From: Candidatus Multivoradales bacterium
Lineage (GTDB): Bacteria > Acidobacteriota > Thermoanaerobaculia > Multivoradales > JAHEKO01
DNA: 64,000 bases
Reading direction: 5' to 3'
Assembly: GCA_965248055.1 (NCBI GenBank)
Contig: CBDFIJ010000004.1
Coordinates: 2,624,001-2,688,000 of the forward strand
Part shown: positions 1-64,000 of the stretch, one piece after another
Layout of the letters: every line of letters begins with the position of its first letter
Position numbering within the stretch: position 1 is the stretch's first letter
Position numbers and translations under genes: made by a program
Notes under the pieces: generated by a model
What the model saw: only the letters and a program-made list of their open reading frames with translations
The model's database searches: none
Told to the model about the DNA's origin: nothing

Positions 1-204
1 GGCCGTGTTGGGCTAGCCAGTGACCACTGACCAGCGCTTCCAGTGAAAGCGTTTCTTCTTGGCCAGTTTTTCCAGTTTGCGGCGCAGGTCAGTGATCTCT
101 TGCTGGTAGTCGCGGTCGCGCGCATTAACCCCACCAGCTAGTTCGTAGGACTGCCGTATGAAGCACACGGGCAGGGGCAACCAACCCTCGGCTCACCGCC
201 TACT

Positions 205-1023
205 TCATTTCGACGATGACTCAGTCGTTTTCGTCTCCCGATCGCTCGACAAAAATTCGAATCCTGCTGGGTAGGTTTGCATCACCGCTTGAATCGAAAC
301 CATGCAGGATTTTGTATAGAAGTCGGTGAAGGTGGAGCGAGCGTAGACCAGTTCTTCGTAGAAGTCGGAGAACGAGGATCTGCCAGAAAGCATCATCTGC
401 ACGAATTCTCCCTTTTCTGTAAGGGGCAGGACACCTTCGAAGGCTCCTAACGTACGTTCGGTCAAGTGGAGCAACATTTTCAGGTCTTCCCGTTGTGCTT
501 CCAGAACCGATTCAACACTGTCAAAACGACTCGCGGCCATAGGGTCCGTATCGGGATCTAATACTTGCTTCCCAAGGTCGGAGTAGCGTGCACCGTCGCG
601 TTGTGAAATTCGCTGGAACGGTTGCGCTTCTTGGTAGAGTTTCCGAGTCGTCTCGTCAAAGACCTTGAGAGTCGGCTCGCTTTTGAGCGTTTTCAGCAAC
701 TCGTCGTAGAGGTTTAAGGCACGCTTCATGGCAGGCACGGATTCACTCAGATGGGAGAATGCGAGTCGAAACGAACCAGCGTCGGCGCCACCGTGGAACT
801 CAGCTATGTTGCCACGTTCCATAAATCGGTTGCCTTCGACCTGACGACCCACAATGTCATCGAACAATGTGTCGGTCAGCAGGAAGCTTTTCTCTAACCA
901 GTCGATCGTGACCAAACTGTCACGATATGGAACATGTCAGGCGGGGGCGTGAGCTACCGCCGGAACGCTCAAGAGAGTCGTTCCAACCAGGCATACGATT
1001 GCGATTCTCCTAATTTGGCGCAT
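205..1023 (-). CDS. Secreted protein with in-frame TGA at codon 29; candidate selenoprotein (272 aa)
   Basis: The ORF-track 236-aa ORF (TTG at 915) extends in frame through a single TGA (937-939) to ATG 1023/1026. That ATG overlaps the upstream gene's stop and has SD AAGGAG 7 nt upstream. The extension reads MRQIRRIAIVCLVGTTLLSVPAVA-HAPA-U-HVPYRDSL, i.e. a classical signal peptide followed by the TGA. A SECIS-like hairpin follows. Confidence 0.75.
905..939 (-). promoter_or_regulatory. UGA plus bacterial SECIS-like stem-loop
   Basis: mRNA reads UGA-CAUGUUCCAU-AUCGUGAC-[AGUUUG]-GUCACGAU: a perfect 8-bp stem (926-919 / 912-905) and a 6-nt loop with G at position 2 followed by U, starting 18 nt after the UGA. 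This fits the general bacterial SECIS model. Confidence 0.7.
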
Positions 1024-2528
1024 CATCGAACTCCTTTGCCGCCAGCCCCATTTTCTCGACTATCCAGGGCGGAGGTTGATTCAACTACAAGTGACGCCAA
1101 AAATTGTAACACAGCGCCCTGGTCGGCGATAGAGAGCGCGTCAAACGCGTTGCGTGCGGCACGAGCCTCGCCGGAGTGGTGCAGAATCGCCTCGCGCAGA
1201 GTGGTCAGGTTGCCACGATGCCCGTATGGACTGCTGCTACCCACGTGCCACAGAGGAGTTGTGAGGAACATATCGGTCGCGACGTTGTCCTGCCGCAGCC
1301 TTTCGTTGCAAAAGAACGGATCCTGGTCGTCGCAGATCCGGTGGCGCTTAAGGTCGGTGAAAGCTCGAACTACGGCGCCGTCTTCACCCAGCGGTTCTAG
1401 GCGATTGCCGAACCCCTCATAGCGTAGGTCAAAGTCGAATGTTGAGGCGACATGTTCAGGACGAAGATTCCCGGGTCGGTTGTGGGGATTGGGCTCACTA
1501 AAGATGGCCGATTCAAGGTGGAGTTCCGGGATATGGCATTTCGCGCAACCAGTTCTTGAAAACGTATGCTCACCAGCAGCCAGCGCAGCGGACTCTGCTT
1601 CGGTTGCAGGCTTTCGAGTGGGAATGGACAAAGCGGCCTGAAATAGAGTGATCGCTGTGATGTCTCCGATCGTCAACTCTTCGGAGACACCGTCTTCGTC
1701 AAAGTCCTGCTGACCGGTGCGCGGCCAGCCGAAGCGCTCGATGGCTTGCATTCCATGGTGGTGGTTCATGGCGTTGATGGTGAATTCTCGTAGGGAAATG
1801 ACCACCCCCTTGAAACTGAATGGTTTGATGACGAGATCGGGATCAATACCTTCAATATGCCGAGCGTCAACGGTACCGTCGGGACGACCAATTAAGCGAC
1901 CGAAAGAGACACCCTTTGCTGTCAGTGGTACCTCTATGTCATGACCGGCGCCAGCGGCCGCCTTCAGTACCTGCTTCTTGACCGCCAGGAGGTCGCGGGT
2001 CATTTCCCTCGCCAGCAACTCGATGGCCCCGGATCCCATTAAACCCGGCGTGTTTCGTTCATTGGATTCTTGGCTGGACACGGACGTTGTTACCGGGTCG
2101 CGAAACTGCGCTAGGACGAATGCGTTGGCAACGGAATCACCACTGCCACCCGGGGACGGCTGGTTGTGACAGCCAGCGCAAGAATTGCTGTCCGGACCGG
2201 ATGTTCTGATCACGGCCGGTGCTCCCGGGTTACGTTTGGTGGGCTTGCTATCGCCGGTGGCCATAGGCCTACCAAAGCCATCTGCGACCGTAAACCGGGC
2301 GACGAACACGTTGTGCCCATGATGCACTAGGTCGGACAACGAGAACGCGCCGCGATCAATATCCTCCTGCTCGATGTGATTGTGGAGGCCGCGTTCCACG
2401 TATTGTTCGACTTCTGCTTTTGCGGCAGGAAATGTCGAGATAGCTATCACCATTGCTGCTCCGACAATTCGTAGCAACAGTAACCAACTGTTCTCTTGAG
2501 CCGATAACGGCGTTCGCGTTCCTAACAT
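1023..2528 (-). CDS. Di-heme oxidoreductase (DHOR family; bCcP/MauG superfamily), exported
   Basis: Signal peptide, two CxxCH motifs (CAGCH, CAKCH), RNTPGLMG, FTDLKRH and TPLWHVGSSSPYGHRG-like motifs typical of DHOR proteins. Confidence 0.85.
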   Translation of the reverse strand: MLGTRTPLSAQENSWLLLLRIVGAAMVIAISTFPAAKAEVEQYVERGLHNHIEQEDIDRGAFSLSDLVHHGHNVFVARFTVADGFGRPMATGDSKPTKRNPGAPAVIRTSGPDSNSCAGCHNQPSPGGSGDSVANAFVLAQFRDPVTTSVSSQESNERNTPGLMGSGAIELLAREMTRDLLAVKKQVLKAAAGAGHDIEVPLTAKGVSFGRLIGRPDGTVDARHIEGIDPDLVIKPFSFKGVVISLREFTINAMNHHHGMQAIERFGWPRTGQQDFDEDGVSEELTIGDITAITLFQAALSIPTRKPATEAESAALAAGEHTFSRTGCAKCHIPELHLESAIFSEPNPHNRPGNLRPEHVASTFDFDLRYEGFGNRLEPLGEDGAVVRAFTDLKRHRICDDQDPFFCNERLRQDNVATDMFLTTPLWHVGSSSPYGHRGNLTTLREAILHHSGEARAARNAFDALSIADQGAVLQFLASLVVESTSALDSRENGAGGKGVR

Positions 2529-2640
2529 CAGATCAGAAACAAGTTTGTCATACTGAGGTTCCTCAGCATCGAGACGGATAAACGACCCTACTTGGCAGGG
2601 TGGAGTTTGTGCTGACTGTAAGCCTTAGGTCGTGGGAGAG

Positions 2641-4503
2641 CTACGTGCTCGGGGCTGGCGAGGACCGGGCCACCGGGTAGAGCAGATACTCGCTGTCGTA
2701 GTAGGGCGTCTGGCGATAGAACCACATCAGACGTGCCGCGGGGTCGGCGGCGAAGTCGGGGTCTGCGGTGAGCTTGGCCTCGAAGGCTTGGCGTAGGTCG
2801 TCGTCGGTCCTGAGCATCTCAGTGGCAGTGGCTTCCAGCACGTCATCGTCGTAGTACTCGGTACGGGTGAGGATCTCCAAGAAAAACCCCCATTGAAAGA
2901 AGGAATCTGGAGCCTGGGGTTCTAGGAGCAAGATCGCTAGGTCGCCCAGCGGCTGGTCGGTAGCGACCTTGAATGAACCTGGGCCGAAGGTCCGGGTGTG
3001 AACCTCGACCTCAGGTGTTCCCGGGTCGACCCGAGCGTGTCCCTCAAAGGGATTGCTGGCTCCCACCACTGATGGACTGTCGGCGTCGGCGAGTCGTGCT
3101 TGGGGGAGTCGAAGCATCGCAACTCCGACGGTGGTTGGTTGCTCGATCGCTTCTACTTCAATCCCATGGTGCTGCAGTCGCCTGGCGATGTCCGCCCAAG
3201 CGGCGGGGATGTAATAAGCGTCAGGTCGCGTGACAGACAACGCCGGTTGATCCATGTTGATCCGTTGGACACGCTGGGTTTCCGGTTCCCCCAACCAATC
3301 GATAATTTCGCCTCCGGTGATTGCAGACAATCGAACCTGAGACTTGATGGCGGCGAACTCCAACTCTTCGCCAGAGCCTGTGCCGGAGGTGAACGCCAAC
3401 GGCACGGTGTCGTTCCTAATGGCTCGATCCTCGGTGGTGGCCTGCTGCAGGCCAGTTGCCTCGGCGGCCAACACGCGCAGTACACCGCGCAGAAACACAT
3501 AAGTGCCGAGGACTCTTTGATCGTAGGGTTTGAGCGAGTGGTTCTCGACCAGGATCGTCGCCAAATGGCGAGCGTCTCCGTAGCCATTGGAAAACCGTAG
3601 ACCAGCAGTCCAACCCCAGAATCCGTCGTTGAGATCTTTTTGGTTGACCGAGAGCACCAGCGGTCCGGGAATGTGCCCTGCATGATCGAGTTCACTGTCG
3701 AGAAACGGGCGCAGCTTGCCGTTCAACCAAGAACGAATCCCGGGTGACCAACCGCCGACGTTCCAGCCGTAGGTAATGTCGTACTGATAGTCCTCGCCGT
3801 TGGTGACGTGAACGTCGATGTAAAGGTCGGGCTGATAGTCATTGATCGCTTGCACCATGGCGCGAATCTCGGGCGTATCGAGTTTGGCGTAGTCGCGGTT
3901 GAGATTGAGGTTGCGACGGTTGCTGCGCCATCCCATCTCCTCCGGTCCGCGTTGATTGAAACGATTGGTGGCGGAAAATCGCTCGTGTCCGTCGACCGAG
4001 AGGATCGGAATAAACAGAAAATTGACTTGGTCCAGCAGCCGCTCGGTGTCCTTACCACCCACGGTCAGGTCGCGCAGCAGCATCAGGCCGGCGTCTTTAC
4101 CGTCGATCTCTCCAGCGTGAATACCAGCTTGTACCAGCACCGTGGGGCGGCCGTTGGCCCGGACAGCCTCAGGAGTGGAAGCGCCACCGGCTGCGATCAG
4201 CATCCAGATGTCGCGTTGCTGGTCGCTCTTGCCTAGCGAGACCATCGACAGATTGGGCGCGGCGTCGGTTAAGCGCTGGGCGAACGCTACGGTTTCGGCA
4301 TAGTGCGGCGTGGTGGTGAGACCAGAGGCTTCGGCCGGGGTGATCCAGGGATCCGTGTCTGTGACGATCAGGCTTCGAGTTTCGCCTGACCATTCTGGGG
4401 CTGGCGGCAGGACTGAGCGGATACTGGATGACGGGTCGCCGGATGCGCTTGCTGACCCCAGGACGCCAAGAAAAACGGCTGCGAGCAGTCCCGCAGCCGT
4501 CAA
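2641..4503 (-). CDS. M14 family zinc carboxypeptidase, secreted
   Basis: IHAGEIDG zinc motif, NLNRDY and DVH motifs. Start re-placed at TTG 4503 before a signal peptide, because the longer ORF-track start overlaps the neighbouring gene. Confidence 0.85.
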   Translation of the reverse strand: MTAAGLLAAVFLGVLGSASASGDPSSSIRSVLPPAPEWSGETRSLIVTDTDPWITPAEASGLTTTPHYAETVAFAQRLTDAAPNLSMVSLGKSDQQRDIWMLIAAGGASTPEAVRANGRPTVLVQAGIHAGEIDGKDAGLMLLRDLTVGGKDTERLLDQVNFLFIPILSVDGHERFSATNRFNQRGPEEMGWRSNRRNLNLNRDYAKLDTPEIRAMVQAINDYQPDLYIDVHVTNGEDYQYDITYGWNVGGWSPGIRSWLNGKLRPFLDSELDHAGHIPGPLVLSVNQKDLNDGFWGWTAGLRFSNGYGDARHLATILVENHSLKPYDQRVLGTYVFLRGVLRVLAAEATGLQQATTEDRAIRNDTVPLAFTSGTGSGEELEFAAIKSQVRLSAITGGEIIDWLGEPETQRVQRINMDQPALSVTRPDAYYIPAAWADIARRLQHHGIEVEAIEQPTTVGVAMLRLPQARLADADSPSVVGASNPFEGHARVDPGTPEVEVHTRTFGPGSFKVATDQPLGDLAILLLEPQAPDSFFQWGFFLEILTRTEYYDDDVLEATATEMLRTDDDLRQAFEAKLTADPDFAADPAARLMWFYRQTPYYDSEYLLYPVARSSPAPST

Positions 4504-4523
4504 GAATTGCGATCGGATGAAAC

Positions 4524-4727
4524 CTAGACGAAACGAGACCAGAAGAAACCTAGCACCCCGAGTCCGACCATCGCCGCGCCGACCATGGCAAAGGTCAAGA
4601 AGGCGGCGGGATGAATCCATCCTAGGGTGATCATCTGTACCAGGATGCCGACCGCGACCAAGATTGCCGAGGTGCGAACAATTTCCCTGCCTTTGGGCGA
4701 CAAAATAGCTACCGGTCGTTCGCTCAT
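4524..4727 (-). CDS. Small 2-TM membrane protein coupled to the NapC-type cytochrome
   Basis: ATG 4727 overlaps the NapC stop (ATGA); two hydrophobic helices; 67 aa. Confidence 0.7.
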   Translation of the reverse strand: MSERPVAILSPKGREIVRTSAILVAVGILVQMITLGWIHPAAFLTFAMVGAAMVGLGVLGFFWSRFV

Positions 4728-5338
4728 TGGGCACTCTCCAACGATCCTGCGGTCCAAAGGTCAAAGTCTTCGATCTCATCCACATCATGGATCAGATCAT
4801 GACAGTCCAGGCAACTTGTTTCACCTGACGCCAGCGCATCCGCTTCGCCGATGTGGTCTTCGCCTTCCTCAAACGATCGCGCCCCCTGATGGCAGTACAA
4901 GCATTCGCGATTGCTGTAGGGGTCGTAGAGTTCGATTTTTTCCGGTGGGGTCCCGAGGTAGTGCATCCAAACGTGCATGAGCCCCTTCATCTTGGCTTGC
5001 AGGTCACCGTACATCGCGTAGGAGGTGTGGCAGGTGTAGCAGGCATGGTCCTGGTCGACCAAGTGATTTTGGTAGTGGACAGCGGGCAGGTAGTCGCTGT
5101 CGTCGATCAGCAGGCTCTTTCCGTAGTCGCCCATCTCATGGCACGACAGACAGAAGTGGGTCGATTTGGACTGCTCCAAGTGGGCTCCGGTGTTGAGGGC
5201 GGTGACCACGATGGGCAGCGCGAACAAGGCGAAAAACCCCAGGATGGCGCCGCGTCGACCTACCGAGAAATTGGGCTTAATCGCCAGGCCCAGTGCGGCG
5301 AGACCGGCGACAGCTCCGAGGAGAAGCAGAAGCTTCAT
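4724..5338 (-). CDS. NapC/NirT (CymA-like) membrane-anchored tetraheme cytochrome c
   Basis: N-terminal TM helices; four CxxCH motifs (CLSCHEM, CYTCH, CLYCH, CLDCH). Confidence 0.88.
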   Translation of the reverse strand: MKLLLLLGAVAGLAALGLAIKPNFSVGRRGAILGFFALFALPIVVTALNTGAHLEQSKSTHFCLSCHEMGDYGKSLLIDDSDYLPAVHYQNHLVDQDHACYTCHTSYAMYGDLQAKMKGLMHVWMHYLGTPPEKIELYDPYSNRECLYCHQGARSFEEGEDHIGEADALASGETSCLDCHDLIHDVDEIEDFDLWTAGSLESAQ

Positions 5339-5346
5339 CGAGCGAC

Positions 5347-5730
5347 CTAGCTTCCGTCCTCTGGGGCGGCTTCGAGCGAGCCGACCCAGGCCAGGATCTT
5401 GGCTAGATCCTCCTCGCTACCCTCCCAGGTTTTCTTGTGTTCGGTGCCATCTTCCTTGACCTCTTCCTTGCGTAGAAACTTGGTCAAGGTGGTCACATCG
5501 TCAGTGGTAAAGCCACCGAGATCGGTACTCTTCATTTTCTCCGAGGTTGCTTCCAAGTCGGCGCTGGCGACGCTGTGGCAGCGCACGCATTTGTAGGTTT
5601 CAACGAATAGTTCCTGCGCGGCTTCGGCGTCCACTTCGCCCGCGGTGATCGCTGGGGCGATTGCCATGAGCAGCGCGGCAATAGCTCCCGCAAGGGCCAA
5701 GGTCAGGTGAATACACTGGGTTGGTTTCAT
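5347..5730 (-). CDS. Periplasmic monoheme cytochrome c
   Basis: GGAG SD before ATG 5730; signal peptide; single CVRCH; candidate distal His in EHKK. Confidence 0.85.
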   Translation of the reverse strand: MKPTQCIHLTLALAGAIAALLMAIAPAITAGEVDAEAAQELFVETYKCVRCHSVASADLEATSEKMKSTDLGGFTTDDVTTLTKFLRKEEVKEDGTEHKKTWEGSEEDLAKILAWVGSLEAAPEDGS

Positions 5731-6022
5731 CGTGTGCTCCTGGTCCATTACCGCGACGTGGCAGGAATCTCTCCGTGGCACCAGTGTTTTATTTCTGCCA
5801 ACAACATGAGTTTACCCGATATAGGTTGTTGTTGTTGCTGGATGATCGGTGGCTTAAGCCGCGAAGAGGAGCCGTGGCGGATGGAAAAGGGCTAGTTGGG
5901 TGCTTAATTAGGCGAATCACATGATAGAGTCGGCTTTAGGTTGGGCTGAATGCCAACGGAGTGAAAACTCCGCCGGTGATGTATCCACAACCCCTGTTTT
6001 GTTGAGAAATGGGAGGTTCAAC

Positions 6023-6949
6023 ATGCGCTGGAAAATCTTGCTGGTTGCCGCAGTCGTCACGGTCGTAACACCGTGGGTCGCGAGGTCTGCCGAAACCGAG
6101 AATCCGGATCCGCAGACTGCGATGGAAGTCTGCGGAGATTGTCACGAAGAGTATGTCCAGGCGGCCCACTTGGGTCCTCATTCGATCTTTGAGGGATCAA
6201 AATGGAGTCTGTCTGAGGCCGGTGTTGAAGCGAACGTAGGCTGCGAAGCTTGCCATGGAGACGCAACCCAGCATTTGGAAGACGAGGGCGGTGAGGGGAC
6301 CATGTTCACTTTTGCCGATGCTCTCCCCACCGAGGCAGCGTGCTTAACCTGTCACCGGGGTAGCCACCCGCGTTTTGTTGGTTCACCGCATTCGCAGGCA
6401 GGAATGTCGTGCACCAGTTGTCACTCAATTCACAGCGCCAACCCGGCGGGACCTCCTTTGCTGCAGGCAGTGGAAGTGGCAGCGCAGTTAGCCAATGTGG
6501 GCGGCAGTTCCGCCACCTGCTACGGATGCCATCAGGAAGCATTTGTCGAGTTTGAATTCAATGAGCGGCATCGTCTGCACGAAGGGACGTTGGAGTGCAC
6601 GTCGTGTCACAACCCCCACGCTCCAGCACCCCGGGCGATGTTGACCAGTACCGCCAAAGAACCTTGTGTTAGTTGCCATGCCGACAAAGAAGGCCCGTTC
6701 ATTTTTGAGCACGGTTCGGTGGTAGTGGAGGGCTGTACCGCCTGCCATTCACCACACGGGTCGCCCAATCGCCACATGCTGGCGAGTCAAGATGGTGGCG
6801 AGCTTTGTTTCAGTTGTCACGCTGCGGTGCCGCAGTTTCACGCTGGTTTCAATCCAGCGGCTCCGCCTAGATTTGATACCACGACCAACTGCGTCAACTG
6901 TCATTCCGCAATTCACGGATCGAACTTCGATCCTTATTTCTTGCAGTAG
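6023..6949 (+). CDS. Decaheme c-type cytochrome, MtrA/DmsE/MtoA family
   Basis: GGAGG SD; signal peptide; ten CxxCH motifs counted; GPFIFEH motif and C-terminal CVNCHSAIHGSN typical of the family. Confidence 0.92.
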   Translation: MRWKILLVAAVVTVVTPWVARSAETENPDPQTAMEVCGDCHEEYVQAAHLGPHSIFEGSKWSLSEAGVEANVGCEACHGDATQHLEDEGGEGTMFTFADALPTEAACLTCHRGSHPRFVGSPHSQAGMSCTSCHSIHSANPAGPPLLQAVEVAAQLANVGGSSATCYGCHQEAFVEFEFNERHRLHEGTLECTSCHNPHAPAPRAMLTSTAKEPCVSCHADKEGPFIFEHGSVVVEGCTACHSPHGSPNRHMLASQDGGELCFSCHAAVPQFHAGFNPAAPPRFDTTTNCVNCHSAIHGSNFDPYFLQ

Positions 6950-6958
6950 GAGGGCACA

Positions 6959-8851
6959 ATGAAGCTATTGCAAGCAAGAAACTACGTTGGAATCGCTACC
7001 GTCCTGCTGCTAGCAGGAACATTGGTAGCTGATGAACCGAACTTAACTTCGTTCACCGGTGGGTTCTCCATTGGGGTGCGCAGTGTCGATATCAACGGCG
7101 CTGATAACAAGTACAAAGAGGACTTCAATCTGGATGATGGTCCACGGCTTTTCGACTTTCACTTCAATCTGGTGCCTTCTGGCGCTGATCGCAAGTACGC
7201 CGATCAGATTCGCCTAGAGGTGCAGAACCTGGGTGGGGATCCATTTGAAAACATTCATTTTGGGATTCGCAAATACGGCAAATACAACCTGTATTATAAC
7301 CGGACCAAGTCGGACTATTTCTACTCGGACACGTTATTGCCGCATGCTTTTTCAAGCCTGACTAATTCAAACGGCGGTGATTTCCACACCTTCGATTTCG
7401 AGCGGGTTCGTGACCACGCCAAGTTGAATATCGACCTCAGCCAAGAGGCACGGTTGACCTTTGGCATGGACCGTACGGTCAAGCGCGGTGAGTCCACCAC
7501 CACACTGGATATTTCCCGCGACGAGTTTGAATTGGACCGCCCGATTCACGAGTCGACCAACGCCTACTTTGGTTCTTTTCGTTACGCCTGGGACAAGGCC
7601 ACCTTGGTGGTTGAGGAGCGGGTACGCGACTACGAGAACTCTTACGACATCTTCCTTCCCGGAAAGTCGCTGGGAGAAAACCCAGAGGGCGCGACGGTCG
7701 ATTTCTTTTTCCTCGATCAGCCTTACGACTTATCCAGCAATACCCACATTGTGCGCTTAATGGCGCGTCCCAATGACAAATTTGAGGTTCGCGTCAGTGG
7801 TCTCTTGCAGAACACGGAGATGAATGCTTCTCCTGCCAGCCAAAGCTCTCAAGGGATTGCCTACAACGAAATACCATTTACCGAGCAGATCGACGGTGGT
7901 GGTTCGGTAGATCGTGACGCCGATCGTTTTGACGTCGAGGTGACCTACGCCGCCAGCGACCGAGTCGCGGTGGTGGCCGGCGTACGCCAGCAGACGGTCG
8001 ACCAAAACGGTGGATTCGATTGGGCTGGTGACATCAACCGTGGTGAATGGCACATCGACACTACCGGACTTCGTGCCGGGGTGGAGTTCTATGTCTCGTC
8101 GCAGTGGACGCTGCACGCGGGTTTGGCAAGTGAGAGCCGTGATGTCGACTCTGCGTTCTCGATTCTGAACCCCGAGACGCTCGCTCTTGAGGAGGACCAT
8201 TCCGATCAGCACACCACCGATCGAACCGGTGTTTACGCTGGCGCAGCGTGGAGACCATCTAAGGCGTTTCAGTTGACCGTCGACCTAGAAGAGAATTCCT
8301 TCGACGATCCCTTTACCCTGGCGACTCCCACCGACCGCTCACGCTATCGGGTCCGCGGTCGCTATCGCTTCAACGATGGTTGGACCGCGACCGGTGCATT
8401 CACCGTCAAAGACTACGAGAACAGTGACTCCGGCTGGGTGTCGGATACCAACATCTCATCCCTTCGTGTCAGTCGCACCGACAAGCGACTCTCGCTCTCA
8501 GTTGGTTACTCGGCAGTGGATGCTGAACGCAGCATCGATCAAACGGTCAGAGGTGGGTTTATCACCAACGTGTTCAACATCAACTACATGGCCGACTCCA
8601 GCTTCTTTGATGGTCGAGCACGTTTCAAAGCGAATGACCGGCTGACGGTTGGCGGTGACCTGCGGATGTACGAGAACGACGGGTCTTTTGGCCTCGAGCG
8701 GGACGACTTTCGAGGCTACGTTGAAGTCAGTGTGTTCAAGGACTACAGCTTGCAGATCGGTTATCGCATCGTTGACTACAACGAGACCGACTTCGATTTC
8801 GATGACTACGACGCCGACATGATTGACGTTGGTATTGGCTATAGCTGGTAA
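6959..8851 (+). CDS. MtrB/PioB-type outer-membrane beta-barrel porin
   Basis: Directly follows the decaheme gene; signal peptide; amphipathic beta-strand pattern; C-terminal aromatic residue (GIGYSW). Confidence 0.85.
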   Translation: MKLLQARNYVGIATVLLLAGTLVADEPNLTSFTGGFSIGVRSVDINGADNKYKEDFNLDDGPRLFDFHFNLVPSGADRKYADQIRLEVQNLGGDPFENIHFGIRKYGKYNLYYNRTKSDYFYSDTLLPHAFSSLTNSNGGDFHTFDFERVRDHAKLNIDLSQEARLTFGMDRTVKRGESTTTLDISRDEFELDRPIHESTNAYFGSFRYAWDKATLVVEERVRDYENSYDIFLPGKSLGENPEGATVDFFFLDQPYDLSSNTHIVRLMARPNDKFEVRVSGLLQNTEMNASPASQSSQGIAYNEIPFTEQIDGGGSVDRDADRFDVEVTYAASDRVAVVAGVRQQTVDQNGGFDWAGDINRGEWHIDTTGLRAGVEFYVSSQWTLHAGLASESRDVDSAFSILNPETLALEEDHSDQHTTDRTGVYAGAAWRPSKAFQLTVDLEENSFDDPFTLATPTDRSRYRVRGRYRFNDGWTATGAFTVKDYENSDSGWVSDTNISSLRVSRTDKRLSLSVGYSAVDAERSIDQTVRGGFITNVFNINYMADSSFFDGRARFKANDRLTVGGDLRMYENDGSFGLERDDFRGYVEVSVFKDYSLQIGYRIVDYNETDFDFDDYDADMIDVGIGYSW

Positions 8852-8924
8852 GGGTTTTCTATCTCGGATTATCCGAGATTCACCTCGCGGGCCCGGTTGC
8901 TTCGGTGACCGGGCCTTTCTTTTG
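8482..8924 (+). repeat. Copy 1 of a ~440-bp imperfect direct repeat (mtrB 3' end plus terminator)
   Basis: Aligns by eye with 10847-11286, starting at CAAGCGACTCTCG and ending past the terminator. Confidence 0.93.
8890..8923 (+). terminator. Rho-independent terminator of the mtrAB-like operon
   Basis: GGCCCGGTTGC-TTCG-GTGACCGGGCC followed by TTTCTTTT. Confidence 0.85.
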
Positions 8925-9129
8925 TACCTGCCGTCGCAGAGGACGGTGAACGCTATTTGACCTTTGAGCGGAGGTGGTCACCTCAACCCCGCTGTGTGCC
9001 GGAGGAATGCGGCCTGCCAAGAGCTTGCCATGCGCTGGCGGGGATGCCTCTGGGACTGGCAGGTACCGGGCTGCCCCCGCCCTCCCGAGACCGCTGTATT
9101 CATTGATCGAGTCGAGACTGTCACTCACT

Positions 9130-9383
9130 GCTAATGAACGGTAGTTTCTTCGGTGGATCCGAGCCCTTCGACTTGCCAATAATCGCGTAGCAAACTTTGT
9201 ACTACGCGGTGTCCGGACGGTCGATGGGGAGGAGGTCACGAAACGGATTGGAGAGCTTGTCGCGGATCTTCTCGCGATACTCGGAGGCGGCACCGGCAAA
9301 GTAGATCGCGGACACGCGCCCTTGATTGAATAGATGGCTAAGCGAGGTCGATCGAAATTTGCGCTGACGTGTAAAAACTGTCG
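9130..9383 (-). pseudogene. Remnant of a second DUF6119/TIGR04141-like gene (C-terminal part)
   Basis: Reads RQFLHV/RKFRSTSLSHLFNQGRVSA...SEYREKIRDKL...*YKVCYAIIG...KKLPFIS, clearly homologous to the C-terminus of 11303-12966. It has a frameshift and an internal TAG (9202-9204). Confidence 0.85.
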
Positions 9384-9431
9384 TAATACACGTGCGGAGG
9401 GGGGTGTCGTAATACATGTGTGGAGTGGGGA

Positions 9432-10718
9432 ATGAGCGATTCTCGAATTGGGGCGTTAAGAAGACTTCTGTCTGTTGTCGTGGCCGCGTTTTGGACAAGG
9501 GTCAATGATGTAATTGACTCGGATTGCCGGAGTGCCCTCGCTAATCGGATAACGAAAGCTGAGTTGTTGGTTCGTCTCTACTACGTTTACCTGATGGTGG
9601 CCTCCTACGGCCGCATCAATGAAACAACCAATGCGTGGGTGAGGGATTCTCCGGTTCACCCGCGTCTTGACCTAGCGCTAACATCATGGATCCCCCTTGC
9701 CGCATGGCGGGAAATCGCCGTTGGGTGTGCGGTATTGATGCTAGTGGCGTCCATGCTGGCCGCCACGATTCCTCGTTGGCGCAGTCCAAGAATCATCGCG
9801 ATTGCCTCGTTTCTGCTACTGGAAGCGATGAAGTTCGATGTAGCAGACAAGATCTCTCACGCAGCGCATCCCGTGGTGTGGGCAGGAATCGCCTTCTGCT
9901 TCTTGCCGGGATGGAAGAATGATTCGAGCGAGCGTTGTCGCACGTACCTTGCAAGCTTCTTCGGCGCTCAAGTGCTTGTTTGCTTGCTCTATACCTGCGC
10001 GGGGCTCTCCAAAGTCATCGGAATCGCTTATGACTGGCATCAAGGGGTCACATGGCTCAATTCAGAGGCTCTGACCCTGTTGTTCGCCGACAAGTGGAGG
10101 GGCAGTCATCATTACCTCACCGCGGCATTATTCTTGTCGAATCCATGGGTCAGCTGGCTGTCGAGTGCCGGCGTTCTCTATCTGGAGATAGGGGCGCTCT
10201 TCGCGGTGTTCCGACCTCGTTTGCATCGACCATGGGCGCTCGGCCTCCTTCTCATGCACGCCATGGTTTTGTTGACTATGCGCATCGAGTTTCAGCCATC
10301 TGCATTCATCGTGGGTTTGATTCTGTTGTGCTCGCCCTTTGCGCCGGCGAAGGTGCAGATGAAAGAGACATTTCTTGATCTCCCCGTAGTTCGTTTTCTG
10401 CGCCAGTGGTTCAGGGCTCGACGTAACGCGGCAGTGAACGGGGACCACCCGGGAACATCCATGGGCCACGCTCCTTGGGTACCCTCCTCGAGGGTTATGA
10501 AGCTTTGGATTCCTGTGTTAGTGGTCGCGTATCTTTGCGTGGCCTATGGAAATCTCGACAAGCGCGGAAGATCTGATGGTGAGATCTATCCGGTATCCGC
10601 TATGCCGATGTTCATGCGTATTAATACTAGCGAGGAGAATGTCAGGAAGCTGGCTCGAATCCGCAGCCAGCCGGCAAGCGCCAAAGAGAGAAGGAAGAAC
10701 TCCATCAACAACAGGTGA
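9432..10718 (+). CDS. Polytopic membrane protein, HTTM-like
   Basis: Multiple TM segments; YTCAGLSK and E...H pattern resembling HTTM-domain proteins. Confidence 0.65.
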   Translation: MSDSRIGALRRLLSVVVAAFWTRVNDVIDSDCRSALANRITKAELLVRLYYVYLMVASYGRINETTNAWVRDSPVHPRLDLALTSWIPLAAWREIAVGCAVLMLVASMLAATIPRWRSPRIIAIASFLLLEAMKFDVADKISHAAHPVVWAGIAFCFLPGWKNDSSERCRTYLASFFGAQVLVCLLYTCAGLSKVIGIAYDWHQGVTWLNSEALTLLFADKWRGSHHYLTAALFLSNPWVSWLSSAGVLYLEIGALFAVFRPRLHRPWALGLLLMHAMVLLTMRIEFQPSAFIVGLILLCSPFAPAKVQMKETFLDLPVVRFLRQWFRARRNAAVNGDHPGTSMGHAPWVPSSRVMKLWIPVLVVAYLCVAYGNLDKRGRSDGEIYPVSAMPMFMRINTSEENVRKLARIRSQPASAKERRKNSINNR

Positions 10719-10846
10719 GATGCTGGATAGGCGTCATACGAGTTTCGAGGAGAACCGTGGGGAAGGCGTGGGCGAGGGCCGACATTCGGAACCTCTCCTC
10801 GCTAATACGATTTTCCCTCTCGGGCACCAGGAAACTTGTGGTCCGG

Positions 10847-11286
10847 CAAGCGACTCTCGTTCTCAGTTGGTTACTCGGCAGTGGACGCTGAACGCAGCAT
10901 CGATCAAACGGTCAGGGGTGGGTTCATCACCAATGTGTTCAACATCAACTACATGGCCGACTCCAGCTTCTTTGATGGCCGAGCACGCTTCAAAGCCAAC
11001 GACCGACGGTAGGCGGCGATGTGCGGATGTACGAAAACGACGGGTCCTTTGGACTCGAACGAGATGACTTCCGGGCTTACGTTGAGGTCGGTGTGTTCAA
11101 GGAATACAACCTACAGATCGGTTATCGCACCGTTGACTAGAACGAGACCGAGTTTGACTTCGATGACTACGACGCCGACATGATCGACGTTGGCATCGGT
11201 TACAGCTGGTAACGATTTTCCTATCTCGGATTCTCCGAGTCTTATCCTCGCGGGCCCGGTTGCTTCGGTGACTGGCCCTTTTTTGT
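10847..11286 (+). pseudogene. Decayed duplicate of the mtrB 3' end plus its terminator (repeat copy 2)
   Basis: Homologous to 8482-8924. Mostly third-position differences, a 4-nt deletion near 11005, and a premature TAG at 11138-11140. The original stop is at 11210-11212. Confidence 0.92.
11252..11284 (+). terminator. Duplicate terminator hairpin
   Basis: GGGCCCGGTTGC-TTCG-GTGACTGGCCC followed by a T-run. Confidence 0.75.
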
Positions 11287-11302
11287 TGTCGAGGCGACGC
11301 GT

Positions 11303-12966
11303 CTAGTTCTTTGGCAGGTTGATTTTCTTGTATGTGACCTTGAAGCCGAAGGCTTGAAGGTCGATGGCATGACGCCTTAGGTTGAGCTTGCTAAAGAAAG
11401 GCAATTTCTCAGATGGCTTGTATTCATGCCAAGGACCGATGATGGCATAGCAAACTTCGTAGTCAGGCGCGCTGGGTTGGTTCACGGGAATGAGCTTTTG
11501 AAAGGGTTTGCTGAGCTTCGATCGAGTTTGTTTTCGGTACTCTGGACTCCGAACGAACAGTTCAGCGGATACAGGCCCTGACCAAAAAGATGGCTGAGCG
11601 AAGACGAGCCAAATTTTCTCTTTACGTGCACAAACTGTCTTTCCGCTGTGAATATGTCGCAGACTTCGATTGCATCGGTACTGGACGAGATTCTGACGGT
11701 CTTCTTGTCCATGAGTGCATGTTTGCCTTCGCGTGCGGCTCGCTCGTTGTAGTCCCCTTCCGTTTCTTCGCGAATTGATTTCGTTCCATCGTCCTTGACG
11801 AACGGCACCATTTTCGACGGAGGTAGTTCGACTGTGGATGGTTCCAATGAGTCGACAAACTGGTTTAGGGCGCCAACGAGGTCATTGTTGACTTGCCAGA
11901 ACTGCCCATTCACAAATAGGAACGTGTTTTTCTTGTGGACGAACTCTCCGTCCAAAACTTCGAAGAGCCCCCAGTTGTGCAACATGATTCCATCAGGGTT
12001 GAAGGCTCGAACTCTCTGTTTTTTAAGGGCATCGACCGAAATATCCAACGCGTTCATTTTCAACAGTTTCAGGAGATCTGCGATTTGCAGATCGTTAAAC
12101 TCAAGACTTGTATCAACGTCGAAGCTGAATTCAGCAATCGTGTCAAAGTCGACCAATTTTGGCGGCGCCAACACGAACTGTTCCGGTGATTGCCGCAGCT
12201 TGTCTACCAGGGCATTCTCGAGTTCGGGGATTAGAGCGCTAGGTGCTCCGCGAATATTGTCAAGCTGCGTGAACCTAGTCTTGTACGTGTTGCTGTTGCG
12301 AGCAGCACGTAGCTGACGGCAAGCATCCAGCAAGCCGACGGCATTGCCAGTGCCACGGAACGACTCGACCAAGTGAATGCTCACCGCGTCTCCACCACTA
12401 ATGCGGGTTCCCCACTGCTTCTCGTTGGATGGAGAGCCGCCGACGCCGTTCAGAAGGTCTGTAGTCGGGTCAACATCAAAGTCTCGAAATGCTGCGTTGC
12501 GGTTGGCTTGCTGGCTTGTGTGAATGGTATTCCCTGCGACATGCGTAGCTTTGATTTGACGCAGTCCTTCATTCACGCTGTCCTGTGTGCCTTCGTAGAT
12601 TGTATTGAGGGCAACTCGTAGGCCATATCCCTTCTTATAGACGTTGGGCCGAAGCAAAAAACGACCGCTGCCAAACGTAGCAGCGAATACGTCGCCGCCA
12701 TCGTCCGCGGGGAGGCGAAGGATCAGTGCAACACGATTCATGGCCGTTTTCGTAGGCTCAAATTTGGGGAACCCTTCGCACACGAACCGAGCCCAGTTTG
12801 GCTCCTTGAGATCTTGCGGAACGTTGTAGAGGCATGCCTCGAAGCCGAACTTCTTAAAGTCCAGATCGAGCTTCTCGCATGCTCCATCTAGGACTTCGGG
12901 GCGGATAGCGTCATCGAACTCTCTGACGGTATCGACAAGCGCGTACAGGGTGAGAGATTGCTTCAT
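11303..12966 (-). pseudogene. DUF6119 / TIGR04141 sporadically distributed protein, one frameshift
   Basis: TFGxGRFLL, FGLRVALN-like and IEVCDI...HVK...LSHLFxQG motifs. One base is missing near 11573; restoring it joins the ORF to VSAELF...YEVCYAIIG...LPFFSKLNL (ORF 11303-11485). Could be a sequencing error. Confidence 0.8.
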
Positions 12967-12978
12967 GGTTCAACGTCC

Positions 12979-14523
12979 CTACACTCTGAAACTCTCAACC
13001 TGGAATCCCGCTCCTTCGCCTTCCTTGAGCACTCCGATCACGACCTTCTTGCCGTCGGTGCGAACGTTGATGAGGCCGTAGATCAGGCTGTCGACCAGCA
13101 ACCAGTCCACAACTTTCTTTTCGGGTCCGCTACGGCCTCCGGCACCGCGGCTCTTGAGGCTGGCGCCGCGGATGCTTTTGCCGCTCTTTTCGAGCCCCGC
13201 CGGTTCGAAGAGTTGAACCGAGCGAGACAGCTCGGTGGAGTAGATGAGTGGCGCGACGTACTTGCGTTCTTCGAGGTTGAGGAATTTCTTCTTGGTGGAT
13301 GTTGAAGCGTGGGTGTAGGTTCCGGCCATGCCCAGCACTTTGGCGCGCGGATGAGCATGGGTCTCGTTGTCGCCGCTGGAGAAGAGGGTCGCCATCGGTG
13401 CCATTGCTTGCAAGAACGTGGTCGAGATGTCCTCCGAGCCGTGATGACACGACTTAGCGACATGACATTTGAACTCGACCGCTGGAATGTGATGCAACAG
13501 CAACGCCTGCGAGTTGAAGTTGAGGTCGCCAGTCATCAGCAAGCGCACGTCTCCATAGTCGATACGCAGCACGACTGACATGCCGTTGCGGGTGAGGGAA
13601 GGGCTTTTCATCGAGCCTTTGCTTTCACTGTCGATGTAGCGCAGCGCTGGTTTTCCTTGCCATGACTCTTCGACCGGCCCGAGGACTCGGACGGTCGCTT
13701 TGGGACCACCGTCGAAGTCGGGAAGTGTGCCCATTCCGGAGTGGACGCGCTTAAGTTGATCGACACCCTGGCCCTGGAGCGCCAAGAGGTCCTGAAGCCA
13801 AGTCGCGTAGCTGCCGGATAACTTCCATTGCCTTCCCCCGCGCGCCGATTTGTATTTGTCGACATCGTCGAATCCGTCGAGCAGGGTGGTCAGGTAAAGC
13901 TCCGGGCTACCTGAACCTTCCACCGGTCCGAGCTGGGACATGCCTTTGCCGTTGGCAAACGCGGTTGGCGCGCCGCTAAAGCGTCCGAGGCCGTTGTGGT
14001 AAACGGTTCCATAGGTGAACGCACGTACCTTCCCCCCTTTGGTCATGTCGAGGAAGCCACCAAAATGGTCGTAGTCCGGGTGGGAACAGACCACTGCGTC
14101 GATATGGAATCGGCCGCTTTGAAAGTCAAATTCGTCGCGCCAGGATTGGTCGACGAAGCGCATCCATTTCAAGAATGCTGGCGCCTGGGCTGGGCTGTTG
14201 GTCATCATGGGGCCTGGGCCGCCGTCGATGAACATGGTTTTGCCATTGGGAAAGCGAATGAAGCCGGCGTCGCCCTGCCCGCAGTCGATCTGCCACAAGG
14301 AAAAGATGCCTTCCTCCATCAACTCTTTATTCTCAATGCGAAAGTGGTGGCCCTTGGCCGAAACGATCGATGAGCGGCTGTTGGTGGAGATGACGTAGAC
14401 GGCATCTCCCCACAGAAACGGAACCGATTCCTTGGCGTTGCGGAATTTATGCGCTGCTTTGAGCGGTTTGTACTTCTTCTTCTCCGGGCGGATGTAGGCG
14501 AGGGTTCCGGCTTGGATGGTCAT
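12979..14523 (-). CDS. ComEC/Rec2-like metallo-beta-lactamase-fold hydrolase (possible nuclease)
   Basis: DCGQGDA, SHPDYDHFGG, TGDL, HHGS and HAHP motifs; no membrane competence domain. Confidence 0.85.
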   Translation of the reverse strand: MTIQAGTLAYIRPEKKKYKPLKAAHKFRNAKESVPFLWGDAVYVISTNSRSSIVSAKGHHFRIENKELMEEGIFSLWQIDCGQGDAGFIRFPNGKTMFIDGGPGPMMTNSPAQAPAFLKWMRFVDQSWRDEFDFQSGRFHIDAVVCSHPDYDHFGGFLDMTKGGKVRAFTYGTVYHNGLGRFSGAPTAFANGKGMSQLGPVEGSGSPELYLTTLLDGFDDVDKYKSARGGRQWKLSGSYATWLQDLLALQGQGVDQLKRVHSGMGTLPDFDGGPKATVRVLGPVEESWQGKPALRYIDSESKGSMKSPSLTRNGMSVVLRIDYGDVRLLMTGDLNFNSQALLLHHIPAVEFKCHVAKSCHHGSEDISTTFLQAMAPMATLFSSGDNETHAHPRAKVLGMAGTYTHASTSTKKKFLNLEERKYVAPLIYSTELSRSVQLFEPAGLEKSGKSIRGASLKSRGAGGRSGPEKKVVDWLLVDSLIYGLINVRTDGKKVVIGVLKEGEGAGFQVESFRV

Positions 14524-14555
14524 GATTCTCCTTTCGGTGGCAACAACAAACCGCG

Positions 14556-16289
14556 CTAGCGTGCCTCTTCGATCGCTTGGAGGACATCTTTGGGCAGTTC
14601 AAAGTCGTCTGGGAGTCCCGGCACTGTTCCGAGGAAGGCGTCGAGGTCGGGGATGGTGGCGAGGTAGCGAAGGAGGTTCTTGGGTCGGTACTCAACTTTG
14701 TCGGAGGCGAGTCGTTGCAGTACCGAATGGTGGAAGGTGAGGCGCTTCCGCTCCGAGGCCTCGACTTCGCGGACGCCTTTCCGACTCTGGAAGGTGATGG
14801 TCTGCAGGAAACGCCAGAAAGGTTTGTTTGAGTTGTAGAGCTTGGCGTGGGAATAGCCTGAGTGTTGTCCGGCGTACTTCCAGTTGAAGCCAAGACCGGC
14901 GTTGCAAGCCTCACCCATCATCCATTCCAGAGCGAGGTTGGAGAGTCCCTGCGTGGGATATCCGCCACCGACGTTGGAGTGGACACCCGCAAACCACCGC
15001 TGCTCGAGGGTTTGGTTGTCGTATGTAGAGTTGGAGCTTTGCCAAATGCGGGGGCGGAAGGCGCTGCGCCGTTCATCGACGGCCAGAGCCTGGCGAATGT
15101 GATCAACATGAGCTGGCGGAGCGTTGCCTATGAAGGCCTTGCCGCGCTTCTTGCCCAACGAAAGGACGGTGTCCCAAACGCCGAGGAACTTCACTCTCAA
15201 TGGGGTGATCTCTCCCGCATTCTCCTCAGCTTCGGCCTGCGCATCCTGCAAGGGCTCGCCTTCGTTCATGAGCCGCTTCACTTTGTCTTCGACGATTGCC
15301 GCGCGCTTGTCGGTGTAGCTGGAGTCTCCCTTGAGAAAAGCGTCAAAGTAGATCGGGATCCAGTAGGCGTCTTTGGCGGGAGGGACTCCTTCCATCCAGT
15401 CGATAAAACGGACAAGGCCTCGCGCGGAGCTGGCGCCGCGGCTGAATCCAAATACGAAGATTTCATCGCCTTGTCGATAATTGAGCGCGAGAAAGGTATA
15501 GGCATCCTCAATATTGCCTTCGATTCCTGCGCCAGTGGCGCCACCAAACAGCTTGTCTACCGTCCGGTGTACGCCATTGGTGAAGCCGGGGAACTTTCTG
15601 AGCGCGCCAACCCCGAGGTCGTAGTAGGTGATCTGGGCGAAGCCTTTGGCGGGATCGAACCCGCGGCGACGAGATTCGTCGGCCAATGCACGTTTATCCG
15701 CCCAATATCCGTGGGTCAGAGTTTCTTCGGTTGAAAAGGGGTCGCCCGAGGTCGCAGACGAACGAGCGTGGATTTCCATGCTGTAGTTGTCACCGGGCAC
15801 CTCACGCCCGCCAACCGTTGTATGGAGTGCGGTCGACTTGGCGTATCTCGGTTTGCCTTGTCGTTTCTTGAGAATGGCGTAACGGAGGTTGTTCAGAGAC
15901 TCCGTTGTTTTGCCCCCAATCTGAACGTTGCCGTCGATGTCGGTGAGTGACGCCTGGAAGGTGTACGTTTTGCCGTCGATTGTGACGGTCTCTCCATCTT
16001 GAGGCTGGTCAGTGAACACCAGCGTTGCGGTGGTGTCGTCGAGATCTTTGACAGCGCGACAGGTTTTGAGAACGTTGGTGGGCTCGAAGCGTTGCCTTCC
16101 GTCATCCCCTGCAGTTTTCTTCGCCGGGCTGTTCCAGGTACCGTCCATACAAATGACGATGCGCTTTGGGGAGGCACTGTGAGGCTGTGCGGCGTCTCCG
16201 CTCGCTGCTTGAGCCGACGTGGCCGCGGCGACGGCGAAAACCAGAGCGGCAGCTGTGGAGGATAGGTTCGATCTTGAGTTATCGGTCAT
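14556..16289 (-). CDS. DUF2235 / Tle1-like alpha/beta-hydrolase (phospholipase-like), with signal peptide and inserted domain
   Basis: IVICMDGTWN, GFSRGA, GVWDTV and WFAGVHSNVGGG motifs; ATG 16289 coupled to the upstream stop (ATGA). Confidence 0.85.
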   Translation of the reverse strand: MTDNSRSNLSSTAAALVFAVAAATSAQAASGDAAQPHSASPKRIVICMDGTWNSPAKKTAGDDGRQRFEPTNVLKTCRAVKDLDDTTATLVFTDQPQDGETVTIDGKTYTFQASLTDIDGNVQIGGKTTESLNNLRYAILKKRQGKPRYAKSTALHTTVGGREVPGDNYSMEIHARSSATSGDPFSTEETLTHGYWADKRALADESRRRGFDPAKGFAQITYYDLGVGALRKFPGFTNGVHRTVDKLFGGATGAGIEGNIEDAYTFLALNYRQGDEIFVFGFSRGASSARGLVRFIDWMEGVPPAKDAYWIPIYFDAFLKGDSSYTDKRAAIVEDKVKRLMNEGEPLQDAQAEAEENAGEITPLRVKFLGVWDTVLSLGKKRGKAFIGNAPPAHVDHIRQALAVDERRSAFRPRIWQSSNSTYDNQTLEQRWFAGVHSNVGGGYPTQGLSNLALEWMMGEACNAGLGFNWKYAGQHSGYSHAKLYNSNKPFWRFLQTITFQSRKGVREVEASERKRLTFHHSVLQRLASDKVEYRPKNLLRYLATIPDLDAFLGTVPGLPDDFELPKDVLQAIEEAR

Positions 16290-16912
16290 TCGTCGAGTGC
16301 TTGCTCCGCAGCCAGTAGGACTTCGCGAGCGAAGTAGTAAGCGCGCGCCCGCGTTCGCCACCAAAAAATCAGTGTCATGAGAACGGCCAAGAGGAGCAGC
16401 TCGCAGCGAAAACTCGCGATCTGTTCTGAAGACCACCTGCAAAGAACGATGACGATGGTGAGTAAACTGCCGACAAGTAGACCCCGATGGTGTGCGTAGA
16501 GGCCGTTGAACACCCCGACTCGGCCTTTCTCGCCACCTGCCAGGGTCAGGGCGTAGAGAAAGAAGTCGTGATTTTCGCCCTTGAGGATCTTGTTCTTTAG
16601 CTTGTCGCGAATCCTTTTCGACGAAGCCGCGGGCAAGAAGTGTTTTCCGAATCGCGATTCGGAAAGCAACTGATCGGAGGGTGTGCCGCCCCAAGAGAGA
16701 AATAGCAGGGGTTCAATCAGGCTTCCGACGCCTTGAACGACCTGTCCGATGACGAGTGCGAATCCAGTAAGGATAAGGGTGAGAAACGACCCAGGCACTC
16801 CATCCAAGGTATCCTCGGGGTTGATTGGTAGCACCCAGATCAATACTCCTAGAATGAGGACACCCGGCAAAAGTACTCCGAGCACGTCGTAGTAGTTGAG
16901 CTTGCTAGTCAC
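16286..16912 (-). CDS. Four-TM hypothetical membrane protein, first gene of the island operon
   Basis: AGGAG SD and GTG start; two plus two TM helices flanking a soluble loop. Confidence 0.75.
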   Translation of the reverse strand: MTSKLNYYDVLGVLLPGVLILGVLIWVLPINPEDTLDGVPGSFLTLILTGFALVIGQVVQGVGSLIEPLLFLSWGGTPSDQLLSESRFGKHFLPAASSKRIRDKLKNKILKGENHDFFLYALTLAGGEKGRVGVFNGLYAHHRGLLVGSLLTIVIVLCRWSSEQIASFRCELLLLAVLMTLIFWWRTRARAYYFAREVLLAAEQALDE

Positions 16913-17149
16913 ACGTCTCTCCTGTTTCTTGAGAAATAGATACTTGCCTCGTCCCGGCTGCAGCTACCGGCTTCATGGGCAGATGCGCGGATCGAAAACG
17001 TCACGACGGCATCGAATCAACACGATCTCCTTCCTTAGACCCAGATGTCGCAGGTAGGTACATCTCGCAGGCTGCGAGGCCGAGTCAGAGCTAGCAAATA
17101 GCCTGATCACTGTAGCACAGGGCGATTGCCCAGCGCGATTGGCAGGTGC

Positions 17150-18526
17150 TTATGGGCCGAGCGGTTCGAAGACGGCGCTGAAGTGGCGCAAGGCCGGCGG
17201 CTGCTCGACAATCCGCACGCCGTGGAGCTGTTCTCGGCGTCGATAGATTGCGAGCAGGGTGTCGACCACGTAGTCGATCTGGCTTTGTGTATAGACGCGC
17301 CGTGGAATCGCCAGTCGCACCAACTCGTGGGGAGCTGAGGTCTCTTTACCGGTTTCTGGATCCCTTGAGCCAAACATCACCGAGCCGACTTCAACGCTAC
17401 GAATACCTCCAGCCAGATACAGCTCCAGCGCCAAAGCTTGGCCGGGAAATTCAGACACTGGGATATGCGGCAGCATGGCTTCAGCATCAATGTAGATGGC
17501 GTGCCCACCTGGGGGCTGAACGATTGGCACGCCTTGAGAGGCGATGTGCTCACCCAGGTAGCGGGTCGAAGCAGCGCGGTAGGTCTGGTAGTCCTGGTCC
17601 AGAGCCTCATAGAGACCGACAGCGATCGCTTCCAGGTCCCTCCCGGCGAGACCGCCGTAGGTGGGGAAACCCTCGGTCAAGATCAAGACTTCTTTCTCCC
17701 GTCGTGCCAGGGCGTCGTCATTGGAGCATAGGAATCCGCCGATATTGGCCATCCCGTCCTTTTTAGCGCTCATGGTGCAGCCGTCAGCGTAGGAGAAAAT
17801 CTCGCGGGCGATCTCAATCAGAGGTCGGTCGCGGTGCTCAGGCGTGCGCTGCTGAATGAAGAACGAGTTCTCCGCGAAACGACAAGCGTCGACATAGAAG
17901 GGAACTTCACGCTCGCGACAAATGGCGGAAGCTGCCGCGATGTTCTCCATCGAGGCTGGCTGACCGCCACCGCCGTTGTTGGTGATCGTGATCATGGCAA
18001 AGGGCACTTTGCCTGGGTTCTCGTCAAGACAAGTCTCGAGAGCCTCCAAATCGATATTTCCTTTGAAAGGGAAGGGCTGTGATAGATCATCGCCCTCTTT
18101 GCAGGGCAGATCCAGGGCCACGGTTCCGGTGGCTTCAATGTTGGCGCGGGTGGTATCGAAGTGGGTGTTGTTGGGGACCACATGGCCGGGTCGACACAAG
18201 GTGGTCGCCAGGATGCGCTCGGCGGCCCGCCCTTGATGGGTGGGGATCACGTGGCGAAAACCGGTGATATCGCGTACCGCGTTCTCAAATCGCCCGAAAC
18301 TGGCGCCACCGGCGTAGGATTCGTCGCCGCGCATCATTGCCGACCACTGCTCGGAACTCATGGCCCCGGTGCCGCTGTCGGTGAGCAGATCAATGATGAT
18401 CGCCGACGCTGGGACTTTGAACAGGTTGTATCCAGCTTCGACTAGTGCCGCCCGTCGCTCCTCAACCGTACTCATGCGAATCGGTTCGACGACTTTGATG
18501 CGAAACGGCTCGATGATGTTGGGCAT
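17150..18526 (-). CDS. tnaA: Tryptophanase
   Basis: IDLLTDSGT, HQGRAAE, MSAKKD (PLP Lys) and LRHF motifs; LRHF and MSAKKD favour TnaA over tyrosine phenol-lyase. Confidence 0.9.
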   Translation of the reverse strand: MPNIIEPFRIKVVEPIRMSTVEERRAALVEAGYNLFKVPASAIIIDLLTDSGTGAMSSEQWSAMMRGDESYAGGASFGRFENAVRDITGFRHVIPTHQGRAAERILATTLCRPGHVVPNNTHFDTTRANIEATGTVALDLPCKEGDDLSQPFPFKGNIDLEALETCLDENPGKVPFAMITITNNGGGGQPASMENIAAASAICREREVPFYVDACRFAENSFFIQQRTPEHRDRPLIEIAREIFSYADGCTMSAKKDGMANIGGFLCSNDDALARREKEVLILTEGFPTYGGLAGRDLEAIAVGLYEALDQDYQTYRAASTRYLGEHIASQGVPIVQPPGGHAIYIDAEAMLPHIPVSEFPGQALALELYLAGGIRSVEVGSVMFGSRDPETGKETSAPHELVRLAIPRRVYTQSQIDYVVDTLLAIYRRREQLHGVRIVEQPPALRHFSAVFEPLGP

Positions 18527-18578
18527 GAGGTGCGGGTTCCAGGTTGAAAAAAGGAATGCTTTGTTGGTGTGATTTCGA

Positions 18579-19169
18579 TTAGGGGTAGAGCATCGATTTA
18601 TCCCATCCGTCTGTGTTCTTATCGAACACCGTGCGCTTGTGCAGTCGAAATGCCCCGGCTTTCCAAAATTCGATGCACGACGGATTCACTCGAAAACCTG
18701 ACCAGTGCGGTGGTCTCGGAACTTGAGCCCCGGCGAACTTGGCTTCGAAACGGGCAGCTTGCGCCAATAACTCGGCGCGGTTGCTCAAGGGACGACTTTG
18801 GCTTGATGCCCAGGCGCCGACCTGAGACATCCTGTCTCGAGAAGCGAAGTAGGCGTCCGCTTCCTGGTCGGACACGAGTTCCACCGACCCTTCAATGCGC
18901 ACTTGTCGATCCAGTTGCCGCCAATAAAACAGCAGGCTGACCTGGGGATTGGATTGAAGGTCTACGGCTTTACGGCTCTCAAGATTGGTATAAAACACGA
19001 ACCCCGATGGATCGAACCCTTTGAGTAGCACCATGCGCGAACTCGGGCGTCCTTGAGAGTCAACAGTACTCAAGGTCATGCCGTTGGCGTTGGGGATTTC
19101 CGCAGAGATCGCGCGATCCAAGAGTCTTTGGAAGCGCGCGATGGGATCGTTTTTTTTGTTCTCCGTCAT
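18579..19169 (-). CDS. pdxH: Pyridoxamine 5'-phosphate oxidase
   Basis: RMVLLKG, FYTNLESRK, RQVRIEG, YFASR and RPPHWSG motifs. Confidence 0.95.
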   Translation of the reverse strand: MTENKKNDPIARFQRLLDRAISAEIPNANGMTLSTVDSQGRPSSRMVLLKGFDPSGFVFYTNLESRKAVDLQSNPQVSLLFYWRQLDRQVRIEGSVELVSDQEADAYFASRDRMSQVGAWASSQSRPLSNRAELLAQAARFEAKFAGAQVPRPPHWSGFRVNPSCIEFWKAGAFRLHKRTVFDKNTDGWDKSMLYP

Positions 19170-19179
19170 GGTCTCCAGT

Positions 19180-20196
19180 CTAGGCGATACTCCGGTCGGG
19201 GTCCGCATTGCGCCAACTTTGCAGTAGCTTGATGTAGTTGACGCGCCGATAAGCGTTGGGGTCAGGGCAGCGTTCCAAACTCAAGGCGCCGCGCAGCCCA
19301 TCCAGGGATTGATACTCGTTCTCTTCCAGCCACTCTTGGAACTGCCGCAAGATGGTAGTCAATGCTTGCGGTCCTTGGCGAAGCACTGGAGAAACTACCT
19401 GGACCGCGTCAGCTCCGCAGGAGATCGCCTTGATTGCAGCCTCTCCGGAGTCGATTCCTCCGGTCGCTGCCAAAGAGCTTTCGGTTCGCCCGTAGAGGAT
19501 CGCCAACCAAGTGAGCCGCAACGGTAGTTCTTCTGGCGACGACAGGTGCAGGCGACGCTCGACTTCCAGGGTCAGAGGGTCGACATCCGGCTGAAAGAAT
19601 CGATTGAACAGAATCAGGCCATCGGCTCCGGCCTCAACCAGCCGTTGAGCCAAATTCGCCAACGAGCTGTAGAACGGCGCGAGCTTGACGGCGACCGGGA
19701 TTTTGACCCTCTGTTTGACCTCACTCACCATATTGATCAGCTCATTCTCGACCTCTTCTGCGGTCCGATCCCCAGAGGTCACCACCTGGTAGTTGTTGAG
19801 TTCCAGTGCTGCAGCGCCAGCTTCTTCGATGGCCATTGCATAATTCAGCCAGCGCCCGGCGCGGGTACCGTTGAGCGAGGCAATGACCGGCAGGTCAACG
19901 GCTTGGCGTATCTGTCGCACTTGCTCGACGTACTCGTCGGGTCCCAGGATGAAGGCCTCGGGCTCTGGTAGAAACGACATCGCTTCGGCGAACGACTCCA
20001 TCGGTGAATCAAAAGCATGCATCGAGGACACTTGCTCTTGTTCGATCTGCTCCTCAAATAATGAGGGCATGACGATGGCTGCAGAACCGGCGTCCTCCAG
20101 TTGGCGGACTTGGTCGAGATCGTCCGACAGCGGGGAAGCCCCTACCATCAGTGGATGGGCCAGTTCGATTCCAAGGTACTTGGTGGTCAGGTTCAT
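19180..20196 (-). CDS. Dihydroorotate dehydrogenase-like flavoprotein (PFOR-associated)
   Basis: SLFEEQI, IASLNG, VKLAPF and LFNRF motifs; ATGA-coupled to PFOR. Confidence 0.88.
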   Translation of the reverse strand: MNLTTKYLGIELAHPLMVGASPLSDDLDQVRQLEDAGSAAIVMPSLFEEQIEQEQVSSMHAFDSPMESFAEAMSFLPEPEAFILGPDEYVEQVRQIRQAVDLPVIASLNGTRAGRWLNYAMAIEEAGAAALELNNYQVVTSGDRTAEEVENELINMVSEVKQRVKIPVAVKLAPFYSSLANLAQRLVEAGADGLILFNRFFQPDVDPLTLEVERRLHLSSPEELPLRLTWLAILYGRTESSLAATGGIDSGEAAIKAISCGADAVQVVSPVLRQGPQALTTILRQFQEWLEENEYQSLDGLRGALSLERCPDPNAYRRVNYIKLLQSWRNADPDRSIA

Positions 20197-23100
20197 GTTG
20201 AACCCCCTGCGGTTTCTTCTTCTGCGTCCAGGGTCAACCCAGCGAGTTGCTGGTAGACGTGCCAACGACGGTCGGCCGAGTGCTGAGCTTGGTCCATCAG
20301 GCTACGGTAACGATCCTTGTCTTGTCGTTCAACGATACGAAAACGGGCCTCGTGTTGGGTGAATGAAGACACCGGAGCAGAAGGAGCTTTGGAATCCAGT
20401 TGCAGGGGTGGCTTACCTTCGGCGCTTCGCCGCGGGTCGAAGCGGTAGAGCGGCCACAGCCCGGAGGCTACTAAGCGCTTCTGTTGTTCGACGTTTTGCG
20501 AAAGGTCGTAGCCGTGGGCGATACAGGGGCTGTAGGCGATCACCAGGGAGGGCCCGGGGTAGGCCTCGGCCTCCGAAAGTACTTGCACCACCTGGTTGTA
20601 CTTGGCGCCAAAGGCCACTTGGGCGACATAGACGTGCCCGTAGGCCATCGCTTCCATCCCCAGATCCTTCTTGCCGACTTCTTTGCCCAAAGTGGCGAAC
20701 TTGGCGGCAGCTCCGAGGGGTGTTGCCTTGGACTGCTGACCCCCGGTGTTGGAGTAGACCTCGGTGTCGAGCACCAGTACGTTGATGTTGCGTCCCAGAG
20801 CCAGTACGTGGTCGAGGCCACCGTAGCCGATGTCATAAGCCCATCCGTCGCCACCGACCAACCAGACACTTTTTGGAACCAAGTAATCTGCGACAGATTC
20901 CAACTGTCGGGCCAAAGGATCGTCAAGCTCGGCTAGGCTTTGCTTCACTTGAGCGACATATTGCCGGGCTAGGTCGATATCCAAATCGTCGTCTCCCAAC
21001 AGCGTGCGGGTTGCTTCTGGCTCAAGTTGATCCTGAAGCTGATGTAACAGGTGACGCGCCAAGCGTTGGTTGGTCTCCACCCCCAAGCGCATACCCAGGC
21101 CGAACTCGGCGTTGTCTTCAAACAACGAGTTGGACCAGGCTGGGCCGCGTCCGTGGTCGTTGACGGTATAGGGCGTGGTGGGCAGGTTGCCGCCGTAGAT
21201 CGAGGAGCAACCGGTAGCGTTAGCGATCAACAGCCGGTCGCCGAAGAGCTGGGTCAGAAGCTTGAGGTAAGGCGTCTCACCACAGCCAGCACAGGCACCG
21301 GAGTACTCAAACAAAGGCTGAAGAAACTGGGAACCTTTGGCGTCGACCCGAGAGATTTGATCGATGGTTCGCTCTGGCAGGCTGAGAAAGAAGTCATAGT
21401 TTTGGCGTTCCCGGTCGCGCACCCGCAGTTGAGGGTGCATATTGATCGCCTTGCGGCGCGGGTTGGCGCGATCCTTTGCCGGGCAGATTTCGACGCACAA
21501 CCTGCAGCCGGTGCAGTCTTCTGGAGCGACTTGTATAGTGAAGGCATTACCACGTAGATCAGCAGCGTTGTAGTCGATGGACAGAAAGCTGTCGGGGGCA
21601 TCCGACAAACATGCAGGGTCGTAGGCTTTGGCGCGAATCGCGGCGTGCGGGCACACCAGGACGCACTGGTTGCATTGGATACAGACTTCCGGCTCCCAAA
21701 GCGGAATTGAGGTCGCGATGTTGCGCTTCTCCCACTGGCTGGTGCCGGTGGGCCAAGTGCCGTCGACCGGGAAAGCAGAGACCGGAAGCAGGTCGCCCTT
21801 CTGCGCCAACATCACCGCGGTGATTTTTTGCACGAAGTCTGGGGCGTTCTCAGAAACCAGCGGAGGTTTGGGTTTGCCGTTGACGCTACGCCCTGTGAGA
21901 TCGACTTCCTTCAAGGCGCTGAAGGTGGCCTCGATCGCGGCGTGATTGCGCTCGACTAGCACCGGTCCCCGTTTGCCGTAAGTCTTGGTGACCGCATTGC
22001 GGACACATTCCACAGCCTTGTCAAAGGGCAGAACTCCAGCCAGAGCAAAGAAGGCTGTCTGCATCACCGTGTTGATGCGTGGTCCGAGGCTGGCTTCCTG
22101 GGCGACTTGGTAGGCGTCCACCACATGAAACTTCAGGCCTTTGTCGAGAATTTGCGTCTGGGCTTCGCGTGAAAGCTGTTCCCAGACTTGATCCTTGGCG
22201 AAAGGAGAATTGAGGAGAAAGACTCCGCCTTCAGTGGCCACTTCCAGGATGTCCAGACTATCCAGGAATTCAAACTGATGACAGGCAACGAAGTCGGCTT
22301 GGCGGACTAGGTAGGGCGAACGGATTGGATCTGGCCCAAAACGCAGATGCGAGACGGTAATTGCTCCTGCCTTTTTGGAGTCGTAGACAAAGTATCCCTG
22401 CACCTCAAGATCGGTTTCCTCACCTAGGATCTTGATGGTGTTCTTGTTGGCGCTGACCGTTCCGTCAGAGCCCAGACCGTAAAACACCGCACGGGTGCGA
22501 CCGGCTGCCTCGCTTCCGTCCCATTCCACCTCCGGTAGGGAGGTGTGGGTCACGTCGTCGACGATGCCCACGGTAAACGCTCGTTGAGGTTGCTGCTGAG
22601 CTAGATTGTTAAATACCGCTTCAACATGGCCGGGATGAAATTCCTTGGAAGATAGACCAAAGCGGCCGCCGATGACTTTCGGTCGGCTTTGCCAGCTGGC
22701 CCACCCCATGGCTTCTGCCGTGTCGATGGCCGAAACCACATCGAGGTATAACGGGTCACCAGGAGCGCCAGGCTCTTTGGTGCGATCCAGAACGCCGACT
22801 GTCGCGACAGACTTGGGTAGGGTGCGAGTGAAGCTTTCGACATCAAACGGGCGGTACAACCGTACCTTGACCAAGCCGACCCGCTCTCCGCGACCCACCA
22901 TGTCTTCGATTCGCTCGATCGCGGTTTCGCAACCAGAGCCCATCATCACCACCACCCGCTCTGCCTCTGGATGACCGTGATACTCGAACAAGTCGTATCT
23001 GCGACCGGTGAGTTGATGAAATTCGACCATCGTCTGGCGCACGATCTCGACACACTGCAGGTAGTAGAGGTTGGCGGCTTCCCGTGCCTGAAAAAAAGTA

Positions 23101-23786
23101 TCTGGGTTTTGTGCCGTGCCCCTGATCACCGGACGGTCTGGGGTCAGAGCACGATTGCGGTGGGCGATGATGGCTTCGGGGTCGAGCAGTTCAAGTAACG
23201 CGTCGTCACTCACCATTTCAATGCGTTGTAACTCGTGCGAAGTGCGGAAGCCGTCGAAGAAATGCATGAACGGTATTCGGCTACGGAGGGTCGCGGAGTG
23301 GGCCACCGCTGCCATGTCATGGGCCTCCTGGGGCGAGGAAGCGGCAAGCATGGCGAAGCCAGTCTGGCGCGCAGCCATGACATCGGAATGATCGGCAAAG
23401 ATCGACAGCGCGTGGGTCGCTAGAGTACGTGCAGCGACGTGCAACACGAATGGCGTCAATTCACCGGCAATCTTGTACATGTTGGGGATCATCAACAGCA
23501 AGCCTTGGGAGGCGGTGAAAGTGGTCGCCAGCGCGCCAGCCTGTAGGCCGCCATGCACCGTGCCAGCGGCTCCGCCTTCGGACTGCATCTCCACCACTTC
23601 GGGTACCTGTCCCCACAGATTCCTTTGCTGGTGGGCGGCCCAGGTGTCCGACAGCTCGCCCATCGGCGAGGCGGGCGTGATCGGGTAGATCGCGATCAGT
23701 TCACTGGCGCGGTAGGCGATCGACGCGGCTGCTTCGTTACCGTCGATAATTCTCTGTTGAGGGTTCTGTTGTCTTGTCTTACTCAC
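20193..23786 (-). CDS. nifJ: Pyruvate:ferredoxin/flavodoxin oxidoreductase (homodimeric)
   Basis: YPITP, MQSEGGAAG, two ferredoxin motifs, ACAGCGE and GGDGWAYDIG; GTG 23786 overlaps the upstream stop. Confidence 0.95.
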   Translation of the reverse strand: MSKTRQQNPQQRIIDGNEAAASIAYRASELIAIYPITPASPMGELSDTWAAHQQRNLWGQVPEVVEMQSEGGAAGTVHGGLQAGALATTFTASQGLLLMIPNMYKIAGELTPFVLHVAARTLATHALSIFADHSDVMAARQTGFAMLAASSPQEAHDMAAVAHSATLRSRIPFMHFFDGFRTSHELQRIEMVSDDALLELLDPEAIIAHRNRALTPDRPVIRGTAQNPDTFFQAREAANLYYLQCVEIVRQTMVEFHQLTGRRYDLFEYHGHPEAERVVVMMGSGCETAIERIEDMVGRGERVGLVKVRLYRPFDVESFTRTLPKSVATVGVLDRTKEPGAPGDPLYLDVVSAIDTAEAMGWASWQSRPKVIGGRFGLSSKEFHPGHVEAVFNNLAQQQPQRAFTVGIVDDVTHTSLPEVEWDGSEAAGRTRAVFYGLGSDGTVSANKNTIKILGEETDLEVQGYFVYDSKKAGAITVSHLRFGPDPIRSPYLVRQADFVACHQFEFLDSLDILEVATEGGVFLLNSPFAKDQVWEQLSREAQTQILDKGLKFHVVDAYQVAQEASLGPRINTVMQTAFFALAGVLPFDKAVECVRNAVTKTYGKRGPVLVERNHAAIEATFSALKEVDLTGRSVNGKPKPPLVSENAPDFVQKITAVMLAQKGDLLPVSAFPVDGTWPTGTSQWEKRNIATSIPLWEPEVCIQCNQCVLVCPHAAIRAKAYDPACLSDAPDSFLSIDYNAADLRGNAFTIQVAPEDCTGCRLCVEICPAKDRANPRRKAINMHPQLRVRDRERQNYDFFLSLPERTIDQISRVDAKGSQFLQPLFEYSGACAGCGETPYLKLLTQLFGDRLLIANATGCSSIYGGNLPTTPYTVNDHGRGPAWSNSLFEDNAEFGLGMRLGVETNQRLARHLLHQLQDQLEPEATRTLLGDDDLDIDLARQYVAQVKQSLAELDDPLARQLESVADYLVPKSVWLVGGDGWAYDIGYGGLDHVLALGRNINVLVLDTEVYSNTGGQQSKATPLGAAAKFATLGKEVGKKDLGMEAMAYGHVYVAQVAFGAKYNQVVQVLSEAEAYPGPSLVIAYSPCIAHGYDLSQNVEQQKRLVASGLWPLYRFDPRRSAEGKPPLQLDSKAPSAPVSSFTQHEARFRIVERQDKDRYRSLMDQAQHSADRRWHVYQQLAGLTLDAEEETAGGST

Positions 23787-24508
23787 TCTTTCACCGCTCC
23801 ATTCCACGCTTCCAAGGTTTCAACTACGGTCTCCAAGGAGCGCACGCGTGCCCAACGTTTGTTATCGCCTTCGACGATTGTCCATGGCGCCTGCGAGGTA
23901 CTGGTCTTGACCAGCATGTCTTGCACAGCCTCTTCGTATTCATCCCAGCGCTCCCGATTACGCCAATCTTCATCGGTCAGCTTCCAGCGCTTGTGCGCTC
24001 GTTGTTTACGCAGCTCGAAACGCTTTAACTGTTCTTCTTTGCTGATGTGAAACCAAAACTTGACGATCGAGGCTTTGGCATCTATCAACTGGCGTTCGAA
24101 GTCATTGATCTCGCGATAGGCGCGCTGCCACTCGTCTACCCGAGCAAAACCTTCCACACGCTCCACCAGAACCCGGCCATACCAGCTGCGGTCGAAGATC
24201 AGGATTTGTTTGTCGCTCGGCGGCGGCAGTTTGCGCCAGAAGCGCCACAGGTAGTGATGTGCGTTTTCCTCATCGGTCGGCGCAGCGTAGGTCAAGACAT
24301 GAAAGGAACGTGGGTCAAGACTTTCGGTCATGCGGCGAATGGCTCCGCCTTTGCCACCAGCGTCCCAGCCTTCAAACACCACCAGCAAGGTTCTTTGTTG
24401 TTTGTAGAGTTCGCGCGCGAGGTGCGAAAACCTAACTTGCAAGTCGCGCAGCCGTTGCGAGTATTCCGGTTCGTCTAGACGCAGGCTTAGGTCAACTTGG
24501 CCGAGCAT
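23783..24508 (-). CDS. ppk2: Polyphosphate kinase 2 family protein
   Basis: FEGWDAGGKGG, FDRSWYGRVLVERVEG and APW motifs. Confidence 0.92.
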   Translation of the reverse strand: MLGQVDLSLRLDEPEYSQRLRDLQVRFSHLARELYKQQRTLLVVFEGWDAGGKGGAIRRMTESLDPRSFHVLTYAAPTDEENAHHYLWRFWRKLPPPSDKQILIFDRSWYGRVLVERVEGFARVDEWQRAYREINDFERQLIDAKASIVKFWFHISKEEQLKRFELRKQRAHKRWKLTDEDWRNRERWDEYEEAVQDMLVKTSTSQAPWTIVEGDNKRWARVRSLETVVETLEAWNGAVKE

Positions 24509-24510
24509 GA

Positions 24511-25281
24511 TTAGTCACCCCCTTGGTCGCCAGATACCGAGTCGTCAAGAGAACGATCGATATCTGGTGCCCGCTGGGCGACAACCCCAGTCAGGGTCTC
24601 AATGATCTGCTCCAGGACTGCAACCGTGGCCCAACGGCGATCCGTGGCCGCGATGATGTGCCACGGCGCGTGCGGAAATTCGGTGTGCTGCAGTAATTCT
24701 TCGGTGGCAGCTAATCGCTGTTGGTAGCGACGAGGCTTATTCCAGCGACCCTCCAGGGCCTTCCAACTGGTACCCGGGTCCTCTTTCCAGGAGTCGTATC
24801 GTTCCAGCTGCTGCTCCCGGCTGATGTGGAGAAAGAACTTAACCGGAACGTAGCCATCGTCGCGCAGAGTGCGCTCAAAATCACCGATGTCGCGTAGGGC
24901 TCGACGCCAGCGCAGTTCGTCACAACCGTTGACCCGTTCTTCTACAGCTACTCGATTCCAGCTGCGATCGTAGATCGCCATCGAGCCATAGGCTGGGATC
25001 ATTCCCCAGAAACGCCACATCCACGGTAGGTCACGCTCGTGGGTACGGGGTTCGTCGGTGACGTGATGGAGATCGTAGCCGCGCGGTTCCAGGCGCGAGG
25101 TTAGACGCCGGATGACCGTGCCCTTGCCAGCGGCATCCCAGCCTTCGAGCACCAGCATGGTTGGGACCTTGGACGCCCAACACGCGCGCTGCAGTTGCCA
25201 AACCCGTTTCTGTAGCTTCTTGAGCCGTTGCGAATAGTCCTCTTTGCTGAGGGAGGGGCTGAGGTCGATTACTTCAAGCAT
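24511..25281 (-). CDS. ppk2: Polyphosphate kinase 2 family protein (second, more divergent domain)
   Basis: LEGWDAAGKG, YDRSW and KFFLHIS motifs. Confidence 0.88.
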   Translation of the reverse strand: MLEVIDLSPSLSKEDYSQRLKKLQKRVWQLQRACWASKVPTMLVLEGWDAAGKGTVIRRLTSRLEPRGYDLHHVTDEPRTHERDLPWMWRFWGMIPAYGSMAIYDRSWNRVAVEERVNGCDELRWRRALRDIGDFERTLRDDGYVPVKFFLHISREQQLERYDSWKEDPGTSWKALEGRWNKPRRYQQRLAATEELLQHTEFPHAPWHIIAATDRRWATVAVLEQIIETLTGVVAQRAPDIDRSLDDSVSGDQGGD

Positions 25282-25441
25282 TTGTGGAGGTCTCCCACTG
25301 AAGAGTTTCCCATCGGCAGATGGTATTTACAAACACAAACGAACGGCAGATCGCTAGGCGCACAACTAGGCAACATGGCTGCGATTGACCGCGAAGTAGC
25401 GACAGAGCAACGGTCGAGAGTCGAGGGTTGTGTCTGTGAAA

Positions 25442-26389
25442 TCAGGTCGGATCCAAGAGCACCTTGAGAGTGCCTTGATGCGCCGCTTGGTCCAGGGCCT
25501 CTACAACCTGTTCTAGTGGATAGGTGGCGGCGATCATGGTGTCGATAGTGATCCGCCCTTTGCTGAGGCGTTCCAGTCCACGCTGCATCGAGCCACACCG
25601 CGAGCCCACCAGTCGAAGCTCGTTGACCACCACCTCAGAAGTGTCCAGCTCCAACGGCTGGGTATAAGTCGATTTGAGCACCAATTTTCCTCTTGGGCGC
25701 AAGCCACGGAGCGCGATTCCAGCTCCGTGGGGATTGCCGGTGCATTCAATGGCGACCGAGAACGAGTGTTCAGGAATCTCGCTCGCGACCAAGAATGCGA
25801 GATCGCCATGATGGGGGAGAACGTCAGGGTTGCTTTGTCGTTGGACGATGAAGACTCTCCTTCCGTCTGCCAACAGACATTGAGCGACCAAGAGACCGAG
25901 CTTTCCCGCGCCGACCACCAACACCGGATCGTCGTTTCCTGAGATCTCCTGAACGGCAGCGTCGGCAGCGGCCAGGGGTTCGGCGAATACCGCTTGGTGG
26001 TCTGAAACTTGGTCCGGCACCGGATACAAATTGGTGACCGGAAGCGCAACAATCTCGGCAAACGCCCCAGGTCGAGAGCGAATGCCCAAGACTTTGCGTT
26101 GCCTGCAGTGGTGGGGGTTGTTGCGCTGGCATTCACTGCACCCGCCACAGGCGATATTGATGTCGGCCACCACCCGACGTCCGACCAACCCCGGTGGTCC
26201 GTCGATGACAGTGCCGACAAACTCATGCCCTGGGATACCAGTGAAATCTGCGTAGCCCTCGAGGAGCTCCAGGTCGGTGTTGCAGATGCCCGCCAGTGAG
26301 ACTTGGATCAGCGCTTCGCCTTGGGCGGGAACCGGGTCATCCACAGAACGCAGTTCGGCTTTGCCCCCTTCGAACCACACTGCCCTCAT
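25442..26389 (-). CDS. Zinc-binding MDR alcohol dehydrogenase-like protein
   Basis: GICNTD, GHEFVG, CxxCxxC and GAGKLG motifs. Confidence 0.9.
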   Translation of the reverse strand: MRAVWFEGGKAELRSVDDPVPAQGEALIQVSLAGICNTDLELLEGYADFTGIPGHEFVGTVIDGPPGLVGRRVVADINIACGGCSECQRNNPHHCRQRKVLGIRSRPGAFAEIVALPVTNLYPVPDQVSDHQAVFAEPLAAADAAVQEISGNDDPVLVVGAGKLGLLVAQCLLADGRRVFIVQRQSNPDVLPHHGDLAFLVASEIPEHSFSVAIECTGNPHGAGIALRGLRPRGKLVLKSTYTQPLELDTSEVVVNELRLVGSRCGSMQRGLERLSKGRITIDTMIAATYPLEQVVEALDQAAHQGTLKVLLDPT

Positions 26390-27255
26390 GAGCCGACTCC
26401 ATGCACGAACTTAAGAAAGGCGTCGACCGTGGCCTGTGGTGCCTCCAGTTGAGGATAATGGCCGACTCCCGATAACACCGTTAGTGGCCTGTGGGGACAA
26501 AGCTCTTGATAGCGGTCAATCATCGCTTGACCGGCCACCGGGTCAACATCGCCGGCAACCAACTGCAGCGGCACCGGGGACTCCACCGTTGCCTGTCTCC
26601 AGCGTTGCATGTGCTCAACCCGTTCGTCGAGGTAGCGACTTAGACGGTGGGCGATACGGTGCCCAGCGTCATGACTCACCAGTTGCCAGTACTGATGTAG
26701 CTCGTCCGCGGACAGCTGTGTTTCCGGCGCAAAAATGCGCGAAAAACTGGCGCGAAATCGGTTTTCATTAAGCAGCGCAGCGACCACACCGCCGATCGGG
26801 GAGCGCAGTAGCTTCTGAATCAGTCTTGGCTTGGCAGCATCAAAAAAGATCCCGCCATTGAGCAAGGTGATCGAGCGCATGTTGACCTTGCCTCGCCCCT
26901 CGATTTCGCGCGCTAGGAGCTCCTGTACCACGGTATCCCCGTAGTCATGGGCCAGAAGGTGAAGATCTTCCAATCCCAGATGGGCGACCAACGCCTCCAC
27001 TAGATCGGCCTGTTCGGCCATTGAGTAGACATGGCGACGCGGTTTGGCGGAGAAACCGAATCCCAGCAAATCCAAAGCAACGACATCGAACTGGGTTGTT
27101 AGTCGAGCCCAGATCCGGTTCCAGTCCCAGGAGGCTGTGGGGAAGCCGTGGATCAAGATCAAGGGCGGACCTGAGCCCATCCGCTGATAGAAGATCTGGC
27201 GACCGGCAAAGCCGAAGTAGCTTCCCGCCTTTTTCCATGCGTCTATGGATTGCAT
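26386..27255 (-). CDS. Alpha/beta-fold hydrolase (epoxide hydrolase/MEST-like)
   Basis: HGFPT, AHDYGD and GHYPQLE motifs. Confidence 0.9.
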   Translation of the reverse strand: MQSIDAWKKAGSYFGFAGRQIFYQRMGSGPPLILIHGFPTASWDWNRIWARLTTQFDVVALDLLGFGFSAKPRRHVYSMAEQADLVEALVAHLGLEDLHLLAHDYGDTVVQELLAREIEGRGKVNMRSITLLNGGIFFDAAKPRLIQKLLRSPIGGVVAALLNENRFRASFSRIFAPETQLSADELHQYWQLVSHDAGHRIAHRLSRYLDERVEHMQRWRQATVESPVPLQLVAGDVDPVAGQAMIDRYQELCPHRPLTVLSGVGHYPQLEAPQATVDAFLKFVHGVGS

Positions 27256-27273
27256 AGGGAGAGCATATCGAGC

Positions 27274-28536
27274 CTAGTTGTTTGCGTGCCGGAATGCCCG
27301 ACTCATTCGGTCCTGCTCCTCGTTCGAGATTCCTCGCCTTGTCGCGACCTCTCGCCAAGTCCTCACAGCCACAACAACCTCGTCGAGGATTTCTCTTGAT
27401 CGCGCGTTACTTATTCGAAAAAATGGCGCGACTGATACAACCAACTCCGAGTCCTGAGCGTTGTCACTTTCCGAAATGTTTAGAGTCAGCCCTTCGCCGT
27501 TCGGATCCGGGTTCATATCGTAGGCCGGAGCCAACTCCCAGCCGCGGTTAGTGAGAATATAGCCATGATTTCGCAGATGGTCATCGGTGTTTGAGACACA
27601 GACGAAAAACGAAATCCTACGCCACAGTTCCTCAAGGTCCTTCGCCACACTGGAACCAGACTGCATCAGGAGATCGGCTAGCTCCAGGTAGCTTGCTCCA
27701 TCGTCAGCCTTGTCGCCATCCCGCCTTTCGAGAAGCGTCATCGCCGAGGCAAAGTGAAGTCGTCTGCCCTTGCTAGTGCGATCAAAACGACGGCTCAGAA
27801 AGGTGTGATGCGGCGATCCAAATTGTTCCAGTCTCGCGCGCGCGACCTTCAGGCCGGCTCGAATTGCCAATTCGTGGACAACACTTTCCCACGCTCCCAC
27901 ATTGTTTTCGTCGCGTCGGCTGGGGAACTTGGCAATCCAGAGCTGACCGTTTGAGTCGAGCACACTAGCCTTTGGCCTCGCCCCTCCAAGTGAACCGCCT
28001 GGAGTGATCAGCATCTGCAGCCAAGAACTGTAATTTGGATGGGAGGTAGAGTCGTCCCGTTCTAACTGCGAGGCGGCATGCTGGAGTTCTCGCAATGAGG
28101 TCCACGGCGGCGCAGCAAATTCGGTGTTGTCGTCAAGAAAAGGGCCGTTGGTGCGAAACCGAAGACCTCCCATGCGGTGTCGGTCGTGGACGCCGAGGAG
28201 GTAATCTGACTCATGCAGTCTTCGATCTTTCCGCCCCTCCGCTCGCGCTCTCTGAGCCTCGCGTCGGCGCATCAACACGCGCCCCCAGCGATCGGGGCTT
28301 GAGTCCAGAAAGAGTCCGAAGTTAGCGTTGTCGGGCGATGGATACTGCGGGCCACCGTAGAGCGCAAGAGCGGGATCAAGCTGCAGATGATGCGCGTTAT
28401 CGATCCACGTTGCCTGGTACTCGAACGAGAAGATCTCTTTCCCCCGTGACAGATTGGCAGACAACCGACCCATTAAGGCCCGCTCTCCCAGACCTTGCCA
28501 GTCTGCCCATACCTCGATAACGCGTTGATTGCTCAC
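27274..28536 (-). CDS. hipA: HipA-family kinase toxin
   Basis: PDRWGR, SLGGARPKA, IAKFP, NTDDHLRNH and LAPAYD motifs. Confidence 0.92.
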   Translation of the reverse strand: MSNQRVIEVWADWQGLGERALMGRLSANLSRGKEIFSFEYQATWIDNAHHLQLDPALALYGGPQYPSPDNANFGLFLDSSPDRWGRVLMRRREAQRARAEGRKDRRLHESDYLLGVHDRHRMGGLRFRTNGPFLDDNTEFAAPPWTSLRELQHAASQLERDDSTSHPNYSSWLQMLITPGGSLGGARPKASVLDSNGQLWIAKFPSRRDENNVGAWESVVHELAIRAGLKVARARLEQFGSPHHTFLSRRFDRTSKGRRLHFASAMTLLERRDGDKADDGASYLELADLLMQSGSSVAKDLEELWRRISFFVCVSNTDDHLRNHGYILTNRGWELAPAYDMNPDPNGEGLTLNISESDNAQDSELVVSVAPFFRISNARSREILDEVVVAVRTWREVATRRGISNEEQDRMSRAFRHANN

Positions 28537-28853
28537 GTCGTAGGTGTCCTGGGGGCACGCTTGGGTGTAGCGAGTTTGGAGTCCTGAAGCTTCCGGCCTA
28601 GCGCGTCATCCCGCGCGATGAGGCCGAGATCAGAATGCAATCCCAAACTGTGAAGAACATTGGCATAGGCGCCAATGGTGACTCCTGCCTTGCCGCGCTC
28701 GATGGATTGGAGTGTAGTGCGAGACATGCCGCCGCGCTCGGCGAGTAGTTTCATCGACAATCCGCGGCGAAGGCGAGCAAGGTGTATGTTCTCGCCCAGT
28801 CCCTTTAGGATTCGGCCGACCGAGGGGTGTGGAGTAGAAGTTTTTCTTGCCAT
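28533..28853 (-). CDS. hipB: XRE/HipB-like antitoxin
   Basis: HTH (LARLRRGLS...SRTTLQSIERG); coupled to hipA. Confidence 0.85.
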   Translation of the reverse strand: MARKTSTPHPSVGRILKGLGENIHLARLRRGLSMKLLAERGGMSRTTLQSIERGKAGVTIGAYANVLHSLGLHSDLGLIARDDALGRKLQDSKLATPKRAPRTPTT

Positions 28854-28860
28854 AATGAAC

Positions 28861-28904
28861 ATTATTATGGACGAAAATGCCTATGTAAGTCTATTATTAT
28901 GGAC
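28861..28904. promoter_or_regulatory. Probable autoregulatory operator of hipBA
   Basis: Two exact copies of ATTATTATGGAC (28861-28872 and 28893-28904) in the AT-rich promoter region. Confidence 0.55.
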
Positions 28905-28921
28905 TTTATGAAGAGTGCCAC

Positions 28922-29046
28922 CCCGTGAATCAAGACTAGCTTTGCCCCGTGCCATGCACGCTGGTAGTAGATTGAGCGGCCACCAAAGTCAAAGAAGGAG
29001 CCTGATTGACGCCACTTCTCTAGAGTCAGCACTGCTTGAGCATATC
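28922..29046 (-). pseudogene. Truncated 5' end of a paralog/allele of the alpha/beta hydrolase at 26386-27255
   Basis: VLTLEKWRQSGSFFDFGGRSIYYQRAWHGAKLVLIHG matches MQSIDAWKKAGSYFGFAGRQIFYQRMGSGPPLILIHG. Both have GATATGCTC exactly 5 nt before the start codon. Confidence 0.85.
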
Positions 29047-29296
29047 CGCGTTGAACAACGTCACCGTGAAGAACACGCGATCCGTGGTCGAGGTGTCGGA
29101 AAGACGAGTACTGGGGAAGGCTGCAGAGCAGATTGCTTCTTTTGAAGAGGTGGTAACACGGGCACCCGCCAGCTACGTCTCGGAACAGTCGATTCGGATC
29201 CCAGACGACGCACCACCAGGCTATTACAGCTATCAAGCCGCTGTGTCTTTCGGTGAGATGAGCGACGAGTTTTCTGCTATTTTTCAAGTTCAGTAG
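29036..29296 (+). pseudogene. Probable 5'-truncated gene fragment (Ig-like beta C-terminus)
   Basis: Protein-like sequence (IRIPDDAPPGYYSYQ) ending immediately before the TPR gene; no convincing start; abuts the hydrolase-fragment junction. Confidence 0.5.
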
Positions 29297-30385
29297 GTGA
29301 TCTTCGGGGTGCGACGATGGTTGGTAGTAGCCGCCGTGTTCTTGGCTGCAATCGCAACCACTACACTGGTAATGGCGCAGACCACTCTTTGGTCGAGCTA
29401 CATGACCAGCGGCCGCCAGGCCTTCAAACAAGGGAAATTTGGCGAGGCAGCAGACCTCTTTCGTGCCGCATCCGAGCAATTTGACGAGAGCGAATCCAGC
29501 AATAATGCCCGCTACGCTGATTCAATCTACGAGCTGGGTCGCTGTGAACGGAGGCAGGGGGAGTTGGAGGATGCGGCCGACCACCTGACGGCCGCGTTGT
29601 CCATTCTTGAGGCTGAGCGCGGTACCGGTGCGCCAGAAACCGGATCAGCGATGGTAGAACTTGCGGCCACCTATCGGGAGAGTGGGGCGCTCGATGACGC
29701 GGAGAAAGTTCTTCGTCGCGCGATGGCGATACGGGAAGCTACGGTTGCAGCGAATGATCCAGCAATGATTGAAGTGCTGGAGGAGTCAGCCTTGGTGGCG
29801 ATGGCCAGGAGCCGCTTCGCCGAAGCGGAAACTACCTACCGTCGGGTGCTGGCAGTGGCAAGTGCTATCTATCCTGCCGATTCTCCGGACCAGGCACAGG
29901 TACTGGTGCGGATGGCTGATATTTACCATGCACAACAAAAGTACGATCGGGCGTTGCCTCTACTACGCAAGGCACAGGGCAGCTTGGTAGAGGATCAACA
30001 GGGTTCGGTACTGGCTGCAATTGCTCAAATCCACCGCGAGCGGGATGAGCTTGAGCAGGCCGAGGCGTATTTTGGCCAAGCTGTCGCAGCCTACGGATTG
30101 AAGAGTAAACTGAGCGGAGAAAGCGCCGAGATCTCATATCGACTGGCTGATTTGTTGCGCCAGCAAGATCGATATGAAGAAGCAGAGCCGCATTTCGAGA
30201 ATGCCTTAAACGAGGCACTGGCTGTCTACGGCAAGGGCTCACGCAAGCTGGTGCCGATCTTGGAGGACTACTCGAGTTTGTTTTGGCGGACCGGTCGCAA
30301 GCTCAAGGCGACCAAGCTTCAGGCCCGAGCTCAGTTCCTGCGAACGCGCAAAGACAAAGACAAAGACAATAAGAAGAAAGACTAA
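29297..30385 (+). CDS. Secreted tetratricopeptide-repeat protein
   Basis: Signal peptide and repeated LA..Y...G....A TPR units. Confidence 0.85.
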   Translation: MIFGVRRWLVVAAVFLAAIATTTLVMAQTTLWSSYMTSGRQAFKQGKFGEAADLFRAASEQFDESESSNNARYADSIYELGRCERRQGELEDAADHLTAALSILEAERGTGAPETGSAMVELAATYRESGALDDAEKVLRRAMAIREATVAANDPAMIEVLEESALVAMARSRFAEAETTYRRVLAVASAIYPADSPDQAQVLVRMADIYHAQQKYDRALPLLRKAQGSLVEDQQGSVLAAIAQIHRERDELEQAEAYFGQAVAAYGLKSKLSGESAEISYRLADLLRQQDRYEEAEPHFENALNEALAVYGKGSRKLVPILEDYSSLFWRTGRKLKATKLQARAQFLRTRKDKDKDNKKKD

Positions 30386-30440
30386 TCCCTTCGTCCCGCG
30401 AACAGTTGGACAGCCTAGTTGCCGAAGAGTGCTCTGTGAA

Positions 30441-30539
30441 TGTCCACAAATGAGGACAATCCTCAACAGTATAAGTTGAGATAAGGAATATCTAAGTCTT
30501 ATCGAATCAGCTTGTTAATCATCTTGGAATGAGGTTTGC
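30441..30539 (+). promoter_or_regulatory. Sigma54 promoter with IHF site and upstream activator site
   Basis: TGGAAT-N5-TTGC (30525-30539); AATCAGcttgTTA matching the IHF consensus WATCARN4TTR (30505-30517); inverted repeat TGTCC-N8-GGACA (30441-30458). Confidence 0.72.
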
Positions 30540-30572
30540 CGTTTCTACTGTCATGACCGAAAGGAGGTCACC

Positions 30573-31268
30573 ATGAAACGCACCCTCATTTTCACCGCAA
30601 CCGCCGCCGCTCTGTTGATTCCGAGCACTCAGGCTAGTGCCTCCCCGTATCGTGGGGAGCAGACGATTCGTTCATTGGCTTACGACGTCGAATACGCCAG
30701 TAAGCATTTGTCTCAGTCCGCGGAGCGATACGCCGATCACGGTGACAACCGTGAAGCCGAGGCGTTGGATCGACTCTATGAAGTCCATCGGAGTGCCAGG
30801 CACTTTCGCCATGAGCTCCAGCGCTCGCACTATTGGCGTGGTCATTTGGGCCGCGACTTGGATCGGCTGCGCCGCGCTTATCGTGAAGCGCACTACAGCC
30901 GTCAGGATCTGCACGGCTTTCGCCACGTGGACCGCGATTTCTACCGTCTCAGCGCGACCATGAGGAGTTTGGAAGCAGCGGTTGGTGGTTGGTATCGTCA
31001 CTACGGTTACCAGCCCTACAGGTCCTACGGATCGGGTATCCATATCACTTTGGGCCACAGGGACTATGGACATCGCAACCGTGGTCACTACGATCGAAAT
31101 CGACGTGACCACAAACGGCGCTACGACTCCCACCGTGGCCATCGCAAGAACGACCGCCGCTACTACCAGGGCAAGAAACACAACGGGTCACATCGCGGCA
31201 AGGGTCACTACGACAAGCGCGACCGCCATCGCCGTGGATCGGCGACAGGCACCAGACCTAGTCGCTGA
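30573..31268 (+). CDS. Secreted His/Arg/Tyr-rich protein
   Basis: AAGGAGG SD; signal peptide; helical N-domain; low-complexity H/R/G/Y/D-rich tail. Confidence 0.8.
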   Translation: MKRTLIFTATAAALLIPSTQASASPYRGEQTIRSLAYDVEYASKHLSQSAERYADHGDNREAEALDRLYEVHRSARHFRHELQRSHYWRGHLGRDLDRLRRAYREAHYSRQDLHGFRHVDRDFYRLSATMRSLEAAVGGWYRHYGYQPYRSYGSGIHITLGHRDYGHRNRGHYDRNRRDHKRRYDSHRGHRKNDRRYYQGKKHNGSHRGKGHYDKRDRHRRGSATGTRPSR

Positions 31269-31292
31269 CAGTCCGACAACCACAACTATCAA

Positions 31293-31320
31293 GGCCGCCG
31301 GGAAACCGGCGGCCCTTTTT
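31293..31320 (+). terminator. Rho-independent terminator
   Basis: GGCCGCCGG-GAAA-CCGGCGGCC followed by CTTTTT. Confidence 0.88.
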
Positions 31321-31336
31321 CGTTGGCGCGATTGTT

Positions 31337-33559
31337 CTAGAACGCGAGTCTCAGGGACATAGTCAGATCACGGCCCGGCAACGGCGATTCGTTTTTCAAG
31401 AATGAGATGTGGTTGCGGGCCACTTGGTCGGTCAAGTTGCGCCCGCGGACAAGTAGGTCGATCACCATCGCTTCGGACATCCAGCGATAGCCCATGGAGG
31501 CGTTGATCATTGAGTAGCCTTGGGTGGCAGTCTCGTTGTCCGCGATGTGGTCTTGGTCAGCGATCTCCCTCCACCGCAGATGCCCACCCCAGGCGCCGCG
31601 GTGGTAGTCGAGCCCCAGAGAAACAGAGGCTGGTGGAATGCGTGGCAGATCGGACCCTAGATCGAGTTCTCCTCGAACCCAGTCGGTGGTTACCTCCAGG
31701 TCGAGGTGTTGCTTGCCATCGTCAACCAGTTCCACCGCACCCTCCAGCTCTCCGCCGGTAAAGGTCGCATCTGCTTGGGACCAAAGGGAAAGCGACAGGC
31801 CGTCTGTAACGTCCCCGGTTATCGATTGGAAGATGAAGTCGTCGAATTGGTTGTGAAATAGCCGCAGCTCGCCGCTGAACCGACTGCCTTGACGGCGCAA
31901 GAAGAGGTCGGTTCCCAGGCTGATCTCCTCGGTGAGATAGAGGTTGCCGACTTCGAAGGACTGGGTGGCAAAGTGTGGACCGTTGGAGAACAGCTCTTCA
32001 CCGGTGGGCATTTTGACTGCCCGCGAAACCGATCCTCCGGTCTGCCAGATTTTTGAGAGCTTGACCAGTAGGCCAGCAGAGGCGCTCAAACCACTGAACT
32101 TGCGTCCGGCTTTCAACGCCGGAGTTTGCGTGTCTTGGGATTCGTAGCGGGCACCGAATTCGTAGATCAGGCGATTCTTGGTCCATTGTTCGACGGCGAA
32201 TACCGCCAGATTGGTGCTTTCGATGCGGGGAACGAAAGCCTCTTCGCCGACCGCTCGGAAGTCTCGGTCCCGTGCCTGGATACCGATTGACCCGGTGAGG
32301 TTTCCGCGCGTCTGCTGTACCAATTCGACGCGCGCTTCCCAGGCGTCGTTGAAAAACTGAGTGCCGACCTCACTGCCTTCCAATTCTTGGTGTTGGTAGT
32401 TGACCCAACCAGCCCGAATTTTGGCGCTGGCGAAGCGGCCGAACGGGTTGCGAAGTTCGCTCTTGAGGTCGAATCTCCTTTGTTCTAGATCGATGCGCAG
32501 TGCTTCTTCATGATCTCCGCCGGGAATCCCGTAGAACGAATCGATCCCTGATACCGAGAGTCCGACCCAGCCCTTGTCGCTGAAGAAACGGGTGACGCCT
32601 AGTCGGCCAGAGTCTGATTGCAGATCACTGTTGCCGACAGTTTCCTCTCCAGTGAGGGTTGCTCCCCGGGGGACTTCGTAGGGTGAAGTGTGGCGGTGTA
32701 GGCCACCTACGCTCCAAGCCCAGTCTCCAGCGCCGCCGGTGAGCCCCACAGACCCGGTGATTTCCTCGGCGACCGACCCGAGTCTCAAGTCGGCGGTTCC
32801 GGACAGCGGTTTGGCTGCTCGATAGCGAGGGATGCGGTCATCAATGACGTTGACTACACCCCCGATGGCGCTCGAGCCGTAGAGCAGGGTGGCGGGCCCG
32901 CGCAGCACCTCGATGCGTTCTGCTTGTCCCGGTTCGATCGATACCGCATGGTCAGGACTGGAAGTGGAAGCGTCCAGCGAGCCGATGCCATCTTCCAAGG
33001 TGCGCACTCGGCTGCCACCCAGGCCTCGGATCACCGGGCGACTGGAGCCGGGGCCGAAAAACGACGCGGTGACCCCAGGCTCTTGCTCGAGAGTCTCACC
33101 CAGCGAGGCCTGCAGGACTTCCAACAACTCGTCGCCAGAGAGAACGTTGATCGGCTGAGCTATTTCTGACTCGCCGCGTGGTTGACCCCCGGCACTGACC
33201 ACGATCTCGTCGGAGTGGGCGTGGGAGGAGACCGTGAGCTCCACCTCTTGAGAACCGGATTGAATTCGGTGCAGTGACCGCGATCCGCCGTAGTCAAGTT
33301 CGATGCGCAGCTCACCGGCCGGGAGTTGGTTGAAGTGAAACGATCCATCCGGGCTGGAGCGGGTTTCCCGCTGCGGTTGCAAGACGCGAACGATTGCGTC
33401 CGCTACTGGCTCGCCGCGGCTGTCTACCACCCTTCCGGAGATCGAGCCTTCTTGAGCTGTGGCGGGTGCCAAGTTAGCGACCATCGCCAGCATCAAGGCG
33501 GCGGTGCGTAGAGGAACCGGATTGGGTTTTTGGGTTATCCAATAAAACTGCAAATTCAT
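31337..33559 (-). CDS. TonB-dependent receptor, ZnuD-like metal transporter, with N-terminal carboxypeptidase-regulatory-like domain
   Basis: SRPVIRG, SPDHAV, IEVLRGPATLLYG, GPHFAT and RNHISFLK...PGR motifs; terminal Phe. Confidence 0.9.
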   Translation of the reverse strand: MNLQFYWITQKPNPVPLRTAALMLAMVANLAPATAQEGSISGRVVDSRGEPVADAIVRVLQPQRETRSSPDGSFHFNQLPAGELRIELDYGGSRSLHRIQSGSQEVELTVSSHAHSDEIVVSAGGQPRGESEIAQPINVLSGDELLEVLQASLGETLEQEPGVTASFFGPGSSRPVIRGLGGSRVRTLEDGIGSLDASTSSPDHAVSIEPGQAERIEVLRGPATLLYGSSAIGGVVNVIDDRIPRYRAAKPLSGTADLRLGSVAEEITGSVGLTGGAGDWAWSVGGLHRHTSPYEVPRGATLTGEETVGNSDLQSDSGRLGVTRFFSDKGWVGLSVSGIDSFYGIPGGDHEEALRIDLEQRRFDLKSELRNPFGRFASAKIRAGWVNYQHQELEGSEVGTQFFNDAWEARVELVQQTRGNLTGSIGIQARDRDFRAVGEEAFVPRIESTNLAVFAVEQWTKNRLIYEFGARYESQDTQTPALKAGRKFSGLSASAGLLVKLSKIWQTGGSVSRAVKMPTGEELFSNGPHFATQSFEVGNLYLTEEISLGTDLFLRRQGSRFSGELRLFHNQFDDFIFQSITGDVTDGLSLSLWSQADATFTGGELEGAVELVDDGKQHLDLEVTTDWVRGELDLGSDLPRIPPASVSLGLDYHRGAWGGHLRWREIADQDHIADNETATQGYSMINASMGYRWMSEAMVIDLLVRGRNLTDQVARNHISFLKNESPLPGRDLTMSLRLAF

Positions 33560-33563
33560 GAGT

Positions 33564-33666
33564 CCTTCCAGTTGACAAGTTCCTTCCAAGATTTCGAGTC
33601 GAGCGATCAAAGATCGATCGCTCAGATTGCCCGAGAAGACGGGCTTGGTTAGGAACGAACTGGAGG
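33564..33666 (-). promoter_or_regulatory. Long-range hairpin sequestering the TBDR SD with the RAPP-coding region
   Basis: mRNA CCUCCAGUU-C-GUUCCU-AA-CCAAG (33666-33644) is complementary to CUUGG-A-AGGAAC-uuguc-AACUGG-A-AGG (33590-33564), which contains the SD. Confidence 0.7.
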
Positions 33667-34044
33667 AGCGCGACCTTGAGCGGTCGAATAGGGTTGGATT
33701 GAAGTGGGTCGGGGAGGCGCGACGAACAGGCTCGATGAAATCTGAGCCAAAGGTTTGTGGGTCGAATCGAGAGCTAGGTTAGCTTGGCCAAGGTTGGCAA
33801 TACAGAAAAGGCACTCAATGGTCTCGCGCCCGATATCGCAATCCCAATGGAGGTCGGCAATCTGATTGGCGTGTGGACTAATCTGCCGCAGTTCATGATC
33901 TCGATGGTCGAGGTCGGTATGTGCTGCTGCATCATTGCCAACGGTACTGCTGACGGTTGTCGCCAAACCGGCTGATCCAGCGAAGATCGCTAGGAGTAAC
34001 AACCAGATGACGCTCTTGCACCGGTAGCGGGTCATGCTCCTCAT
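33649..34044 (-). CDS. DUF2946/CruR/CutF-like leader protein (signal peptide, His-rich, CxxC, C-terminal RAPP)
   Basis: Hydrophobic N-terminus, HTDLDHRDH, CLFC and GRAPPVRS*; directly upstream of the TBDR. Confidence 0.8.
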   Translation of the reverse strand: MRSMTRYRCKSVIWLLLLAIFAGSAGLATTVSSTVGNDAAAHTDLDHRDHELRQISPHANQIADLHWDCDIGRETIECLFCIANLGQANLALDSTHKPLAQISSSLFVAPPRPTSIQPYSTAQGRAPPVRS

Positions 34045-34128
34045 AACGTGCTTGGATTCTGGGCTATTCCCGCGATGCGAGAAGCGGCAGCAGCCGCTCA
34101 TGCTTCGAGAGGGCTGGTCGTCCGGCTG

Positions 34129-34965
34129 CTAGGCGCTAGCAGCGATCGACTGTGCGGCAGATTCCGGCAGTGGCGCTCGCGCTCCAATGCGTTGCTTACC
34201 CAGGAAGGCCGCGCCGATTGCGGCAGCGAACTGCACCATATCCCCCTGTGGAACGTTGACCTCATCGCCGAGTTGCTTACGGATCTCCTTTGCCAGCGAC
34301 TCAAAACGAAGAATGCCTCCCACCAGGGTGTATTCGGGCTCCATGCGCACTCGCTTCATCAGTTGCACCGAACGTCCGATCAGCGACACCATCGCTCCCA
34401 GCATGATATCCGCGGGCGGCCGGCCCAGCGACAGGTGGTTGATGACTTCCGACTCGGCAAACACGGCGCACACGCCGGAGATCGGAGCCGGTTGTTTGGA
34501 TGTGGCGGCCAAGGGCCCGATTTCCTCAGTGGAGTAGCCCATGTACTTGGCGGTCTTTTCAATGAAAGCGCCGGTGCCAGCGGCACACTTGTCGTTGAGA
34601 CGAAAGGACTTGACCTTGGCATCATCGTCCAACCTCGATGCCTTCATGGTCTGTCCGCCAATGTCGAGCACCGTCTTGGTGTTGGGAAACAGCAGGCAAG
34701 CGGCGCGGGCGGTGGCGGTCATGTCGGTTATTTGGGTGTCACGGAAGGCAACTTGGTGCCGACCGAAACCCGTGGCGATGACATAGCTAATTTCGTCTTC
34801 TTGCAATCCAGCGGTCTCCAAGCACTGCTCGAAAAGGCGGCGTGAAACCTCGGGCAGCCGAAAACCGGTGCGGGCTATCGCTTTGGCGACCACTTGATTG
34901 TCGCCATCGAGAATCACCGATTTAGCGTAAGTGGATCCAACGTCGAGTCCAGCGGTATAGCTCAT
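34129..34965 (-). CDS. bcrD: Benzoyl-CoA reductase ATP-binding subunit D (ASKHA activase)
   Basis: [28 protein letters not shown] and CAVFAESE motifs; last gene of the bcrCBAD order. Confidence 0.75.
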
Positions 34966-35795
34966 GATGCCTCCACGAGATCTTGGGTTGCACTCTTGCG
35001 CCCTGGCTGACGACCGGCTCGGATACGGTCCATGGCAAATAGCGCCGCGCCCAGAGCCCCCATGAAATGGGAATCGTCACTGACGTTGAGCTTGAACCCG
35101 AGTTGTTTCTCCAGCGTTGCGATCATGCCGATATTTTTCGCCACGCCACCGGTGAACGTCACTTCCGGTTCGATACCAACTCGACGCAGCAGGCCGAGAG
35201 AACGGGAAGCGATCGAATCGTGGACCCCTTTGAGGATGTCCTCGATCTTCTTGCCTCGACCCAACCAGGAGAGAATCTCAGACTCAGCAAACACCGTGCA
35301 GGTGGTTGAGATGCGAACCGCTTTGGTCGCTTGCAGGGCAGTCGGCCCCAGCTCTTCGAGAGGAATTTCTAAAGCGGTTGAAGCCGCCCCCAAGAAGCGC
35401 CCGGTTCCGGCGGCGCACTTGTCGTTCATGCAGAAGTCATCCACCATGCCTTCTTTGCCGATACGGATTGCCTTGGTGTCTTGACCGCCCATATCGATCA
35501 CCGTTTTGGTGTTGGGGAACATGTGCACCGCCCCGCGGCCATGGCAGGAAATTTCCGTGACCTGATCGTTGCCAAAGGTAATCTGGTAACGCCCGTAGCC
35601 GGTCCCGATCACGTACTCCACCTCGGTTTCCCGGATGTCTGCATCGCGTAGGGCTTGCTCATAGGCGTTTTCGGCTGCGGTGACCACATTGGCGCCAGTG
35701 TCGGTCAGACAGCGACCGACGATTTCCTCGCGTTCATTGATGACCACGGCTTTGGTTTGTGTGGAGCCCACGTCGACTCCGGCTGCATGCGCCAT
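34962..35795 (-). CDS. bcrA: Benzoyl-CoA reductase ATP-binding subunit A (short form)
   Basis: [45 protein letters not shown] and CTVFAESE motifs. Confidence 0.78.
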
Positions 35796-37096
35796 TAGAA
35801 CCCTCCCGTTTTGGCTTCGCTGTCGCGAAGGCGTCGAGTTCCCAATCCTTCAAAAAAGGCGTCAACTCTGTTTTTCATTTGTGCTTCGGAGATCACCCTG
35901 CGATCCATCATGTCGGACTCGATGAACAGCGTCGCTACGTCATGTTGTTCCATCAACGCTCGACGTCCATCGGCCAGACCTGTTGAGACCGTCCTGCAGC
36001 TCTTGATCGGGTGATAGACGACGCCATCGATGCCGAAGTCTTCGATCATCGATCCGACCACCCGGTCGTTGTAGAACATCGAGTCCATGGCGTCACGGGT
36101 GGACAACAGGACGCCTTCCGCCAAACTCTCGATCGGTCGGTCCAGGTCGTATTGGAATCCGAGATTACCGCCACCGGAGGCGAACCACAGGTAGGTGGAG
36201 TTGACGAACACGCCACCCCAGTCGCTGAACATCTCGTTGAAACGGCGAAAGATCGGGTAACACGGCACACCAACGAAAGACAGCCGGTAGGTCTCTTCAT
36301 CCAGAGTGCCGATGCCCTCGGCGACTTTGAGTTCCATTTCGTCAACCAAATCCGAGAAATAACCTGCGGCCTCGGGTGTCCCTCGCAGGCCGTTGGCAAC
36401 CCCAAGATAGATGGTGCCATCGGTAAGCGCGTTGAACACTGCTGGCCGAGTTTGGTTGAGTTCGATAATCCTCTTCCAGGAAGCGGAGACGGTATTGCAG
36501 TGGCCCAGCACCTCGCGTAGATGATCGATGTCAAAGCGCTTTTTAGTTAGTAGTTCACAGGCGGTGATCAACTCGCGAATCTGGGCTTCGACGTAGCGTC
36601 GATCGCGCTCCAGATCATCATGTCCCAGGGTGGTCAGTGAGTGGGCGCTGCGGGAGCCCGGGACATCGAGGGTGAAGACTTGGGTGTCGTAAAGTCGCTC
36701 CCAGATTTCTGCCCACTTGACGTAGGTGTTGCAAGCGTTGGTCAGCACCGCTATCGATGGCCGCGGGATCTTTCCGGCTGGGTGCTTGCCGCCACCCAGT
36801 TGCACTGCCACGTCGGCTTTGACATAACCGCAAATGTCCGGGGAGTAGCCATAGTCCTCTGCCTCATCCAAGTACTCGTGGGCGACGTGGCGCACTGCCG
36901 TCTGTAGGGAGTTGATCTCGGGGAACACCACTGGTAGGTCGAAGCTGCGCAGGATCTCAACCAAGCTTCCCATGACGAAAACATAGGCGGCGGAACCTTC
37001 GTCATCTGCGATTTTGGTGAGGTCCGAGAACCAGTTGCTGAATAACTCTGCTCCCTCAGTGTTCCCGCGTCCGATGATTTCTGGCGTTTGATTCAT
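35795..37096 (-). CDS. bcrB: Benzoyl-CoA reductase subunit B
   Basis: HGD-D family; [21 protein letters not shown] and ESD...[10 protein letters not shown] motifs. Confidence 0.85.
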
Positions 37097-37114
37097 GATG
37101 AGCTCTCAGTCGGA

Positions 37115-38281
37115 TCAGGTGAACATCAGGTTCTCGACAAAGGTCTCAAGCTGCAGTTGCAAGTGCTCAAAACTCCACATCGACTCCTGAAATTCGCTGA
37201 CAAAATAGGGTACGCCTTGGTCATCGAGGGCGCGGGTATAGGCCACTTGTTCTTCAAGGCCGGGTTCGCACATTTTGGCTGCGGTGATGATCGCAGCCTC
37301 GGCTCCGGAGCGTTGGATGCGCTCCAGGAGCATCTTCTCCTTGGGCTTGCGCAGATCGTGCTGCACCGGGCTGTACGAAGACTGTTCCAGGTAGGCGGAT
37401 GCCAACGCTGCCAGCGGGCTACCGTTGACTTCGATGTCCTCCAAGATCCAACGTAGGCCAATCAGCAAATCGTCATCGACGATGTAGCAGGAGTGGCCAA
37501 TGGTGCGGATTAGATCGATCGGTGGCTGCTCGCAGAATCCTCCTTCAAATACCACTCGGATGCGGTCTTGCTGCTTGCTATTGCGCTGGCGTAGCTGGGG
37601 CAGTATCCACTGCAGGAACTGGTTATGTTCTTCGCGCGGAAGGATGCCCGCCAGCGCTACCAGTACGTAGGCTTCGACCGCCGTGACTACCCAAGGTTGG
37701 TCGCGTTTGATTGCGTAGAGTTCGCGCATTAGCTGCCGGTTCTCATTGAATACCGCGATCGAGGCTGTCAGATCGGCTTCGGTGACCTGGTGGCCGGAGA
37801 TTTCGCTCATCTCTGTGAGCACCCGTTGGTATTCCTGCTCCAAGTAGGTGGGTGCGTATGCTGAGTTGGCGTTTTGAGGAAGGTAGAGAATCTGCGATGG
37901 ATAGTCGACGTTGCGTTCCCACACCGCGGCCAGATTGCGCGCGGCGTCACAGATTGGGTGACTGACGAATAGATCCAGCTCTAGATTGCCGGATAGGGCC
38001 AGTTCGAGTGAAGTCTTGAGGATGGAGCAGAGGTAGGAGCCGAACCTCGACTCGGCCTGGGTCGCCTGTAAGTTACTGCCGCGAATCTTGACCGGCAGCA
38101 TGCCTGCAGCGTGGGCCAGTTCCTCAGGGAAGTAGACCTGAAAGTGACCGACGACTTTGCCACCTTGTTCGCGCCAAGCTCGAACCGTTGGATATTCAGC
38201 ATCCTCGACCAAATCGGTCGCCAGATCCAAAGCTTGATCCAGGGTGCAGTCTTGCCACTCGGTAAAAACGGGTTGCTTCAT
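37115..38281 (-). CDS. bcrC: Benzoyl-CoA reductase subunit C
   Basis: VYFPEELAHAAGMLP, SYLC, ICD..RNL, FCEQPP and CYIVDDD motifs, as I recall them from BcrC/BadD. Confidence 0.87.
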   Translation of the reverse strand: MKQPVFTEWQDCTLDQALDLATDLVEDAEYPTVRAWREQGGKVVGHFQVYFPEELAHAAGMLPVKIRGSNLQATQAESRFGSYLCSILKTSLELALSGNLELDLFVSHPICDAARNLAAVWERNVDYPSQILYLPQNANSAYAPTYLEQEYQRVLTEMSEISGHQVTEADLTASIAVFNENRQLMRELYAIKRDQPWVVTAVEAYVLVALAGILPREEHNQFLQWILPQLRQRNSKQQDRIRVVFEGGFCEQPPIDLIRTIGHSCYIVDDDLLIGLRWILEDIEVNGSPLAALASAYLEQSSYSPVQHDLRKPKEKMLLERIQRSGAEAAIITAAKMCEPGLEEQVAYTRALDDQGVPYFVSEFQESMWSFEHLQLQLETFVENLMFT

Positions 38282-39387
38282 CAGGCGTCCTCATCTTTGC
38301 GGCGGTGAGGTGAAATGGCCGCAATCAAGTTGTCGTCCCAGGGCTCACCGCGAGCGATGCGTCGTCGCGCATCCAGAAAGTCCACTTCGCGTTCTCCACG
38401 CTCACCAAAGTGGAAGGCGGGGAAGCCGGCCTTGGCTTCGGTGGTCATGTTGAGTGCCAGCCAGGCGCGGTTGGATTCTCGGTTACGGTGCCAGTGTTGC
38501 AGCTTGTGCTTGCGTACCGATTCAATGGTTTTGGTGGTGCAATCTGGCAGCGTCAAGGCGAGCTTCCAAGCTAGCAGCTCGACTGCCGTATCGAGGCGGG
38601 AAAAATTAACCTGACAGTTGCGAGCGCGAGTCTTGGCGGCAGCGAAGTCTTCGCCTTGGACAAACGCCCCGTGGATGATGCGACCGTACTCGTCCAGCCA
38701 ACGATCGGTGACCACCTGTGGGTTGGCGATGAACTCGCCGTTTTCTGTGAGCACCGGTTCCAGACCGTTGATCAGTCCGTAGCGCAGCGCCTGATGAGCA
38801 CTCCACAACTCGCACAAAGTGCAGGATTCCATCGCCCTGGCGAAGCCGACGTAGCCGGGTAGAAAATCGGTCGATCCACCGTCAGGGGCGGAGCCGTGCT
38901 TGGGTCCGGCTTGACCGAACACCGCGGTGTCAGCAGCGAGGGAGAAATCACAAGCCATACCGATTTCCTGGCCGCCAGCGACGCGCATGCCGTTGACTCG
39001 GTTGAGCACCGGCTTGTCGCATTCCAGGATTGCGGTCACCATGTCGTTGAACAGCCGCATGTACTGGCGGTACTCCTGCGGGCGCCCGGAGTAGTACTCG
39101 GCGTACTCGGCGGTGTTGCCACCGGTACAGAATGCCCGTTCTCCGACTGCGGTAAACACAACACAGACAACATCTCGCTCGGACGAGGCACGGCGCAACG
39201 CGAGAATCGCCTCCTTGACCATGGCAGTGGTGTAGGAGTTGAGTTGTTTCGGATTGTCGAAAATGATCCAGGCATTAAATAAGTCGGGTACCGGTTTGCC
39301 GGCAGCGTCCAGCAGAGGCCGGCGCTGATAGAGGATGTCGGAAAACTCGACTTCGGCCAGTAGTTCGTGGTTCTTCAAGTTAGTCAT
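38281..39387 (-). CDS. oah: 6-oxocyclohex-1-ene-1-carbonyl-CoA hydrolase
   Basis: NPKQLNSYTT, AFCTGGNTAEYAEYY, GQAGPKHGSAPDGG and SNRAWLALNM motifs. Confidence 0.92.
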   Translation of the reverse strand: MTNLKNHELLAEVEFSDILYQRRPLLDAAGKPVPDLFNAWIIFDNPKQLNSYTTAMVKEAILALRRASSERDVVCVVFTAVGERAFCTGGNTAEYAEYYSGRPQEYRQYMRLFNDMVTAILECDKPVLNRVNGMRVAGGQEIGMACDFSLAADTAVFGQAGPKHGSAPDGGSTDFLPGYVGFARAMESCTLCELWSAHQALRYGLINGLEPVLTENGEFIANPQVVTDRWLDEYGRIIHGAFVQGEDFAAAKTRARNCQVNFSRLDTAVELLAWKLALTLPDCTTKTIESVRKHKLQHWHRNRESNRAWLALNMTTEAKAGFPAFHFGERGEREVDFLDARRRIARGEPWDDNLIAAISPHRRKDEDA

Positions 39388-39409
39388 AGTTTTCTACCCA
39401 GCAGCCGTA

Positions 39410-40456
39410 TTAGAAATCAGGAATGAGGACAGGGCGACGGGTATGGTGCTCCTGTTGCAGTAGCTGGTTGAGCTCACTCATCGGGCGGTGCTCAACGAAT
39501 GGGCTCAGTGCCAACGATCCTTGCGCTACTAGGTCCAGAATGGCGGGGTAGTGTTCCGGTAGGCAGCCCCAATTGCCCTGCGCTGTGGCATCGAAGGCCA
39601 TCAGGTTGGAAAGCCGTAGCGGGGTCTTGTCCATGGTGAAGCCGACCACCATTAGCTTGGCGTTGTGGGTCAACAAAGACCAAGCGGTTTGTTGGCCCGC
39701 CGCTGATCCGGAGCACTCCAAAATCTTGCGTCGGTGGGAAGCAAGCCCGTGCTCTCTTTGATAGTCGGTGATCGCGGTACGTACGGCACGCGCATCCAGG
39801 TTCGAGCTATTGAGCGGTAGGTCAAGGTAGTCGCTCAGGGCATCGAGCCGAGAATCGTCGATGTCGATCGCGACCACGTGCGCTGCCAGGTGCTTAGCGA
39901 CCTGAGCGGCGAAGGTGCCGACGCCGCCAGCCCCCACCACCACCACCAGGTCCTGGGCCTCTACCTCAGCCCGCACCACCGCTTGGTAGGCAGTTGAAAC
40001 CGCGTCGGCGACTACCGAGTAGTCCTCGATCGAGGTGGCGGTATCGGGTAACGGGCAGAGAAACTGCGCCGGAGTCAGGAAATGGCTGGCAAAGCCACCT
40101 GGGAAATCATTGCCGGGCATTTTCTGTGAGCGGCAGACATTGCCGCGCCCACAATCACATAGATCACAGTCTCCGCAGGGAAGTACCGCCGGGACCACGT
40201 AGTCGCGTCCGAGCATGTCGCTGTGCGAATCTCCAGCGGCCACCACCTTGCCGACGATCTCGTGCCCGAGAGTGAGAGGTAGGTCAGCATTAGGTCGTAC
40301 CCCGCCGTAGAGAAAAGCAACGTCGGTGTGGCACAGACCACAAGCGCGAACCTTTAGCAGTACTTCGTGGTCCGCTGGAGAGGGTAGCGGACGGCGGTTG
40401 AGGACCAACGGCTGCCCCGGTTCGACCATCTGCCAAGAGAATAATTCAGCACTCAT
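39410..40456 (-). CDS. had: 6-hydroxycyclohex-1-ene-1-carbonyl-CoA dehydrogenase
   Basis: CHTD, LGHEI, QKMPGND, VVADAV and RLSNLMAFDA...GNWGC motifs. Confidence 0.9.
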   Translation of the reverse strand: MSAELFSWQMVEPGQPLVLNRRPLPSPADHEVLLKVRACGLCHTDVAFLYGGVRPNADLPLTLGHEIVGKVVAAGDSHSDMLGRDYVVPAVLPCGDCDLCDCGRGNVCRSQKMPGNDFPGGFASHFLTPAQFLCPLPDTATSIEDYSVVADAVSTAYQAVVRAEVEAQDLVVVVGAGGVGTFAAQVAKHLAAHVVAIDIDDSRLDALSDYLDLPLNSSNLDARAVRTAITDYQREHGLASHRRKILECSGSAAGQQTAWSLLTHNAKLMVVGFTMDKTPLRLSNLMAFDATAQGNWGCLPEHYPAILDLVAQGSLALSPFVEHRPMSELNQLLQQEHHTRRPVLIPDF

Positions 40457-41184
40457 GACGAACTTTTGCTGACTCCCTGCGCGGTGTCCTGGTTGCCAAG
40501 CAGCGGAGGCAGGCTGGGTGTGTCGAGGGTCAGTTCGATCTCGGCTACCAGATCCTGCTCAGGACAGCGGGTGACAGCGCCGCACAGGAACAATCGATGA
40601 ACGGTGCGTGCGAGTTCTGGTAGATCACCGTGGCGCTTTGGCTGGTACCAACCGTAGCTCCAGTTGAGCATGCCGAACAGACAGTAGGTCAGCCGCTCGA
40701 CTTCCATCTCGTTTGCTGGATGACCGGCAGCTCCTACCCGACCACAACCTTGGTTGATCACCTGCGATGTCACCTGGCACCCGAGATCGAAATAGCGATT
40801 CTTGAGATTGCGAATCTGACTGCGTTCTTTCGCCGGCAGGGAACCCGCTTCATGCACCAAGATGCGCATGACATCGGTATTCTGAGAGAAGTAGGTAAGG
40901 TGGTTGAGGATTAGAATATTGAGTTGGCCGTTTGCCGACTCGATATCCTTGAGCGATCTCTCGGTGGTGGTGATTAGGTTTTGAAACGCCTCTTTCTGCA
41001 GTACAAAGAGGATCTCTTCCTTGGAGGAAAAGTAGTTGTAGGCGGAGGCCAGGCTGCGCCCGGTCGCTTTCGCCAGCCCGCGCATGGTCATCCCGTGGTA
41101 ACCCTGGCTGGCGATGAACTGCGCTGCCGCGGCGAGGATTTTTTGCCGCTGGGCCTCTCGATGGCGAGTATGGGGGTTGTCCAT
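40453..41184 (-). CDS. TetR/AcrR family regulator heading the benzoyl-CoA operon
   Basis: N-terminal HTH (GYHGMTMR...YNYFSSKEEIL); GMLNWSYGWY C-domain. Confidence 0.9.
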   Translation of the reverse strand: MDNPHTRHREAQRQKILAAAAQFIASQGYHGMTMRGLAKATGRSLASAYNYFSSKEEILFVLQKEAFQNLITTTERSLKDIESANGQLNILILNHLTYFSQNTDVMRILVHEAGSLPAKERSQIRNLKNRYFDLGCQVTSQVINQGCGRVGAAGHPANEMEVERLTYCLFGMLNWSYGWYQPKRHGDLPELARTVHRLFLCGAVTRCPEQDLVAEIELTLDTPSLPPLLGNQDTAQGVSKSSS

Positions 41185-41190
41185 GAGGAT

Positions 41191-41220
41191 ATGTTAAGTT
41201 AACGAACGTTCGTTCGTCAA
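41191..41220 (-). promoter_or_regulatory. Sigma70-type promoter with palindromic operator in the spacer; probably leaderless transcript
   Basis: TTGACG-N18-TAACAT ending 6 nt before the ATG; perfect 14-bp palindrome AACGAACGTTCGTT at 41201-41214; no SD. Confidence 0.7.
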
Positions 41221-41245
41221 CAAGTCATGCATCAGGAGAGACGCG

Positions 41246-41812
41246 ATGTCCAATCAAACAAATGCCACCGCCGAGCTCAAGGCCGAACATCGAGTGATCA
41301 AAAGAGTTCTGAGAGTGCTGGACCTGTTGGTGAAGGAGATGGACGAAGGGAAGCAACCACGGTTGGAACTCCTGGGCTCATCCGTAGAGTTCTTCCGCCT
41401 CTATGCCGATGCTTGCCACCATGCCAAGGAAGAAGACTTGCTATTCCCGGTGTTGGAGAACAAGGGAATTCCGCGCGAGGGCGGCCCCATTGGGGTGATG
41501 CTCGAAGAGCACCGCATCGCGCGTTGCTATGTTGCGCGCATGGCGGCAGCGCTCAAGGCGATGAATGGCGGCGGCGAGAGTGGGGCTGCTGCCGGGGAGT
41601 TTTGTGGTGTGGCGCGAGAGTATCTTCAGCTCCTCACTCAACACATATACAAAGAAGACAACATTCTCTTCGAGATCGGCGACCAGGTAATGGACGATGG
41701 TGATCGCGCGCAACTGTCGGCTGGCTTTTGCGATGTGGCGTGCCGGGATTTCGACGGCAAGACGCGGGAACAGTTGGAGTTATTGGCTGATCAATTGGAG
41801 CAACAAGTCTAG
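41246..41812 (+). CDS. Hemerythrin-like (HHE cation-binding) protein
   Basis: EH, HHAKEE..LFP, MLEEH and HIYKED..LF motifs. Confidence 0.88.
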   Translation: MSNQTNATAELKAEHRVIKRVLRVLDLLVKEMDEGKQPRLELLGSSVEFFRLYADACHHAKEEDLLFPVLENKGIPREGGPIGVMLEEHRIARCYVARMAAALKAMNGGGESGAAAGEFCGVAREYLQLLTQHIYKEDNILFEIGDQVMDDGDRAQLSAGFCDVACRDFDGKTREQLELLADQLEQQV

Positions 41813-41842
41813 GCAGCAAGACCTCCTGGATCGGAGCGCTGC

Positions 41843-42694
41843 TTAGCTAGAAAGCGTCCGCCAGGAATCTTCGATTGCTTCTCGCAGTCGTCGTGCCTCA
41901 GCAACCATCGCCACGAGGGCTGCTGATATCGCCGGATCCTGAAGGCTGGCAGATCTTTTTGTTTTGAGGTTGCCTGAGCTACCGGCACGATTGAGGTCAC
42001 CCAAGCCAGCATCCTGATTTCCTGCTTGTAGGCGTCGGATGCGATTTTTCAATGGCTCGACGTCTTCGATCCCACGGAATCGACCCATGCGCGCCGTGTG
42101 AGGGTCCTTCTTCTTTCCACCTGGTCGGGAACCACCGCCGCCCCCGGCGGTTTGCACTTCGAGATCGGCGATGCCGAACAGCCGCTGTAGCGGACCCTGG
42201 TGAGTCCGTAGGTTCTGGATCTTGGCGATGGTCAAGGTTTGTTCCCGGGTGCGAAACAGTCCTTCACGGATGCGGATGGCTTTGTCGGTAACGACATACC
42301 AGCGCATCTCCCAGGCTAGGCGCAGTAGCAGTCCGCTGACCACCAACTGAACCAGGAAGCCAAATACCGCTAGGACCTCGACCCAGTTTGCCAGATTACC
42401 GATCTCGATCCCGGTATCGAAGCCGAGCAGGCTAAGTCGGGTAGCGAGAAAGCGGTCGGGAAGTCGGTTGATTCCGCTGAGCCGCATATTAAACACTCGA
42501 TCCACGACTCCCAAGGGAATCAACAAACCGAACAGAGCACCGGCTTGTTTGACTCCCCAATTCAGGGCTGAATACCCAAAGTACTTGGGCGAAGCGCGGA
42601 ACATTGACACCGAGTCCGACGAACCCTCGGGTGGCTCCGGTCGCTCCCTGATGCGGAGAAACTTCAGTAACCTCTGTCGCAGCCGGTTGGTCAT
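41843..42694 (-). CDS. Bacterial PH-domain membrane protein (YdbT/YdbS-like)
   Basis: TM segments followed by IQNL...QGPLQRLFGIADLEVQTAG. Confidence 0.82.
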   Translation of the reverse strand: MTNRLRQRLLKFLRIRERPEPPEGSSDSVSMFRASPKYFGYSALNWGVKQAGALFGLLIPLGVVDRVFNMRLSGINRLPDRFLATRLSLLGFDTGIEIGNLANWVEVLAVFGFLVQLVVSGLLLRLAWEMRWYVVTDKAIRIREGLFRTREQTLTIAKIQNLRTHQGPLQRLFGIADLEVQTAGGGGGSRPGGKKKDPHTARMGRFRGIEDVEPLKNRIRRLQAGNQDAGLGDLNRAGSSGNLKTKRSASLQDPAISAALVAMVAEARRLREAIEDSWRTLSS

Positions 42695-43215
42695 CAGGAC
42701 GGGCCGATCTTGGCCGCCAACAGGGTCCGGATCGCTGCCAATTCGCGCGTCACTTGACTCAAAGCATCCACCAAGACCTGACCTCCATCTGATGCCGGAG
42801 AGGTACCTTCGTCCATGCCAGTCGTCTCCCCGTGCATCCTTTGATAGAGAAAATCGCGCACTAGTTCGTATTCCTGAATCCCCTCCAGCGTCATTTCTGG
42901 CTTGGCAGATCCACTTGCAGTTTGCAGCTCTACTTTCGCCAAACCGAACCGACGCTCCACCACATTGCTCGACAGATGAATGTCCTGCAGACGCGGGTAA
43001 TTCAGCCGCACCTCACGTCGGAATAACGCTCCCCAACCCATGGTCACGCCTTCTTCGTCGAATGAGTAGTGCAGCGTCCGATACTTAAAGTACAGGGGTA
43101 GCAGAATGACAAAGAAGAAGGGCCCAGCGATTAACGACAGTAGACCGTAGTACTTCAGCAGGTTGGGATGAGGTCGACGGATCGATTCAATTGCCGAAAA
43201 TTCCGGGGCATTCAT
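42694..43215 (-). CDS. Bacterial PH-domain membrane protein (YdbS-like)
   Basis: TM segments followed by RLQDI...VERRFGLAKVELQTASG. Confidence 0.82.
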   Translation of the reverse strand: MNAPEFSAIESIRRPHPNLLKYYGLLSLIAGPFFFVILLPLYFKYRTLHYSFDEEGVTMGWGALFRREVRLNYPRLQDIHLSSNVVERRFGLAKVELQTASGSAKPEMTLEGIQEYELVRDFLYQRMHGETTGMDEGTSPASDGGQVLVDALSQVTRELAAIRTLLAAKIGPS

Positions 43216-43276
43216 TGTGAAGTCATCATAGCGGGAACGCGATGCAGTATTACGTCACCAGGGGATTTGGGGGAAT

Positions 43277-44842
43277 CTAGCCTGCAAGTTCAACCATCAT
43301 TGCCGTGTACATACGTAAATTAAGTAGGAATTGATCGTGGGTCATCAGTTCGTGTTCAGTGTGGCCGGTGTACGTAGAGTCGGGCATTGCGGGCCCAAAA
43401 CTCACACCGTTTGGCAATAGACGGGCATTGGTTCCACCGCCGATTGCGATCGGTTCGGCGTCACGAACTCCGCTGTAGTGCCGAAAAACATCGAGCAAGA
43501 CGGGCACATGAGGTGCTTCTTCCAGTAAGTATGGCTCCTCTACTCGGGTGCGGAGAGTCAACGTCGAGATACCGGTCTCAGCCTTCCAAGTTTCGACCGC
43601 GAGCTCGATCTTCGCTTCGATTTCCTCAACCGTATGTCCTACTGGTCGGCGAAAGCTGATTGCGGCTTCGTAGCCGAGTTCGGTCGGAGTCAGTTTTGCC
43701 AAGGTTAGAGTTAATGGCCCCATGAAGGCGTGGGAATGAGCCAGGTCCCCGAAGTGGGAGCCAAAGTCACCGGTTCCGACTAGGTCGTTGACCATTCGTA
43801 CCATCCGCGCGGCGCCAGTATCGGGCCACGCGACGCTTCCCAAGGTGGCCGCTAGATGGGTGATTGCATTTCGTCCGTTCGACGGTTCCATAGAGTGCGC
43901 TGACTTTCCCCGCGCTTTGATAGAGAGTTGATCGCCACTGTTGGTCACGGTGTAGGTAACGTCGGTGTCCAACTCAATTGCTGTTCTCAGTTGCCGCTCG
44001 ACCTCGATAGTTGGACCCTGAATCACCGCCTCTGCGTCCTCTGGGACCTGGGACAGAAAGGCGCCGCCGGTCAACGAGTGAAGGTAAGGTATGTTTGTGG
44101 TTTCTGAGGGTCCACCAAGGGTCAGATGGATCTCTCCCCAGCCCTTCTCGGCGACCACCACGGGATAGTTCGCGTCAAGGGAAAGGTTTAGACTCGGTTC
44201 ATCGTATTGTTCGAGAAAAGAGCGAAACGGATCCCAGTCGGATTCTTCGGTATACGACACGATCAGTTCTATCCGCCGCTTCCGCGGTAGCCCGCGATCT
44301 TTGAGCGACTTCATTGCATAGAGCGCCAGCGCCAGGGGCCCTTTGTCGTCTTCCGCGCCACGTGCGATGAGGTTTCCGGGTTCAGAGAGTGTGTCAAGTG
44401 AAAAAGGATCCTGGTGCCACTTTGTCGGATCGGCCGGTTGCACATCGGCGTGTGTAACGATGCCAAGTCGATCACTCGAATCGCCGAGGCCGACTATCAC
44501 GACTGAACCGAAGTCGGTGAAATCCAGCCCCAGCTCAGCGGTTTTTGCTTCCAGGTACCTGGTGAAATTCTTAAACTCGGGGTTGTCGACGTTTTCGAGT
44601 CCGTCCTGCTTGACAGTCCGAAAGGTCACGAGGTCTTGGAGGGTGGCAAGTGATGCATCAGCGTAGGTCGCGACGGCGTAGTTGGCAATGGCAACACTTC
44701 GTTCTGAGGGCACTGTTTCGGTTTTGTTTCGGCAACTAGCTATCAGCAAAAAAAACACAAAAATCGCAAACAACAGTTGATAGCCCGCGTTCCATGCGGG
44801 GAACCAAGTCCATTGCTGGGGTGTCTTTCGCTGGTCGACCAT
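43277..44842 (-). CDS. M20 family dipeptidase (PepV/Sapep-like), probable lipoprotein; start uncertain
   Basis: HADVQP, RGAEDDKGP, TEE, GGGT and GHTEHE motifs; lipobox LIASC. Confidence 0.85.
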   Translation of the reverse strand: MVDQRKTPQQWTWFPAWNAGYQLLFAIFVFFLLIASCRNKTETVPSERSVAIANYAVATYADASLATLQDLVTFRTVKQDGLENVDNPEFKNFTRYLEAKTAELGLDFTDFGSVVIVGLGDSSDRLGIVTHADVQPADPTKWHQDPFSLDTLSEPGNLIARGAEDDKGPLALALYAMKSLKDRGLPRKRRIELIVSYTEESDWDPFRSFLEQYDEPSLNLSLDANYPVVVAEKGWGEIHLTLGGPSETTNIPYLHSLTGGAFLSQVPEDAEAVIQGPTIEVERQLRTAIELDTDVTYTVTNSGDQLSIKARGKSAHSMEPSNGRNAITHLAATLGSVAWPDTGAARMVRMVNDLVGTGDFGSHFGDLAHSHAFMGPLTLTLAKLTPTELGYEAAISFRRPVGHTVEEIEAKIELAVETWKAETGISTLTLRTRVEEPYLLEEAPHVPVLLDVFRHYSGVRDAEPIAIGGGTNARLLPNGVSFGPAMPDSTYTGHTEHELMTHDQFLLNLRMYTAMMVELAG

Positions 44843-44849
44843 CAACTGT

Positions 44850-46382
44850 CTAGTTCGAACAGGTTGGTTTACATGGGGCATCTTGAGTCGGTTCCTTTCT
44901 TCCTTGTTGCTTCCAGAGGTACATGGCTGCGTAGGCTCGCCAAGGTCGCCAAGCTTCGGCTCTTCGCCTTAGATCTTTTGAAGTGACCTTGTCCTTGGGG
45001 ATAGTGGCGTCTTTTGAGTCGGCGGCAATGGACCGCAGCAGCCATAAGTCAGAAGCGGGAAAAGCGTTCGGTTCGCCGAGCGCACGCATAGCTATGTATT
45101 CCGCCGTCCAGTCGCCAATCCCAGGCAGAGCGGTTAGCGTAGCGACGAAAGTTTTTCGATCAGTTGTCGGATCGAAAGACATTCGACCATCGCGCACCGC
45201 GCAGGACAACCCCCGGATGGTACGCGCACGGGTCGCGGGCAGCCCACAATTAGCTAGATCGGCATCCGCTAGCACTCTGGCGGTGGGGAAAACTTTGGTC
45301 AGGCCATTCGGGTCACCTGCTGGGATTGACTGGCCATAGTGACGAACCAAGCGGCCAGCTAGCGTGGCTCCTCCACGCACTGTTACCTGTTGACCAAGTA
45401 CCGCCCGCACAGCGAGTTCAAACCCGTCCCAAGCGCCGGGTACCCTCATACCGGGATCAAACGCGACCAATGGGGCCAGTGTTGGATCGCGGCTCAGGTG
45501 GCGTGAGATCTGCTCGGGGTCGGCGCGAAGATCGAAAATATTCCGCACTCGTTCGACCGTCGGCATCAAAGCCTTGGGATCGGGGAAGTCAACTTTCAGT
45601 GTTAGGCATTGGCGGCCCAATGTTGGTGTAACACTGATCGTTCCCACCGATGAGTTAAGTGCGATAGTCCGTCGGTATAAGCTCGTTTGGCTGTACTCGA
45701 TTTCAGGTATTGCGCGATGAGAGAGGTATTCAAGGATTGACTGCCACTCAAAAGGGGGTCGATAGGAGAGTTCGAGGCGAAACAACTGCGGATGAGTCGA
45801 ACCGTGTTTCTGTCTAGCAGTTCGCCGCAATTCGGTCGGTGACCGCTGGTAGGTTTCACGAAACGTTGCGTTGAAACGTCGAATGCTGCCGAAGCCAGCA
45901 GTAAACGCTATTTCTGCCATCGGCAAACTCGTCTCGTCTATGAGTTTCTTGGCGAAGTGCAAACGGCGAGTTTGTGCCACCTTCGACGGTGATGCGCCCA
46001 AGTGTTTGCGAAAGAGTCGACGTAAGTGCCCTGTGCTGATGTCGAGACTGCTAGCCAGTTCGCTCATGCCACCGGTCTCAAACGTGCCACTGTCGATCAG
46101 GCGTAGAGCACGTGAAACGGTGGCCGAGGTACCGAGCCAGGCCGGTGTTCCGGGTGACGATTCAGGTCTGCATCGCAGACATGGCCGAAATCCGGCGACT
46201 GCGGCCCCGGCAGCAGAAGCAAAGAAATGCATATTTTTCTTATGTGCCGGTGGGACCGGACAAACAGGCCGACAATAGATTCCCGTTGTCTTGACACCGG
46301 CGAAAAATCGGCCATCGAAACGCGGATCTCGGGAAATCATCGCGCGGTAACAGACGGTTGGATCGAGGTCGGGACTTGGCAT
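44850..46382 (-). CDS. alkA: Ada-AlkA fusion (Ada Zn domain, AraC HTH, DNA-3-methyladenine glycosylase II)
   Basis: TTGIYCRPVC, FRPCLRCRPE, AVLGQQV, GIGDWTA and WRPWRAYA motifs. Confidence 0.92.
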   Translation of the reverse strand: MPSPDLDPTVCYRAMISRDPRFDGRFFAGVKTTGIYCRPVCPVPPAHKKNMHFFASAAGAAVAGFRPCLRCRPESSPGTPAWLGTSATVSRALRLIDSGTFETGGMSELASSLDISTGHLRRLFRKHLGASPSKVAQTRRLHFAKKLIDETSLPMAEIAFTAGFGSIRRFNATFRETYQRSPTELRRTARQKHGSTHPQLFRLELSYRPPFEWQSILEYLSHRAIPEIEYSQTSLYRRTIALNSSVGTISVTPTLGRQCLTLKVDFPDPKALMPTVERVRNIFDLRADPEQISRHLSRDPTLAPLVAFDPGMRVPGAWDGFELAVRAVLGQQVTVRGGATLAGRLVRHYGQSIPAGDPNGLTKVFPTARVLADADLANCGLPATRARTIRGLSCAVRDGRMSFDPTTDRKTFVATLTALPGIGDWTAEYIAMRALGEPNAFPASDLWLLRSIAADSKDATIPKDKVTSKDLRRRAEAWRPWRAYAAMYLWKQQGRKEPTQDAPCKPTCSN

Positions 46383-46664
46383 GATTTGCGGTTTCGAGCT
46401 TGGGTTGTGCAGTGTATGCAACCTCGGATGTTCGAGTCTGGCCGTTTTCGGACCTCAATGAAAAATGAATACGGGCCGTGTGCTAATCTCGCATTTGATT
46501 ATTGGAGAGAGAAAGCAGCAATTGCGATGACTCAGGGTGTTGTTCGCAACCGATCCATCGCATCGTCTTTTTGTTCCGAGAGCCTTTGGTCTTTTTCCCA
46601 GTTTGCAGTTCGGAACCTGGACGCTTTTGCTACCGTGTCCTCTCGATGTTGGTCGCGGTCGTTT

Positions 46665-49037
46665 TTACTCGTCGATCCAGTCTGGGTTTACTTGACCGGA
46701 GTCGCGCAGCATGGCGGCGGTCTTAACCAGATCACGGAACTCAGCCACCTTTGGATCTCGGGTTTCGCGGGCTAGTTCTCGGGCACCCGCGGCGACTCGT
46801 TTAAGGTCACCGTCTTTGGCCCAAAAGCTTCCTTTCAAGATCTCTCCGAACTCGGCGACCAAGGCGGCCAATCTGAGGGATGGAGCGCTCGATCTGAGTC
46901 GCGCGTCAAACTCGTTGAAATGAACCGGCTGCTTCTGTTCGATCACCCGGCCACGCTCTTTGGAGTGATAGCGCACCCGTAGGGTAGCGACCTCAGTGTT
47001 TCGCGGTGTGTCCTCATGGAGCTTGATCTCGTAGAGGGCTGTGATGTGGTGACCAGCACCGATCTCGCCAGCATCGACTTTGTCGTTGCGAAAGTCTCGG
47101 TCTGCGACATCTCGGTTTTCGTAGCCGATCAAGCGGTAGCGACTGACTACCTGAGGATCGAATTCCACCTGAATCTTGGCCTCGGAGGCGATGGTTTGCA
47201 GGGTGCCGGTGAGTTGCTCGACAAACAGCCGACGCGCTTCAGAGATGTCGTCGACGTAGGAATACCGACCATCGCCCTTGTCGGCGAGTTGCTCCATCAG
47301 CACATCGTTGTAGTTGCCCATACCAAATCCGACGGTGGTGAGTTCGACACCAGCATCAGCTTCACGCCCAATGCGATTCAGGATTGAGTCTGGACCAGTG
47401 CGACCGACATTGGCCACACCGTCGGAGCACAGGATGACGCGGTTGATCGCGCCCTCACGGTAGTACTCTCGAGCTAGGTCGTAGGCGAGAACCAGCCCCT
47501 CTTCGGCGTTGGTCGATCCGTTGGCTACTAAGCGGTTGATCGCTCGTTCAATGCGTTGGTGGTTGGAGGTAGGCTGCAGAAGAACCTGGCCGCGATTACC
47601 ATAGACCACCAGGCCGACACGATCACTAGGAGTGAGTTCGCCGAGCAGCAAGCGCAACGACTCCTTGACTAAGCCGAGTCGGTTTTCACGATCCATCGAT
47701 CCGGAAACGTCGACCACGAAGATCAAAGTCGCCGGATCACGATCCTCGGCGTGGATTTCTCGACCTTGGATGCCGAAGCGGAGCAGATACTGGCGCTCAC
47801 CGCTGGCAAAGGGTGATGGGGCTCCTTCAGCGCTCAGGGCGAAATCACCATGTCGCGGGGCTTGGTCGTTGTAGTTGAAGTAGTTCAAGAATTCCTCAAC
47901 CCGAATCGCGTCCTGGGGCGGCAGATGGCCGCGGTCCAGGTAGCTACGAGCTACGGTGTAGGAACCGGTATCCACGTCCATGGCGAAAGTCGACTGATGA
48001 TCGTCCTCGGTGTCGATGAACGGGTTGGTGCCGTACGAGTCGAAGAACATGTCGTCGTAGGGCCGGTCATTGGGTTCGGCGGTGCCGCCGACGGATGAAT
48101 GGGATTTCTTTGGTAGCAGGATCATGTCGGCCCTTGGAGGCTCTTGCCGACTTGACCGGCCGTGAGTGCCAGATTGGAGTGCTTCGAGCTCTTCTCGAAG
48201 GCGCCGCTCTTCACGCTGAAGAACCGTCAGGATCGTACTTCTATCCGTCCCTGGTTCATTGTCGACTAAGTAGTTTATCGACGTTGGTTCATGGCGGTGT
48301 CTTACAGGTTCCTGAGGGTCCAAGTTGTTGCTTTCCAGCACCGAAAACGCCTGATTCTCCAGGGTTGGGTCGCCAGAGATCTGAGCAGGTGAGGAAAACG
48401 TTTCTACTTGAAGCTGAGCTGAAGGAGAGTTGGCGCCTGTTACCGAAGCAGGTCCGGAGGAAGAAGATTCCGTAGGGAGCTCCAGTTCCTGCCTTTCCAA
48501 TAAGTGCTCTCTCATTGATTGGGCGCGTGTATCAAACGTGCTGTCGCCAAATCTGTCAGCGACTCGACCTTCGGTGGGAGGGGTGGGGTTTACGTCCGCC
48601 TTTAGGTCGTCGGTTTGTTCACCCTCTAGGTCCTCTCGATCGCGAGTTACCGCACCTGAGATTTCGACGGACTTCGCTTCTTGGGTGTCGCCTGAAACAT
48701 CCATTGGGTTGTTTCGATTGGTTTGTTCACGTGTAGCGGTAGTACCGGGAGAAACACGGTCTGCATCTGAGAGGGAGGGAGTAATCCGCCAATGGTTCGT
48801 TTCTCCAAGGCGATACGCAAGAAAGCCCCCGAAAGCCACGGTCGCCAAAGTAGCAGCCAGCAACCAAGTTTGCGGTCGCGGCCCCTTGCCTCGCGGCGGC
48901 TCATTGCTCACTTCAAGGTCGGATGGGATCTCACTCTTAAGGTCTTCCAGCAGGTGCATCGGAGGCGTCGGCGTTGGGGTACTGCTGAGCAGTCCTTCGA
49001 CGTCTTCAGGGGTAATTCTTTCTTTTGGGGTATTCAT
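46665..49037 (-). CDS. Membrane-anchored vWA-domain protein (YfbK-like), probable anti-sigma factor
   Basis: Short cytoplasmic N-terminus, TM helix and long linker; STFAMDVDTGSY, DVSGS MIDAS, YRLIGYENR and DAGEIGAGH motifs; ATGA-coupled to the ECF gene. Confidence 0.87.
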   Translation of the reverse strand: MNTPKERITPEDVEGLLSSTPTPTPPMHLLEDLKSEIPSDLEVSNEPPRGKGPRPQTWLLAATLATVAFGGFLAYRLGETNHWRITPSLSDADRVSPGTTATREQTNRNNPMDVSGDTQEAKSVEISGAVTRDREDLEGEQTDDLKADVNPTPPTEGRVADRFGDSTFDTRAQSMREHLLERQELELPTESSSSGPASVTGANSPSAQLQVETFSSPAQISGDPTLENQAFSVLESNNLDPQEPVRHRHEPTSINYLVDNEPGTDRSTILTVLQREERRLREELEALQSGTHGRSSRQEPPRADMILLPKKSHSSVGGTAEPNDRPYDDMFFDSYGTNPFIDTEDDHQSTFAMDVDTGSYTVARSYLDRGHLPPQDAIRVEEFLNYFNYNDQAPRHGDFALSAEGAPSPFASGERQYLLRFGIQGREIHAEDRDPATLIFVVDVSGSMDRENRLGLVKESLRLLLGELTPSDRVGLVVYGNRGQVLLQPTSNHQRIERAINRLVANGSTNAEEGLVLAYDLAREYYREGAINRVILCSDGVANVGRTGPDSILNRIGREADAGVELTTVGFGMGNYNDVLMEQLADKGDGRYSYVDDISEARRLFVEQLTGTLQTIASEAKIQVEFDPQVVSRYRLIGYENRDVADRDFRNDKVDAGEIGAGHHITALYEIKLHEDTPRNTEVATLRVRYHSKERGRVIEQKQPVHFNEFDARLRSSAPSLRLAALVAEFGEILKGSFWAKDGDLKRVAAGARELARETRDPKVAEFRDLVKTAAMLRDSGQVNPDWIDE

Positions 49038-49642
49038 GAGTAGCTCTCCTCTTGGCTGGAGGATGGTTGGTTGAGAATTGCGGCGATCTGTTGATGAGCG
49101 CGTTTCAAGCGCTTGCGTACGGCGACTTCTGAAATCCTTTGTATCGATGCGATCTCGCGCACCGGCGTTTCGTGCCAATAGCGCGCTGTGATCGCGAACT
49201 GCAGGTCGTCAGGAAGTTGTGCCACCGCTCGCCGCAACTGGATCGACGTTTCTTCGACTTCGAGTCTTTCGCCAGCCGGAGGAGCGTGATCGGGCAACCG
49301 GTCAGGTTCTTCGAGAGAGGTGATCCTCTTGGGTCGCCGAATGTGGCTCAGGAACGTGGTGTGGGCGATGCGATAGAGCCAACTGGAAAAAGCACAGTCG
49401 CCGCGGAAGCGACTCAAGGAAGCCCAAGCCTTGCGGTAGGTCTCCTGGGTTAGATCCGCGGCCAGATCCTGATCGCCGTTGCACAAGCGAAAAAGGGCGC
49501 CGTAAATTCGACAGTAGGTGACCTCTACCAGTTGTTCAGCCGCACTGCGATCTCCGTCTACGAGGGCTTGCCAGAGAGTGGACTCGTCTGGGAGATCGGT
49601 TGGGATGGCGGGTTTCATCAGGGTTAAAGTTTGCGCCGTCAT
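49034..49642 (-). CDS. ECF RNA polymerase sigma factor
   Basis: AADLTQET, FSSWLYRIA and region 4 HTH (EIA...AVRKRLKRA). Confidence 0.92.
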   Translation of the reverse strand: MTAQTLTLMKPAIPTDLPDESTLWQALVDGDRSAAEQLVEVTYCRIYGALFRLCNGDQDLAADLTQETYRKAWASLSRFRGDCAFSSWLYRIAHTTFLSHIRRPKRITSLEEPDRLPDHAPPAGERLEVEETSIQLRRAVAQLPDDLQFAITARYWHETPVREIASIQRISEVAVRKRLKRAHQQIAAILNQPSSSQEESYS

Positions 49643-49891
49643 ATTCCTTTAGACGCAGTGAGATGCCAAAACATAACCGAGAGGGGCCTGCTTCGCTGAA
49701 AGTCCCCGGCTGTGCCCCCCCTCGGGATGACCCCGGCTCCCAACCCGCGCCCCCGTCCCCGCCGGGGCAGGCTCGCAGGCTGTGTGTCCTCTTGTTGGGG
49801 GGAACCCCGCACCTGCCGGTCCCGGAGGCGTCTTTGCAAGCGCTTGGCACGATGTGGGGAGGCCATCTACATTCCGGCGCGATGCGAAGCC

Positions 49892-50030
49892 GAGGCGCAT
49901 GCCACCCTTCAGAGTCCGAAAAGCATGCGCCGTCCTCCCGGGTGGCAGGTGCAAAGAAAACTGAGGTGAGCGCCGTCCTACAGAGTCCGAGATGCGCTCA
50001 CTGTCTTCAGGACGGCGGGTGCAAAAGAAT
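49892..50030. repeat. Two tandem ~71-nt units with covarying stems (structured element of unknown class)
   Basis: Conserved GAGG...CAGAGTCCGA...GTCyTy...GGTGCAAA; two interleaved stems whose sequences differ between units while pairing is kept. Confidence 0.75.
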
Positions 50031-50037
50031 CCCGCCG

Positions 50038-53000
50038 CTACCTGACGACGCGTCCCGGGGTCCACGGCACCCCGGCAGCCTTCAGCTTGGCCTCAAGCGC
50101 GGGTAGCTCTTCGGTCTGGATCTTGGCCAGTGCCGATTCCACTGTACTCAACTCTTTTTCGACAATGGCGGCTGTCTCTTGCAGTGCTGGGGTTGGCCCG
50201 TAGGTGGAGTAGGTCACACCGTAGACCAAGAAGGTGACCCGATCGTTGATCGAGGTGATGTCGAACTCGTTGAGTTGCACGCGCCGCTGGTCATTTTCGA
50301 GGTTCTTCTTGTGATCCTGGAGCTGGTTCCAGATTGCGCGGGTGGTCGACAGCAGGTCCAGATCGACGCTCGCTGAGCGCAGGTTCAAGGTGTCGCGGAT
50401 CTTCTCGATCCGGGCGATGAGTTCGGCGGTTGCTGAGCGAGCTCCCTCGACGCGGCCGTTGAGTTGGCCAACCTGTCGCTGAAAAGCCACCACTTGATCG
50501 GGCGTCGCCGAACTCAAGCTGTTGCTGCGCAACGGGACGACGTTGAAGCTCTGCGACTGGCCGAGGTCGGTGATTGCGCCGTTGGCGCGGATACCGAGGT
50601 ACACCGTGTATTGCCCCGGAGCAGCCAGAAAACCGCTGTGCGGATTCTGATTGGCATCCTCAAGCGTTGCCAGATCGGGGAGCGGTGTAGTTGCAGGCTC
50701 GCGCAGATCCCAGGCGACACGGTGGATCCCTGCAGCCGCGGGGCCGTCGACGACCCGCACCACGGATCCGCTTGCGTTGCGTACGGTGAGCACTACCACC
50801 GGCTCGGTGTCGCGATTCTCTGAGTCGATAGCCTCCCACCCTGGGAACGACATATCGTCGCCGGCTTCCATTTCTTTTTCCGCTTCCAGCCGCGTGTCCT
50901 TGGCGGACTTGTAGCCGTCCTTGAGGTGGTAGGTAAACACCGCTCCGAATGGGGGGTTGGGAGCAATAAAGAAGCTATCTCCTTGCGAGGCTTTGGGGTT
51001 GCCGAAGTCGAGGGTGTTCTTAGGCAGATACCAATCGGCATCAGCGACTGGGAACAGCGTCGCCTCTTGCTCCACGGATTCGGCACTCAAAGCGCGCAGA
51101 GGAGAGTAGTCATCGAGGATGTAGAAGCCGCGTCCGAAGGTTGCACCCACAAGATCGTTCTCACGTCTTTGGATGACTAGATCGCGAAACGGGATGGTTG
51201 GTGCCCCCCCGGTCAGCTTGAGCCAGTACCCGCCACCGTCGACGCTGGTGAAGACACCGAATTCGGTGCCAACAAACAGCAACTGGGGATTGACGTGATC
51301 CTGGACCAGTCGCCAGATCACGTGCCGCTCGGGCAGATTACTGACGATGCTGCGCCAACTGATACCGCGATCGGTGGACTTGTAGACGTAGGGCGAGAAA
51401 TCACCCCCCTTGTGGTCGTCAAACACCGCGTACACGCTATCGACATCGTGCAGGTCTGCCTTGATGTCATTGACAAAGGCCGTCTTGGGCAAGCCCGGCA
51501 GGGAGCCGGCCTCCACTTTGCGCCAGTTGGCCCCGCCATCCTCAGTGACTTGGATCAAGCCGTCATCGGTGCCCGCATAGAGCAAATTTTCATCGTGCGG
51601 GGATTCCCCTAGCGAGGTGATGGTGTTGTACATCGACATCGCGTAGAGATCCCAAACCGCGTCAAAGCTGCGCGTGCGTCCACCAATCGGAAGCTCCAAG
51701 CGATTTTGATTGCGGGTGAGATCGTCAGAAACGGCGGTCCAACTGTCGCCATGGTTGTCGCTACGCCACACCCGTTGGCTGGCGTAGTAGAGGCGCGCCG
51801 GGTCATGGGCTGAGATGAGAATCGGGGAATCCCAGTTGTGGCGCTCCAGCGGGGCGCCCTTGGCTGGCTGCGGTTTGATGTAGGTGACTTCGCCAGTGGG
51901 TCGGTCGATGCGGGTCAGGTTTCCCTCTTGCCACTCGGAGTAGATGATGTCGGGGTTGGTCGGATCGATGGCTGGCTGATGACCATCGGCAAACAAGGTG
52001 ATCGACCAATCAGAGTTGCGGATGCCGTGAATATTGTCGGTCGCTGAAGGGCCGTACTGGGTGTTGTTGTCCTGGGTGCCACCGACCACATGGTAGAAGG
52101 GTTCATCGTAGTCCACCGCCACCTTGTAGAACTGGGTCAGCGGCAGGTTGGAGACAAACCTCCAGGTCTTGCCCAGATCCCAGGTCTCATAGAGGCCGCC
52201 GTCACAGCCAGCCAGCAGGTAGTTGGGGTCGTCAGGATCAAAGGCCAAGGCATGATTGTCGACGTGCTTGGAGTCGGTACCAATGTTGCCAAACGAAGTC
52301 CCACCATCTTCGGTCACCAGCAACTTGTAGTCGGAATAGTAGACGCGGTCGAATTTGTGAGGACTGGCCCAAATTTCTTGGTAGTAGTGAGGCCCCGTGC
52401 CACCAGCGATCTGGGTGCCCATTTCGGTCCAAGTCTCGCCGAAATCGGTTGAACGCACGAAGCTGCCCTTGCGATGGGCTAACTCAATGGTGGCGTAGAC
52501 CACATCTGGGTCTTGCGGGGAAACGGTCAGGCCGATGCGGCCCATGTCGGTCTCTGGCAAGCCTTGGGTCACTTCGCGCCAGGTAGCGCCCCCGTCGGTG
52601 GACTTGTGAATGCCCGATTCCGGTCCACCGTTGACCAGCGCCGCCACCGTGCGGTGGTGCTCGTGGGTGGTCGCCAGCAGGATGTCTGGGTTGCTTGGGC
52701 TCATCACCACATCATTGACCCCTGTGTACTGGCCACCGGTTGAGTCGCCTCCGCCGAGCACCTTGTCCCAGTTAACCCCGCTATCAGTGGACTTGAACAA
52801 CCCGCGGTTGCCTCCGGGTGACCACAACGGTCCCTGCGAGGCAACAAAGATGGTGTTCGGATCGTCCGGATGAATGATGATGCGGCCGATATGTTGTGAA
52901 TCTTTGAGCCCAAGGTTCTCCCAGGTCTTGCCACCGTCGCGGCTGCGGTAGACCCCGTCTCCGTAACCGACATGCCGTCCGTTGACGTTTTCGCCGGAAC

Positions 53001-53370
53001 CCACCCAAATGGTGGAGAAATTGTGGGGGTCGACCACTACCGTACCGATTGAATAGGAACCCTGACCATCGAACACTGACTCCCAAGTCGTCCCAGCATT
53101 GACCGTCTTCCACACCCCGCCTGAACCAACTCCGACGTACCAGGTGGATTGATCGGTAGGGTCAATGGCGATATCAGCGATGCGCCCAGACATTAGCGCT
53201 GGGCCAATGCCTCTGAGCTCCAGGCCAGCCAGAGCTTCTTCCGTCAGCCAGTATTTGGAGTCCGTTTCTGGGGGTTCTGCTCGGCCTCCAGTTGCAGCTA
53301 CTAGCCCAAGGCAGCAAAAAGCGAGGATTGCGCGCGGTAACTCAAATCTTCGAATCTGGTATCTATACAT
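50038..53370 (-). CDS. Secreted BNR/VPS10-like beta-propeller glycosyl hydrolase
   Basis: Signal peptide; GPALMSGRI; many S/TxDGGxTW (Asp-box) repeats; C-terminal helical tail. Confidence 0.9.
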   Translation of the reverse strand: MYRYQIRRFELPRAILAFCCLGLVAATGGRAEPPETDSKYWLTEEALAGLELRGIGPALMSGRIADIAIDPTDQSTWYVGVGSGGVWKTVNAGTTWESVFDGQGSYSIGTVVVDPHNFSTIWVGSGENVNGRHVGYGDGVYRSRDGGKTWENLGLKDSQHIGRIIIHPDDPNTIFVASQGPLWSPGGNRGLFKSTDSGVNWDKVLGGGDSTGGQYTGVNDVVMSPSNPDILLATTHEHHRTVAALVNGGPESGIHKSTDGGATWREVTQGLPETDMGRIGLTVSPQDPDVVYATIELAHRKGSFVRSTDFGETWTEMGTQIAGGTGPHYYQEIWASPHKFDRVYYSDYKLLVTEDGGTSFGNIGTDSKHVDNHALAFDPDDPNYLLAGCDGGLYETWDLGKTWRFVSNLPLTQFYKVAVDYDEPFYHVVGGTQDNNTQYGPSATDNIHGIRNSDWSITLFADGHQPAIDPTNPDIIYSEWQEGNLTRIDRPTGEVTYIKPQPAKGAPLERHNWDSPILISAHDPARLYYASQRVWRSDNHGDSWTAVSDDLTRNQNRLELPIGGRTRSFDAVWDLYAMSMYNTITSLGESPHDENLLYAGTDDGLIQVTEDGGANWRKVEAGSLPGLPKTAFVNDIKADLHDVDSVYAVFDDHKGGDFSPYVYKSTDRGISWRSIVSNLPERHVIWRLVQDHVNPQLLFVGTEFGVFTSVDGGGYWLKLTGGAPTIPFRDLVIQRRENDLVGATFGRGFYILDDYSPLRALSAESVEQEATLFPVADADWYLPKNTLDFGNPKASQGDSFFIAPNPPFGAVFTYHLKDGYKSAKDTRLEAEKEMEAGDDMSFPGWEAIDSENRDTEPVVVLTVRNASGSVVRVVDGPAAAGIHRVAWDLREPATTPLPDLATLEDANQNPHSGFLAAPGQYTVYLGIRANGAITDLGQSQSFNVVPLRSNSLSSATPDQVVAFQRQVGQLNGRVEGARSATAELIARIEKIRDTLNLRSASVDLDLLSTTRAIWNQLQDHKKNLENDQRRVQLNEFDITSINDRVTFLVYGVTYSTYGPTPALQETAAIVEKELSTVESALAKIQTEELPALEAKLKAAGVPWTPGRVVR

Positions 53371-53542
53371 GGGTTTTCTCCTGGTCGGCCTCCACGAGCG
53401 GCAGGCTATCAGGAGGAGTAGTGGCTTGTTTGCACCTTTAAGGTTGCTCGGCTCTCAGCTAATCAAAATTGCGAATGTTAGGATCTTGCCAGTCTAGGTG
53501 GATATGTATAGGAGTCGGCGATAGCGGCGAAGGAGACAGAGC

Positions 53543-54628
53543 ATGGCTTTTTTCGATCTGAGTGGTGTCCGGTTTTTTCGAACGGTATTTGTTTGGATCC
53601 TAGTGATCTTGATTGGGGCTGGCTTGGCGACCGCTCAGGAGAAGTGCAAACGCAAGAACAAGCATATGGACCGCGACAGTTGCCCCACTTTTGCCGGGCA
53701 TTGGGAAAATGACACTATCGGCGGCCATACAGATCGTTACTACACCAATGGAATTCAGTGGAGCAAAGAGTTCAAGACCACCGGGGAAATTGAAGATTCT
53801 CCGTTTTGGGCACGGCGGGTTCACGATAAGTTGAAACGAAAAGCGGACGTATCAGGAGGAGAGCTCGACGTCTATCGCGGGATCTTGTTTTCCAGCACGT
53901 TCTACACCCCGGTAGATATCGAAGACCCTGACTTGATTACGACTGACCGACCGTACGCTGGATGGACTCGGGTTTCGTCTCTCTTCAGCGTGCACTCTAC
54001 TAAGGTCCAACATCGGCTCGAAGCCAGCGTAGGAGTAGTGGGGGAACTGGCGCTAGGGGAACGGCAACAGAAGTTTGCTCACAAGCACTTGAGCCCAAGT
54101 TCGCCGACTCCTCTAGGTTGGGACCATCAGCTTGCCAACGAGCCAGCACTTCAGTTTCTCTATACCTTTCGTCGACGTGTTTCGCCAATCAAAGTGCAGC
54201 ATTACTTCGACTTGACCCCCTATCTCACAGCGGCAGCCGGAAACGTGATGGTCTCCGGTGGCGCCGGTTTTACCGCTCGACTTGGCTACAACCTTCCGCT
54301 GGGGTTTGCTACGGTCATTCCGTCGGCGGGTCCAGATTATGGAATCACGGGACGGTTTTCGATCTACCTCTTTGTCGAAAGCGAAGGTCGGGCGGTAGCT
54401 CGATACATGTTTCTCGATGGTAATAGCTTGGCCAACAGCCATAGTGTCGACAAGAAATCTGCAATAGCCGAACTGAAGGCTGGGCTTGCGATGCGTTGTG
54501 GTCGTTGGACGTTCACTTACCAAGAACTTACCCGCTCAGAGGAATTTGACTTGCAAGACGGGCGGCAGAAATGGGGGTCGGTAAGTTTGGCGGTGTCACC
54601 GCGTGGCTCGACACCTTCCTGCTTCTGA
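53543..54628 (+). CDS. Lipid A deacylase LpxR family (DUF2219) outer-membrane protein
   Basis: WEND...TDRYYTNG, TP...DRPYAG, GWDHQL and FLDG motifs. Confidence 0.88.
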   Translation: MAFFDLSGVRFFRTVFVWILVILIGAGLATAQEKCKRKNKHMDRDSCPTFAGHWENDTIGGHTDRYYTNGIQWSKEFKTTGEIEDSPFWARRVHDKLKRKADVSGGELDVYRGILFSSTFYTPVDIEDPDLITTDRPYAGWTRVSSLFSVHSTKVQHRLEASVGVVGELALGERQQKFAHKHLSPSSPTPLGWDHQLANEPALQFLYTFRRRVSPIKVQHYFDLTPYLTAAAGNVMVSGGAGFTARLGYNLPLGFATVIPSAGPDYGITGRFSIYLFVESEGRAVARYMFLDGNSLANSHSVDKKSAIAELKAGLAMRCGRWTFTYQELTRSEEFDLQDGRQKWGSVSLAVSPRGSTPSCF

Positions 54629-54638
54629 GGCGACGAGA

Positions 54639-56600
54639 ATGCCGACAGTCCAACAGTACGGAGTTGAGGTTGATCCATTTCAGGCCGAGAACCGACGCGG
54701 CGAATCAGCACACGAGCTACGCTATATATTGATCCAATCCAGCGAACGTTGGCGAGAGGAGCATAGGCGTGAACTCGCTTCGCTCGGACTAGAGTGCCGT
54801 GAGCGGGTTGAACGAGAAGTCTATTTGTGTGCGGGTCGAGAAGTCGATCTCCAAGAGGTTCGGGCGCTTTGGTTTGTTGAAGATGCGGCCGACTACGCGC
54901 ACCGGTATAAGCTCTCCGAGGAGCTGGCAGAGCCTAGGATGGGGCTTCTAGGAGCTGTCGAGAGAGAGGTTCGGATTGATCTGGCTTTGCAGGGTGATAT
55001 CGCCCCCCAAGCATTTGTCGCCAAGCTCAATTCTGGTGCATGGAGAACCGCAAACGTCGAGCTGGGGCGATCCAAAGTGCGTTGCACGGTCAATGTTGAA
55101 GACCTGAAGTCATTGGCGTTGGTAGACGGCGTACGGCGCATCGAGCCGGTTCCGCAGTATGAGTATTGCGCCAATATTGCTTGTGGGGTGATTGGTGCCT
55201 CCGAGGTTCACAGTGCGGCCCAATTGCGCGGCGAGGGTGAGGTGATCGGTATCTGCGATTCGGGACTAGATCAAGGGAAGATAGGGGATGTTCATCCGGC
55301 GTTCGCCGGTCGGGTTGCCAAACTCATACCGCTCGGACGATCGTCGAAGACGAATGACCCGACCGGTCACGGAACTCACGTCGCGGGTCTCGCTGTTGGC
55401 GATAGCCAATCGAATGAGGCTGCTGGATCGATTACCGGTGCTGCGCCTGGTGCAGAGCTGGTGGTTCAATCGGTGTATCACCGATCTGACCCTTTGCTCG
55501 GCATTCCTACTGATCTTCACGATCTTTTCTCGGACGTCTACACAGACCACAAAGTGCGAATTCACAGCAACTCTTGGGTTGAGCGGAAACGGGGGGGATT
55601 CTACTCCTTCCATTCGCGGGAGATCGACGATTTTGTCCACCGGAATCGTGATTTGGTTGTGGTCTGTGCGGCTGGCAATGAAGGCCGACCCGACTCGACG
55701 ACGGGCACTCTGCAAGACCGTACAATTCGTCCGCCTGGAACAGCTAAGAACTGCATATCGGTAGGTGCTAGTGAGAACTTGCGGCCGGCGAAGGACCAAG
55801 CTTGGAAGGACCAGGATGTGTTCCCTGGTCGTTTCGATCAAGACCCAATGATTTCTCTCGATGGTTGGGCCGATGATGCGTCAGAGGTTGCGCCGTTCAG
55901 CGGTCGTGGCCCGACCGATCACGGACGTATCAAGCCCGACCTCGTGGCTCCGGGAACGGTGGTGCTCGGGCCTCGATCTCGTTCCCTTGGTTCGCCGGGG
56001 GCTCATTGGGGCACCTCAATAGACGACCAGTATTTCTACCTCGGAGGCACCAGCATGGCCACACCGCTGGTCGCGGGCTGTGCTGCGGTGACGCGTCAAT
56101 TTCTCCGCCGTGAACTCGGTGGGAGTCCTTCGGCGGCTCTCGTTAAGGCCGTTTTGATCAATTCTGCTGACGACCTGTCTGGTGCCCCCAATTTTTCGGA
56201 GGGCTGGGGGAGAGTTAACTTGGCGCGCGCAGTCCATACCGAGGCTCCCGAGAGAGTACGCTATTTCGATGAAGGCCCTAGTCTTTCGACCGGGGAGGTC
56301 GCTACCTTCGATTTACAGTGTTTCGAAGCTGGCCTTCCGCTGAAGGTGACATTGGTTTGGACAGATCCTCCGGGTGAATTCTTGCAATCGGATCTCGATT
56401 TGGTGGTTGAGCGAGCTCCCGATGATGTGCGGAATGGAAATCAGGTCCCCGGTTCCCGCGAGTTTGATCGGACTAACAATGTTGAGCAAGTAACGTGGGA
56501 GGATTTTCCTAGAGGTTTGTTTAGAGTTCGTGTTCGGGCTTTCGTGACGACACTGACTCCTAGGCAATCTTTTGCCCTAGTGATTCGGGGGGGTATCTAG
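54639..56600 (+). CDS. S8 subtilisin-like serine protease with C-terminal beta domain
   Basis: DSG, HGTHVAG, AAGNEG and GTSMATP catalytic motifs; TLVWTDPP and NNVEQV C-domain; no clear signal peptide. Confidence 0.92.
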   Translation: MPTVQQYGVEVDPFQAENRRGESAHELRYILIQSSERWREEHRRELASLGLECRERVEREVYLCAGREVDLQEVRALWFVEDAADYAHRYKLSEELAEPRMGLLGAVEREVRIDLALQGDIAPQAFVAKLNSGAWRTANVELGRSKVRCTVNVEDLKSLALVDGVRRIEPVPQYEYCANIACGVIGASEVHSAAQLRGEGEVIGICDSGLDQGKIGDVHPAFAGRVAKLIPLGRSSKTNDPTGHGTHVAGLAVGDSQSNEAAGSITGAAPGAELVVQSVYHRSDPLLGIPTDLHDLFSDVYTDHKVRIHSNSWVERKRGGFYSFHSREIDDFVHRNRDLVVVCAAGNEGRPDSTTGTLQDRTIRPPGTAKNCISVGASENLRPAKDQAWKDQDVFPGRFDQDPMISLDGWADDASEVAPFSGRGPTDHGRIKPDLVAPGTVVLGPRSRSLGSPGAHWGTSIDDQYFYLGGTSMATPLVAGCAAVTRQFLRRELGGSPSAALVKAVLINSADDLSGAPNFSEGWGRVNLARAVHTEAPERVRYFDEGPSLSTGEVATFDLQCFEAGLPLKVTLVWTDPPGEFLQSDLDLVVERAPDDVRNGNQVPGSREFDRTNNVEQVTWEDFPRGLFRVRVRAFVTTLTPRQSFALVIRGGI

Positions 56601-56780
56601 ACCGCGTCCCAGGCATTCACGACCCTAGAGATCTGTTAGTTCGGTCAACACCGCACTGGGCGGATGGGCTCTGTTGAGGAAACTCGAGTTGATGCTGGCG
56701 GTCCTACCCGCAGCTGAATCATGCAGAAGAAGGCTGTCTGCAACAACTTCAAAACAACACCAAGGGCATGCGATTCAGCA

Positions 56781-56948
56781 CTATTGCGTGCACCCACTTT
56801 TTTCTTGCGGATATCGGCGCATGCGACCGATTGAGGCACGGTTGCCATTGGGGCCAGAGTACGGTGACAGGAACTCCCAAACCGTTTCGCCCGATTGGGT
56901 TACCTCGAGGGCTCGACCACGGTGGGACTCGAGACTCACAGTGTTGTC
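56781..56948 (-). pseudogene. C-terminal remnant of an arylsulfotransferase-like beta-propeller gene
   Basis: DNTVSLESHRGRALEVTQSGETVWEFLSP resembles the NTLITES..GR.FEVT..GE.VWEF repeat of that family; no start codon or N-terminal part. Confidence 0.6.
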
Positions 56949-56954
56949 GTAGTG

Positions 56955-58802
56955 TCACAGCCAGGGTTTGTGAATCCGCGGCGAGAAGCTAGGTTGGTAT
57001 TCCAAGGAGTGAGCGGTACTCAGGTTGGGGTTGTAATACGGGTCGTCGTTGAGATCGGCCCATCGCGCCAGTAGATACGCTTTTTCCTTTTGCAGGGTGT
57101 CAGCCCGGGATTTGGAGTTGGGGTTACCGAGAGTTGCCGATTCAGCGTGCATCAACTGAACTTGGGCGTTCCATAGGATTCGGTAGCCCATGGTGCGTAG
57201 CCTCAGGCACAGATCGACGTCGTTGTAGGACACTGCGAGGGATTCGTCGAATCCACCGACCTGCTGAAAGACTTCAGCGCGCATTGCCAGACAAGCCCCG
57301 GTGACTGCCGAGTAGTTTTGGATCAGCTGTGCGCGGCCGAAGTGTCTGCGGGTCTGGTTGCGACGACCATTGAGAATCGGGACAGCGGTTTTCCGTCCAC
57401 CAAGGCGAATCCCAGCGTGTTGAATTCTCCAGGATGGATACAGAAGCTTGGCGCCGACCGCGCCAATTTCAGGCCGGATCGCATGAACTACGAGTTCTCT
57501 CAGCCAATCTTTCTGGATCACGGTGGTGTCATTGTTGAGAAACACCAATAGATCGCCCTTGGCATGCTGAGCCGCCCGGTTACAGATGGCCGAGTAATTG
57601 AACTGCTGGGGATCGCTCAGTACGGTGACACCGGACTGTTTGAGTGACTCCAAGTACTCGAGCGCGCGACTCTCTCTTGAGTCGTTGTCAACCACGATCA
57701 GCTCGACAGCGGAGTAGTCCGTAACGGTCTGTAGACTGCGGATGCACTGTTGCAGGAGCTCCGTCTGATCTCGAGTGGGGATGATGATGCTGACCAGCGG
57801 GATCTGTTCGGGCAGCGGGTAATGTACCCGGTTGTAGAAAGGGATCTCTGCAGGCATTACGCGACCTTTGCTCGGAGTGCGGTCCAAGTAAGACTGCACC
57901 GCCCGTCGGCCAGCATCCGTTGCATAGGGTTTGGCGGCGGAATCGACGGAGGTCGACTTTGCATGACTACGCCAGTGGTAGAGCACAAAAGGAATATGTC
58001 GAATTCGCTCGGCAGAGGTCACTTCACTGACGCGCAGGGCGAGATCCCAATCTTGACTTCCTTCATAGCCGAGGCGAAACCCCCCGAGTGCTTGCACTAG
58101 TTCCGTTCTGTAAACGCCAAGATGGCTAACGCAGTTTTGCGCTAGCAGCAGATCTGGGTTCCAATCGGTTTTGAAGTAGGGAGTATGTCGTCTTCCCGAC
58201 TCATCGAATTTATCTTCGTCGGAGAACAGAAGATCGGCATCCCGGGACCGGTTCAGTTCTTCAACAACCAAGTAGAGCGCGTGGGGTGCGAGTTGGTCGT
58301 CGTGATCGAGCAAGGCGATGAAATCACCGGTCGCACTTTCCAGAGCACTGTTGGATGCGGCACTGATTCCGCCGTTGGCTTTCCGTTCAACCAGCACGAT
58401 GCGCGGGTCTTGATCAGCGAAGCGGCGGAGCAATTCCACCACCTGGGGATTGGTCGAGGCATCGTCAGCGACACTAAGCTGCCAGTTTCCATAGAGTTGC
58501 CCCAGGACCGATTCGATCGACTCCCGCAGCCAAGCGAGTGGAGGATCAAAAACCGTTAGCAGTACGGAGATCTTCGGTTGATAGGAAAAGCCACCGATGT
58601 GGGATCGAATCGCCTGCTGGTCGGCTCTGGACAAGTCGTCAAAGCGAGCGATCCAACCTTGGTATCTCCGGTCAGACGAGGTGCCAATCCCAGCCCGGTC
58701 AACGAGTCCTCCGATGCCCTCAGTTCGCAGGATTCTGCGGCCGCTCTCGAGAGCACGGGCCAAGCGACGGAGCCCGGTGGGTAGAGAACGCAGGGAATAC
58801 AT
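56955..58802 (-). CDS. Two-domain GT2 glycosyltransferase (rhamnosyltransferase-like)
   Basis: LLDHDD, GSQDWD, LYHWR; second domain IIIPTRD, FLNND, AVTGACL and NDVDLCL. Confidence 0.9.
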   Translation of the reverse strand: MYSLRSLPTGLRRLARALESGRRILRTEGIGGLVDRAGIGTSSDRRYQGWIARFDDLSRADQQAIRSHIGGFSYQPKISVLLTVFDPPLAWLRESIESVLGQLYGNWQLSVADDASTNPQVVELLRRFADQDPRIVLVERKANGGISAASNSALESATGDFIALLDHDDQLAPHALYLVVEELNRSRDADLLFSDEDKFDESGRRHTPYFKTDWNPDLLLAQNCVSHLGVYRTELVQALGGFRLGYEGSQDWDLALRVSEVTSAERIRHIPFVLYHWRSHAKSTSVDSAAKPYATDAGRRAVQSYLDRTPSKGRVMPAEIPFYNRVHYPLPEQIPLVSIIIPTRDQTELLQQCIRSLQTVTDYSAVELIVVDNDSRESRALEYLESLKQSGVTVLSDPQQFNYSAICNRAAQHAKGDLLVFLNNDTTVIQKDWLRELVVHAIRPEIGAVGAKLLYPSWRIQHAGIRLGGRKTAVPILNGRRNQTRRHFGRAQLIQNYSAVTGACLAMRAEVFQQVGGFDESLAVSYNDVDLCLRLRTMGYRILWNAQVQLMHAESATLGNPNSKSRADTLQKEKAYLLARWADLNDDPYYNPNLSTAHSLEYQPSFSPRIHKPWL

Positions 58803-58826
58803 CGATTTGATCGAATTGAACCCCGC

Positions 58827-59888
58827 CTATGCCAACAAGGGCTGCCACCATCCAGGGTTTCCCAGGTACCAGTCGATCGTCTTGTGTAGGCCGCACTCGA
58901 AATTCACTCGTGGCGTATAGGAGAGCTCGGTGCGCGCTCGTTGGGCGTCAATCGCATAGCGTCGATCGTGCCCTGGGCGATCAACCACAGCCTGAATCGC
59001 TTCCTGACATCGCGCGCCGTAACTGGGCCAAGAGTCTGGATATTGCTCTGCCAGCGTCGATCGATCGGCAAATACCTGGTCGAGGTAGGTGCAGATTGCC
59101 TCTAACACTTCGACGTTGGTTCGCTCGCAGTTGCCACCAAAGCAGTAGGTCCTGCCAATTTTCCCGCGGTCCAGGGTCAGTTCTAGGCCCCGGCAATGGT
59201 CGTCGACATAGAGCCAATCGCGGACATTCAAGCCGTCTCCGTAAAGTGGGATTTCTCGCCCCCTGAGCAAGTTTGTGATGCTCAGCGGGATCAGCTTCTC
59301 TGGGTGCTGGTAGGGACCGTAATTGTTGGAGCAGTTGCTGATGGTGGTTTGAAGACCGTAAGTCTCTCCGTAAGCGCGGACCAGATGGTCTGCCGCAGCC
59401 TTGCTGGCCGCATAGGGTGAATTTGGCGCATAACGACTGGTCTCATCAAACGGAGGGTCGGTGGTTGTTAGAGATCCGAAGACTTCATCCGTCGAGACGT
59501 GGTGGAAGCGGTGACCGGGTAATTCACCAGCTTCCAGCCACACTTTTCTTGCTGCCTTTAGGAGCACATGGGTGCCGACGACGTTGACATCGATAAATAT
59601 GTCAGGAGCATCAATCGAGCGATCGACGTGGGACTCGGCGGCGAAATGGACCACCGTGTCGATTTGCTGGGAGGACAAGAGATCTTCAACTAGGTCTTGG
59701 TCCCGAATATCCCCTTCAATAAACTGCAGATTCGATGAATATATGAGCGGCTCTAGGCTCTGGAAATTGCCGGCATAGTTCAATGAATCCAGGACAGTGA
59801 GGAGATCTTCGGGGTGCTGGGACGACCAGTAGCGAACAAAGTTGGCACCGATAAATCCTGCGCCACCGGTGACTAGGAGCCTGCGCAT
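58827..59888 (-). CDS. rmlB: dTDP-glucose 4,6-dehydratase
   Basis: TGGAGFIG, AAESHVDRSI, STDEV, YAASK and DRPGHDRRY motifs. Confidence 0.95.
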   Translation of the reverse strand: MRRLLVTGGAGFIGANFVRYWSSQHPEDLLTVLDSLNYAGNFQSLEPLIYSSNLQFIEGDIRDQDLVEDLLSSQQIDTVVHFAAESHVDRSIDAPDIFIDVNVVGTHVLLKAARKVWLEAGELPGHRFHHVSTDEVFGSLTTTDPPFDETSRYAPNSPYAASKAAADHLVRAYGETYGLQTTISNCSNNYGPYQHPEKLIPLSITNLLRGREIPLYGDGLNVRDWLYVDDHCRGLELTLDRGKIGRTYCFGGNCERTNVEVLEAICTYLDQVFADRSTLAEQYPDSWPSYGARCQEAIQAVVDRPGHDRRYAIDAQRARTELSYTPRVNFECGLHKTIDWYLGNPGWWQPLLA

Positions 59889-59889
59889 T

Positions 59890-60762
59890 TCATCCTCTCG
59901 GTGCCTGGGCGCGCAAAACAGCGCGCAGTGCTTGCCGCCAATGAACTGCATCCATGGTCAGTTCTTTCCGGCTTTCACGGCCATCCAGGATGCTCATTTT
60001 GGGCCGGGTCGCTGGGGTTGGATACTCCTCAGTCGGGATCGGTTCGATGCGGCCGGGTTGTTCCAAGATCTCCATGGCTTCAGCCTCTTCAGAGATCGCC
60101 ATTGCGAAGTCGTACCAACTGGCGATCCCACAGTCAGACCAATGCCGAATTCCGCTTGCATCCGGCTGTTCGACCCACGCCCAAACTGCCTTCGCCAGTC
60201 CCGCCGTAGAGGTTGGGCAGCCGATCTGGTCGTTGACCACCCGTACCGCGCCGTTGGCGGCCAACAGCCTAAGCATGGTGTTAAGGAAATTTGCTCCAGT
60301 CGGACCGTACAACCAGGAGGTCCGGACGATCAGAGCCCGATTCGCAAGGATATCTTGAGCCGCATCTTCTCCCGCTAACTTGCTGCGTCCATAGACGGAG
60401 ATCGGCTTGGGTCGATCTGAGGGACGGTAGGCCCGATTGAGGCTGCCGTCAAAGACAAAGTCGGTCGAAATCTGGATCAAGCGTGCATGGTGTTGGGCCA
60501 CGATTTGAGCCAGATTCTTGACCCCTTCCGCATTCACCGCAAAAGCTTCCTCAGCTTCCGTTTCGGCCAAATCAACTTGGGTATAGGCGGCTGCATTGAC
60601 GATGACGTCAGGTTTTGCGTCGGCACAGAACTTGGCTGTCGATCCTGCGTCAGTGAGATCTAGTTCCTGCCGGGTGGGGGAAAAACAGGGGGTTCCTTTG
60701 GGAGCATGCAGGCGCAACGCTTGTCCCAGTTGCCCGGAACCACCGGTGACGACGACTCGCAT
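59890..60762 (-). CDS. rmlD: dTDP-4-dehydrorhamnose reductase
   Basis: GGSGQLG, NAAAYT, STDFVFDG and YGRSK motifs. Confidence 0.95.
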   Translation of the reverse strand: MRVVVTGGSGQLGQALRLHAPKGTPCFSPTRQELDLTDAGSTAKFCADAKPDVIVNAAAYTQVDLAETEAEEAFAVNAEGVKNLAQIVAQHHARLIQISTDFVFDGSLNRAYRPSDRPKPISVYGRSKLAGEDAAQDILANRALIVRTSWLYGPTGANFLNTMLRLLAANGAVRVVNDQIGCPTSTAGLAKAVWAWVEQPDASGIRHWSDCGIASWYDFAMAISEEAEAMEILEQPGRIEPIPTEEYPTPATRPKMSILDGRESRKELTMDAVHWRQALRAVLRAQAPRG

Positions 60763-61304
60763 CAGAAGGTCTCCGCTTCGCAGAATCGAACCGCGCCTCG
60801 GTCTTGGTCTGAAAGCAGGGGTTCATTGTTGGCGACTGGCCACTTAATAGCCAAGTCAGAATCATTCCAGAGAATGCTTCTTTGATCCTCTCTGAAGTAC
60901 CTCTCCGTACACTTGTACACCACATCAGCGACTGCTGAAAGGACAAAAAACCCGTGTGCAAACGTGGGAGGTATCCACAACATGTGATGGTTGCTGTCGG
61001 AGAGCTTGAAGCCTTGCCATTGACCGAACGTGGGGGAGTCGCGCTCTAAATCAAGTGCGACATCGAAAATCGAACCGGTGGCGGCGCGAACCAGTTTCCC
61101 TTGTAGGTGGCTAACTTGGTAATGGAGTCCACGCAATACGCCACGTAGTGAGCGCGAATGATTGTCTTGGACAAATTCGTTGTGTAGGTCGAGCTGATCA
61201 GCGAGTTGTGGGTTCCAGGTCTCGGCAAAAAAGCCACGACTATCGCCGTGAACTTTCGGCGTAATGAGCTTGACGCCCCGGAGTTGGGTGGGTTGAACGT
61301 CCAT
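60762..61304 (-). CDS. rmlC: dTDP-4-dehydrorhamnose 3,5-epimerase
   Basis: DSRGFF, QDNHSRS, LRGLHYQ and FAHGF motifs. Confidence 0.95.
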   Translation of the reverse strand: MDVQPTQLRGVKLITPKVHGDSRGFFAETWNPQLADQLDLHNEFVQDNHSRSLRGVLRGLHYQVSHLQGKLVRAATGSIFDVALDLERDSPTFGQWQGFKLSDSNHHMLWIPPTFAHGFFVLSAVADVVYKCTERYFREDQRSILWNDSDLAIKWPVANNEPLLSDQDRGAVRFCEAETF

Positions 61305-61318
61305 GAACGACTCAGTGC

Positions 61319-62218
61319 TTAGGAAGTCGATGCAGCGCTTACCAAGTTTAGGAGGTACTCGCCGTAGCTCGTGTCCGCGTAGCTTTCGGCCGCTCTTTGG
61401 AGCTCGGAGCGATCGATAAACCCCATGGTAAAAGCGACCTCTTCCGGGCAGGCGATCTTCATTCCTTGGCGTGCTTCAATGACTTTGACGAAGTTGGCCG
61501 CATCGAGCAAAGACTCGTGGGTCCCCATATCCAGCCAGGCGGTTCCGCGTGGCAGCAGTTCAACTTTGAGTCGATCTTGTTTGAGATAGGCTCGGTTGAC
61601 ATCGGTGATCTCCAGTTCGCCTCGCGCAGAAGGTAGCACCGAGCGCGCAATCCCGGCTGCGTCTCCGTCATAGAAGTAGAGCCCGGGGATCGCCCAAGGA
61701 GACTTCGGTTTATTAGGTTTTTCGACCAGGGCGAGAGGTTGTCCAGCAGCGTTGAGTTCAACCACGCCATAACGAGATGGGTCGCGAACACGGTAGCCAA
61801 AAATCGTTGCTCCATTGTTATTCAGTGTCGCGGATCGTAGGGTCTTGGACAAGCCCGCAGCGTAGAGAATGTTGTCGCCGAGAATCAGGGCGACCGGTTG
61901 CTGCTGGCAAAACTCCTCTCCAATTAAGAGAGCTTGAGCGATCCCTTGCGGTTCCGGTTGAACTGCGTAGCTGATGTCAAGGCCCCATTGGGAGCCGTCT
62001 TTCAGCAGCGATTGGTAGAGCTGCTGGTCGTGAGGGCCGGTGATCACCAAGATGGAACGAATCCCCGAAAGCATGAGGGTGGTCAGCGGGTAGTAGACCA
62101 TCGGTTTGTCGTAGACCGGTAGCAACTGTTTGCTAATCGTTTCTGTCAGTGGACGCAAGCGAGTCCCCGAACCCCCACTGAGCAGGATGCCGCGGTAATC
62201 GGCGTGCCGATTGTTCAT
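61319..62218 (-). CDS. rmlA: Glucose-1-phosphate thymidylyltransferase
   Basis: GGSGTRL, SKQLLPVYDKPM, LGDN, EKP and RGELEITD motifs. Confidence 0.95.
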   Translation of the reverse strand: MNNRHADYRGILLSGGSGTRLRPLTETISKQLLPVYDKPMVYYPLTTLMLSGIRSILVITGPHDQQLYQSLLKDGSQWGLDISYAVQPEPQGIAQALLIGEEFCQQQPVALILGDNILYAAGLSKTLRSATLNNNGATIFGYRVRDPSRYGVVELNAAGQPLALVEKPNKPKSPWAIPGLYFYDGDAAGIARSVLPSARGELEITDVNRAYLKQDRLKVELLPRGTAWLDMGTHESLLDAANFVKVIEARQGMKIACPEEVAFTMGFIDRSELQRAAESYADTSYGEYLLNLVSAASTS

Positions 62219-63195
62219 CAGTAGGCTCCTTTTGCGGTTAGGACTGCGGGCAGTGTCTCCAACAGGATTTTAGTGTCGAGCCAAAACGACCAGCGATCGA
62301 TGTAGGAGAAATCCATGTCGATGCAAGCTTCAAACCCAATGTCACTGCTTCCGGATACCTGCCACAGCCCGGTCATTCCGGAGCGCATCGCAAGCCGCCG
62401 CCGTGTTCGAGGTTCATAGTGCTCGACCTCGGCGGGGATCGGCGGCCGTGGCCCCACCAGACTCATGCTGCCAGTCAACACATTCCAGAGTTGCGGCAGC
62501 TCGTCGATACTGAAGTGTCGTAGAAATCCACCGATCTTGGTCACCCTGGGATCGTGGTGGGCCTTGAAGACCGGTCCATCGACTGAATCTCGAACCGCCA
62601 GATCGATCTTGCGCTGTTGAGAGTCAATCACCATGGTGCGGAACTTGTACAGGGTAAAGGGACGTCCATTGAGGCCCATCCGAGTCTGTCTGAAGAGGAA
62701 TGGTCTTCCCGAGTGAACCAAAATGAGCCCGGCAACGAACAGCAGCGCTGGGCTGAGGACCACCAAGAGCCCAAAGAAACGGGTCGCTGGCCTCTGGGCG
62801 ATTAGCAGTAACGCCCCAGTGACGACCCATATTCCCAGCAACTTCCGGCTTAGCCCGTTGCGAGCGAGGAATACTCGATCGATTCGGGTTATGAATAGCA
62901 AGCCAGAGGCGAGAACAGCGGCGGTCACAGTGGAAAATAGAAGCTCTCCAGCTTCCGACAGAAGTGATCGTCTCCGGTGCGAATTGGTTGATCCGGCTGT
63001 GATCAGCCCGATCAACCAAGGTATGAGCACCAGGGGCAAGAGAAACCAGTAGGCGAAGAGCGGAGCCAGCTCGGAGTTGCTGCCGAAGTGGAACCTAGTA
63101 CGTAGTCGGTAGGTAATTGGGAGAGCTAGCGCGATCGCCACCAGATCCGACATTGCCAGGCCGAAAGCGACCAGTCGCGCCGCTCCTTTGAGCAT
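62218..63195 (-). CDS. Polyprenyl glycosylphosphotransferase (WcaJ/WbaP-like), apparently internally deleted
   Basis: Four N-terminal TMs join directly to the catalytic domain ([23 protein letters not shown]). The central domain and the KR..D motif are absent. Confidence 0.75.
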
Positions 63196-64000
63196 TATGA
63201 AATGTCCTGCGAGACGTTTGTCGACAAGTCTTGGGGCGCTAGCCGATGAAATATCTGCGTCAGCGTATCTGCGGTGCGCTCCCAAGAAAACTGCTCCCGA
63301 GTTCGCAATTCCACTTGTCGTCCCTGATCTGCCACCGCCGATGGATTCGCCAGCAGCGCATTGATGGCCTGGGTCAGTGTCTCAGGGTTGTCGGCTTGAA
63401 AGTAGATCGCTTGGTCGCCGGCTGTCTCGCGATTTTCTGGGGTGTCATTGACCAGAACGCGGTTGTCGAAACCCATAGCTTCCACCAGAGCGGGATGGGT
63501 CCCCCCGATTTTAGTGGCTTGGATGTAAGCAAAAGCGTTCGCAAGCAGTTCTAGATATTGCATTCCATACCTCGGCCCAAGAAACCTGACACGGTGGTCC
63601 TTTGCCTCGCGTAACTTTCTCACGAATCGGTCGGCGTAGGGCGCCCAGCCAACCATCACCAGTGACAAGTCTCCATTGGCTTGGGCGTAGACTTCGATCA
63701 CTCGATGGGGTTGTTCCCCGGTTCAAATCTGCTGACATAGAGAAAGTAGCGTTGCGGCTTAAGCCCCAATTCGTCGAGGGTCCGCCCAGTTTCGAGGGCA
63801 TAGATGCGACCCCGTAGGGTACAACGTCGGAGTCCATCCGGTACTTGTCTAAGTAATATTCCGGGATAACCCCTGAGTCAGTTACCAGGGCGTTGGGAAG
63901 CTTGACCGACAATCGCTCTGATATCGCGTATGCGGATCTGGTTAGTGGACCCCACTTCGCGCGATGTTTTTCGATTCCATCAACATGCAGCGCGGTCTTG
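63195..64000 (-). pseudogene. GT4 glycosyltransferase (DUF1972-type), partial at window edge, two frameshifts
   Basis: VDGIEK..AKW...TDS, then YFLYVSRFEPGNN, then GGTHPALVEAM lie in three different frames, with shifts near 63785 and 63705. Confidence 0.8.

Follow-up and report, generated by a model that had tools for sequence, protein, structure and literature searches.

The gene at positions 205-1026 on the minus strand of the DNA analysed here (the window: 64,000 nt of Candidatus Multivoradales bacterium, GCA_965248055.1, contig CBDFIJ010000004.1, 2,624,001 to 2,688,000) is in all likelihood a real selenoprotein gene whose product would be exported and act as the partner of a co-encoded di-heme protein of the DHOR type; we set the probability of this whole explanation at about 0.82. 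The assignment of the UGA codon at 939-937 to selenocysteine (Sec) is well supported by sequence comparison, which established the UGA itself, the position of a hairpin behind it, the Cys of homologous proteins and the Sec machinery of the genome. Most likely the gene represents a selenoprotein family not described before, of which it is the first example. The features on which the analysis is based are the following, all on the minus strand:

Positions 205-1026, minus strand: full selenoprotein coding sequence, 273 codons plus the TGA stop 207-205, with its start at ATG 1026 or ATG 1023.
Positions 304-306, minus strand: codon of Cys241 (KSCM), candidate partner of Sec30, in a column that is Cys in most members with Cys5.
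Positions 905-926, minus strand: putative SECIS core hairpin, matching the published bacterial model, with an 8-bp stem, the loop AGUUUG (918-913) and 18 nt from UGA to loop.
Positions 934-951, minus strand: predicted mature N-terminus H26-A-P-A-U30-H31, with the Sec codon TGA at 939-937.
Positions 952-1026, minus strand: predicted Sec-type signal peptide, residues 1-25, cleaved after A-V-A; the boundary AXA followed by His or Gln is conserved in the family alignment.
Positions 1023-2528, minus strand: gene for a di-heme protein assigned to DHOR (PF06537) in the bCcP/MauG superfamily; the protein bears two CxxCH motifs, and the stop of the gene overlaps the selenoprotein start.
Positions 1031-1036, minus strand: Shine-Dalgarno sequence AAGGAG, read from the sequence, upstream of ATG 1026 by 4 nt and of ATG 1023 by 7 nt.

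The annotation covers only 205-915 of this coding sequence, as a 236-aa ORF that starts at a TTG (915-913). Analysis of the upstream region revealed two ATG codons (1026-1024 and 1023-1021) in the same frame as this TTG, the first of which overlaps, as ATGA, the TGA stop (1025-1023) of the 501-aa upstream gene; between 1026 and 208 the TGA at 939-937 is the sole in-frame stop. The product of reading through it is MMRQIRRIAIVCLVGTTLLSVPAVA, the predicted signal peptide, followed by HAPAUHVPY and the rest of the protein, and its translation would begin at either ATG, coupled to that of the upstream di-heme gene. Re-reading of the sequence showed every coordinate of the original prediction (ATGATG start, overlap, AAGGAG, lone in-frame TGA and hairpin) to be correct. 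Its claim that TGA is otherwise an ordinary stop, with no genome-wide recoding, also held, as 276 of the 851 long ORFs of the main contig end in TGA. Logan contigs of four runs (depth 17-61) showed no differing letter across 150-1150, the four runs being of one sample and one study that may be the assembly's own source. The GC content of the gene is slightly below that of its neighbours, and a promoter and terminator scan of the locus gave nothing useful.

A search for homologues, which the original prediction had proposed, revealed a TGA at the aligned codon in two further loci, one in a Methylomirabilis MAG (L023, 55% identical) and the other on a metagenome contig (L025, 54% identical), bringing the family genes seen as DNA with a TGA to three. 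In both loci the signal peptide runs into HAPAUH, and each gene has a strong Shine-Dalgarno sequence and an ATG ahead. Cys occupies the Sec column in four of the five loci lacking the TGA (L026, L027, L028 and L030), which read HNVWCH after the cleavage site. The same holds for 22 of the 25 representatives whose N-terminus is included, chosen by eye from 74 listed as showing the signal peptide and the motif region. The residue is otherwise Ala (L022 and P0031), Met (P0016) or Pro (P0075), and in the family alignment the Sec/Cys column is always residue 5 after the AXA site. The genome also encodes the complete machinery that had to be looked for: selA (450 bits), selB (341 bits) and selD (348 bits), all above curated cut-offs, together with a tRNA-Sec (selC; 75.5 bits) that ARAGORN reports as SeC with anticodon tca. 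The selD gene is itself a selenoprotein gene with its own UGA (TCGU), and selB was also found in the genome that bears L023. In this setting SelB and tRNA-Sec would decode the UGA at 939-937 as selenocysteine, directed by the hairpin at 926-905. The window gene resembles known bacterial selenoprotein genes in its Cys homologues and in its dependence on selA, selB, selC and selD.

The hairpin starts 10 nt past the UGA and consists of ATCGTGAC (926-919), the loop AGTTTG (918-913) and GTCACGAT (912-905), within an extended stem-loop that spans 940-894; the annotated TTG start falls within its loop. The bSECIS model of section 5 of PMC13188914 calls for a loop of 3-9 nt, an upper stem of 4-16 bp, a G as first or second letter of the loop, a distance of 16-37 nt from the UGA and a minimum free energy of -7.5 kcal/mol or lower. 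The window hairpin agrees with that section on every point, having an 8-bp stem, a 6-nt loop whose second and third letters are G and U, a spacing of 18 nt and an energy of -13.6 to -17.7 kcal/mol (z -2.05 to -2.42 vs dinucleotide shuffles). Hairpins of the same class (stem of at least 8 bp, spacing 16-20 nt, loop of 4-7 nt reading N-G-U) follow 71 of 105,452 genomic TGA trinucleotides (0.067%). The genome's own selenoprotein genes, FdhA-like and selD, share with the window gene an in-frame UGA and an N-G-U apical loop 17-18 nt downstream, the G and U lying at +20 and +21 in the window and the FdhA-like gene and at +19 and +20 in selD, whereas the AGUUUG loop is unlike their GGUC(U) loops. FdhA and SelD are unrelated to the window protein, which has no match in Pfam (E up to 1) or NCBIfam.

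The stem is kept at the same position in both TGA homologues, with one compensatory change from C-G to G-C, and is missing at that place in all five Cys or Ala homologues; the original call of a SECIS-like element is thereby sustained. The codons for D-S-L-V are identical in the window and L023, with a chance of about 0.007 from genome codon usage. The folding energies of the L023 and L025 hairpins are unremarkable (z -1.51 and -0.14 vs dinucleotide shuffles), and synonymous-codon shuffles folded as well or better in 37% of cases for L023, 25% for L025 and 3% for the window. An Rfam scan of positions 1-3000 with E up to 10 gave four irrelevant weak matches, none on the hairpin.

The signal peptide would be cut after Ala25, and therefore the exported protein would have 248 residues and begin H-A-P-A-U-H. 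That the upstream codons form a signal peptide, as originally proposed, gains support from the conservation of the predicted cleavage boundary across the family alignment. The mature protein is probably mainly helical; the proposed helical body gained from our work a crude periodicity analysis only, and PDB sequence-profile searches (A3, A4) gave no fold below E 0.02, with helical and coiled-coil noise only. The single other Cys of the mature protein, noticed before in KSCM, is indeed C241 (codon 306-304). The Sec site is unusual: it lies at residue 5 of a predicted exported protein and is flanked by two His, in contrast with the CxxU and UxxC redox motifs found elsewhere, so that selenium could be a metal ligand or an extracytoplasmic redox centre.

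The upstream 501-aa protein matches PF06537 with 43.6 bits (cut-off 22), carries the heme motifs CAGCH and CAKCH, and gave weak matches to bacterial di-heme CCPs in PDB searches. A DHOR-type gene directly adjoins the family gene in all eight loci with DNA, upstream in the three Sec loci and downstream in the five Cys or Ala loci; identity among these DHOR proteins is 40-68%, and a pair of CxxCH motifs occurs in every one. The ORFs downstream of L023 and L025 are mutually unrelated and were not found in G000, and therefore the conserved module comprises the two genes only. Against a partnership stands the closest DHOR homologue among relatives outside the genomes bearing the family (56% identity): it has no family gene beside it, and the family was not found in that genome (G022, 89% complete). 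The strict pairing in the eight loci, absent from the original prediction, is the best functional lead and suggests that the window protein is a dedicated partner of the DHOR enzyme; it also offers a testable partner for DHOR/DUF1111, a large and functionally obscure branch of the bCcP/MauG superfamily. Literature searches found no selenoprotein with DUF1111, and for selenocysteine with MauG none relevant among the matches listed.

In iron-uptake operons, DHOR (DUF1111) genes occur together with genes for secreted helical proteins of the imelysin-like (Peptidase_M75) type, and the window pair resembles these operons in combining a DHOR gene with a secreted protein that is probably a helical bundle. 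The window protein itself has no match to the imelysin family (PF09375) at E up to 1. Across 47 members searched at E up to 1, PF09375 was absent from the 25 most-matched of 59 families, and member 1 had no match. No HxxE occurs among the conserved columns of the family, and no imelysin genes were found in 61 related genomes.

The two genes together suggest a redox-active centre at the N-terminus. On a flexible N-terminal arm, the reactive selenol would be flanked by His26 and His31; the arm would probably close onto Cys241, and the resulting centre may exchange electrons with the di-heme enzyme or be oxidised by it. As to its form, we lean, at somewhat under even odds, towards a soft-metal site, most likely copper. 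Leaving out P0009, P0063 and P0081, 24 of 34 sequences carry His directly behind the predicted cleavage site and 23 of 33 have His at +5. The two, His1 and His6, co-vary among the 25 representatives that include the N-terminus, but one subfamily replaces both with Gln or other residues and keeps the Cys; the metal hook of the original prediction is thus a possible form of the site. The family also has several conserved Met residues, and two relatives (P0043 and P0071) have a fused C-terminal cupredoxin with the ligands H..C..H..M; the window protein has no such domain by Pfam. The known comparators are the His-Cys hook of NiSOD, the LPMO and CopC histidine brace, and the His2-Cys-Met sites of type-1 copper proteins: in likeness to these, the window protein would offer a free N-terminal His once the signal peptide is cut, a nearby thiolate or selenolate, and a second His, although the family motif is H-x3-[U/C]-H and not H-C-x3-C. 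The fully specified version, in which the N-terminal His, Sec5, His6 and possibly Cys241 or a conserved Met ligate a metal, most likely copper, and a dedicated MauG/MbnH-like di-heme enzyme matures or redox-cycles the site, is rather doubtful, at clearly longer odds. No natural copper site with a Sec ligand is known to us; if the Sec-ligated metal centre were true, it would be a new type of selenium-metal site in biology, distinct from those of the Mo/W and Ni-Fe enzymes.

The next form to consider, a possible one that we hold unlikely, keeps the same Sec decoding and is metal-free: Sec30 and Cys241 would form a reversible selenylsulfide, making the protein a periplasmic two-electron donor or acceptor for the di-heme enzyme. 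Cys241 had already been proposed as a Se-S partner, and to this we can add some support, since it accompanies Cys5 in most members and the two were lost together in two lineages (L022, with Ala5 and Val241, and P0016, with Met5 and Val241). Members with Cys5 and Val241 (L028, P0010 and P0014) have another Cys 2-4 residues on, and the subfamily in which position 1 is Gln and position 6 is Gln, Arg or Leu keeps both Cys5 and Cys241 and lacks the histidines, which are therefore not essential to the role of the Cys. Redox-type Sec/Cys motifs are also found in most of the selenoprotein families of Table 1 according to section 7 of PMC13188914. On the other hand, a bare Se-S pair leaves the strict co-variation of His1 and His6 unexplained, P0075 retains C241 with no Cys5, and hemes and the fused cupredoxins are one-electron carriers.

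The window protein might instead be a substrate, a MauG/MbnH-like enzyme oxidising Sec/Cys5 or a neighbouring aromatic residue to give a protein-derived cofactor or a metal site; this is conceivable, and we consider it improbable. The upstream DHOR gene is a member of the bCcP/MauG superfamily, which includes di-heme enzymes that modify dedicated partners (MauG-preMADH and MbnH-MbnP, the latter with kynurenine formed by MbnH and a copper site as the outcome in MbnP, in the part of PMC11951088 that treats them). Like the window pair, these systems couple a secreted partner with a c-type di-heme enzyme from that superfamily. The strict adjacency in eight of eight loci is in keeping with a substrate role, as is a paralogous DHOR in G015 whose downstream neighbour is another secreted protein with no relation to the family, which fits one enzyme with one dedicated partner; moreover, HNVWCH of the Cys-type members sets a Trp beside the Cys. 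The Sec clade, however, has Ala rather than Trp before Sec (HAPAUH), and the family as a whole therefore lacks a conserved aromatic target; the DHOR protein lies far under the cut-offs of the MbnH and MauG-like NCBIfam models. Copper, which forms the site in MbnP, is hinted at here as well by the cupredoxin fusions of relatives. The window protein is a different protein from MbnP, being probably helical and showing neither an NCBIfam match to MbnP nor a WxW motif in its sequence.

The readings that dispense with selenocysteine fare much worse. A true stop at the TGA (nonsense mutation, pseudogene or assembly error), or a real product limited to the 236-aa ORF from TTG 915 with the upstream 29 codons untranslated or forming a leader peptide, would match the standard annotation and the common use of TGA as a stop in this genome. 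It is nevertheless highly improbable: the same TGA in the same six-residue context occurs in two homologues of about 55% identity, one from another phylum, all three TGA genes encode an in-frame signal peptide upstream, homologues with no TGA read straight through, and the assembled runs of the one sample agree at the TGA. The TTG, for its part, is located within the loop of the hairpin, and a product started there would lack the signal peptide seen in 30 homologues (25 representatives and five loci). Read-through by other means, such as near-cognate Trp, Cys or Arg suppression, has nothing specific to recommend it beyond a small hairpin with a loop not of the GGUC type, and is scarcely credible against a complete Sec machinery, a hairpin that fits the bSECIS model (section 5 of PMC13188914) with the spacing of the genome's known selenoprotein genes, and Cys as the homologous residue.

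The window gene belongs to a small family, with 75 representatives among 1.84 billion in a profile search, whose hosts are environmental bacteria from little-studied lineages (Acidobacteriota and Methylomirabilota). NCBIfam has no family for the window-type domain in 47 members. In Table 1 of PMC13188914 (a 2026 review) we found no such family and no H-x3-U-H among the 119 families and subfamilies, the families of Haft & Tolstoy 2025 being compared as rows of that table, and the supplementary lists of BSepDB and deep-Sep, outside the comparison, could include the family. The earlier impression that the protein belongs to no recognised selenoprotein family is consistent with that table and with the lack of a curated model match. 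Standard annotation has missed the family because gene callers stop at UGA. In a word-indexed search all seven matches were shorter than the read-through product and lacked the N-terminus, which is what gene calls interrupted by a TGA would produce, and many of the 75 profile-search representatives also lack it. The existence of Sec and Cys forms provides a natural comparison for a direct test of the contribution of selenium. In a tree of the 47 rows of A4, from which short fragments, P0063 (an AbiEii chimera) and P0081 (TPR) were omitted, the window protein, L023, L025, P0004, P0005 and P0007 form one group, each member of which is either TGA-verified or N-truncated.

The frame of the candidate gene on the minus strand (205-1026) stays open from 1026 to the stop codon at 207-205, with a TGA at 939-937 (codon 30) as its sole interruption, and because of this TGA the gene had been annotated, by gene calling with table 11, from a TTG at position 915. 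The features that the original prediction had described at 205-1026 were all present in the sequence. They include the following:

1036-1031, minus strand: AAGGAG ahead of the two ATG codons
1026-1024, minus strand: first ATG, overlapping the stop codon (TGA, 1025-1023) of the 501-aa gene that precedes it
1023-1021, minus strand: second ATG
926-905, minus strand: hairpin located 10 nt past the UGA, with the arms ATCGTGAC (926-919) and GTCACGAT (912-905) around an AGTTTG loop (918-913)

The annotated TTG start falls within the loop of this hairpin. The N-terminus of the read-through product is MMRQIRRIAIVCLVGTTLLSVPAVA followed, after the predicted cleavage site, by HAPAUHVPY; cleavage there would leave a mature protein 248 residues long with a pI near 5, in which U30 and C241 are the two Cys-equivalents. 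Regarding the reads at 937-939, contigs from four runs, all of one sample and study that is possibly the source of the assembly, matched the window over 150-1150 with zero differences at a depth of 17-61.

A word-indexed protein search returned only seven relatives, every one shorter than the read-through product, and one of them begins at exactly the annotated MVTI... position of the window protein. L023 and L025 are loci from a Methylomirabilis MAG and a metagenome contig, respectively, with products that share 55% and 54% identity with the window protein. The DNA of both carries a TGA at the aligned codon, amid a good SD sequence, an ATG, a signal peptide and the mature N-terminus HAPAUHGVW; this TGA accounts for the short gene calls among the relatives. 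Uninterrupted reading frames were found in L026, L027, L028 and L030, with the mature N-terminus HNVWCH, and in L022, from a genome of the window's own family, with HNVWAH. A profile search over 1.84 billion representatives yielded 75 proteins at E<=0.001 (55 at <=1e-10 and 30 at <=1e-30). Among the 25 representatives judged to include the N-terminus, the column aligned with the UGA was occupied by Cys in 22 and by Met, Ala and Pro once each, and in all 25 it corresponded to the fifth residue past an AXA-type cleavage site. A 47-row tree placed the three TGA genes together with the representatives P0004, P0005 and P0007 (support 90/83) in a group whose members are all either TGA-verified or N-terminally truncated, and a long branch (100/100) parts this group from the main Cys clades. 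The TGA plus hairpin in L023 and L025 and the predominance of Cys in the aligned column support the proposal of selenocysteine at codon 30.

The search for selA, selB, selC and selD located all four in the genome (G000; C4 denotes the window's contig), with scores of 450 bits for selA, 341 bits for selB and 348 bits for selD. The tRNA and two further genes with an in-frame UGA, both outside the window, are as follows:

G000:C4:2576758-2576852, plus strand: tRNA-Sec, 75.5 bits (ARAGORN: SeC, anticodon tca)
G000:C4:1264958, plus strand: selD, carrying its own in-frame UGA (TCGU), with a GGUC loop that begins 17 nt past the UGA
G000:C4:1911845, minus strand: molybdopterin FdhA-like gene (CAATUHAPTV), with a GGUCU loop that begins 18 nt past the UGA

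The tRNA-Sec gene precedes the window by about 47 kb. TGA serves as an ordinary stop, terminating 276 of 851 long ORFs, in agreement with the view in the original prediction that there is no genome-wide recoding. We estimate a probability of about 0.9 that the candidate is a true selenoprotein gene, mainly because the UGA is conserved, Cys occurs in homologues and the genome encodes the Sec machinery. Its decoding mechanism is ordinary.

The candidate stem-loop has a folding energy of -17.7 kcal/mol, with z values of -2.05 to -2.42 against dinucleotide shuffles. For a hairpin class defined by a spacing of 16-20 and a loop of 4-7 reading N-G-U, stems of at least 8 pairs followed 71 of the 105,452 genomic TGA trinucleotides (0.067%), and stems of at least 6 pairs followed 441 (0.42%). 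The bacterial SECIS model, as set out in the available text of PMC13188914, has a loop of 3-9 nt on a stem of 4-16 bp, a G within the first two loop positions that is usually followed by G or U, a distance of 16-37 nt from the UGA and an MFE <= -7.5 kcal/mol, and the candidate hairpin agrees with this consensus in every criterion. Its AGUUUG loop begins 18 nt past the UGA, placing G-U at +20/+21 as in the FdhA-like gene. The stem occupies the same columns in both L023 and L025, where it shows one compensatory change (C-G to G-C) and one A.C mismatch; in L025 the residues are DKF instead of the DSL of the window, but the stem is still GAC/GUC and its loop still contains GUUU. No hairpin folded at the aligned place in any of the five Cys/Ala genes. 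On the other hand, the L023 and L025 hairpins are ordinary by energy alone, the candidate loop differs from the GGUC type, and Rfam gave no match to the candidate hairpin. The hairpin is thus consistent support for the Sec call. Twenty genomic places pass a filter combining the hairpin class with a read-through ORF, including selD, the FdhA-like gene and the candidate. An in-frame TGA with a SECIS-like hairpin and a read-through ORF was also observed outside the window at G000:C4:294618 (plus strand, ...QCHYU...), C4:3147219 (minus strand, ...VWUP...) and C4:1438375 (minus strand, ...GCYPU...), all three with a GGUC-type loop, and at C4:2399712 (plus strand, ...HRCU...); the sequence contexts of all four resemble selenoprotein motifs, and each may be a further selenoprotein gene in this genome.

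The original prediction had assigned the protein to no recognised selenoprotein family, and this assessment stood: neither Pfam nor NCBIfam gave a model match for the window protein alone or across 47 members of its family (termed X), and neither such a family nor an H-x3-U-H motif was found among the 119 families and subfamilies in Table 1 of a 2026 review (PMC13188914). A PDB profile search found no relative of the protein. A crude measure of hydrophobic periodicity in the alignment (126 of 236 windows alpha-type vs 36 beta-type) suggests a mainly helical protein. X was found in two of 300 genomes of the window's order, two of 401 sampled genomes of its phylum and two of 251 genomes of the phylum of L023, and was not found in the other genome of the window's genus; the family is rare and patchy. 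In the searchable literature, apart from lists of families in the supplements to two recent papers, there is no report of the protein family, of Sec at exported residue 5 between two His, or of the gene pairing described below, and all three are absent from curated models too.

In all eight loci with DNA, X directly adjoins a gene for a DHOR-type di-heme protein (PF06537), assigned by Pfam in four and by alignment or a conserved GDSKPT...CxxCH block in the other four. The DHOR gene is located upstream of X in the three Sec loci (1023-2528, minus strand, in the window); in the five Cys/Ala loci it follows X, often with an overlap. Six full-length DHOR proteins from these loci are 40-68% identical, with two CxxCH motifs each, and a PDB profile search with DHOR gave weak matches, to bacterial di-heme cytochrome c peroxidases only. 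Neighbours other than DHOR show no conservation across X loci; the gene upstream of DHOR in the window (2641-4788, minus strand, 112-nt gap), encoding a 715-aa M14 zinc carboxypeptidase homologue, is not conserved in related loci. Of 61 relatives, 26 have a DHOR homologue and two have X. The closest one among relatives outside X-bearing genomes (56% identity; L033, G022:C92, about 800-2250, plus strand) has no X gene beside it. The X-DHOR link is not obligatory from the enzyme side. The predicted mature N-terminus of this G022 DHOR, HEPHVCGPG, is His/Cys-rich, which may be a coincidence. The genome G015 carries the following pair:

L034 (G015:C104) 2014-3693, minus strand: DHOR paralogue, 47% identical to the window DHOR
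L034 1150-1974, minus strand: downstream secreted protein, different from X, with abundant His, Cys and Trp residues and without a match in Pfam

This paralogue with a different secreted neighbour suggests that the dedicated partner varies from one DHOR enzyme to another.

A redox or metal centre is suggested by several patterns within the X family. Position 1 of the mature protein (His26 in the window protein) is His together with His at position 6 (His31) in 23 of 24 cases, and a subfamily with Gln1 has Gln, Arg or Leu at position 6 and retains Cys5 (position 5 is Sec30 in the window protein). Cys241 is kept by most members having Cys5, and both are gone in L022 and P0016; Cys5 members with Val241 have another Cys 2-4 residues further on, and P0075 is an exception to the pattern. 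Two representatives, P0043 and P0071, bear a C-terminal cupredoxin with His-Cys-His-Met (type-1 copper) ligands, with CopI as best NCBIfam match; both are N-terminally truncated as called and may contain a hidden TGA. P0073 has a Big_1 domain in place of the cupredoxin.

In the bCcP/MauG superfamily, enzymes are known to target secreted proteins that are dedicated to them: according to the available text of PMC11951088, MauG acts on preMADH, and MbnH produces the kynurenine of the MbnP copper site. These precedents, the gene adjacency and the residue patterns of X led us to propose that the candidate would be a dedicated partner of its DHOR, in which an N-terminal arm with His26, Sec30 and His31 might close on Cys241 to form a redox-active centre. 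For this centre a soft-metal (copper) site is proposed in preference to a metal-free selenylsulfide, and the latter in preference to a site modified by DHOR; we have far less confidence in any one of these chemistries than in the selenoprotein call. A cupin-like ORF was observed just upstream of the Cys-type X gene in L026 (3489-3920, plus strand, weak Cupin_7 match) and, as judged by eye, in L030 (2274-2954, plus strand).

Follow-up and report, generated by a model that had tools for sequence, protein, structure and literature searches.

A di-heme DHOR-type cytochrome paired with a probable selenoprotein in Candidatus Multivoradales points to a redox system outside the cytoplasm

In the genome of a Candidatus Multivoradales bacterium, the gene for a DHOR-type di-heme c-type cytochrome overlaps the gene for a predicted secreted helical-bundle protein that very probably carries selenocysteine (Sec) close to its mature N-terminus, and the recurrence of this gene pair in distant bacteria suggests an extracytoplasmic redox system that has not been described before. 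The DHOR and its partner may form a dedicated periplasmic module that works as a redox pair at the hemes and at the Sec, or Cys, of the partner, and I place the probability of this reading at about one half. DHOR/DUF1111 proteins are widespread, and no substrate is known for any of them.

Results

The window, by which I mean the whole 64,000-nt stretch of DNA analysed here, carries both genes on its minus strand. The DHOR gene (1023..2528) is an open reading frame of 501 aa with a match to PF06537, while the partner gene (205..1026) translates into a 273-aa protein, predicted to be a secreted four-helix bundle with Sec at codon 30. The partner reading frame runs from 1026 to 208, ends at the stop codon 207..205, and contains a single in-frame TGA (codon 30, 939..937). 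Read directly from the sequence, the gene junction (1021..1036, minus strand) consists of an AAGGAG (1036..1031), an ATG (1026..1024), the TGA stop of the DHOR gene (1025..1023), and a second ATG (1023..1021), and the TGATG/ATGA overlap claimed by a sequence-only reading of this DNA is thus present. With the first ATG as partner start, the overlap with the DHOR stop amounts to 4 nt (ATGA), and with the second ATG it shrinks to 1 nt (TGATG); the AAGGAG lies inside the DHOR gene, 4 or 7 nt ahead of the candidate partner starts. A same-strand stop/start overlap with an internal Shine-Dalgarno sequence is the arrangement of an operon pair that would be translationally coupled. The overlap itself varies between loci and is hence not conserved: in two related loci, L020 and L021, the DHOR gene lies ~110-125 nt upstream of the partner gene. 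Contigs assembled from four DNA runs, all from one sample that is possibly the assembly's own source, were identical over 700-1200, so the in-frame TGA is not an assembly error of a single run.

Upstream of the DHOR start, the inverted repeat CTGAGG-TT-CCTCAG (2553..2566) had been put forward as a possible operator. The repeat is there, but its role as an operator was rejected as chance, given that perfect inverted repeats of the 6+2+6 type occur 18 times in the window against 15.6 expected, that this one is absent from the related loci L019, L020, and L021 (it matched only in L022 and L044, which are both the same place in G000), and that nothing indicates a function for it. A promoter scan of 1-3000 returned 0 sigma-70-like sites.

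The TGA within the partner gene (937..939, minus strand) very probably encodes Sec (U30, by prediction the fifth residue of the mature chain), and the Sec protein that had been proposed downstream of the DHOR gene is in all likelihood real, on the evidence of a conserved TGA, Cys homologues, a hairpin, and the Sec machinery of the genome. TGA stands at the aligned codon inside an identical AHAPA-U-H in all three close loci (the window, L020, and L021), and the 7 codons around it differ among these loci by synonymous changes only. Cys occupies the aligned position in 19 of 22 N-terminally complete relatives that were examined, with M, A, or P in the other three; the relative encoded in genome G298 has Cys at the TGA position, as do 18 further relatives. 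Folding of the region revealed a SECIS-like element (895..939, minus strand), namely an 8-bp hairpin (AUCGUGAC/GUCACGAU, 926..905) with the loop AGUUUG, inside a longer pairing that takes in the UGA. The GU of the loop corresponds to G23-U24 after the UGA, compared with positions 22-23 in the SECIS of the same genome's selD, and the element thereby resembles the stem-loops with GU in the apical loop that follow the UGA in bacterial selenoproteins. In a consensus fold of the three Sec loci, a 6-bp stem was kept and one pair was preserved through changes on both sides; the stem in L021 is weaker, with one A-C mismatch, and the stability z-score of the hairpin in the window is only -1.02. The Cys-type locus showed no comparable hairpin. 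Rfam at gathering thresholds gave 0 matches in the whole window, and hence no SECIS model, a permissive Rfam search of 840-1000 returned only a chance lncRNA row, and the partner matched none of the NCBIfam selenoprotein models.

The genome scored above the respective cut-offs for tRNA-Sec (75.5 bits), SelB (340.9), SelA (450.2), and SelD (347.6), and its SelD is of the Sec type with an in-frame TGA of its own. The genome of L020 carries tRNA-Sec too. Recoding would have to be site-specific, since both genes of the pair terminate at TGA. Sec is dispensable for the function of the family, because G298 has SelA and yet uses Cys.

Signal peptides had been claimed for both proteins, and an inspection by eye found the features of such peptides at both N-termini, namely a basic and a hydrophobic segment together with an AxA motif. 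In the DHOR, the predicted signal peptide covers residues 1-38, with cleavage after AKA. In the partner, it covers codons 1-25 (952..1026, minus strand; MMRQIRRIAIVCLVGTTLLSVPAVA) when judged by eye with the -3/-1 rule, and cleavage just before H26 would leave the Sec/Cys as residue 5 of the exported, mature protein. Cleavage directly in front of an H or Q that lies four residues before the Sec/Cys suits all of the full-length relatives examined except P0036, in which the spacing from the predicted cut is shorter by one residue.

A profile search assembled a partner family of 76 clusters, ~29 of which are N-terminally truncated, and the homologues present in public gene sets are N-terminally truncated gene calls. 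It had been suggested that the two-gene system may be undescribed, and the partner family has no Pfam or NCBIfam match; for P0009 and P0012, no NCBIfam model was found at E <= 0.1 and no Pfam model at E <= 1. As judged from the alignments, the Sec/Cys and a second Cys, C241 (codon 304..306, minus strand), are conserved positions of this family. C241 sits in the SCMVSIQAVMQ motif of the last long helix, is invariant in 7/7 close relatives, and is also found in most truncated members, and 14 of the 18 full-length rows keep both the N-terminal Sec/Cys and C241. In two full-length rows that have the N-terminal Cys and lack C241, another Cys stands close by (CHC, CHGSC); neither the N-terminal Sec/Cys nor C241 is present in one of the 18 rows, and P0066 keeps C241 without the N-terminal Cys. 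Residues E76, R139, R147, and R216 are invariant or nearly so, and Met residues adjoining C241 (CM...MQ) are conserved among close relatives. His residues flank the Sec/Cys in some subfamilies only: the mature forms of the Sec type and the AHNVWCH type are predicted to begin with His, while the AQAVACQ type has neither flanking His, and the Sec/His metal site that had been suggested does not hold as a feature of the whole family. A C-terminal cupredoxin domain was detected in 2/76 clusters (PF13473 at 2e-12 and 1.9e-11; PF00127 above cut-off).

The AF2 model of the partner is all-helical, a long four-helix bundle with a pLDDT of 79.5. Its N-terminal arm has a pLDDT below 50, and consequently no geometry ties U30 to C241 or to a heme. 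Foldseek against the PDB returned nothing at E <= 0.001 for this model, and the best matches in a VIA-align wide search (Z up to 13.2) were designed helical bundles and further four-helix bundles of a generic kind, with imelysin and Ni-SOD absent from the best 50 rows. The partner profile found no PDB sequence under E 0.05. As modelled, the partner fold is that of a generic bundle.

The DHOR gene product matches PF06537 with an E of 1.8e-11 and 43.6 bits (gathering cut-off 22), in a match that spans only the last 75 of 499 profile positions. It contains two heme-binding motifs, CAGCH (C117-H121; 2166..2180) and CAKCH (C328-H332; 1533..1547), both read from the minus strand, in which C117, C120, H121, C328, C331, and H332 are invariant across 13/13 DHOR rows. 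A model score above gathering together with two CxxCH motifs assigns the protein, at the level of sequence, to DHOR/DUF1111 (PF06537). The proposed placement in the MauG/BthA superfamily was supported by a fold search, in which all 23 PDB matches that Foldseek found for the AF2 model at E <= 0.001 were MauG, bCCP, BthA, or YhjA chains, with MauG chains ranking at the top (3orv, E 1.3e-4). Since the model has a pLDDT of only 69.7 and TM-scores on target were 0.38-0.49 for most of these matches, the model indicates the two-domain di-heme fold of the bCCP/MauG/BthA superfamily at the level of fold class only.

Sequence similarity to these enzymes is faint. A profile built from 8 DHOR homologues gave a weak match to bacterial di-heme peroxidases in the PDB (1eb7, E 6.9e-4) and reached MauG (3orv) at E 1.3, the single DHOR sequence had 0 matches at E <= 1, and the MbnH family model TIGR04039 matched the DHOR C-terminus at E 0.046 with 12.8 bits against a cut-off of 362.85. 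In MauG-type enzymes, a Tyr axial ligand on the six-coordinate heme and an intervening Trp support the bis-Fe(IV) state. The invariant H451 of the DHOR aligns, in a weak HMMER alignment, to the position of Met275, a heme ligand of the peroxidase 1eb7, and this suggests that the DHOR ligand there is His rather than Tyr or Met.

A lack of linkage between close DHOR homologues and the partner had been named as grounds for refutation; linkage held fully in one direction and about half in the other. Seen from the partner, an adjacent DHOR gene was present in 4/4 independent full-length partner loci (the window, G298, L020, and L021), with overlapping genes in the window and in G298 and a reversed gene order in the latter, and the pair spans two phyla, with either gene in first place. 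Seen from the DHOR, four of the five closest homologues in a sample of 401 genomes of the phylum (G282, G396, G291, and G050; 51-55% identity) come from genomes that lack the partner altogether, which implies that a DHOR of this kind can work alone. A genome of the same genus (G314) has neither gene. In a tree, the four partner-linked DHORs fell on one side of a branch with a support of 88/90, found in 90% of bootstrap trees, which is moderate support for a clade that has G298 on a long branch and represents only four independent partner loci with DNA. The partner-linked DHORs share GDSKPT, FGWxRTG, and NRPG, which distinguishes them from their partner-less relatives.

The partner was found in 2/401 genomes of the window's phylum using the single protein, and again in 2/401 using a broad 41-row profile, in 2/251 genomes of the phylum of L020 (one of the two being an 86-aa remnant of the C-terminus that lacks a DHOR in its vicinity), and in 1/151 genomes of the order of G298. 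Scans of genome contigs and of metagenome contigs yielded one partner locus each, and a word-index search with the partner profile returned 8 proteins and no new names. No further conserved genes were found beyond the gene pair.

Discussion

The proposed module would consist of a specialised DHOR subclade, remote kin of bacterial cytochrome c peroxidases and MauG, that is inherited and expressed together with a partner of its own. The secreted partner bundle would bear the Sec (Cys in most relatives) on its flexible N-terminal arm and, usually, C241 in its last helix. Once in contact with the partner, the DHOR hemes would pass electrons to, or take them from, the chalcogen site that the arm bears, for instance by turning the selenol and the C241 thiol into a selenenylsulfide. 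The partner would then serve a di-heme enzyme whose oxidant may be peroxide, as its protein substrate or as its electron donor. A redox role is favoured because Sec occurs at a conserved position and 14/18 rows keep the Sec/Cys together with C241, because of the cupredoxin fusions (2/76) and the MauG/bCCP-like fold of the DHOR, and because the multiheme cytochrome c selenoprotein MccSep is a solved precedent for Sec beside a c-type heme. According to the MccSep paper, Sec and a c-type heme cooperate there in the periplasm in a protein of solved structure, Cys-type homologues exist, and SECIS-like hairpins lie within 30 nt of the UGA (PMC13510729). The gene pair shares the Cys-type homologues, the SECIS-like hairpin, and presumably the pairing of Sec with a c-type heme; it differs in that MccSep has Sec and five hemes on one polypeptide (PMC13510729), while here a protein of its own, lacking heme, would carry the Sec, next to a DHOR cytochrome that has two hemes and no sequence relation to MccSep.

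A bolder version, which I regard as doubtful, has the Sec on the partner arm entering the active-site pocket of the DHOR, so that Sec and heme make up one split catalytic centre. Such a centre, a counterpart in trans of the Sec and heme chemistry recently reported for MccSep, might act as a periplasmic selenol/thiol oxidase driven by peroxide or oxygen, or as an S/Se-transferase, in either case of a type so far unknown. A complex prediction that used the natural Cys-type proteins of G298, supplied with alignments and two hemes, scored 0.00 in both runs and is uninformative either way.

Among the other explanations, the one that best withstands the evidence, although I still consider it unlikely, is a metal-handling pair, in which the arm (His1-x3-Sec/Cys5-His6) together with C241 and M242 would bind Cu, Fe, or Ni, and the DHOR would oxidise or reduce the arm-bound metal. 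Its parallels are Ni-SOD, a four-helix bundle with an N-terminal metal hook, MbnH with MbnP, and DUF1111 proteins with imelysin/EfeO. MbnH is a MauG-like di-heme enzyme and MbnP its copper-binding partner, a small secreted protein, and they too form a periplasmic two-gene pair, to which the faint TIGR04039 match of the DHOR adds a further likeness; that match is, however, far under cut-off, the partner matches no family model, and no MbnP-type identity was found for P0009 and P0012, which match nothing in Pfam (E <= 1) or NCBIfam (E <= 0.1). PMC3143127 describes DUF1111 di-heme proteins as regular neighbours of helical imelysin-like proteins (Peptidase_M75, EfeO/EfeM) in iron-uptake loci, and the likeness extends to an enzyme of the same PF06537, to a secreted, all-helical partner, and to cupredoxin fusions, which recall the Cup-M75 EfeO described there. 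A metal site would also suit the His at the mature N-terminus that is predicted in the Sec and AHNVWCH types, and the conserved Met next to C241. Yet the AQAVACQ-type subfamily lacks His1 and His6 and keeps the Cys alone. Moreover, imelysins have a two-domain fold with GxHxxE, in contrast to the single long bundle of the partner, which has a Sec/Cys arm and no GxHxxE; the sequences gave no sign of an imelysin-like identity, with a Peptidase_M75/imelysin Pfam match in 0/18 members at E <= 1. Neither is there an Ftr1/EfeU permease near the pair in the window, as in imelysin loci, nor does any permease or metal transporter adjoin the pair in the window or the three related loci.

It is improbable that the arm is a carrier onto whose Sec/Cys the DHOR oxidatively couples a small S/Se compound, such as thiosulfate or polysulfide, in the way that SoxAX acts on the Cys of the SoxY arm. 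The location of the Sec/Cys on a flexible terminal segment of low pLDDT would suit a carrier, E76, R139, R147, and R216 could hold an oxyanion, and MccSep provides a precedent for Sec and a c-heme acting on polysulfide (PMC13510729). Against a carrier, none of the four loci has genes of sulfur metabolism (Sox, Dsr, or others) beside the pair, the cupredoxin fusions are left unexplained, and the conserved Arg residues may have a structural role.

I likewise give little credence to a one-off maturation, whereby the DHOR would make a single, MauG-like oxidation or cross-link on a partner that then acts alone. MauG is a di-heme enzyme that oxidises a partner protein, pre-methylamine dehydrogenase (pre-MADH), and MauG chains top the fold search; the pairing resembles MauG-MADH and MbnH-MbnP, in that a periplasmic di-heme c-type enzyme is encoded beside its (here putative) protein target. 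However, sequence similarity to MauG is marginal (the profile E of 1.3 for 3orv), the DHOR is ~150 residues longer, and pre-MADH is a beta-propeller dehydrogenase with Trp residues for cross-linking, whereas the partner has a Sec/Cys arm on a bundle of helices. W27, which stands beside the Cys in the AHNVWCH type, is lost in the Sec type, the surroundings of the Sec/Cys show no further conserved aromatic residue, and a 1:1, translationally coupled layout fits a stoichiometric partner better than a maturase and its target. Finally, a non-functional adjacency, or a TGA that is a true stop between a 29-codon leader ORF and a cytoplasmic 236-aa protein starting from TTG 915, is very improbable: public gene callers do begin the homologues past the TGA and no Rfam SECIS model matches, but protein conservation continues in frame across the TGA in three loci, uninterrupted Cys homologues have signal peptides, TTG 915 lacks the Shine-Dalgarno sequence that the junction ATG has in AAGGAG, and such pairs occur in two phyla, with either order of the genes.

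What I infer as the best reading is that the di-heme enzyme and the Sec site are redox partners, whose physiological role would lie outside the cytoplasm. A dedicated partner with a single hyper-reactive residue would offer a hypothesis for one DHOR subclade that can be tested at the bench. An inventory of prokaryotic selenoproteins states that most of the listed families have a thioredoxin fold with UxxC or CxxU (PMC13188914); the partner resembles known members in its UGA/Cys alignment, its SECIS-like element directly downstream, and its likely redox role, and differs in being a helical bundle with Sec five residues from the predicted mature N-terminus. The partner would thus add a selenoprotein family of unusual architecture, an extracytoplasmic helical bundle with Sec near the mature N-terminus, which is invisible in current annotation because gene callers systematically cut it at the TGA. 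If the Sec does work with the hemes, it would extend the very recently reported ability of selenium and c-type heme to make up one catalytic unit, and if Sec and heme indeed act in trans, the ~29 truncated clusters would be additional selenoproteins that have gone unnoticed, among them forms fused to a cupredoxin or anchored in the membrane.

Probable TGA recoding in the partner gene

The gene of the di-heme c-type cytochrome (DHOR; 2528..1023, minus strand, 501 codons) ends in a TGA (1025..1023) that sits inside CGATGATG, so that the reading frame of the partner (1026..205, minus strand) opens at ATG 1026..1024 or ATG 1023..1021, and the gene overlap claimed by the sequence-only reading was confirmed. 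AAGGAG lies 4 or 7 nt 5' of the candidate partner ATGs. The partner frame translates as MMRQIRRIAIVCLVGTTLLSVPAVAHAPA-TGA-HVPYRDSLVTIDW..., with the TGA at 939..937 (U30), and shows no other stop beyond it as far as 208, giving 273 codons in total. Standard gene calling recovered only a 236-codon piece of the partner from TTG 915, and no Shine-Dalgarno sequence was found 5' of this start. The stretch 700-1200 was identical in contigs of four runs at depths of 17-61, all four being from one sample that is possibly the assembly's own source. The G+C content of the partner gene (205-1026; 0.518) was lower than that of DHOR (0.566), the neighbouring M14 carboxypeptidase gene (0.595) and the whole window (0.568).

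This in-frame TGA very probably (at about 0.9) encodes selenocysteine (Sec), and the earlier selenoprotein claim was supported by TGA conservation in three loci, Cys homologues, a hairpin, and the Sec machinery of the genome. All seven database homologues of the partner are N-terminally truncated gene calls of 173-236 aa. In the two whose DNA was compared, L020 (on a contig of a Methylomirabilis MAG) and L021 (on a contig from a metagenome), the frame reaches 5' through a TGA into a signal peptide, with the same motif (...QAHAPA-U-HGVW... and ...YAHAPA-U-HGVW...), and the seven codons around the TGA differ only synonymously across the window, L020 and L021. A relative with 30% identity comes from the genome G298, which belongs to the window's phylum; its frame is uninterrupted, with Cys aligned to the TGA (SAHNVW-C-HC). 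The N-terminal motif was reached by 21 of 23 fetched family sequences, 18 of which carry Cys at the aligned place (AHNVWCHC, AHALACR, AQAVACQ, HANACH and others), and three M, A or P. Both genes of the pair terminate in TGA, so the recoding would be local.

An 8-bp hairpin with the loop AGUUUG can fold in the mRNA directly 3' of the UGA. Across the three Sec loci, a 6-bp stem persists in the consensus fold, and one of its pairs is maintained by changes on both sides. Hairpin stability is ordinary (z = -1.02), L021 has one mismatch in the stem, no Rfam model matched the hairpin region or the window, and no comparable hairpin was found in the Cys-type locus. The hairpin of selD from the same genome served as an internal SECIS comparison: its loop GGUC places GU at nt 22-23, and the partner loop has GU at nt 23-24 past the UGA. 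The genome encodes tRNA-Sec (75.5 bits), SelB (340.9), SelA (450.2) and SelD (347.6), all above cut-offs, and tRNA-Sec is also present in the L020 genome. The selD locus itself (L045:1528-1530, on contig C4 of the source genome, G000) has an in-frame TGA in the motif KTCG-U-AAK followed by the GGUC hairpin, so that SelD is itself a selenoprotein in this genome.

Partner protein and its family

Pfam gave no credible match at E <= 1 for any of 18 partner-family members, and no NCBIfam model matched the partner, in a release that contains many selenoprotein-family models. AlphaFold2 with a 7-row alignment modelled the partner as a long four-helix bundle (pLDDT 79.5, pTM 0.73), for which fold searches returned generic helical bundles only; residues 18-34 had pLDDT < 50, and the Sec-bearing segment is thus modelled as flexible. 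By eye and the -3/-1 rule, a signal-peptidase cut is predicted right before H26. An equivalent cut, also placed by eye, fits every full-length relative examined except one, between A and H in the Sec and AHNVWCH types, and between A and Q or G and Q in the AQAVACQ type. The predicted cut would put Sec or Cys at mature residue 5 throughout, with family member P0036 one residue shorter. In the Q-type subfamily, the two His flanking Sec are missing.

Close relatives of the partner also share an invariant second Cys, C241 (motif SCMVSIQAVMQ). N-terminal Sec/Cys and C241 are both present in 14 of 18 full-length rows; two rows have the N-terminal Cys, lack C241 and carry an additional Cys at +2 or +4 (CHC, CHGSC), one has neither, and one has C241 alone. 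This pattern fits a redox-active pair of selenol and thiol whose resolving Cys can shift position, but is no proof of one.

A profile search across 1.84 billion representatives showed the family to be small, returning 76 clusters with E <= 0.001, 57 of them with E <= 1e-10. For about 29 of the clusters, the match opens at profile positions 37-69 and no later than residue 13 of the protein; an N-terminal signal peptide was absent from all 20 of these that were examined. At the C-terminus of P0029 and P0058 lies a cupredoxin domain (PF13473 at 2e-12 and 1.9e-11; PF00127 over cut-off), a fusion that ties the helical domain to one-electron transfer, while P0022, P0023, P0030, P0034, P0059 and P0063 have a C-terminal Pro-rich linker, hydrophobic helix and basic tail, and no leader. 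Extracytoplasmic features in the absence of a leader suggest that an upstream TGA truncated these gene calls as well, and the eight members are probably cut short at a Sec codon.

In full-text literature searches, no account turned up of a selenoprotein that has DHOR or a MauG-like enzyme as its partner. A 2026 inventory of prokaryotic selenoproteins lists, in the part available, mainly families of thioredoxin fold that are defined by Pfam or NCBIfam models, none of which, within that part, matched the partner (PMC13188914). According to the same part, a groundwater-MAG study cited there reported further candidate selenoproteins, and the partner family may already stand in an existing candidate list.

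Linkage of DHOR and partner

DHOR adjoins the partner in all four independent full-length partner loci examined. In L020 and L021 it lies 5' of the partner with gaps of ~110-125 nt, and in G298 the gene order is reversed, the partner end overlapping the DHOR start. The only other partner match (L041:1456-1716 in G454, a genome of the L020 phylum) is likely a decayed copy: it consists of 86 aa from the C-terminus, lacks the N-terminal part and has no DHOR close by. The pair is rare: partner searches hit 2 of 401 genomes in the window's phylum, whether the query was one protein or a broad profile of 41 rows, 2 of 251 in the L020 phylum, and 1 of 151 in the order of G298. Neither the DHOR of the pair nor the partner was found in G314, a 98% complete genome of the same genus as the window.

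Of the 401 genomes sampled from the window's phylum, 33 have DHOR homologues at E <= 1e-20. Among the five genomes with the closest DHORs (49-55% identity), only G298 encodes a partner at any location; the DHOR neighbours in genomes G282 and G396 are unrelated, and ten other partner-less DHOR loci (L023-L026, L028-L033) showed no partner inside the fetched flanks. The expected neighbourhood held when viewed from the partner and only in part when viewed from the enzyme, and the link from DHOR to partner is not obligatory. A maximum-likelihood tree of 14 DHORs placed the four partner-linked enzymes on one side of a branch (support 88/90; 90% of bootstrap trees), with long branches for G298 and one outgroup, and with one outgroup row weakly beside the linked group. 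The outgroup row L030, from the unpublished genome G049, also enters the DHOR alignment and the count of 33, and is the sole basis of no claim. GDSKPT, FGWxRTG and NRPG are common to partner-linked DHORs as opposed to their partner-less relatives. Two di-heme DHOR-type genes stand in tandem in G291 (L025:26-1216 and 1420-2961), a genome without a partner-family gene.

The surroundings of the pair vary, and no conserved gene besides the pair was found in the four loci compared. In the window, an M14 carboxypeptidase and several c-type cytochromes lie 5', and unrelated genes 3', including an opposite-strand run with dihydropyrimidine dehydrogenase-like and amidohydrolase domains. The cytochrome cluster (4724-6949) comprises a NapC/NirT-type tetraheme protein (4724..5338, minus), a small mono-heme protein (5347..5781, minus) and a 342-aa multiheme protein (5921..6949, plus). 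Each of the three Sec-type loci has a putative metallopeptidase 5' of DHOR and on its strand, M14 in the window (2641-4788, minus) and an HExxH-motif protein (weak Reprolysin_5, E 0.001) at L020:89-1021 and L021:25-813. The searches run found no mutual homology among these peptidases, and the G298 locus is without one. The start of the 715-codon M14 ORF was probably called too early, since this ORF shares 65 nt with that of NapC/NirT. The 6+2+6 palindrome at 2553-2566, proposed as an operator, does exist, but the operator role did not hold up, as such repeats are at chance level in the window (18 observed against 15.6 expected) and this one was not found in the related loci.

Enzyme class and proposed mechanism

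DHOR has two CxxCH motifs (C117-H121 and C328-H332) and matched PF06537 with 43.6 bits (cut-off 22; E 1.8e-11), in an alignment confined to the C-terminal 75 positions of the 499-position profile. When eight homologues were combined into a profile, it matched bacterial di-heme cytochrome c peroxidases weakly (1eb7, E 6.9e-4; MauG 3orv, E 1.3), in the regions of the two heme motifs and PYxHxG. In this weak 1eb7 match, invariant H451 is placed opposite Met275, a heme ligand in the Pseudomonas enzyme. The AF2 model (pLDDT 69.7, low confidence around 88-160) matched only MauG, bCCP, BthA or YhjA chains at E <= 0.001 (23 of 23), so the proposed MauG/bCCP superfamily placement holds for the modelled fold, a claim that does not extend to MauG-type chemistry.

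In the best-supported reading, DHOR and partner form a dedicated redox pair. It draws support from Sec use, the MauG/bCCP fold of the enzyme, the fusions to cupredoxin, the pattern of Cys pairs, and a gene linkage that is both tight and recurrent. A rival is a metal site on the partner arm, which would resemble the imelysin/EfeO proteins accompanying DUF1111 (PMC3143127); another is a SoxY-like carrier arm, and a third is one-off MauG-like maturation of the partner. For the dedicated redox pair, the structure of the multiheme cytochrome c selenoprotein MccSep presents Sec beside a c-type heme as a workable catalytic unit (PMC13510729). The DHOR hemes would exchange electrons with a Sec-centred site on the partner arm, and C241 or a nearby Cys would act as the second redox residue.
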